Source: Octopus bimaculoides (Eukaryota). Taken from it: a stretch of DNA of 40,167 nt. Numbering within the stretch: the stretch's first letter is position 1; every line of letters starts with the position of its first letter. Shown one piece after another: positions 1 to 40,167 of this stretch. The notes under the pieces are model-generated. The model saw only the letters and a list, made by a program, of their open reading frames with translations. It was not told the origin of the DNA and searched no databases. The DNA lies in assembly GCF_001194135.2 (NCBI RefSeq), contig NC_068986.1, forward strand, positions 38,666,683 to 38,706,849, written 5' to 3'. The position numbers and the translations under genes were made by a program.

Positions 1-31
<31 letters not shown>

Positions 32-33
<2 letters not shown>

Positions 34-375
34 GGGTGTGGTGAATAAAGTGTTATCCAAATTATGCAAAAATTAAAATAACATACACATCCCATTTTAA
101 CAGATACATTACCAAAATTACATAAAAATATTTTCAAATATTAAAGAGTAAATTTATTCAATAAAATCGCCATTGGCTTCAACCACAGCCTCCAGACAAC
201 TTCGGAATCTTATGCAACTCTTCTGGATGTTCTCCTTGTTTAAGTTGGTGAATGCTGCCATAATCCTTGCCTTCAGTTGATCTTTGGTGTTACAAGGAGT
301 TTTGTTGGTCTTTCGTTGAACTGCAACCCACGCATAACAATCAAGGAGGCTTCTGTGTGGGGAGTGTGTATATAT
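32..375 (-). mobile_element. Tc1/mariner superfamily DD37D (maT-type) transposon, 3' end only (TIR plus transposase C-terminus)
   Basis: Begins CAGGGTGTGGTGAATAAA beside a (TA)n run. The minus strand encodes ...LDCYAWVAVQRKTNKTPCNTKDQLKARIMAAFTNLNKENIQKSCIRFRSCLEAVVEANGDFIE*. Same family as 28191-29065. Confidence 0.88.
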
Positions 376-379
376 GTCT

Positions 380-1353
380 AAGACATTCAAGATCCAGCAA
401 TAGGTACAAAAGTCATGGTAACTGATTTTCTGAATGGCAAAGGTATCATTCTCCTTGATTTTCTGAATCATAGAGATACCATGAACAGTAAGCAGTGGAT
501 TAAAAAAGCTTAGGGAAGCTATTATGAGGAAGAATCTGAAAATGATCCACATCAGGTGCAGGCATGGCTGTGTGGTGAGAAACTTGCTTCCAAACCATAT
601 GGTTCTGAGTTCAGTCCCACTGTGTGGAACCTTGAGAAAGTGTCTTGGGTCAACCAAAGCCTTGTGAATAGATTTGCTAGATGGAAACTGAAAGGAGCCC
701 ATCATATATGTATATATATGTATGTGTGTGGTTCTTTGTATCTGCGTTTGTCCCCCACCACTACTTAACAACTGGTGTTGGTTTGTTTACTTCCCCGTAA
801 CTTAGTGGGTCAGCAAAAGAAACCGATAGAATAATTATTAGGCTTTAAAACAAAAGTCCTGGGGTCGATTTCTTCAAGATGGCGCCCTAGCATGCCTACA
901 GTCAAATGAGTGAAACAAGTAAAAGGAACAAGATAAATTCATCATAGTAATTCATGGTTACATACATTTTTGACAACAAATCAGGCAATAGGCAAACTGG
1001 GCAGGTCAATGGTCCTCTATCAACTGCACAGTGAGAATCTCATACCCTCCAGCTTCCACCTGTTTGATCCTATAAAAGACAGTCTTCTGAGATAGCAATT
1101 TGATGACATAGATGAGGTGAAAGTGGCTGTGAAGAAATGGAGACATCATTAACACTTGAATTCAAAGAGAATTCAAAAGTTGGATGCAACAATAGTGCAA
1201 ATGCAACATCACATGTGATGGAGATTTTGTTGAGTAGTACTTTTCTATAGAGGATGAATTACTCAACCAATATATGTTATTTGAATAATCAACATCAGTT
1301 AATAAAAAGTAAGGTTATGCTCACTTTTGCATTACTTTTGGTTCAACCCTCCT
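380..1353 (+). mobile_element. Decayed mariner (DD34D-type) transposase remnant interrupted by a SINE
   Basis: About 410-535 reads KVMVTDFLNGKGIILLDFLNHRDTMNSKQW..KLREAIMRK. About 960-1240 reads ..HSENLIPSSFHLFDPIKDSL..QFDDIDEVKVAVKKW..GDFVE*. It ends in the TIR-like TTACTTTTGGTTCAACCCTCCTA. Multiple stops and frameshifts. Confidence 0.75.
558..937 (+). mobile_element. tRNA-derived SINE, family A (long form), nested in the mariner remnant
   Basis: A-box-like TGGCTGTGTGG, B-box-like GAGTTCAGTCCC, internal (TA/TG)n spacer and the family A tail ending CAGTCAAATGAGTGAAACAAG. Confidence 0.85.
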
Positions 1354-1526
1354 AAATTATTAATCATATTTGTATTCTGCATTTAAATTCTTGCATGTGT
1401 ATTTGATAACATTATGTGTGTCTGTATGTGTCCATGTATATATATATGTGTGTATGTGTACATGTATATATATGGTCATGCTCTGACTGGCCATAACAAA
1501 CAACGTTCTAATGATATATATGTATA

Positions 1527-1655
1527 GGTGCAGGAGTGGCTGTGTGGTACATAGCTTGCTTACCAACCATGTTTCCGGGTTCACTCCCACTGCATGGCAC
1601 CTTGGGCAAGTGTCTTCTACATTAGCCCTGGGCCAGCTAAAGCCTTGTGAGAGTG
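1527..1655 (+). mobile_element. SINE family A head, truncated where the maT piece begins
   Basis: GGTGCAGGAGTGGCTGTGTGG...GGGTTCACTCCC...CACCTTGGGCAAGTGTCTTCTAC. Confidence 0.85.
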
Positions 1656-1674
1656 AAGATGGAAACATATCACC

Positions 1675-2678
1675 AGTATCAAAGCAAAAAAAGCATTCTA
1701 AATGCTCTGAAATCATCAGAACACCTGAATTTATCCAACATGTTCAACAGACCATTGATTACAATCCCAGAAAGTCCATGAGGTCAATTACAAAAGATCT
1801 CCATGTGTCAGAAGGAACAGTCAGAAATGTTGTCCACAAAGACATCAGATATAAGTTTTATATGATGAGGAAAGGTCAATTTGTCAGAAAAAGCAAAAGA
1901 AAATCACTACATCAGATCTAAAAGGTTCTTAAACAAACTGAAAAATCCTGCAGAAGATTTGATTTGGTTTTTCTCAAACGAGAAAAACTTCAACCAAGAT
2001 CAAAAAGTTAACATAAGAAATGACAGATGGTTATATGCAAACCCTTCTGAAGTTCCAAGTGTTATGCATACAAAATTTCCTGCAATTGTCATGGTTTTAG
2101 GGGTTGTCAGCCATAAAGGACATGTGACGCCTCCTCAATTCTTTCTACAAGGCCTTAGAGTTAACTCTGCCACCTACATTGAGGTCATGGAAATAATTGT
2201 TAAGCCCTGGATAGACAGTGTATGAAATGGAATACCATATGTGTTTGAGTAAGACTCTGCACTATCACACATGACTCTAGTAACACGGGAAAGGGTTGTT
2301 GAAAATTTTCATGGTCACATAACTGCTAACATTTGATCCAAATTCCCCAGATCTCAATCCATTGGACTATTACATGTGGAGTGTTGTTGAGAGAGAGGTC
2401 AAAGAACATGCCCATAACACCAAAGATTCTTTGAAAGCTGCCGTAGTCAGAGTAATGTCCAAAATGAACCAGGACCACTTGATTCAATCATGTAGATGAC
2501 TTAGATCTCATATAGAAGCAGTTGTTGAAGCTGAAGGTGGCTTTATTGAATAACATTATAGAAAAGAATGTTTATTTTTATCCTTATAGCATTTTTTGAT
2601 AAATAAAGTTGTTATCTGTTATTATATGTTTTTTTTTTTATAAACATAAATCTGTGTTCAAATATTTTACACACTCTG
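1675..2678 (+). mobile_element. 5'-truncated DD37D (maT-type) transposon with frameshifted, stop-containing transposase
   Basis: The track ORFs at 1511-1921 and 1881-2225 join into ..RTPEFIQHVQQTIDYNPRKSMRSITKDLHVSEGTVRNVV..WFFSNEKNF..KFPAIVMVLGVVS..PNSPDLNPLDYYMWSVVE..IEAVVEAEGGFIE*. It ends ..CACACTCTG|TA. Confidence 0.9.
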
Positions 2679-2699
2679 TATATACATATCTTTTACTTT

Positions 2700-2960
2700 T
2701 TAACTTGTTTTCAGTCAATGGTCTGCAGCCATGCTGGCGCACCACCTTAAAGGGCTTTAGCCAAATGAAACGACCCTAATATTTATTCAATTTATGCCTG
2801 GTACTTATTTTACTGGTCTTTTCTGCCGAACCACTAAGTTACAGAGACATAAACAAACCAACATCAATTGTCAAGCAGTGATGAGAGACAAGAGGCTCCT
2901 TTCAGTTTCTGTCAACAAAATCCGCTCCCAAGGCTTTGGCCAGCGTGAAACTATAGAAGA
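2700..2960 (-). mobile_element. SINE family A, internally deleted
   Basis: Reverse complement of the family A tail (TTTCAGTCAATGGTCTGCAGCCATGCTGG...CCGAACCACTAAGTTAC) joined to part of the head. Confidence 0.75.
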
Positions 2961-2974
2961 AGATGCTGGTCCTG

Positions 2975-3129
2975 CGTGAAAGTACCCAGTATACTCTGTA
3001 TAGTGGTTGGCATTAGGAAGCACATCCAGCCATGGAGCCTAGGTAACTCTTCGGCTGGTCAGCTTCTTTCAAACCATCCAACCTACGCCAGCATGGAAAA
3101 CAGACGTTAAATGATGATGATGATTTTGG

Positions 3130-3174
<45 letters not shown>

Positions 3175-3175
3175 C
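2975..3175 (+). mobile_element. Retroposon 3' tail with (GAT)n (RTE-type tail family D)
   Basis: GTGGTTGGCATTAGGAAG..CATCCAGC..GCATGGAAAACAGACGTTAAATGATGATG then (GAT)n. Related copies at 4745, 10565, 13650, 14480 and 37100. Confidence 0.7.
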
Positions 3176-4295
3176 ACATATGAATCTATGTGCCATTGCG
3201 TGTTTGTGCACATATGTATACTTGCAAACATTCAATGCATGCATATGCGTATGAGTGAGTACATAGATGCATATTTTGAAAGAGAATAAGAGAGAGTGAG
3301 AAAGAAGGAAAGCAAGGGAGGGTTAAAGTTGAAGAATATTATAATTTGTTATAATAACTGTCAACACTTCAACACCGACCTTCTCTCTTTATTAATTAAT
3401 TTTTTTTTCTTTTTGCTGGATTATTGCTGCAGATGTTATTATTTTAATTTACTATTTTTTTATAGGCCAGGAGAACCAGAACTAGCAGCAGAAGCAGTTA
3501 TAAGCAGTAAGAACCAGTTAAGAAGAACTAGGCCAGGAAGGGTGAAGTATTTGTGAAGAGGGTATTAGAAGTGAGAAATCAGATTGACCTTTGGTTTAAT
3601 AGAGAAACAAATCAGGCCAACAAAACACAGCAGGTGATAAAAATCTTTCTTCAACAACACCTGTTGGTTTTGCATTAGATATTTTAATGATAAACAATTT
3701 TTACTTAAATCTTGTTAGTTTGGTTGCTGTTGGTGGATTTTTTGTTTGTTTGTTTTTTTGTGTTTTATTTTTGTTGTTGTTATGAAAATTCATTTTGATG
3801 TGCATGAAAACATGCACACACTGCAAATACATGCAGACAGACATATGACCATGACTGAGAAGCTTGAATAACAATCTTTTATTGTAGCCTTGGGTGAATC
3901 ACTTTTGTGAGTAGATTTGGTGAATCAAAACTGAAAGGAACTTAACGTGTGTTTGTGTGTCTGTGTATTGTATATGTGTCTGCATTGGTATGTATGTATG
4001 TGTGTGTCTGTGTGTGCGTACACACGTGTGTGTGCGTACACACGTGTGTGTGCATGCGTGTGTATATATATATATATATATATATANNNNNNNNNNNNNN
4101 NNNNNNNNNNNNNNNNNNNNNNNNNNNNNNNNNNNNNNNNNNNNNNNNNNNNNNNNNNNNNNNNNNNNNNNNNNNNNNNNNNNNNNNNNNNNNNNNNNNN
4201 NNNNNNNNNNNNNNNNNNNNNNNNNNNNNNNNNNNNNNNNNNNNNNNNNNNNNNNNNNNNNNNNNATATATATACATATATACATATATATATAT

Positions 4296-4477
4296 AAAGA
4301 AAATGGAGAGTTTGAACAGAGCAAAATCAGTTTATTTGTATAATAGTCAATTTCATATTCTGTTCTCATATATCGAATAGATGAAAACGTCTATAAATTA
4401 ATTGAAATAGGGATAAACCGATGGACGCTTGAATGTAAGACATCCCTAGAAAGTGCAATTTCTTTCTATACAAAACT
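4296..4477. repeat. Interspersed repeat copy 1 (segments A 4296-4357 and B 4358-4477), probably a Penelope-like 3' end on the minus strand
   Basis: A matches the reverse complement of 6319-6380 (about 6 mismatches in 62). B matches 6398-6513 directly (about 83 percent). The Penelope assignment is only by resemblance of the AT-tailed end. Confidence 0.7.
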
Positions 4478-4744
4478 TCATAAACACTTGTTAAGCACTT
4501 CCACCAGCAAAATGGAGAGAATAGAAAGAGAAATATCAATGAAAGGCATTCCTATTCATGAAGGACCTAATAGAAAAAACAACGGAGTTGATTCACAGAC
4601 TCAGATGGGGAGCATTGTACTATGTACACATGCTGCCATTCAGTCTGTAGTGAACACTACATCTACTAGGATGTAACATGAATGTGTCAGTTTTTGCCCT
4701 GAAGAGATTTTTACCTTCTGAATTCCCAATGCAATTCTTAATCG

Positions 4745-4912
4745 CAAAATATGAATCATCATCATCATCATCGTTTAACGTCCGCTTTCCATGGTAGCAT
4801 GGGTTGGACGACTTGACTGAGGACTGGTGAAACCGGATGGCAACACCAGGCTCCAATCTAAATTTGGCAGAGTTTCTACAGCTGGATGCCCTTCCTAACG
4901 CCAACCACTCAG
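4745..4912 (-). mobile_element. Family D retroposon tail, young copy
   Basis: (ATC)n followed by a near-exact reverse complement of 14730-14880. Confidence 0.8.
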
Positions 4913-5594
4913 ATATATATATATATATATATATANNNNNNNNNNNNNNNNNNNNNNNNNNATATATAGATATATATATTTTTTTTAAAGATGCTAGGGT
5001 GGGGGTATGATTCGAGGGAGGATTTGGCTGCTATTTATTTATTTATTTATTTTTACATAGCAGGTCGAGGGGCCACGTAGCAGAAGAGAGTCCATGTTGA
5101 CCTACGGTTAATAATAAAAGTCACATTGCGAATGACAGATGGAATATAAAAAAAATNNNNNNNNNNNNNNNNNNNNNNNNNNNNNNNNNNNNNNNNNNNN
5201 NNNNNNNNNNNNNNNNNNNNNNNNNNNNNNNNNNNNNNNNNNNNNNNNNNNNNNNNNNNNNNNNNNNNNNNNNNNNNNNNNNNNNNNNNNNNNNNNNNNN
5301 NNNNNNNNNNNNNNNNNNNNNNNNNNNNNNNNNNNNNNNNNNNNNNNNNNNNNNNNNNNNNNNNNNNNNNNNNNNNNNNNNNNNNNNNNNNNNNNNNNNN
5401 NNNNNNNNNNNNNNNNNNNNNNNNNNNNNNNNNNNNNNNNNNNNNNNNNNNNNNNNNNNNNNNNNNNNNNNNNNNNNNNNNNNNNNNNNNNNNNNNNNNN
5501 NNNNNNNNNNNNNNNNNNNNNNNNNNNNNNNNNNNNNNNNNNNNNNNNNNNNNNNNNNNNNNNNNNNNNNNNNNNNNNNNNNNNNNNNNNNNNN

Positions 5595-6284
5595 CCTCTT
5601 TGTTGAATTACTGCTGTGTTTGTCCTTTCTCATCTGACTCTTCTCTTTCTTCGGTGGTGGGGCAAACTGTTGAGAATTCTGTTGAACGACGTGGGTGTTC
5701 AGTCGCGGTTTTGGGCTAAGAGAAGTACATTCATCATCTGAGGAATCGGTCCACTCATACAGTTTGGCACTGGTAGGTGTCAGGTGAGACTTTCGTTTTT
5801 TGATGATGCCGGATTCTTTATCATTCGATGTGTCAGTACATTCAGCTGGTTTCTCATTTGACATGCTTAAAGAGGATTTTTTGGGTCTGTCTTTTGTAGT
5901 TGCAGATTTTTTTGTCTCTGGATTTTCTTTTCGTTTTGTGTGGTGGTCACCATCTCACAGGGAGCCGGAATACAGGGACTGGTTGAGATGGGGACTCGGT
6001 GGCGAATAGCTTAGAGCAGGATTATGTCTTGAATGCACTGTGGCCACTGATTTCGGTGAGACTTGTCATTCCCATATGGTTTTCTGAGCCTGTAGCACCT
6101 GCCCCAACGACCTTGTGATTGTACTGTCGTGGAATCTTGTTGAAGTACCTTTACGTACGTCACACATTTCACATTTGTAAGCCTCGGGAGAATTTCGGTA
6201 AGTACACACACTGCAGTCCCAGTAACCCTCGTCAGGGGCCTTAGAGTGTCGTTTGGACCTACTTGTCCCCCGCTTGTCTTCCAT
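5595..6284 (-). pseudogene. RYBP/YAF2: RYBP/YAF2-family processed copy: RanBP2-type zinc finger, 141-codon insert with two TGA codons, then KPRLN segment; C-terminus falls in the gap
   Basis: [50 protein letters not shown] matches the RYBP/YAF2 N-terminus (W-x-C-x2-C-x3-N-x6-C-x2-C). KPRLNTHVVQQNSQQFAPPPKKEK..STKR matches the next conserved block. All of 6284-5595 is one frame, with stops only at 6068-6066 and 5957-5955. There is no intron at TSR|SKR, where vertebrate genes have one. Confidence 0.85.
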
Positions 6285-6318
6285 TAATGAAGGTAGATAT
6301 TGAAATGCGCATAGGCAT

Positions 6319-6513
6319 TATGAAATTGACTATTACATAAATAAATTGATTTTGCTGTGTTCAAGCTCTCCAGTTTCTTTATATTATATTACTAAAATTC
6401 TGTTCTCATCAAATAGATGAAAACATCTGTAAATTAATTAATATAGAAATAAACTGGTAGACACTTGGATGTAAGACATGTCTAGAAAGAGCAATTTCTT
6501 GCTATACAAAACT
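6319..6513. repeat. Interspersed repeat copy 2 with segment A inverted relative to segment B
   Basis: 6319-6380 is the reverse complement of 4296-4357. A 17-nt AT spacer follows. 6398-6513 is a direct copy of 4358-4477. Confidence 0.8.
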
Positions 6514-7337
6514 ACACACTCACACACACACACACACACACACACACNNNNNNNNNNNNNNNNNNNNNNNNNNNNNNNNNNNNNNNNNNNNNNNNNNNNN
6601 NNNNNNNNNNNNNNNNNNNNNNNNNNNNNNNNNNNNNNNNNNNNNNNNNNNNNNNNNNNNNNNNNNNNNNNNNNNNNNNNNNNNNNNNNNNNNNNNNNNN
6701 NNNNNNNNNNNNNNNNNNNNNNNNNNNNNNNNNNNNNNNNNNNNNNNNNNNNNNNNNNNNNNNNNNNNNNNNNNNNNNNNNNNNNNNNNNNNNNNNNNNN
6801 NNNNNNNNNNNNNNNNNNNNNNNNNNNNNNNNNNNNNNNNNNNNNNNNNNNNNNNNNNNNNNNNNNNNNNNNNNNNNNNNNNNNNNNNNNNNNNNNNNNN
6901 NNNNNNNNNNNNNNNNNNNNNNNNNNNNNNNNNNNNNNNNNNNNNNNNNNNNNNNNNNNNNNNNNNNNNNNNNNNNNNNNNNNNNNNNNNNNNNNNNNNN
7001 NNNNNNNNNNNNNNNNNNNNNNNNNNNNNNNNNNNNNNNNNNNNNNNNNNNNNNNNNNNNNNNNNNNNNNNNNNNNNNNNNNNNNNNNNNNNNNNNNNNN
7101 NNNNNNNNNNNNNNNNNNNNNNNNNNNNNNNNNNNNNNNNNNNNNNNNNNNNNNNNNNNNNNNNNNNNNNNNNNNNNNNNNNNNNNNNNNNNNNNNNNNN
7201 NNNNNNNNNNNNNNNNNNNNNNNNNNNNNNNNNNNNNNNNNNNNNNNNNNNNNNNNNNNNNNNNNNNNNNNNNNNNNNNNNNNNNNNNNNNNNNNNNNNN
7301 NNNNNNNNNNNNNNNNNNNNNNNNNNNNNNNNNNNNN

Positions 7338-7560
7338 TCATTTAATCCCCATTTTAATTTTCGTAAAAGTTTCCAAGTACCAATGAGGCTTTTTGGCACA
7401 TCTTCAATTTTCCCCATTCATGAGAGGCGCCCAGCCATCATTCATCTGAGAGTCCATCTACAGAATGTCCTCAAATTTCTATACAGCATATTTTGCCTTT
7501 TTTTCTTCAAGTATATAAGCAACAATTTCATTCCCGAGCAACGCCGGGTGCCTCTGCTAG
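7338..7560 (+). mobile_element. Non-autonomous Helitron 3' end with RepHel remnant
   Basis: About 7375-7466 reads STNEAFWHIFNF(fs)PIHERRPAIIHLRVHLQN, resembling the RepHel motif SxNEAxWRIxxFPIHERxPxVxxLxVHL. A hairpin CCCG-A-GC-AAC-GC-CGGG lies at 7533-7548, followed by 8 nt, terminal CTAG at 7557-7560, then T. The 5' end is in the gap. Confidence 0.9.
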
Positions 7561-7574
7561 TATATATATATAGA

Positions 7575-7925
7575 GCATTCAGTATCTCATCACAGCGTTC
7601 AGTATCTCATCTTGTTCGGCTTAATGTCCCTCAACATTGTTTTCACTGTTTAGTTTTCCCTGTCTTGGTTTTTGTTTGCCACTTTGGAATCCTCCACATA
7701 GCAGGTTTAATTTGCTTTGTGGGAAGAGCTATTCTAAGAGCACGTTCTGCCTCATCTTCAAAACACCTAGTTTAGAATAGAGGCAGCTGATGAAGGAAAA
7801 GTTCCATACATGGCTCGTCTGTTTTCCTATGTGTTCATTCTGTTGTCCGTAAAAAAAGTCCGTTTTTGTGCTTTGTTTATGTTCCCCGTTCCTTTTTTGA
7901 CGTCCTGTACCCGGATATGCATCTA
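7575..7925 (+). repeat. Interspersed repeat ending GACGTCCTGTACCCGGATATGC; inverted relative at about 12110-12210
   Basis: The shared end motif is seen in reverse complement at 12110 (GCATATATGGGTGCAGGACGTCAC). Class is uncertain, possibly Penelope-like. Confidence 0.5.
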
Positions 7926-8024
7926 TATATACATGTAGATGTAGGCATGTGCATATATGTATGTATACATGCATATGCTCACATATCATTTGTNNNNNNN
8001 NNNATATATATATATATACATATA

Positions 8025-8222
8025 TATGGTGTGGGGAGCTGAAAATTTCCTGGCTTTGGGTTAAAAAATACAGGATTTTATTCAACATATTTCCCTCCCA
8101 GGTTCACACACTTATTTCAGCAGTCCTTCAGTTTTTCTAAGCTCTGTAAAAGAATTTGGAATGTTGGGCCTCCAACCAGGCCTCTCATGATACTCTTAAT
8201 GCCAGGAACTTTTCAACACTCC
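8025..8222 (-). mobile_element. Mariner 3' end remnant
   Basis: TIR-like GGGGAGCTGAAAATTTCCTGGCTTT. The minus strand reads a decayed KLKDC*NKCVNLGGKYVE*. Confidence 0.7.
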
Positions 8223-8482
8223 ATCATGTGTGTGTGTGTGTGCATATATATATAATCTGTAAAGGTAAGATCGAAGGATCAAGGTGTAGGAAGATAGTAA
8301 GCTTCAAGCAGTCCACAGAAGATATAAAAAACAACTTTCAGGAACAATAGCAGTTTATTGACATAGAAGGTTGTAAATTTTTCCCATAACAAAATTTGAT
8401 AAGCTGAAAAAGGAGCCAATCGAATCTCCTGCAAATTAACCGACATCCTTTGACAACAATGTAAACTTCTTTTGAATATGGT

Positions 8483-8576
8483 ATCTTTGGCCTGACGAGT
8501 AGCTTCAGATTACTCCTTGTTTGGATAATTACTACTTCTGAGGTTCTGCTGGCTATGAAACGTATGTAGCCTGGAT
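8483..8576 (+). ncRNA. Type I hammerhead ribozyme motif (Penelope-type)
   Basis: Stem I GGC/GCC with extension; CTGACGA 8492-8498; stem II GTAGC/GCTAT plus TTCAGA/TCTGAG; GAAAC 8557-8561; loop GTAT; GTA cleavage triplet 8566-8568. Confidence 0.72.
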
Positions 8577-8596
8577 TTTATCTGCTCCGTTCCCTA

Positions 8597-8653
<57 letters not shown>

Positions 8654-9338
8654 GCACACATGCACGCATACACACACACACACACATATGGGAATTGTTC
8701 TGCAGGTGGGAATCCATTCACATCCATCCAAAAGTTCCATTAGCCCTCTGGCCTCTTTTTATTCCTTCAGCTGTATCAAAGTTAATCAATCCATGCAGGA
8801 CAAGTGTTTCATGGTGCTGCCATTCAAATCACCTTTCTTTGACCTTGGCCATTGATTTCATTCTAATGGAAGGGCTCATTGATGAATAATTGATTCTGTT
8901 TGATATATTTCTCTAGCAACACAACACACATTAATTTGTCTTGAATCTCTCTCTCTCTTTCTTTCTTTCTCTCTCTCTTTCTTTCTTTCTCTCTCTCTTT
9001 CTTTCTTTCTCTCTCCTTCTCCCTCTCTATCTCCTTCTCTCTCTTTCTCTCTGCCACCCACTTCTTATTTTTCTTTCTCCTCTGCTTCCTCCATTATTTC
9101 TAGATTAACAACATAAGCAGGATATTTGGTTACATATAAGACTCTATACCTCATTTCATCAGGGAATATGCCATACAGAAGTTTTATATATATATATATA
9201 TTCAAGAATCAAATTATTTTATTGAAATGTGAAGCTGCTGTATAGCAGATAATATCAACTAACATACCAGGCCAAGAAAAGGAAAAAAAGAAACAACAAC
9301 AACACCAATAGTAGTAGTAATAATAGTAATAATGATAC

Positions 9339-9381
<43 letters not shown>

Positions 9382-9408
9382 CTTAGAGGGAACAAACAAG
9401 GGCAGACA

Positions 9409-9587
9409 AAGGGATTAAGTCGATTACATCGACCCCAGTGCATAACTGGTACTTAATTTATCGACCCGGAAAGGATGAAAGGCAAAGTCGACTTCGGCAG
9501 AATTTGAACTTAGAACGTAAAGATAGACGAAATACCGCTAAGCATTTCACTCAGCGTTCTAATGTTTCTGACAGCTTGGCACCTTAC
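9409..9587 (-). mobile_element. tRNA-derived SINE family B
   Basis: Reverse complement of ..GTTCTAAGTTCAAATTCTGCCGAAGTCGACTTTGCCTTTCATCCTTTCC..GTACCAGTT..GGGGTCGATGTAATCGACTTAATCCC. Confidence 0.85.
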
Positions 9588-10759
9588 ATATAGTTTGTAT
9601 TGAAACTGAATAAATTGAAATGTCTTAGATTCACCTCTGTACTATTTCCACCTCCATCTTTTATACATATGTGTATATGNNNNNNNNNNNNNNNNNNNNN
9701 NNNNNNNNNNNNNNNNNNNNNNNNNNNNNNNNNNNNNNNNNNNNNNNNNNNNNNNNNNNNNNNNNNNNNNNNNNNNNNNNNNNNNNNNNNNNNNNNNNNN
9801 NNNNNNNNNNNNNNNNNNNNNNNNNNNNNNNNNNNNNNNNNNNNNNNNNNNNNNNNNNNNNNNNNNNNNNNNNNNNNNNNNNNNNNNNNNNNNNNNNNNN
9901 NNNNNNNNNNNNNNNNNNNNNNNNNNNNNNNNNNNNNNATAAACATAAAATATATATATATACATACATAAATACACTACAGTAAATTTCTCATTAAGCT
10001 GTGTACAATCCCATCAAATTGGATATCAGATAAACCCAAAAAAGAACAGTGTTGGCAGAGTTAAGGGAATGCCTCTTAGTGTTGACTTCCCCTGCCAAAC
10101 TTGAGTATCAGTGTTATAGGGTATATATATTTTAGATGTGCTGAGTTCGTACTGCATGCCCATCAAAATTAGTAGTTTCATCATAAACACTAAACCCATT
10201 CAGTAACATAATCATTAATTGTAACAGTAAGCTAACATTTTCTATCCTTGTTATGAAACAATGCAGTCATTGTTTTGAAGTAGTACTCCACATCCTACAG
10301 ATAATTGTACCAGGATATGTATTGGGCAAGTGGTAAGATAATCAGAGAGTGACAAGAATAAAGGCCCAAAACAAACAACTTTTCACTAGTCACACATCCT
10401 GTTAATTATTTATTTTTATATCCCTCTCTAAGAAATGCTCCTTTTCTATCCAGCATTCCATTCTCTTCTCTAACTAGCCTCTTAATTCACTTATTGCTCT
10501 ATATACTCAGAGAAGTGCAAATATAAATAAACACACAGACACATATATCCAACTTGCCCTCCCCTCATCATCATTGTCATCATCATCATTTAACATCTGT
10601 GTTCCATATTGCCTAGGGCTGGATGGTTTAACAGGATCCTATGACTTCAAGGACTGTATCATGCTTAAGTATTTGCTTGGCATAGCTTCTACAGCTGGAT
10701 GCCCTCCTTAATGCCAACCACTTAACAGTTACTGAATCAGGAGAGATGGTGTTCTCCAT

Positions 10760-10925
10760 TTGAACAAAAGAAACTTATTTGTGTGCTTGCATTTGTTAAG
10801 AATTTCAGATCTAGAATCAAGTTGTGTGATGGATTCTTGATGCAAGTTATGCATAGCTGGAAGATCACACAGTCTTTTTAGGTCCAAGAATTCCATGATA
10901 CTACTTAATTCCAGATCCAAACTTT
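10760..10925 (-). mobile_element. Penelope-like element, GIY-YIG region C-terminal remnant
   Basis: ..KRLCDL..NLHQESITQLDSRSEILNKCKHTNKFLL resembles the characteristic PLE terminus LNxRSEIxxKCRHxNKFLL. Confidence 0.75.
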
Positions 10926-11201
10926 TTAGTAATGCAAGCACATTAGTGCATCAGTCAAAATGCTTAGCAGCATTTCTTCCAGCTTTTTACATTCTGAGTT
11001 CAAATTCTAACCACGTCAGTTTTTGTTTATCATCCTTTTGGATGGAGTAAGTATTTGAATTACTCCATCCAACTCAACAAATGCTGACCTTCAACCCTGC
11101 AGCAGATCAGCATCTTGTTGAGGGAGAATGTTATGATTTTGATCACTTATATGTCATAGAGACTAATTGGTTTTATGAGGCCTGGGGCACAAGAAAAAAA
11201 T

Positions 11202-11250
<49 letters not shown>

Positions 11251-11414
11251 AGAAACTTGCTTCCCAGCCACATGGTTCTGGATTCAGTCCTACTGCATGG
11301 CACCTTGGGCAAGTGTCTTCTACTAAGTCTCGGGCCAACCAAAGCCTTGTGAGTGGATTTGGTAGATAGAAATTGAAAGAAGCTTGTCCTATATACATAC
11401 ATATATATATATAC

Positions 11415-11445
<31 letters not shown>

Positions 11446-12051
11446 NNNNNNNNNNNNNNNNNNNNNNNNNNNNNNNNNNNNNNNNNNNNNNNNNNNNNNN
11501 NNNNNNNNNNNNNNNNNNNNNNNNNNNNNNNNNNNNNNNNNNNNNNNNNNNNNNNNNNNNNNNNNNNNNNNNNNNNNNNNNNNNNNNNNNNNNNNNNNNN
11601 NNNNNNNNNNNNNNNNNNNNNNNNNNNNNNNNNNNNNNNNNNNNNNNNNNNNNNNNNNNNNNNNNNNNNNNNNNNNNNNNNNNNNNNNNNNNNNNNNNNN
11701 NNNNNNNNNNNNNNNNNNNGTTTCTGGATTATGATTGATACTCAATTTCCTTCATCAATACTGTATTCCAGCAGTAAATTCGACTATGCTAGCAAACTGT
11801 GCAAGCATGAACGAGTAACATTCCACACCGGCTGATCCCTTAGTTATGTTTATAAATATATATGAGCTTTTAAATAAGTTCTCCACCAATAATGGTGCTT
11901 TCATACCGATGGGCTTGGTAAAAATTATTAATTGTTAATTGATTTATTAATTAATAAATTGATAATCCTTTACCCTTTTAATTTGTAATATATATATATA
12001 TATATATATGTATATAAACTTACTTGGAAATGGATGCATAGTGTTCAATTA

Positions 12052-12083
<32 letters not shown>

Positions 12084-12504
12084 TGTATGTGTGTATATAT
12101 ATATATTTGCATATATGGGTGCAGGACGTCACCAAGTGTGCAAACAACATGAAATATGTAAACAGATGAGTTAAATATGCAAACAATGAGAGGAAAAAAT
12201 TGAAAACAGGACAAGTAAAAACTCCTATGTGTATATATTTATGTGTGTATGTCTTTGTGTCTCTGTTTGTACCCCCATTGGTGCTTGACAATTGGTGTTG
12301 GTGTATTTACATCCCTGTAACTTAGCAGTTCAGCAAAAGAGACTGACAGAATAAGTACTAGACTTCAAAAAAAAGTCCTGGGATCGATTTGTTTGACTAA
12401 GATCCTTCAAGGCAGTGCGCCAGTATGGCTGCAGTCAAATGACTGAAACAAGTAAAAGAATAAAAGAACACACTCATACACACACATACATATATATATT
12501 ATAT

Positions 12505-12542
<38 letters not shown>

Positions 12543-12802
12543 NNNNNNNNNNNNNNNNNNNNNNNNNNNNNNNNNNNNNNNNNNNNNNNNNNNNNNNNNN
12601 NNNNNNNNNNNNNNNNNNNNNNNNNNNNNNNNNNNNNNNNNNNNNNNNNNNNNNNNNNNNNNNNNNNNNNNNNNNNNNNNNNNNNNNNNNNNNNNNNNNN
12701 NNNNNNNNNNNNNNNNNNNNNNNNNNNNNNNNNNNNNNNNNNNNNNNNNNNNNNNNNNNNNNNNNNNNNNNNNNNNNNNNNNNNNNNNNNNNNNNNNNNN
12801 NN

Positions 12803-12839
<37 letters not shown>

Positions 12840-12878
12840 ACCTGTCCTCATCTGTTGTTGTTTTTTTTCGTAAATTCT

Positions 12879-12913
<35 letters not shown>

Positions 12914-14055
12914 CACTTGATCCTCTTTTATAGCTGATAGTTTTGTATAATCTTTCTTATTTTCTTTCTTCGTTTCTTTCTGAGGATTTCATTAAAACTA
13001 ATCCTTTTCTTCTAATCCACTTAATGCTTCCATTGTGATTCATACGTATGTGCATGTGCTCATACACATGTGTATAATAGTGGTTTCTTTTATCATCATC
13101 CTTGTTCAAGTTTGTTGTTCATTTCAGATTACTCTAGGGTTTTCAATGTGTAGAAGCAAGGGTTAGCTCTTTTGTTTTGTTTTGTTTTTCGTTTCTTTCT
13201 GTTTTATTTATGGGAGGGTTAAGTATTAATTATGGTCCAGCTGTTAACGTTATATGTAGGATTAGTATCAATATAGGTATTTTACTTTTTCATATTACAC
13301 TATAAGTATTAGGAACACTATAGTAATTTCGTTGTTGTTGTTGTTAGTGGTGGTGGTGGTGGTGGCGGCGGCGGCGGCGGTGGCAGTGGTGTTGGTTGGG
13401 GTGACATGAAGGATTAGCAGTTCCCTCATTCCTGAGCATTACTATAGAGAAGCCAATGCAACGTAGAATCTACATGGTCATTTGACTTGCTTGAAATATC
13501 AGTCAAATCTCCCTCAAATTTCAGTGTACAAAAATGGATACATTGTGAGCAATTTCTGTTGTGACGCAGGAGGATCATTATGCCAATAATAAACACATGC
13601 ACTGCTTCTATTTCACTTCTTTATTTTTATTACCCATGTTGGTTCATGTAAAAAGCACCCATGCCTGTCAAAGTAAAAAGCATCCATGCTGATCAATTTA
13701 AGAAGCATGTAGGACACTCTTTAAAGTGGTTGGCAATAGGAAGAGCATTCAGCTGTAGAAATCAAACCTCATCAGAGTGGAACCTGGTGCAGCTCTTCAG
13801 CTTGCCAGCTCTGGTCATACTGTCCAAACCATACCAGCATGGAAAATGGACTTTAAATGATGATGATGAAGATGATGAGGATGATAGTAATGACGATGAA
13901 TTGGTTAACTATTTAATCAATTAACTAATCAAATGTTTGGTTAATCATTTGGTCAATCAATCAATAAGGTTTGTCAAAGTCCTTTCACTGCCAGACCTGT
14001 ATGTGTATGTATATAAATGTATGCATTTATGTATGTATTTCTGTGGATGTGTATG

Positions 14056-14095
<40 letters not shown>

Positions 14096-14479
14096 TTTGT
14101 ATATGGGCATATGTACTAGTATATCTATGTGCATGTATGTATGTGTGTGTATGTCTGAGCATGTATGTGTATATTTTTTCTCTTTTCTTCACTAGGGCTG
14201 TTAGTGATTCTCCGGATTAATATACAAATATAAACACTTCATCCAAATGTAATTTTTGTATTATAAAAAAATGTTCCTCTGTCTGACGAATTTCTAATAG
14301 GAAATTCTTTACATGTCTATTTAATAAATAAATCTTTTTAATTCTTATTAGCAAATAAAACAAATGTAATGGGGGAATAAATAGTATCAAAATATTTCCA
14401 CTTTCCTGTTTTGTTATACAATAAATCTACAATTAATATTTCTCTTATTCTCAATTTTAATATGTATTTTGATCGAAAC

Positions 14480-14912
14480 ACGAAACTCGGCTTCCGAAGA
14501 CCTGTTGAGGCAAGCGAAAGTGAAATCGTGATGGCACCTGTGCTGAGCGTCGCCTTCCTCGCACTTGTGCCGGTGGCACGTATAAAGACATTTGAGCGAG
14601 ATCGTTGCCTGTGCCGCTGGACTGGCTCCTGTGCAGGTGGCACGTAAAATACACCATTTTGAGTGTGGCCGTTGCCAGTACCACCTGTCTGGCCTTCGTG
14701 CCGGTGGCATGTAAAAGCACCCACTACACTCTCGGAGTGGTTGGCGTTAGGAAGGGCATCCAGCTGTAGAAACTCTGCCAAATCAGATTGGAGCCTGGTG
14801 TAGCCATCTGGTTCACCAGTCCTCAGTCAAATCGTCCAACCCATGCTAGCATGGAAAGCGGACGTTAAGCGATGATGATGATGGTGATGATGATGATGAT
14901 GATGATGATGAT
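14480..14912 (+). mobile_element. Family D retroposon, long CpG-rich young copy with three ~65-bp internal repeats
   Basis: GTGC(C/A)GGTGGCA(C/T)GTA(A/T)AA occurs near 14567, 14631 and 14698, followed by the family D tail and (GAT)n. Confidence 0.75.
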
Positions 14913-15014
14913 TAACATACAGCAGCAACTATGGATACATGTAGATTGTAATAATGGAATAAGCCAATGTACTTCAAGAGGAAACAGCTGGGATTCACCC
15001 TAACTACCTATATA

Positions 15015-15045
<31 letters not shown>

Positions 15046-15444
15046 TGTATGTATTTGTATTTTTATTTGTTCCTCCACCATCACTTGACAACAGATGTTG
15101 GCTTCTTTGCATCCTTGTAACTTAACATTTCAGCATAAGAGACAGATAGAATTAGTATAAGGCTTAAAAATATACATACTAGGTTGATTTGTTCAACTAA
15201 ACCCTTAAAGGTGGTGCTCCAGCATGACTGAAACAAGTAAAAGATAAAAGATTAAAAAATGCAACAAGCCCCCACTCCCTAAAATTACTGACCATGTGTC
15301 AAACTTTGAAACCATTATTAATATTATAATATAATTTATTATGATATTATTATCAGGTCTGTAAGGTTGACTCAGATGGTAACATGCTAAGCTGTAATAA
15401 TCCTTTCTACTGAAGGCACTAGGTCTGAAATTTGGAGGAAGGGG

Positions 15445-15998
15445 ACTAGTCAATTACATCGACCCTAGTGTTTCACTGGTACTTAATTTATCAACTCCGA
15501 AATGATGAAAGGCAAAGTCGACTTCGGTGGAATTTTAAACTCAGAACATAGTGACTGGCGAAATACTGCTAAGAATTTTGCCCTGTGTGCTACTGATTCT
15601 ACTGGTTCGACACCTTATACTAAGCGGTAATAGTATGGAATATAAAAATCATTTACTATATTCAGTTCAATAGACTATAGCTGCTCCAACACATCATCTG
15701 CATATGTATGTGTGTGTGGAGCGTAGGTACAAATTATGTATTATGCAACAGAAATTTATAGTGAAGGGATCATCAATTAACTGGGGTATACCAAAATCTA
15801 AGTAGTGTAGTAGGTTGAGATGGCATCAACAATAGGAATTTATATCAACCCCAGCATTCAACTGGTACTTATTTTATCAACCCTAGTAGGATGAAAGGCT
15901 AAGTCAACCTCAGCGCAATTTGAACTCAGAAACATAAGGACAGATGATATGTACTAAGCATTTTACCTGGCATCCTAATGATTCTGCCAGCTCATTGC
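15445..15998 (-). mobile_element. Two SINE family B copies (about 15445-15616 and 15830-15998)
   Basis: Both contain CTGGTACTT..ATCAAC..GATGAAAGGC(A/T)AAGTC(G/A)AC..GAACTCAGAA..CTAAG(A/C)ATTTT. Confidence 0.8.
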
Positions 15999-16126
15999 TC
16001 TGAACAGAATAAATACTGACAGCATGGATTAGGAATTGGAATTAACAATGGCTGGTTTTTAGGTTCAAAAATGGTAGCAACATTTTTATGGTGTTGTAGT
16101 TGTTTAATCCTGATAGAACAAATCTA

Positions 16127-16341
16127 AAAGGTATGTTCAAAAAGTGTCTGTTTTTATTTTTCCCACCAAAACTAATACCATGTGGGCAAAATCATCTGGG
16201 TGGGGGATGACTCCATCCTGCCTGTGCATGCATGAAAACTTTTGTGCCAGTAGGTCACATCAGTTCCCAACTGTTATGCCTAGAGTATGCCTAGGGTACA
16301 CATCAGAAAAAAATAGTCAGATACTTTTTGGACGTACCTCA
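16127..16341. mobile_element. Mariner-type MITE, about 215 bp
   Basis: Imperfect TIRs TA|AAAGGTATGTTCAAAAAGTGTCTG and CAGATACTTTTTGGACGTACCTCA|TA, with TA on both sides. Confidence 0.65.
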
Positions 16342-18204
16342 TATATGATCAAAAACATTCCACCAATGACTATCCAATTTGTTTTATCTTTTGAGCGGGG
16401 TGGGACGGTATCTAGAGTAATATTATATATGTAACTTTACCATTTTTTTAAGGCAGTGGAGTTGATCTTAGTGAAGTTTAGTGGCTAATTCTCGCAGCTA
16501 GCAGACGAAACAACCATGTAACAGATACCAACAAGACATTATTCATTACTCCAAAGATGATTGCTGATATATCAGGATTAGGAACCAGATGTTATTTGGG
16601 AATGTTTCTTGTGTTTAAAAGGATCCTACTCAAAGTGAAGAAGGGGCAGATTTATGTCATGTTTATTTTACACCATGAAATCAGAACTAAGTATTAGTTC
16701 TCAAAGGTCTTCTTGGAGCTTAGCAGACATCTAAATTTCTACATACATTAAAATACACATTAATACACATATTAGTCTACCTCTCTCTCATTTTTGCTCT
16801 TTCTTTCTCTCTTTCTCTTTCTATCTATGTACTTAACCCATCTGTCTATTTATCAGTCTCCCTCTATCTTTCTTCCTCTATCATACCCAGTTCTGGATGT
16901 CATATGCTACTTTGGTGACATGGTATATTAGTCTCTCTCTGTTTATATCTTTCTCTCTTTCTCTCTCTCTATCTATCTATCTATCTCTATCTCTCTCTAT
17001 CTATCTATCTATCTCTATCTCTCTCTATCTATCTATCTCTATCTCTCTCTATCTATCTATCTATCTATCTATCTATTTATGTATTCTCTTCTATTTTTTG
17101 ATTATTATAAATCTTCCACTGAGGAGGGAGCTGGTTGCCAACAAAGATACAAAGCTCCATCTTTGGGATATAGGAGGGTTAATGTTGTTATTGTAAGCAA
17201 CAGAGTATAATGCCAATAAGAACATGTAAACTTGTGTCTCAGAGACCTATAAACCACTGTTTCAAAGTTCAGCTATGGGTATGGGCAAGCACAGGCAGTT
17301 AAGAAGTTTGCATCACAATCATAAGACCCTAGGTTCAGTTATGCTCTATGGTATCTTTTATCATAACCTTGGGTCTGCTGAAGCTCTGTGAGAGAAATTG
17401 GTAAGACAGAAACTGTATAGAAGGAGGCCTATAAAATGAATTATATCAGTAATTCAAAGATCTAACCTTGTCACATATTGTCACATTTATTTGGCCAGAA
17501 AATTATGTTGAGACTACATGTTCCTGTGAAATATTCATCCATTTATATGTTAATTTAATGAATAGGATGTTCAGGCAATCAAATAACTAAAGGCTGAGAA
17601 AGAGATATTTTGTACAGCCATTTTGGTTTGGCACCACCTGTCTGGCATTGCTGACTCAACACTGACTTATTTGACATTAGACATTTTAATGTTCTCTCTC
17701 CCTCACTCTCTTCTACCCTCTCTTTCTATCTATCTCTCTCTGTTGCACTCTCTCATTCTTTTGTTTTTATGTGTATGTTTCTGTGCACACATGTACATGT
17801 GTGTATGTGTGTGTACGTGCATGCACACACGTGTGTGTGTGTATGAGTGTGTGTGTATGTGTGTGTGTGCGTATATTTGCCTCCAATGTCCAACTACTGT
17901 CATCAAAATAAACTGAATGTCCAGTCTTAGTCTTACTAAATTGCCCTCGTCCTGACAGTCACACCTAATTGTCCCATCCCAACTAAATGTTCATTGTCAA
18001 AACTCATGGAGGATCCATCATGGGTCATTAACTTCATTCTTCATGCTGTTTAACTTCATTCTTCATCCTGTTTAGGAAATCGTGAGATGATACTTAAAAA
18101 ATTAACATTAATGACATGATAGTTATTTTACACAACACTAATTTATTATTTAATCATAGGACCAATTATTAAACAGAATTTATCTCATCTCATCTCACCT
18201 TCTT

Positions 18205-18555
18205 TGCATGAGGGCAGAGTACTCAAGTAAGCCTTCCATTGAGTCCTGCAAGAAGCAACCATTTCTAATTGACCTGGCTGGATCCCCAAGTGAGACCAAG
18301 TGAGCTGATGAATGTTATCCAACCATCGTACTCATGGTCTTATCCCAGGTCTCTTGCTAGTTGGTTTTGCCCATAAAACTTGTCCTGTGATTCTTTCCTG
18401 GGACATTCTTACAACATGTCCATAGTATCAGAGCAGTGATCTCTCAATTCAGAGAAGTAGCAGCTCTACTTCGAGTCCCTTTCTGATCTCCGAGCTACAC
18501 ACTCTATTAAATAATGTTACTCCAAGAACACTTTGGAAGAACATCATTGTGGCTA
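18205..18555 (-). mobile_element. RTE-clade LINE 3' coding remnant
   Basis: Minus strand: ..VLGVTLFNRVCSSEIRKGLEVELLLL*IERSLL*YYGHVVRMSQER..RP*VRWLDNIHQLTWSHLGIQ..RTQWK. Same family as 31891-32285. Confidence 0.8.
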
Positions 18556-18649
18556 AATGTATTTACAACCATATTCTTTCAGTCATTACCCAAGGTTTCA
18601 AGCAATATCAAAAGGGGGCTACCATTAATGTGATGCTGTTTTTATTTTT

Positions 18650-19091
18650 AATGGCTGTGTAAACCAGTCATATCCAGCCAAAATATTCCATCTGTTTCAT
18701 GTTCAAAATGATCAGATCCATGCTCTGCACCTACCCTACAATGTTATTCTACATTAAACAATCAAAGCATTGAAATCTCAAAGATATGAGATAATGCATG
18801 ATTAATTCAAAACAATGTGAATCAATAAACTTTACGTTTGATAGAATAACCTGAACACTAAATGGTTAAGACTTTAGCATTTAAACCAGCTATATCTGGC
18901 CTTAATATTCTACTTGTTTTATGTTTAAATCAACCAGGTTTGGCCTCTCATGAAAACCCTACTATGGTCGTCATTCTGAAAATAAACAATCACATCATTG
19001 AAATCTTGAAGCTACAATATAAGCTATCATTCGTTCAGAACAATGTGAATAAATTAGCATTGTATGACAGAGGAATATGAATGCTAAAGGC
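18650..19091. mobile_element. Two head-to-tail copies of a TTAA-flanked MITE (piggyBac-type ends)
   Basis: Copy 1 ends AACACTAAATGG|TTAA (18866-18869). Copy 2 runs GACTTTAGCATT...AATGCTAAAGGC|TTAG. Both are the reverse complement of 21909-22118. Confidence 0.7.
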
Positions 19092-19664
19092 TTAGGGAAC
19101 TCATTAAGTGGAAATAAAGTTTCCAGTTCAAGTTGTTTGTTGATAATTCAATATATTTATGTTGAAATATACAGACTTTGTTTCAATCAATTGTGAAAAT
19201 AATGAAAAATTTAGTGAAATAACTGTCATTATTTGTATTTGGAACATAACTTATCATGAAATTTTGGTGCAAAATTTTAATTTAGAATATTTTAGAACAA
19301 GAAATTGGTAATATTGGCTTCAAATTTTGGCACAAGACCAGCAATTTTAGGAGAGGAGTAAGTCAGTTATATTGATTAACCCCAGTATTCAACTGATACT
19401 TATTGTATTGACACAAACAAGCCCTGATGGAGGAAACCTATGGTTAAAAGGCTTTCAAGTAAGACCATCACATTTTTTTCTTCTTCACTCAGAAACTATG
19501 TTGCATTTTTTAATATATCCAGCATTATTCAAGCTGGTAGAATCAGTTTGAGGGTTCACTCATGAAGAATTCTGCCACAAACTGTTATTGCCAATAATTT
19601 GCTAGCATCAACACCAGTACCTCTCTTTCTCTCTATTTATGTCTTTCTCCTCATGACTCTCTTT

Positions 19665-20062
19665 TACTCTCTTTTATTTGTTTCAGTCATTTGACTGTGG
19701 CCATGCTGGAGCACTGCCTTTAGTCGAGCAAATCGACCCCAGGACTTATTCTTTGTAAGCCTAGTACTTATTCTATTGATCTCTTTTGCCGAACCACTTA
19801 GTTACGGGGATGTAAACACACCAGCATCGGTTGTCAAGCAATGTTGGGGGTACAAACACAGACACACAAACATATACACACACACATNNNNNNNNNNNNN
19901 NNNNNNNNNNNNNNNNNNNNNNNNNNNNNNNNNNNNNNNNNNNNNNNNNNNNNNNNNNNNNNNNNNNNNNNNNNNNNNNNNNNNNNNNNNNNNGCAGTGG
20001 GACTGAACCTAGAACCATGTGGTTGGTTAGCAAGCTACTTACCACACAGCCGCTCCTATGCC
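19665..20062 (-). mobile_element. SINE family A, full length, with an N gap in the internal microsatellite
   Basis: Tail at 19665-19860 and head at 19994-20062, both close to the 31298-31674 copy. Confidence 0.85.
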
Positions 20063-21028
20063 TATGCTGACTGTGTTTGAATTTTTCTTTCTCTCCCTCC
20101 CTCTCTCTCTATTCCACTACTAAAAACAAAATGGTGAAAGGAAAGAAAAAGAAGTAAAGAGATCTACTAAAAGAAGAAAAAAAAGAGAATTCGATACCAC
20201 AGGAATCTATTTTCAAATTTATTTTATTTTTCACTGATGTCTCTGTTTTTACTGATACTACATCATTTTAGCTTTCTGTCTTTCTCTATTTGCGTTTTTT
20301 TTTTTTGAGGGGGAGGTGACTTGAGAGAAATTTAGCTGCTATTTCTCAAAATAATGTCATACAAATTCCCTTGTGAATTGGTGAAAAATAATGTATATGG
20401 TTTCATTAAGAAGGTTCTGGATACAAACTACACACACACACACATAGAACACTACCCATTTATATATAGAGATTACATAAATAGTATTATAGTTATTTAA
20501 CAATGTCAGCAGTTATCATCAATATGACATGTTATCTTTTCGTGACATTACCTGGCCACTAGAGAAAACAGAATCCAAGGAAATTAAGGATGTTCTGCAT
20601 TACAGAAGAACTATTTAGTAAAGTTTATGAATTTAGATAAATTTGCATTCCTTAGAAGAGAATAATGACATTTTGGGCAGGTAAAGCTCTTTATTAAATA
20701 GCTGTTTTTTTACTCTCACACAGAGCTTATGCATCAATGGAAATAGCATTACACGAATTGATGTCATAGCAATACACACTGAGACACAGAAATACTCCAA
20801 TGACAGACAAATGAAAAGACTTAAAATGAAATGTATCCGACTACAAACTCTACTTAGAATCTTAGTTTATGAATTTTGAAATTTTCATTTATTATATGTT
20901 GCTTTTCTCTCAATAGCCTCAGCTGTCAAGAATTAGGTGAGCTTAGATGTAGAGGAAAGTGATGGCAAATCTCTTTATCTCTGGGATTTCCACTTCTAAG
21001 TCCAGCATTGGGGGTAAAATCTTTAACT

Positions 21029-21391
21029 TCTTTTTTTTTTTTTTCTACCTGTAGTCATCCATCCTTTGGACATGTCCAGTCCTATTCCACTTCAATGATT
21101 TCATGGACTTGATAATGTCATTTAGTTTTTATTGTTTTCAGATTCATTCTGTTGTTTTATGGTCTTCCTATATTATATCAAGCCTTAACAAACCAAAGTT
21201 CAGGATCAGCATTGATCAATGTTTTATAACATATCTGCCACCATACTACATCTTTCATCAGATTATATAAGAAATCAAGGAAGTTTCATCTCAAAAATAA
21301 CATATGACAGAGAGATTCTATTTCTCCAAGACTATTCACAGCCAGCTTAGAAAAAGCATTTCAAAACTTACATTTGCTACATCCTCTTAAT
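21029..21391 (-). mobile_element. RTE LINE insertion with inverted RT segment, poly(A) and candidate TSD
   Basis: T14 at 21031-21044. Minus strand 21045-21185 reads ..NDIIKSMKSLKWNRTGHVQRMDDYR*. Plus strand 21179-21378 reads QALTNQ..LINVL*HI..TTSFIRLYKKSRKF..QRDSISPRLFTASLEKAFQNL. TCTTTAACT occurs at 21020-21028 and 21392-21400. Confidence 0.72.
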
Positions 21392-21908
21392 TCTTTAACT
21401 CTAATCAATTCTTACTGATCTCAGAACTCTCACTAGCTCATTCCCCTCCGCCTGCCTGCCTGCATCTCCAATTTCTTTATTCTGCATTCTCACTTATCTT
21501 CTATTTCACCTGATTTGGCCTTCACCATCTCCCTCCCACTTCAACTGACCTGGATCTTACAACAAACTTTTACCAATTTACATGCTTCATTTCCTCTACC
21601 CTATGCAACTCAAACAGTAACTCACACTATCTATCACACTACTCATATTTCCCACTGGCTTATTATTGTCTCTCAACATAACCCCCCCCCACACACACAC
21701 ACACACATCACTCCTTTCATTTATTATACCCTCCATAATTTTGTGATCTTGTATCCTATAACACCTCAATATTTTCTTTCTCTAAAGATGCTAAAGTGTT
21801 CGAAACATTATCTTTTTTTCATTGCTCATGGCAAATCAATTTATTGAAATCTTCAACTTCATGGGCAACAAATTCTCTTATGCATGCTGTTTAATACCAA
21901 TACTTTAA

Positions 21909-22118
21909 CCCTTTAGCATTCACATTGTTCTCTCAAAAGTAATGTTTATTTATTCACATTGTTTTGAATTAATCATGCATTATCTCATAGCTTTTAGATT
22001 TTGATGAGGTAACTGTTAATTTCTAGAATGACATTGTAGTGTTGGTGTGAGAGGCCAGATTTGGCCAGTTTGAACACAAAACAGGTTGCTAGATATAACT
22101 GGTTGAAATTCTAAAGGA
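21909..22118. mobile_element. TTAA-flanked MITE, 210 bp
   Basis: TTAA|CCCTTTAGCATT ... AATTCTAAAGGA|TTAA. Confidence 0.8.
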
Positions 22119-22759
22119 TTAAACCAAAACACCAAATGACTAAGTAACAAGTCACTGTTGTGCCAGCAAATACATTTTTGTTGAAATTCATTTGTATATG
22201 CACTTAATTCTCTATGGCTCATTTCACTCAATCAATAGAAAACAGGTAGCATATCATCTGGTGATGCCACTCAGAGTAGATTAAGATTTATCTTTTATTC
22301 ACTTAACTCCATAAAATCAGAGCTAAACAGTGCCTCCTAAAAGTCCTTTGGGGTTTAAGACAAATTTACATTTGCTTAACTATAAGCCATTACAAAGTAC
22401 TCCTCAATTTTCAGTTAATTTGGTACTCCAACAATTCTCTTGCTCTGTCTCTCTCTGTCTCTCTCTGTCTCTCTCTGTCTCTCTCTCTCTCTCTCTCTCC
22501 TTCTTTTCACCTTAGCTACACTGCTGCTAGAGACATGGTGATGAAAATGTTCAGAGCTTTACCTGTTATCTTTAACAAGAAGAGAAATAAATTGTGCTCT
22601 GGATTTGTGTGAGATTATTACTGATAGTTTTTCTCCAAAGGGAATTGAACTCAGAACTATTAAGTTAATGAATTGTAATACTGCCTCTGCCTACAGCAAA
22701 GAAATTGAACTATATCACTCTACAGGATAACAAGCCATCACTCAAGAGTAATTTTCACA

Positions 22760-22933
22760 AGGCAGTGAGCTGGTAGACTCATTAGTATGCCAGGCAAAAT
22801 GCTTAGTGGCATTTCATCTGCCTTTATGTTCTGAGTTCAAATTCTGCCAAGGTTGACTTTGTCTTTCATCCTTTCAGAACTGATAAAATAAGTACCAGTT
22901 GAACACTGGGGTCATTGTAATCGACTTAATCCC
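22760..22933 (+). mobile_element. SINE family B, full length
   Basis: AGGCAGTGAGCTGGTAGA (A-box-like), TGAGTTCAAATTC (B-box-like), ending GTAATCGACTTAATCCC. Confidence 0.85.
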
Positions 22934-22992
22934 ACTCCCAAAATTTTAAACCACTTTTCACTTGGTAACATGTACAATGTTTTTGCTATTTG

Positions 22993-23033
22993 TTTTAGGT
23001 ACTATGTAGCTGTGAGCTACATAGGACCTAAAA
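22993..23033. repeat. Short inverted repeat (19-bp arms, 1 mismatch, 3-nt loop)
   Basis: TTTTAGGT-A-CTATGTAGCT GTG AGCTACATAG-G-ACCTAAAA. Confidence 0.9.
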
Positions 23034-23114
23034 TCCTCAGTCCCCTTACTTTTGATCCAGGAGAATATCCAGAATGTGACATGGAAGGAGAGTGTGTTGC
23101 ACTAATATCCAGGG

Positions 23115-23262
23115 TAGGGGGCTACTCATTTATAGCTGAGTAGACTGGAACAACATGAAATAAAGTATCTTACTTAAGAATACAATGCACTATCCCATCC
23201 AGGATTTAAACCTTCAATCATACAATCACAAACTGAACTAATTGCTAAGTCATGTGCCTTCA
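23115..23262 (-). mobile_element. tRNA-derived SINE family C (conserved-core type)
   Basis: TACTCATTTATAGCTGAGTAGACTGG..AAGTATCTTACTTAAGAATACAATGC. Second copy at 37685-37877. Confidence 0.7.
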
Positions 23263-24109
23263 CATCATGCTGTGCAATAGTTGCTTCGACCTAAGAAGAC
23301 TTTCTGCCCACAAGTCTTAGAAACCTGGAGAAAGTTCATGCCCATAGCCATGGCACTTATTCAAACTAAACAATAAAAAAAATGCTTACATTATTACCTG
23401 ATACTTTATTCATATTTTAGATCATGTATTCACGAAACAAAAGAACTTCAAAGATTTATAGAGTTCACCTGATAGTAACCAGTGGTAAAACTACATGATC
23501 TGAGATCAATTGTATTACTGGTCTTTATAATAATGTAACAGTGAATTGAATTTTATGGGTAACGAAGAATATTTCTAATGTTCATACAAGGTCATATATA
23601 TATATGTTTGTATATATATATATATATATATACTTCACCTGTGAGAAATATTTGATTTTTATTATGACTGCAATTATTCATACAAATAGATGAAAGACGA
23701 TCAGGCAACAGCATAACCAGGTGACGACTAGCTTGGACAATGAAAAACCAAAGTGTTTGGGGCTACAGAGATTTAATTGGCAAGAGGTTATTATTGTTGT
23801 TGTTGATGATTATGATGATGATGATGATGATGATGATTATGATGTTGTCACTGTTGTTGTTGCTGTTGTTACTGTTATTGTTATTGCTGCTATTGCTGTT
23901 GCTGATAAAAAAACATTCCAGACATGACTCTCTTTTTTTTTTTTTTAAATATACTTCAAACCGAAAAGCAAAGGGTGGTTACAGCTGGAATGGCCTTCAT
24001 TAGAGCTGATTAGGAGTTAAACAACAACAATTATACCTCTTGGTAATTAAATCCTTGGTGGCACAATTAATTTGAATATTAATTGACCAAACTAAATGTT
24101 ACTCATGTT

Positions 24110-24865
24110 TAATGTCACCTGTAACAGTTGCCAAGTTACCTGTCACCCACTTAACCTGTCAACCAGTTGCCTTGTCACCAAATTGTCATGTCACTCAATT
24201 ATCCTGTCACCCAGTTATAGCATTGCCCAGTTATCCTGTCACCCAGTTGTTTAGTTACCCAACTGTCATATCACCCACTTATCTTGTTACCCAGTTGTCA
24301 TGTCACCCAATTGTCATGTCACCCAGTTGTCATGTCACCTAGTCATCCTATCACCCAGATGTCTAGTTATCTAATTATCATGTCACCCACTTATTTCATC
24401 ACCCAGTTGTCCTATCACCCAGTTGTCCAATCACCCAGATATCCAATCACTCAGTTGTCCTATCATCCAGTTATCCAATCACCCAGTTGTCCTATCATCC
24501 AGCTGTTTTATCACCCAATTCTCATGTCACCCAATTGTCCTATAACCCAGTTGTCCAGTTACCTAGTTGTCTTGTCAGCTGTCTATTATCCAATTGTTAT
24601 GTCACCCAATTGTCGTGTCACCCAACTGCCTTGTCATCTAATTGTCGATCACCCAGTTATCCTGTCACTCAGTTATATTATCAACCAATTGCCCTGTCAC
24701 TTAGTTGGCTATCACCCAGTTGTCTGTCACCCAGTTATCCTGTCACCTAGTTATCCTGTCACCCAGAAGTCATATCACCCAATTGTTTATCACCTAGTCA
24801 TACTGTCACCTACTTGTCCTATCTTCAAGCTATCCTGCCATCTGGTTGTCTATTACCCAGCTGTC
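24110..24865. repeat. Degenerate minisatellite, about 750 bp, core (T)GTCACCCAGTTGTC(A/C)T, unit about 16-21 nt
   Basis: Dozens of TCACCCA(G/A)TT(G/A)TC variants, for example GTCACCCAATTGTCAT GTCACCCAGTTGTCAT at about 24302-24333. Confidence 0.9.
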
Positions 24866-25594
24866 AGCAAACCAACTTTGAGGGACAATTCATTTTATTA
24901 AAATCCTAGAAAGATGAGAGGCAAAGTTTGACTTTGGTAGTATTTGAATTCAGTATGTAAAGGAATGCAATTTAATACTGTAAAGTATTTTGTCCAACAT
25001 CCAACATTCCCTCAATCCATTATACAAAATAATGCTCTATCTTTAAATGCCATTATACTATAGGTTTGTGGAGGAAACGAGAAATTGTAAAGAAACACAT
25101 AGAGTTAGAGAAATACCTTTAAACACTAATATCCTTAATCTTCATCAAGATTATCACTCATTCATATTTGAAGTTTGACCTCAAGCAGGGAAATAGCATA
25201 GATGTCATAGCATCGAACAAAATACCTTATGGTATTTATTCTGGATCCTCATCTTCTGAGTTCAAGTTCCACCAAAGTTGCCTTCCCCTTTCAGCCTTCT
25301 GGGCCAATAAATAACGTATCGCTCAAGCGTGGTGGACTGGCAGAATCATTAAAGCCTCAAACAGGATGTTTTTCAGCATCCTATTTTGGTTCTTTGCATT
25401 CTGAGTTCAAAACCCCACCATGGCTTACTCGGGTGGTAGATTAAATCTGTCATCCATTTTAACACCATCACCTGACATCTGGATGTTTTTACTGGAATTC
25501 ACACTGTTGCAAGCACTCGAGCCTGCTTGCCTGTTTAAGGATATCTTCTTTTCTTCCTTCCACCAGTCTTAGAGGTCCTATAAAGTGTTGAGAG

Positions 25595-25990
25595 CATAAC
25601 CCATCCCTCCTGAGTAACCAATAAATAAAAAATACTGGAGCCACAAAACTGAATCCTTAGTATAAGATTCCTTTACTTTGTAGTGTGAATGCAGGGCTCC
25701 AGTATAGCCTGTCCCTCCTGTGTATGCAACAAATAAAAAAAGCACTGAAACCACAAAACTGAGCCCTTGATATAAGAGACCTTTCCTTTGTAATTAGAAA
25801 GCAAGATCCAATATGGCCCATCCCTTCTGAGTTAACAATAAATTAAAATCATTGAAACCACAACATTGAAACCTTAGTAAAAGAGATTTTCACTTTGTAG
25901 TATGAAGCCAGGGCTCCAGTATGGTCTGACCCGCCTGATTAAGTAATAAATAAATATCATTGAAACTATAAACTGAGTCCTTGGTAAAGT
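25595..25990. repeat. Diverged tandem repeat, about 108-bp unit, about 3.6 copies
   Basis: The anchor CCACAAAACT and its variants occur at 25641, 25751, 25858 and 25966 (spacing 110, 107, 108). Confidence 0.85.
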
Positions 25991-26174
25991 ACTAAATAAC
26001 TAGAACAAAACACTGTGTTGTTATTCTGATTTGCATACACTAAAATTAATGGCTTTACAGTTATTTATTTACAAAGGAACCTCTTATTTTTTAGTTGTAC
26101 ATTTTTACCCAACCGTATGTATCATAATTATTTCAAAAGAAAAACGCTGAATTATGCTGAATGCTTATTTTATG

Positions 26175-26211
<37 letters not shown>

Positions 26212-28190
26212 GGTGGTGGTGGTATGTTGTTATTGTTGTTGTGGTAGCGATGGTGAGAGTGGAAGGTGCTTTTGTTCTCGTTTTCTTGGTCAGTGAACAC
26301 AAAAGTGAAGTCAGGAGATATTTTTGTAATAAATAGAAATAAAAAAGAAAAAGCAACAAGATTTCTTTTTGTTCGTTTTTTTTTTGTTTTCAATTTATAG
26401 TGTAGGTTACACACTTGATGAACCAAATCCAGTGTGAGAGTGTGTGTGTGTATGTTGATATCATTCATATAATGCTTGGTGTGTGTTGGCACTATTGTCA
26501 GGCATTACTACAGAGAGAAAAAAGGTAATGAATATATACTTGAGGAGATAAAAGTTATTGGGAGTCAAAACTAATTGCACAGGTGTTGTTAAGGCTAAGG
26601 AAGATAGATAGTGTGGAGAGATAGATAACTAGAGAGGGAGAGAAGAGAGAAGAAAAATAGAGAGAGGAGAGACAGAGAGGATGGAGGAAAGGGAAGAAGA
26701 TAAAGAAACAGAAGAAGAAGAGGAGGGAATTACACTATATCAAATATATATTAATAGAATTAAGATAAACACTATACAGCTGTACAACTGTACTTCCATT
26801 TTATTTTATTTCATTTTATTTATTAAGTTATTTACTCAGCTAAGAAGAAATCCTATATATCATATTCCCAGTGACAGCAAACTATGAGGTTGCAGATAAA
26901 CAACTGTGCTTGAAGAGGTGGGGTTTAAACAGACAAGTTTCAGAGTTGCCTGTGCTGTAGTTTAGTAAGAAAGGCACACACTATGTTGACAAATGTATAA
27001 AAAGATATGTTTAATTTCAATGTATGAAAATGTAATAGGATTAGTTAATGAAATAAAGTAGTGGATTGCAGCCAGCAGCAGAATGCCAGAAGGTACAAAG
27101 ATAAGCTTTGAGCACAGAATTGAATCTTTTGACCTAATTGCCATTGTAGTTTGTGTGTTGTTGATTAGCCCCAGGTTGGGCCTTATCAGGCAGAACTATG
27201 ATCAAATTAGTCTAGTCATGACCTAAACACAAACCATCATTTTAGTATCCATTTTTCAATGCTTCCATATTTTCTATGACCAGATGTTGCCATATTTTCT
27301 ATGACTTTCCTGTTGCCAAACCTTGCTTGTTTTCTGGCAAGGTAAAAGTTCCCTTTGATGGGACATATTTTCATGAGAGATTGGAAATGAATGGCACTTG
27401 TATGACAGGGACACTTGTTAACAACTATCACATAATGTCAAGATGAGGAGACACAAACACACACACATACACACACACATGATGAGTTCTGTTGACTAAA
27501 TCTACTCACACGGTTTTGGTTGGCTTGTGGAAGCTATAGTAGAAGACTTACCCAAGGTGTTATACAGTGGGACTGAACCCAAACCATGTGTTTGAGAAGC
27601 AAAATTCTAAACCATACAGTCATGCCAACATCTATTAGCCCCTATAGCATCTTATTTTTCAGATAATGTATCCAAGCTCTACATTATCCAATATGACCAA
27701 ATTTTTTATTTTTTAAATGCTAATGATTTTGAGGGGAATTTTTCTTCCTTTTCTAGCAGATCTATGACTAAGTAGAGACTCCCACAGCAGTTCAGTTGAG
27801 CTTATAATTCCCAGTGAGAGTTAATTAACTTAACTTTATTTACATTGTTAAGAAATTTAATGCCTTCAAGAAATGCTTGCAAATCACACAATTCCATTCC
27901 CTCCTTTTATAAATATGTGGCCTTGAGCTGAGATAAGAAAGTGCTACTCTACCACTTAAGAAAAAGACAAAATTAATTCTAATACGATATTGAGAATTAA
28001 AGTTGGCTTATTTGATTACTAGATTAATGGTTGTGTGGCTAAGAAGCTTACTATACAACCATATGGTTTTGAGTTCAGTCCCCCTGCACAGCACATTCAG
28101 CCAGTGTCTCCTACTCTAGACCCTGGGGGTGAATTCAGTAGATAGAAACTGCTTGGAAGCCTATTGAGTGCATGTACATACATATATATA

Positions 28191-29065
28191 CAGGGTGCAG
28201 TGAATAAACTGTCGCCTAAATTACACAAAAATTAGAATAACACTGATATCTCATTTTAACAGATATATTTACCTAAATTACACAAAAATATCTTCAAATA
28301 CTAAAAAGTAAATTTATTCAATAAAATCGCCATTGGCTTCAACCATGGCCTCCAGATGACTTCAGAATCTCCTGCAACTCTTCTGGATGTTCTCCTTGTT
28401 TAAGTTGGTTGATGCTGCCATAATCGTTGCCTTTAGTTCATCTTTGGTGTTCCAAGGAGTTTTGTTGGTCTCTTGCTCAACTGCACCCCACACATAATAA
28501 TCAAGGAGGTTGCAGTGTGGGGAGTTAGATAGCCAGATGTTAGGGGTGATGTGGTCACAGAAATTGTCTGACAGCCATGACTGGGTTCTCTTGCTTGTGT
28601 GACATGGTGCAGAGTCCTGTTACCAGACACAGAGTCTTCCAGCAGCCACCCTCTTGACCCAGGAGAGCACTACCTCCTCCAAGCACTTGATGTAGGCCTC
28701 CATGTTGAGTCTGAGTCCATGTGGGAAGATGAATGGAGGCATAATGTTGCCATCACTAGTGATCACTTCAAACACCATGATGTTGACTGGATGTTTGATT
28801 TTTATCACTCTTGGTACATGTCCTCAGATTGTACAGTCCTCAGATTAACACCCAAACACTCTGAAATGTCCATATTAGAGCTTCTGGCTTGAATGCCAAG
28901 CAGTACAACATGTTGTTTCCAAATTTTTGGCAGAGTGAATTATGTCATGGTGCCATTTTTCTTACTGACTCTACTATACTGTGTAGTCAACAAAATCAAA
29001 AACAAGCAATACACATGTGTGAAATTAAAAATATAAGATGGTGACAATTTACCCATCGCACCCTG
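28191..29065 (-). mobile_element. Internally deleted DD37D (maT-type) transposon, 875 bp, both TIRs present
   Basis: TIRs CAGGGTGCAGTGAATAAACTGTCGCC and GGTGACAATTTACCCATCGCACCCTG. Minus strand: KHPVNIMVFEVITSDG..W*QDSAPCHT..NSPHCNLLDYYVWG..NGDFIE*. I count 37 residues between the second and third catalytic D. Confidence 0.92.
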
Positions 29066-29100
29066 TGTGTGTGTGTATATATATTTCTTTCTTTTCGTTT

Positions 29101-29497
29101 TTCTTTTATTTGTTTCAGTCATTTGACTGCGGCCATGCTAAAGCACCACCTTTAGTTGAGCAATCGATCCCAGGACTTATTCTTTGTAAGCTTAGTACTT
29201 ATTCTATCGGTCTCTCTTGCCGTACCACTAAGTGACAGGGACATAAACACACCAGCATTGGTTGCCAAGCAATGTTGGTGGGACAAACACAGATGCACAA
29301 ACATATACGTACACATACGTATATATATATATATATGACGGGCTTCTTTCAGTTTCCTTCTACCAAATCCACTCACAAGGTTTTGGTTGGCCCAAGGCTA
29401 TAGTAGAAGACACTTGCCCAACAGGCCACACAGTGGGAGTGAACCCAGAACCATGTGGTTGGTAAGCAAGCTACTTACCACACAGCCACTCCTGCAC
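29101..29497 (-). mobile_element. SINE family A, full length
   Basis: Complete head, (TA)n spacer and tail in reverse complement. Confidence 0.88.
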
Positions 29498-29537
29498 CTT
29501 ATATATATATATATATATATATCATACAAAATTTTAC

Positions 29538-29776
29538 AAATCCAAAGTAAATCAGTAAATCACAAGAAAACAGGTATATAAATTAACAGTGACTTACCCT
29601 GTATTCAATATTTCAGAATTATGACCCCCACTTCAGGAATTAGCAAATGTTTCAGATTCACTAATTCTGCAACATTCGCTAATTCCTGAAGAGGGGGTCA
29701 TAACCCTGAAATATTGAATGCAGGATAAGTCACCATTAATTCATATGCCTGCTTTCTTGTGATTTACCTTGGATTT
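29538..29776. repeat. Fold-back (about 115-bp arms, about 4-9-nt loop) of a Penelope-like pLTR segment
   Basis: The inner 68 bp of the arms differ at 7 positions. The outer arms also match (AAATCCAAAGTAAATC..CACAAGAAAACAGG versus CCTGCTTTCTTGTGATTTACCTTGGATTT). The left arm has an 8-nt duplication AGTAAATC. Confidence 0.9.
29682..29719 (+). ncRNA. Minimal type I hammerhead ribozyme motif
   Basis: ATTC CTGAAGA GGGG-GTCATAA-CCCT GAAA TA TT GAAT: 4-bp stem I, 4-bp stem II and a palindromic minimal stem III (ATAT, plausibly CpG-decayed ACGT as in Penelope GAAACGTH motifs). Confidence 0.55.
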
Positions 29777-29809
29777 ATTTCGCATTGTTCCAGCCTTACC
29801 CATGAATCT

Positions 29810-29845
<36 letters not shown>

Positions 29846-29939
29846 AAGATAAGTAGGTATGTAGGTAGGTAGGTAGGTAGGTAGGTAGGTAGGTAGACAC
29901 CCACACATACACACATGCACATGTGTGTGTATTTATATG

Positions 29940-30165
29940 TGTGTGTCTTTGTATTTGTGTTTGTCCCCACCACACCACTTGACAACTGGTGTTGGTTTAT
30001 TTATGTCCCTATAACTTGGGGTTTCAGCATTAGGTATCAGAATAAGTATCAGACTAACAAAATAAGCACTGGAGTCCATTTCCTTTACTAAACACTTCAA
30101 AGCAGTGGTCCAGCATGGCCACAGTGCAGTGATTGAAACAAGAGAAAGATAAAAAAGATAAAAGA
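29940..30165 (+). mobile_element. SINE family A tail
   Basis: GTGTTTGTCCCCACCAC..CTTGACAACTGGTGTTGG..CAGCATGGCCACAGT..GAAACAAG. Confidence 0.75.
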
Positions 30166-30624
30166 GCTGATAATTAGTATCCAGTTATTGACACTAAGCT
30201 ATAACCATCATTTAGATAATATCTCTCATTGGCAAATTCCACTTAACTATAAATAGGTACCATGAGTAGGTATGGCTAATTTTTACTTATAAAATAAACA
30301 AGTAGTGTGTAATTGATAAGCAGTTTGTTAGCTTCTAGTGCTCTGTTCAAATCCTACTGTGGATAATATAGCTAGGTGGGGAGCTAGCTGTAACTAATCT
30401 GATTTTCTCTAAATCAATGTTCCTTTTGTTTGTTTGTTTCTCTACTTTCACCCATTACCAGTTCTCCATCCTGGTTTCTTGCCACATATCATAAGTAAAA
30501 AGTAGTTTTGTACACAACATAATTCATTGCATAGCATAAACAGCCTTATATTAATATAATATTGTTTCAAATTTTAGGCGCAAGGCCGATCAGAAAATTT
30601 AGAGGGAATAAAGATCAGACACCC

Positions 30625-30906
30625 ATCCTTTCAAAGAAACTTGCACAATGTACTCTACGTTTGAGTGGGGCTCAACTGAAGCAGATGGAGAAGTTCAAGT
30701 ATCTCAGGGTCATTTTCATGAGTGATGGAAGGCAGGAGGCTGAATCAAGTGCAAGAATTGCAGGAACTAGTGCAGTAATGCACAAGCTTCAACATTCAGT
30801 CACATTAGAAGGAGGGAGGGAGGTAGGTGTAAAAGCCAAACTCACTATCTTCAATACAGTGTTCACACCTACCCTTACCTATGATTATGAATCTTGGGTA
30901 GTGACC
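30625..30906 (+). mobile_element. RTE-clade LINE remnant, piece 1 (post-RT region)
   Basis: KKLAQCTLRLSGAQLKQMEKFKYLRVIFMSDGRQ..ARI..KAKLTIFNTVFTPTLTYDYESWVVT resembles RTE FKYLG and PxLTYGxExW motifs. Confidence 0.85.
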
Positions 30907-31297
30907 ATTTAACAGGTGGTCTAAATTCTCTCTTGGTTTTACTACTGAATCCTGTATACCATTATATAACATATGTTGCATGTTCACTTGTGGAAATGAT
31001 ACAAGAAATGAACCTCAAAAGTAACAGTGGGACTTTATTCCTCCGTTAAGTAGTACACTGGAACAATTACAAACATCATGAATTTTGGTGGTTGTATAGT
31101 TCATCCATTTTTTGGATAATTCAGCTCGAGCCATCATTGGTTATATGTGCTCTATTATATTAATTTTACTCTGATGAATAATAGCAGGAAAACAATATGA
31201 CTTGTCTTCGTGAAAATCTCTTACCCCTCTGGGCTCAATAATTTGTTAAATGAATTTATAGAAAAAAGGTAAGCTCCAGAGCACATACCAATTAGTT

Positions 31298-31486
31298 AGT
31301 CATTTGACTGTGGCCATGCTGGAGCACCACCTTTAGTCAAGCAAATCGACCCCAGGACTTATTCTTTGTAAGCCTAGTACTTATTCTATCAGCCTCTTTT
31401 GCTGAACCGCTCAGTTACGGGGACGTAAACACACCAGCATCGGTTGTCAAGTGATGTTGGGGGGGGGGACAAACACAGACACACAA

Positions 31487-31517
<31 letters not shown>

Positions 31518-31674
31518 CAACGGGCTTCTTTCAGTTTCCGTCTACCAAATCCACTCACAAGGCTTTGGTCGGCCCGAGGCTACAGTAGAAGACACTTGCC
31601 CAAGGTGCCACGCAGTGAGACTGAACACGGAACCATGTGGTTGGTAAGCAAGCTACTTACCACACAGCCACTCC
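31298..31674 (-). mobile_element. SINE family A, full length, best-preserved copy
   Basis: Head TGGCTGTGTGGTAAGTAGCTTGCTTACCAACCACATGGTTCC on the minus strand, (TA)n spacer and complete tail. Many CpGs are retained. Confidence 0.9.
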
Positions 31675-31890
31675 AACACCTATTGTTTGAGAATTATTAC
31701 ATGCAACATGATTGGATCTTTGATCCAAATCCCATGCAATACTCAACCAATTTAAACACAGGACTCAACCAATATTCAAGACTCACATGATAGGTAAAGT
31801 GACTGATCATTACAGATTAACACCCTGAGCTTATATCAGTTTAAAGAAAGTATTCACTATACCATAACAGAAATTGGTCTCACTAGAACC

Positions 31891-32285
31891 AAAACAAAAT
31901 GATCACAAATACAAGTGACAGAAATTGGGGTTCTCCAAAGGGTCCTTGGAGTAATGTTACTTGATAGAATCCATAGCTTGGAATTCAGAGAGGCTCTCTA
32001 AATAGAGCCAATACTTCTCCAAATTGAGAGATCACAGCTCCAATACTACAGACATGTGGTTAGCATGTTCCAGGAAAGATTCATTGGACAGCTTTTTACA
32101 GTTAACACCAACAGGCAGGTAACCCAGGACTAGACTGCAAACAAGATGGTCGGATAACATCCATGAGTTTAGTTAGTCTCTCTTGGGGATCCAGCTAGAT
32201 CAAATGGAAACAAGTGCTTCTGACAGGACTCGATGGAAGGTATTCCTTGATATCTCTGCCTCCATAATCCCCACCAGGACTAAGT
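31891..32285 (+). mobile_element. RTE-clade LINE remnant, piece 2 (continues piece 1 to the 3' end)
   Basis: ..SQIQVTEI..LQRVLGVMLLDRIHSLEFREAL*IEPILLQIERSQLQYYRHV..TRWSDNIHEF..LGIQLDQM..DRTRWK. Confidence 0.8.
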
Positions 32286-32995
32286 GGCCAAAGAAGATAA
32301 AATGAGATATGTGTAGTCAATTACATCAATTCTCTTACTTGACTGGTAGTTTATTTTATCAACCCTGAAAGGATGAAAGGTAGAGTTGACCTTTGAAGAA
32401 TTTGAACTCAGAATATAAAGAGCTAGAAGTGCAGCTTAGCATTTTGTTTGAGGCACTAACAATTCTATTATAATATTTACATCCTTAAAATTAACATCAA
32501 GGAAAATAATTTAAGCAAAAACCAATGCTAATAATAATAAAGAAATTTTTAACCTAAAAACAACTATCCCTACTCTTGAGGTATTACATAAAGATCAAAT
32601 TCCCCAGTAGAGTCTCAAACATCTAATGAGTTTCAGGTCTAATTTGAATTAAAATTATGTGTCTTAAGCAAAACCATAACAATCAGTTATTTTTGCAATT
32701 AAATTAGTTTTTCCCTCAAAAAAATGTATATAAAATACAAGACAAATAAATTCAGAGTCTGAGGAGACTGCAAGGTGGACTTATGTCAACAAAAATCAGC
32801 AAAAGTCACTGAATGATATTTGAGTAACTTTTTATGATATGGGAAAGACATGAGTTATAACATTTCAAGGAGCTGACAAGGAATTTCCTTTCACCAACAA
32901 AGAATTTTGCCTGAATGTTTACATAATCACACAGCATAAAAATTTATTCAAATTAGCAAACACTGCTAAAATGTAAAGTAACTATAGAAATTATA

Positions 32996-33370
32996 CATAC
33001 CTTGCCACGATTCAGTGTTGAATCGTGGCAAGGTATGGACAGTTTTCGGAGGACCGGAGAGATTATGTGTGGGTGGAGAATTATACGAGGTATAGTACTA
33101 TACAGAATACCGAAAGGATCTTCACCTCTTACATCACACCTTTCTTCCTACTTTAACGCCGATGTGGTATAATTTCCTGGGAGAGAAATAATTTTGCGGC
33201 TGAGGATAGCTTTGTATTGTAAATTATACACATATAAAGCTTGAAACACGTGTACCGCGGAATCCTTTGTAGTTTTGTTGTTATTTTTTGGATTTACAAT
33301 TTATTCTTTCACCGCAACCACTAGCTGGCATACACAGGTGCTTACAATTGTCAAGTATTACTTCTAAATT
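32996..33370 (+). mobile_element. 5'-truncated Penelope-like insertion: perfect palindrome at the 5' junction, decayed ORF end, hammerhead-bearing terminus, AT tail
   Basis: 19-bp inverted repeat at 32996-33037, hammerhead motif at 33191-33263, (TA)/(GATA)n after 33370. The coding remnant is only weakly recognisable. Confidence 0.6.
33191..33263 (+). ncRNA. Type I hammerhead ribozyme motif (Penelope-type)
   Basis: Stem I ATTTTGCGG/CCGCGGAAT (9 bp, 2 G-U); CTGAGGA 33200-33206; stem II AGCTTT/AAAGCT plus GTAT/ATAC; GAAAC-ACGT-GTA with palindromic stem III; predicted cleavage after 33254. There is a U-U mismatch at the base of stem II. Confidence 0.8.
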
Positions 33371-33395
33371 TATATATATATCTATATATATATAT

Positions 33396-33430
<35 letters not shown>

Positions 33431-33452
33431 TAGATATATAGATATATATATA

Positions 33453-33610
33453 CAACGGGCTTTTTTTCAGTTTCCATCTACCAAATCCACTCACAAGGCT
33501 TTGGTTGGCTTGAGACTATAGTTGAAGACACTTGCTCAAGGTGTCATGCTGTGGAACTGAACCTAGAACAATATGGTTGGGAAGCAAGCTTCTTACTACA
33601 CAGCCATACC
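33453..33610 (-). mobile_element. SINE family A head
   Basis: Reverse complement of the head through ..GGATTTGGTAGATGGAAACTGAAAAAAAGCCCGTTG. Confidence 0.8.
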
Positions 33611-34901
33611 TACATATATGTGTGATATATATGTGCACGTCTGTAACAGCAAAGGCAATGCTTTCCGACTAGAGACCATCTATACCCTGACACGAGAAGG
33701 ATGGCCCAATTTCCTCTGACATAGAATTTTTCCTGAGAACATCCTAATCTCTGCTGCTAGTGAGGGGCTGGAATTACATTTTAGAAGCATGGTAAGATTT
33801 TGTAGGACCAATGCACAGGAGAAGAGGATGCAAAAGATTCAAAACCTTGCTCAGATATTTCCACTACCTGTTAACAAGTAGTGGCAGGATTTCAAAAATA
33901 ATCACTGCGGTCATGGAGAAACCTTGTCAAATCATCCAGGTCATATCTAGGCAGAGTTTTGTTTGACCAAAACGTCCTACACATCCTTTGAACAATCTCC
34001 ACTATCTGGTTAGGGACAGTGCAGGAGGTTCACAATTCTAACTGGTCAGCAACACAGACGACAAATTTATGATATGCATGATTGACTAAGGACCCACAGA
34101 CAATAACTATTTGCTGGAAGCTGACTGTGTCTAGACTGGTGCACAAACACTACAGGGATTGGAGTAGTGAATTAGTTAAGCAGCAGCCGACAGAGTCATC
34201 ATCAACAACTGATGGTGGGGTGCCCTCAAAATGTTGATGCAATCAGAATTGATTGTGCTTAGTAATGAGCTTGTGTTGGAGCAAAGTAGATTGAAGGGGA
34301 GAGCTAGTTAGCAACAGAAGAGGCAACTAATAAAAGCATTACATCCAATACACCAGCAATGAGAATGATTCCCAATCATTTCACCAATGCAAACTATGAA
34401 GGTAACATTTGTCAGAGCTAGGGCACAAGCACTAAAACATGAGGGAACAAAAGCTGTTTTATAAACTTGTGTGGCAGAGTTACATGTGGCAACAAAACCA
34501 CAATTCAGTCTTTGGTGGACCAGGACAAGTACGAACTTCTCAGGTTCAAGTACAGGTGACAGCTTTCTAGCAGCACTTTGCTTGATTTTTAAGGTAGGCC
34601 AGTGATTGAAGACAGTCGAGAAATTTAGTACCTACCTATGTATCACAGCTTTCAACAGAAGTCACGCGATACTGCAAAAAGCAAACAATAACAGTTGTAA
34701 TACAGGAAATGGATCAGCTGCACGAGGTGCAAATCACGTGGTTCAGTTTTATGTATTCAAACTAGACTTGTTTGGCAACTTCTTAGCAGATGTCATTCAC
34801 AACTGGTAACAGAATGGGAGAATTCCCGGTATTGTAAACCAGGAAGTGATAACACAAACAATACACACACACACACACACACACACAAAAAACATGCATA
34901 A

Positions 34902-34948
<47 letters not shown>

Positions 34949-35962
34949 TGTGTGGATATATGTGTATGTGTATGCATTATTTATATATATATATATATAT
35001 ATATTATTTAGTCAAGGAATGAAAGTTCTATTCTTTACAAGCATTCAGGTTAAATATCCAATTTGAGGTTACCTTCCTCCTTTGATCCCACTAATCTTGG
35101 GGACCCTATAAATGGTTACAGGCACTACCCTTAACTCCCAAGCAATATAAAAAAAAGCCCCAAAAAACTTCACTGTAAAAGTGAGTTGTATCTGCTGGAG
35201 ATTGGCACCCTGTAGATGAGTGTCCCCAAACTTTTGGGGGTTGCCACCCACTTGGCACCCAGGTCACATTCCTAACGCCCCCCTCTCACCTCACCTCACT
35301 GCCACAAACATAGACCACTTTCTGAAGCAAATTCAAAATTCAAATAAAACTTCACTTAATTAACCCACTATTTTGGGGCTTTTACCTCTATCGCCCCCTT
35401 TTGGCCAACCCACTATATTGCTCGACTTTTCTTCAACGCCTCCACCCCACCACCGGATCCTTCCACTACCCCCTCCTCCACCCGGAGAGGGATCATTACT
35501 GCCTATTTTGAGAACCATTGTTATAGACTACTAACTTCCAAGTTATGCAAATATGAGATTTCAATGTCCCCTGATGACTGAGATTCTGTACAATGTGTGA
35601 ATGTGAATGCAAATAAGAGAGATAGAGAGGAAGAAGGAAAAGAGAGATATGGAAACAGAAACACAGAAGAGAGAGAGTTGGTTCTAAAAATAAGAGAGGA
35701 AGAAGACTGGTAAGTCTATGTTTAGGTGTAAATACAAAAAAAAGAAATACTGGAACTGGTTTTTATAAATATGAGAATCATAAAATAGTTTCTTGATTAC
35801 TGATAATTCTGTTATGTATTTGAGAATGGTGGTCAAATATAGCCATCAAGCAGAGGTGGTCAAGGATGGTAGCAAAGCATGACCATACACAGATAAAGTT
35901 TAACCATCACAGTCAAAGGTAGTGTACAAGTAAGGTAGAAACTAATGAGAGACCTTCTATGT

Positions 35963-36483
35963 CAGGGGTTCTCAACCATTTTTTATCTATGGACCCTTTT
36001 GATTACTATTTCATTATGGTGCCCCCCCCTCCCACAGCCATTCAATGTTTAAACATTTGTTTTATAGAATGTTATTTATGAATTTCGTTTTTGGATTTGG
36101 TTTGCAAGATTCTTTACGGGAGTTCATGTGTTGAAGCATATTCTCTTGTGTCTGGGGAGAGTCATTTTTATTTTTGTGCCTTATAATTTAACACACTCAC
36201 TGGTAAAATTTCTACTTATTCCTTATCTTTATTTTCCTAAAATTTTCGTTGCATCTTGCAACCTTTTCAATAGTCTTTATTAACGTTTGCACACTTTAAT
36301 TTGTAGTTTGAATTATGTAAACTGTTAGAGAATGGAACCTAGCTGTTTCTTGCAATACACATCAGTACATACATCTAAAGCAAATTTTTTTCAGGAGCCC
36401 TTAAAATATTATTATTTTGAGTGGACCACCAAAAATCTTATATGGACCTGCAGGGCCAAATGGACCCTGGTTTAGAACCACTG
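35963..36483. mobile_element. hAT (Charlie-like) MITE, 521 bp
   Basis: TIRs CAGGGGTTCTCAACC / GGTTTAGAACCACTG; 8-bp TSD TTCTATGT (35955-35962) / TTCTATAT (36484-36491). Confidence 0.85.
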
Positions 36484-37684
36484 TTCTATATGATAGCTCA
36501 ACATGCTAGAAATAGCAACCAAATCTATCTCACCTCAAATCATACCTTACCACAGTAATTGTCAATTGCTGTTGATGTAGTTGCACACTGGAGATCAATC
36601 AAAAGAAATCATTAATCCATTTCACATGAAAAGTTAAAAATCATTGGTGCACTTATCATTGAGATTTTTAAAAGTTAAACATTTAAAAGAAAATTATGAC
36701 TGACCTTGTTTTGATCATCATCATCATCATCTTCATTGCCATCATCTTTTTAACGTCCACTTTCCATGCTTGCTTGGGTCAGACAGAATTTATTGAGGAA
36801 GATTTTCCCAGGTCACACACCCTTCCTGTTGTTAACCTTCACCTGTTTCCAAGCAAGGTACTATTTTCCTTTGAGCAGACATGTTTTTCATGCAAGACTG
36901 GAAAAGAAATACATTGCTTGTATGATGATGATGATGATGATGATGCTTGTTTAGACTCATTGTAAAATGTCAAGAGAAAGACACACACAGGCATAGACAC
37001 GCACACATGCATGCACACACACACACAGGCATAGACACGCACACATGCATGCACACACACACACACGCACCCACACCCACATACACATATATAAATCCTC
37101 ATAATCATCATCATCCTTTAATGTTTGCTTTCCATGCTGGCATGGGTTGGACAGTTTGACCAGAGCTGGCAAGCAGGAGGGCTGCACCAGATTCCACTCT
37201 GATTTGGCTTGGTTTCATGAACAACCACACATCCTCTTTTAGAATACTAGAAAGGTGCAATATCACATTCCTGGACAGCCATGTATCATGCTTAGAAGAG
37301 GAAGAAAACCCATACATGATTAAATGGAAGCACCTTGAACAGCCAAGAGTTTATATAAACATGAGCTGGTTTAGAAATAACACAGAAAACTTGCTACCTT
37401 GTGGCATCATAGACATGACCAGTTCTGAGTACATCTCACACCACAACCTCACACACACATAGCTAGCTAAATACTAGATGGTATCATACAGTATGGATCC
37501 AGACCAAGCTGAAGCATTGCATATTTATGGTATTGAACTTATGGATAGTTTCCCCAAAGTTTTGATGAGATAGTTTCATACTAAATGCTTACTTAGGTTT
37601 GTCATGAATCCTAGATCTCATATGGCCAGAGCTTAAGTTGGTTTCCATGACATAAAAAGTAACTGAGATTACAGCCCCTCACTT

Positions 37685-38085
37685 TAACAGGATGCTGGTC
37701 CATCACAGATTTAATATCCCAGCTATTGCTGGGACTCATTTACAGCTGAGTGAATGGAAGCAATTGTGAAATGAAGTGTTTTACTCAAGAACACAATGCA
37801 TCACCCAGTCCAAGAATTGAAACCACGATTTTATGATTGTGAATACAACACCCTAACCACTAGACCATGCACCTTCACATGATAAATGCTAGCTGAGACC
37901 TAACTGGTTTTAAATTTTGGCACAAGGCCAGCAATTTTGGGGGAGGGTGTAAGTCGATTTTATTGAACCTGAAAGGACGAAAGGCAAAGTTGAGCTCGCC
38001 GGACTTTGAACTCAGAATGTGAAGATGGAAGAAATGCTGCTAAACATTTTGCCCAGCATGCTAATGATTCTGCCAGCTCACTGTC
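37685..38085 (-). mobile_element. SINE family C (37685-37877) followed by SINE family B (about 37905-38085)
   Basis: Family C core ACTCATTTACAGCTGAGTGAATGG..AAGTGTTTTACTCAAGAACACAATGC; family B motif GAAAGGCAAAGTTGAGCTCG..GAACTCAGAA. Confidence 0.78.
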
Positions 38086-39533
38086 CTTAGCTGAGACATA
38101 AATAACTTGGATTATTGAACAATAACAATGACATACAATAACAACAACAATAGCAGCAGTAGTAGCAAGAACAACAATAAGAGCAACAAGGCTGGCAGCA
38201 AAAACAGCCACAACAGAAATAGTGGCAACAACAAGAATAAAACAGCAATAACAGCAGCAGAAGTAGCAACAACAACAACAATAATGATAAAAGTAACAAC
38301 AACATAATGATTTGTACATCAAAGATACAAACTAATTTCCCATGAACCAAGATATCTAGTGCTCTATTTACAGAGACAGTACAAGAGCCTCACAGAGTTT
38401 TCAAATAACAAAATAGGATTGGCTATATTAGTTGAAATACTGATATGATTCCCCGTTTTGAAAGATGCCATATGCATATCAGTCAGCTTAACATAACATA
38501 GTGAGTTTCAAAAAAACAAACTGCGAGGATGATATCCTACACCAAAATTCTAAAATTTCTGAATAATTAATAACAAAGTTTCGCTCAATAAATACAATTA
38601 TGTAGAAAATAAGAAAAAAACTGCAGGATATTTATGTGGTGTTGAAGTACACAGGAGATTGGTGAGATATGAAGTCTGTTTTGGCCTTTTGCTCTGTTTA
38701 GTTCAGAAGAGGTTTGATTGAGCTTCTTTTTTTTTTTTTTCTGCCTTAAGAAAAACATATTTGCCAAACAAAGCAGAAAAATTCTTAACAATCAGACACT
38801 TCGTTTAGTCTTTTCTTTCAGTTTTTCTTTTTGTTGATTCATCAGTTTATGTTTCTTCTTCTTCTTCTTCTTCTTCTTATTATTATTAGTGTTGTTGCTG
38901 TTGTTGTTGTCATCATCACATCATCATCATCATCATCATCATCATTATCATCATCATCTTTCTGTTTTTTGCAAAGAACCATATCTGTTTTTCCACTCCT
39001 GTACTAGTTGGCTGCTAGCAAAACATATCATGCCAAGACAAGTTAAAATCTGAATATTAAAAAAGAAAAAGAAAAAGAAAAAGGAAAAACAATACAACAA
39101 TCATAATTACTTCAAGATTCATTCATAGCCTTGTGAATTTACAAGAAGTAAAATGAAGCACTAATAAGTTTACCCCTAAGGTTTGTAACCAAATAACACA
39201 TGACTCTGTTAAATCTACTATAATGCCAAATATTGTATGCTATTTCCATTTTACATGGTGATTAAGCTTTGGCTTGGATACTGAACCTGGAGCAAAATAA
39301 AAATTTAAAAAGTCAAATGAAATCAACAAAGAACTTCTCCAAATATTTATCTTCATACTATAAGCTTTGAGCATCTAAACATTAAAAATAAAAACTCAAT
39401 CAGCTAGTAAATATATGAAACACATTTCATATTAATAATATCTTGAAGAAAATAATTTTGTTTGCAAAAATATTTTATCTGGTGATTATTTTAACTTTTA
39501 TGTGTACTTTCTGTGCATATAGGCACGCACACA

Positions 39534-39566
<33 letters not shown>

Positions 39567-39872
39567 TATTATGCCTATAATATTGACACACACGCTGGTT
39601 CAATTCCACTCCTTTATTATTAGTCAATTGGTTAACTATCCAATTAATTGATTATTTGTTTTACTTAATTAAACAGTAAGTCGTTCGTTTTGTTGTTGTT
39701 TTTATTTTGTCAAAGCTCTGTCATTGCAATTTGCAACCTTTTCAGTGACATTTCTCTTGGTCCGTCATGGAAGCTGCATTCATCTGTTGGAGACCTTGTT
39801 GCATGCATGTGTGTGCATGCCAGTGTGTAGTGTGCTTTCACATGTATGAATGTATGCATGCATGTATTCTTC

Positions 39873-39908
<36 letters not shown>

Positions 39909-40167
39909 CATGTGTGTGTGTGTAGTTCTGCTTCCATGTCTGTGCATGTAAATCCTTGTGTGTGTGTGTGTGTGTGTGCACATGTGCCTGTTATGTATAT
40001 ATGTGTGCCTATATATGTTTGTGTGTTTACGTGTATTATGTATATGCTTTGTGTATATATATGTGTGTGCCTGTGCATGTAAGTATATGTACATGTATAT
40101 AAGTGGTGTGTATGTGTGTACATGTGCATGCATAGAGTGTGTGTGTCTGTGCATGTATGTGTGTGAG

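Follow-up and report, generated by a model that had tools for sequence, protein, structure and literature searches.

Our data place the RYBP/YAF2-like sequence on the minus strand at 6284 to 5595 of the window (that is, the whole 40,167-nt stretch of Octopus bimaculoides DNA that was analyzed) with high confidence among young processed pseudogenes, its source being the octopus RYBP/YAF2 gene and, more specifically, the longest splice isoform of that gene. The 423 nt that separate its zinc finger from the remainder of the reading frame were not inserted into the copy; rather, they represent six consecutive coding exons of the parent, E3 to E8, situated in an ancestral intron past the zinc-finger exon. 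Introns are absent from the copy at the exact exon junctions, and there is a separate, intron-containing parent locus. The assignment to the class of processed pseudogenes is supported by these fused exons and by the parent locus; a poly(A) tract and a 3' target-site duplication would lie in an assembly gap.

By translation, the RYBP/YAF2 reading frame begins with MEDKRG..., is extended by an insert of 141 codons, and continues in an unchanged frame as KPRLNTHVVQQNSQQFAPPPKKEK... (the frame resumed past the insert reads KPRLNTHVVQQNSQQFAPPPKKEKSQMRKDKHSSNSTKR), running up to an assembly gap at 5594. The insert comprises exactly 423 in-frame bases, 6135 to 5713, between ...GTSTR and KPRLN..., and the copy contains two in-frame TGA codons, at codon 73 (6068 to 6066) and codon 110 (5957 to 5955). 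No frameshift is found over the 690 nt, and the ATG and the zinc finger are intact. The latter is a RanBP2/NZF zinc finger (Pfam PF00641; E = 8e-10; residues 19 to 42), and the best protein matches of the copy are all YAF2 or RYBP. Translation of the minus strand thus confirmed, to the base, the coordinates, frame, insert length, and stop positions given in the original prediction. Threading the exon boundaries of the cuttlefish gene (transcript L012 on genomic locus L011) through the alignment to the window yielded the following map.

6259 to 6284, minus strand: coding part of E1, 26 nt, encoding MEDKRGTS plus the first 2 nt of an Arg codon; fused to E2; placed by alignment with cuttlefish L012
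6136 to 6258, minus strand: E2, 123 nt, the RanBP2/NZF zinc finger; its last residues are ...KGTSTR, the Arg codon being split in phase 2 after AG
6112 to 6135, minus strand: E3, a 24-nt micro-exon encoding FHDSTITR; the Sepia exon is at L011 68022 to 68045, AG/GT-bounded; alternative in cuttlefish, where it reads FHDTTITR
6028 to 6111, minus strand: E4, 84 nt, with the first TGA at 6068 to 6066, AGA (Arg) in cuttlefish; the Sepia exon is at L011 81854 to 81937
5932 to 6027, minus strand: E5, 96 nt, with the second TGA at 5957 to 5955; a skipped cassette of 93 nt in cuttlefish, with one extra codon here
5887 to 5931, minus strand: E6, 45 nt, equivalent to octopus L013 4426 to 4470, AG/GT-bounded, with 0 differences
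5800 to 5886, minus strand: E7, 87 nt, equivalent to L013 5625 to 5711, AG/GT-bounded, with 0 differences
5713 to 5799, minus strand: E8, 87 nt, equivalent to L013 6303 to 6389, AG/GT-bounded, with one difference, at 5741
5595 to 5712, minus strand: E9 (KPRLNTHVVQQNSQQFAPPPKKEK...), 118 nt, ended by the gap; 126 nt in cuttlefish
5157 to 5594, no strand: assembly gap of 438 N, expected to hide the last 8 nt of E9, E10 (with the YAF2_RYBP domain), and the start of the 3' UTR

All eight junctions from E1|E2 to E8|E9 are fused in the window, matching the cuttlefish gene at L011, and it is on these grounds that we regard the copy as cDNA-like. The ends of the insert coincide to the base with the start of E3 and the end of E8, a coincidence far beyond chance. 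From ...DEGYW to ...GTSTR, the zinc finger has the same amino acids as in cuttlefish, the differences being mostly synonymous. The junctions E5|E6, E6|E7, and E7|E8, as well as the outer ends of E5 and E8, furthermore match AG/GT-bounded exons of the octopus locus L013.

The window is gap-rich draft sequence, AT-rich and repeat-rich, and the copy sits on a 953-base contig with N runs on either side (5157 to 5594 and 6548 to 7337). Besides the copy, this contig has 263 nt that are AT-rich and not RYBP; within them lie a (GT)n tract and a repeat found again 2 kb away, on the neighboring contig. The 3' part of the copy is absent because the contig is bounded by the gap at 5157 to 5594; the RING1B-binding YAF2_RYBP domain (PF17219) is present in the last exon of the parent (protein model P0130) and in the cuttlefish proteins, its counterpart in the copy falling within that gap. 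A tblastn search for E10-like sequence elsewhere in the window found none, and the remaining RYBP exons were likewise absent; nor did the window past the gap match the parent 3' UTR, L013 being mostly N in that part. At the other end, the 5' limit of the copy lies somewhere within 6284 to 6318, and the sequence upstream of its ATG did not align with the GC-rich cuttlefish 5' UTR; probably, either truncation left the 5' end of the copy close to the start codon or divergence has made the UTRs unrecognizable. An exact-sequence look-up of the 72-aa open reading frame of the window returned no record.

A repeat brackets the pseudogene, with 4357 to 4487 matching 6397 to 6523 in direct orientation (83%) and 4286 to 4357 matching 6319 to 6389 in inverted orientation (90%); no other copies occur in the window. 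The two flanking segments (4286 to 4487 and 6319 to 6523) are not a target-site duplication, being 83 to 90% identical, partly inverted, and too diverged and long, and may instead have come about by local duplication accompanied by a small inversion, or be a rare element present twice.

The existence of a second, parental locus, as the original prediction anticipated, was confirmed by a protein search that combined E9 of the window with the last exon of cuttlefish. The match, annotated as YY1-associated factor 2-like [Octopus bimaculoides] (P0130), lies on scaffold LGKD02014783.1 of assembly GCA_001194135.2 (stretch L013), where the following exons could be assigned.

L013 476 to 571: parent E5, AG/GT-bounded, with a pyrimidine tract before the AG
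L013 4426 to 4470: parent E6, AG/GT-bounded, with a pyrimidine tract before the AG
L013 5625 to 5711: parent E7, AG/GT-bounded, with a pyrimidine tract before the AG
L013 6303 to 6389: parent E8, AG/GT-bounded, with a pyrimidine tract before the AG
L013 about 10652 to 10865: homology to E10, with the splice site taken from the alignment

The boundaries of octopus E5 to E8 equal, to the base, those transferred from cuttlefish, and E9 of the parent is probably hidden inside an N gap at L013 6617 to 9482. The comparison with the parent covers E5 to E8, with E1 to E4 lying >10 kb upstream of the P0130 model. Hence, the expectation that the insert would resolve at the parent into separate AG/GT-bounded exons held for E5 to E8, although the number of exons is six and not the two that had been proposed. 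Outside the copy, the flanks of the window share with L013 only dispersed repeat families, at 76 to 97% identity, from which it follows that the two are different loci, in one genome or in two very closely related ones. Having its exon junctions fused and an intron-containing parent at L013, the copy is, as originally proposed, a retrocopy of a spliced RYBP/YAF2 mRNA.

Over E5 to E8, the window and the octopus parent differ at 4 of 315 positions (1.3%; 98.7% identical), as follows.

6022: window A, parent G; E5; Asn versus Ser, cuttlefish having the residue of the parent
6003: window G, parent A; E5, position 25; synonymous (TCA>TCG), with A or G among cuttlefish transcripts
5957: window T, parent C; E5; TGA versus CGA, with AAA (Lys) in cuttlefish
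5741: window T, parent C; E8; Ser versus Pro, cuttlefish having the residue of the parent

As the missense sites are parent-like in cuttlefish and the stop site is sense there, these four differences most likely arose in the copy. At 6003, a genomic A in the parent and a G in the retrocopy have the direction expected had an A-to-I-edited mRNA been copied, but one site proves nothing.

The cuttlefish gene provided us with the exon structure needed to read the insert. When the full conceptual translation served as protein query, hundreds of YAF2/RYBP proteins were matched by the zinc finger only, and two clusters, represented by P0001 (341 aa, 77% identity) and P0002 (310 aa), spanned 100% of the query including the insert. 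Numerous sequencing runs contributed the short spliced contigs behind these clusters (L001 to L010), and the clusters also contain the NCBI entries named RYBP [Acanthosepion (Sepia) pharaonis], CAE1253801.1 (P0121, 349 aa) and CAE1253803.1 (P0127, 318 aa). The term unannotated, as applied to the extra exons by the original prediction, is accordingly inaccurate for Sepia pharaonis, where they are annotated in these entries, and apt for the octopus, where the models P0130 and P0129 are fragmentary or artifactual. The cuttlefish proteins have no stops across the insert and fall into four forms according to the presence or absence of FHDTTITR (8 aa) and of a block of 31 aa. Aligned to the S. pharaonis locus L011 (118 kb, no N), transcript L012 resolves into ten exons over ~98 kb, and every junction is GT-AG with a polypyrimidine tract. 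The zinc-finger exon E2 ends ...ACG AG|gtaagt, and E9 starts with the final base of the interrupted codon, followed by AAA CCC AGA (KPR).

The six cuttlefish exons between them (E3, 24 nt; E4, 84 nt; E5, 93 nt; E6, 45 nt; E7, 87 nt; E8, 87 nt) are all multiples of three, all in phase 2, and stop-free, so that any of them can be skipped without a change of frame. E3 is included in isoforms P0121, P0123, and P0124 and skipped in P0001 and P0126, and E5 is skipped in P0002, P0127, and P0128; these two exons are the two blocks that vary between cuttlefish isoforms, while none of the ten isoform sequences seen lacks E4. The proposal of extra exons at the conserved splice junction past TSTR, some of them alternative, was thus borne out by the cuttlefish cassettes E3 and E5. 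Two other readings of these blocks were considered and rejected: the 24 nt past TSTR are the conserved micro-exon E3 and not a local tandem duplication (ACTTCAACAAG versus ACAATCACAAG), and the 93-nt cassette of cuttlefish is a separate genomic exon and not an exitron within one exon.

The cuttlefish open reading frames (L001 to L012) carry 47 extra residues before the conserved ATG (MVVRVAGH...KRAS-MDEKRG), read through the GC-rich 5' UTR, and this upstream extension is shared by the NCBI models P0121 and P0127. The 47-residue N-terminal extension of cuttlefish RYBP is probably not real protein.

Comparing the window with cuttlefish, we found synonymous sites to be near saturation (pS of about 0.65 to 0.79), while pN reached only 0.03 for the zinc-finger exons, 0.11 for the insert, and 0.09 for E9. 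The pN/pS of the insert (0.18) and the bias toward third positions (33/17/102 differences at codon positions one, two, and three, respectively) argue that, through most of its history, the insert was coding sequence under constraint. Judged from these substitution patterns, E3 to E8 were coding and under purifying selection through almost all of the time that separates octopus and cuttlefish. The two exons that bear stops in the window, E4 and E5, likewise retain conserved residues, and their substitutions are biased toward third positions. Such constraint is the opposite of what is expected of a poison exon or of junk, and its persistence nearly throughout shows that the copy is young relative to the octopus-cuttlefish split.

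At the second stop, the parent has CTG CGA GAT (Arg) and the window CTG TGA GAT; because the parent reads CGA, this TGA (5957 to 5955) is derived, a CpG transition (C>T) having produced it in the copy. For the first stop, where the window has GAA TGA CAA and cuttlefish GAA AGA CAG, we infer from the cuttlefish codon that it is derived as well, and a CGA at this codon of the octopus parent would make it another CpG transition. A genomic premature stop is absent from E5 of the parent (CGA) and from both E4 (AGA) and E5 (AAA) of cuttlefish. The two TGAs thus look essentially like ordinary pseudogene decay, an outcome which the original prediction had foreseen as evidence against itself but had tied to one continuous stop-free exon, in place of which the parent has several.

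What that prediction had favored was that the copy records a stop-bearing poison exon, implying NMD control of RYBP and PRC1 levels, alongside a coding cassette. Like known poison exons, those of the insert are frame-neutral, so that skipping is tolerated, and lie between constitutive exons; E5 is moreover a true cassette, skipped in some cuttlefish transcripts, and the octopus comparison covers E5 to E8. However, the CGA of the parent refutes the proposal for E5, the AGA found in every cuttlefish isoform observed makes it unlikely for E4, and both exons, with their conserved residues and third-position bias, behave as protein-coding sequence. The proposed division of the insert into 180 and 243 nt at 5956/5955, despite an arithmetically true TG|A join, falls inside E5 (6027 to 5932) and corresponds to no exon boundary. 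Overall, we consider a poison exon highly improbable. Equally improbable to us is a functional retrogene that is expressed and in which read-through or A-to-I editing (UGA to UGG) overcomes the UGAs. A-to-I editing is pervasive in coleoid cephalopods, the 690 nt contain no frameshift, the ATG and zinc finger are intact, and a public gene model, P0129, exists on the locus. Yet that model, predicted ab initio, avoids both stops by splicing and has its end in a dispersed repeat. Of the four differences from the parent, three alter the protein (the stop, Ser>Asn, and Pro>Ser), which is the pattern of neutral decay, and editing would yield Trp where the relatives have Arg or Lys. The absence of frameshifts fits a very young pseudogene and is not by itself proof of lost function. 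Taking the residual form of these two ideas, in which either the E4 stop is also present in the octopus parent as a skippable stop exon or the retrocopy is transcribed and its UGAs are recoded by A-to-I editing, we assign it a slim chance; a recoded retrocopy, if true, would supply a second, intronless RYBP-like protein.

The position of the copy on a 953-base contig flanked by N runs raises the possibility of an assembly artifact, that is, a cDNA-derived or misjoined contig placed between two gaps. This we hold to be very unlikely, given that the contig holds 263 nt of local non-RYBP sequence with a repeat shared by the neighboring contig and that cDNA contamination from the same animal would show neither the 4/315 differences nor the two stops. 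A retained or unconventional intron (non-GT-AG or U12), or a transposon within an RYBP copy, might be suggested by the coincidence of the insert with a conserved splice junction. Here the original prediction had correctly excluded a retained GT-AG intron: the insert starts ATTCCACG and has no GT, and no one-base shift gives GT-AG, GC-AG, or AT-AC. It starts ATTCC (or TTCC) and ends CCCA (or CCCAA), and no shift of its boundaries produces intron termini. There is no second copy of the insert in the window, and an exhaustive profile search gave nothing outside the cephalopod RYBP cluster. Exon by exon, moreover, the 423 nt show homology to RYBP coding exons of cuttlefish and octopus, which refutes both ideas and leaves them practically no probability.

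We return, then, to a processed pseudogene of the octopus gene. In this scenario, a spliced mRNA of the longest isoform, extending from E1 to at least E9 and including the micro-exon E3 and the cassette E5, would have been reverse transcribed in the germ line, and the cDNA would have been inserted at an unrelated, repeat-rich site. The product suggests L1/LINE-type target-primed reverse transcription as the mechanism. After insertion, the copy would have accumulated about 1.3% substitutions, including two nonsense mutations, at least one of them a CGA>TGA CpG transition. So low a divergence would suggest that the insertion is recent and possibly confined to the species or genus. It shares with other processed pseudogenes made by LINE reverse transcriptase the loss of introns at exact junctions, a separate multi-exon parent, unrelated flanks, premature stops, low divergence from the parent, and the preservation of one splice isoform, and it differs in that the poly(A) tract and target-site duplications fall within an assembly gap and that the 5' end seems to lie near the start codon. 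Most likely, the copy encodes nothing. As a pseudogene it is ordinary in kind and matters little, and our literature search found nothing specific on cephalopod retrocopies.

The copy nevertheless has consequences for annotation, since public octopus gene models are incorrect or incomplete at the pseudogene as well as at the parent locus. P0129 (111 aa, metaclust) is reproduced exactly by joining 6275 to 6149, 5737 to 5612, and 4857 to about 4778 on the minus strand; these joins use chance GT/AG sites, skip both stops, and take the last exon from a dispersed repeat, and the model is an ab initio annotation artifact on the pseudogene. P0130 (188 aa, L013 10001 to 10865) contains only the true last exon (PPRLKNIDRSS...VDNN), the ~118 residues before it being apparently spurious; E5 to E8 lie just upstream, outside the model, where the scaffold is about half N. 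A 50-aa UniRef entry, P0122, equals the first 50 residues of the window copy and ends in TSTR, although an exact-sequence look-up of it returned no record. Such an end is expected from read-through of the E2 donor (AG|GTAA giving Arg-stop, as in cuttlefish), and it hints that P0122 may be a model on the true E1 and E2 of the octopus gene. As a record of the longest octopus RYBP/YAF2 mRNA (E1 to E9 with the 24-nt micro-exon), the copy could guide re-annotation.

Several other features of the window were noted. SINE-like repeats of one or two families, with 76 to 92% identity to L013, occur at 554 to 723, 1526 to 1620, 11251 to 11408, and 19994 to 20064, with further copies at 29101 to 29497, 31296 to 31683, 33416 to 33618, and other positions, and a second repeat family (4755 to 4935 and 14737 to 14888) is 92 to 97% identical to L013 2483 to 2662; these shared families speak for an octopus origin of the window. 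On the plus strand, two overlapping open reading frames in different frames at 1511 to 2225 resemble a decayed Tc1/mariner-type transposase, the Pfam support being a weak HTH_Tnp_Tc3_2 match only (E = 0.003, below the curated cut-off); apart from this weak Tc3-type transposase helix-turn-helix, a Pfam search of the other long open reading frames of the window gave nothing significant. A degenerate 16-nt tandem array at 24139 to 24820 (about 43 copies, 68% matches, consensus CCTGTCACCCAGTTGT) yields a 205-aa pseudo-open reading frame that repeats S-P-x-C/Y-P-I-T-Q-L, and is probably a minisatellite, not a gene.

With respect to the gene itself, the octopus and cuttlefish sequences share with RYBP/YAF2 of other animals, which are variant PRC1 subunits, the same NZF ending in KGTSTR, followed by KPRxN..QQxxQQFAPPPKKEK, and the C-terminal YAF2_RYBP domain (PF17219) common to the parent and the cuttlefish protein. 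In gastropod, bivalve, annelid, echinoderm, insect, and vertebrate RYBP/YAF2, TSTR is directly joined to KPR, whereas the cephalopod gene has ~140 extra residues, in six extra exons, at this junction. When 1.84 billion cluster representatives were searched exhaustively with HMMER, a profile of the insert by itself recovered the cuttlefish cluster and nothing else; outside cephalopod RYBP, the block thus has no detectable relatives. It is on this search that the claim of no further homologue rests and not on the word-index protein searches, which are lossy (the first missed P0129, and the second gave only P0002 and P0129, missing P0001) and in which absences are weak.

Predicted isoforms of vertebrate YAF2 (P0027 from snake, P0037 from koala, and P0044 from mouse) also carry extra in-frame sequence exactly between KGTSTR and KPR. 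These inserts are unrelated to the cephalopod sequence and each is limited to a narrow lineage, while the cephalopod block consists of six exons, is common to octopus and cuttlefish, and is under purifying selection. From these comparisons, the phase-2 intron past KGTSTR seems to have gained optional exons repeatedly and may be prone to acquiring them.

The block E3 to E8 is probably carried by coleoid cephalopods in general, and in the literature searched we found no paper on RYBP or YAF2 in octopus or on the six-exon module. This module of ~140 residues, with its two optional exons, looks like a coleoid innovation in a core PRC1 subunit, a reading that we find far likelier than a recoded retrocopy or a stop in E4 of the parent. 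Its modest interest lies in the presence, in octopus and cuttlefish, of a lineage-restricted, constrained, and alternatively spliced block of 140 residues in an otherwise conserved Polycomb subunit.
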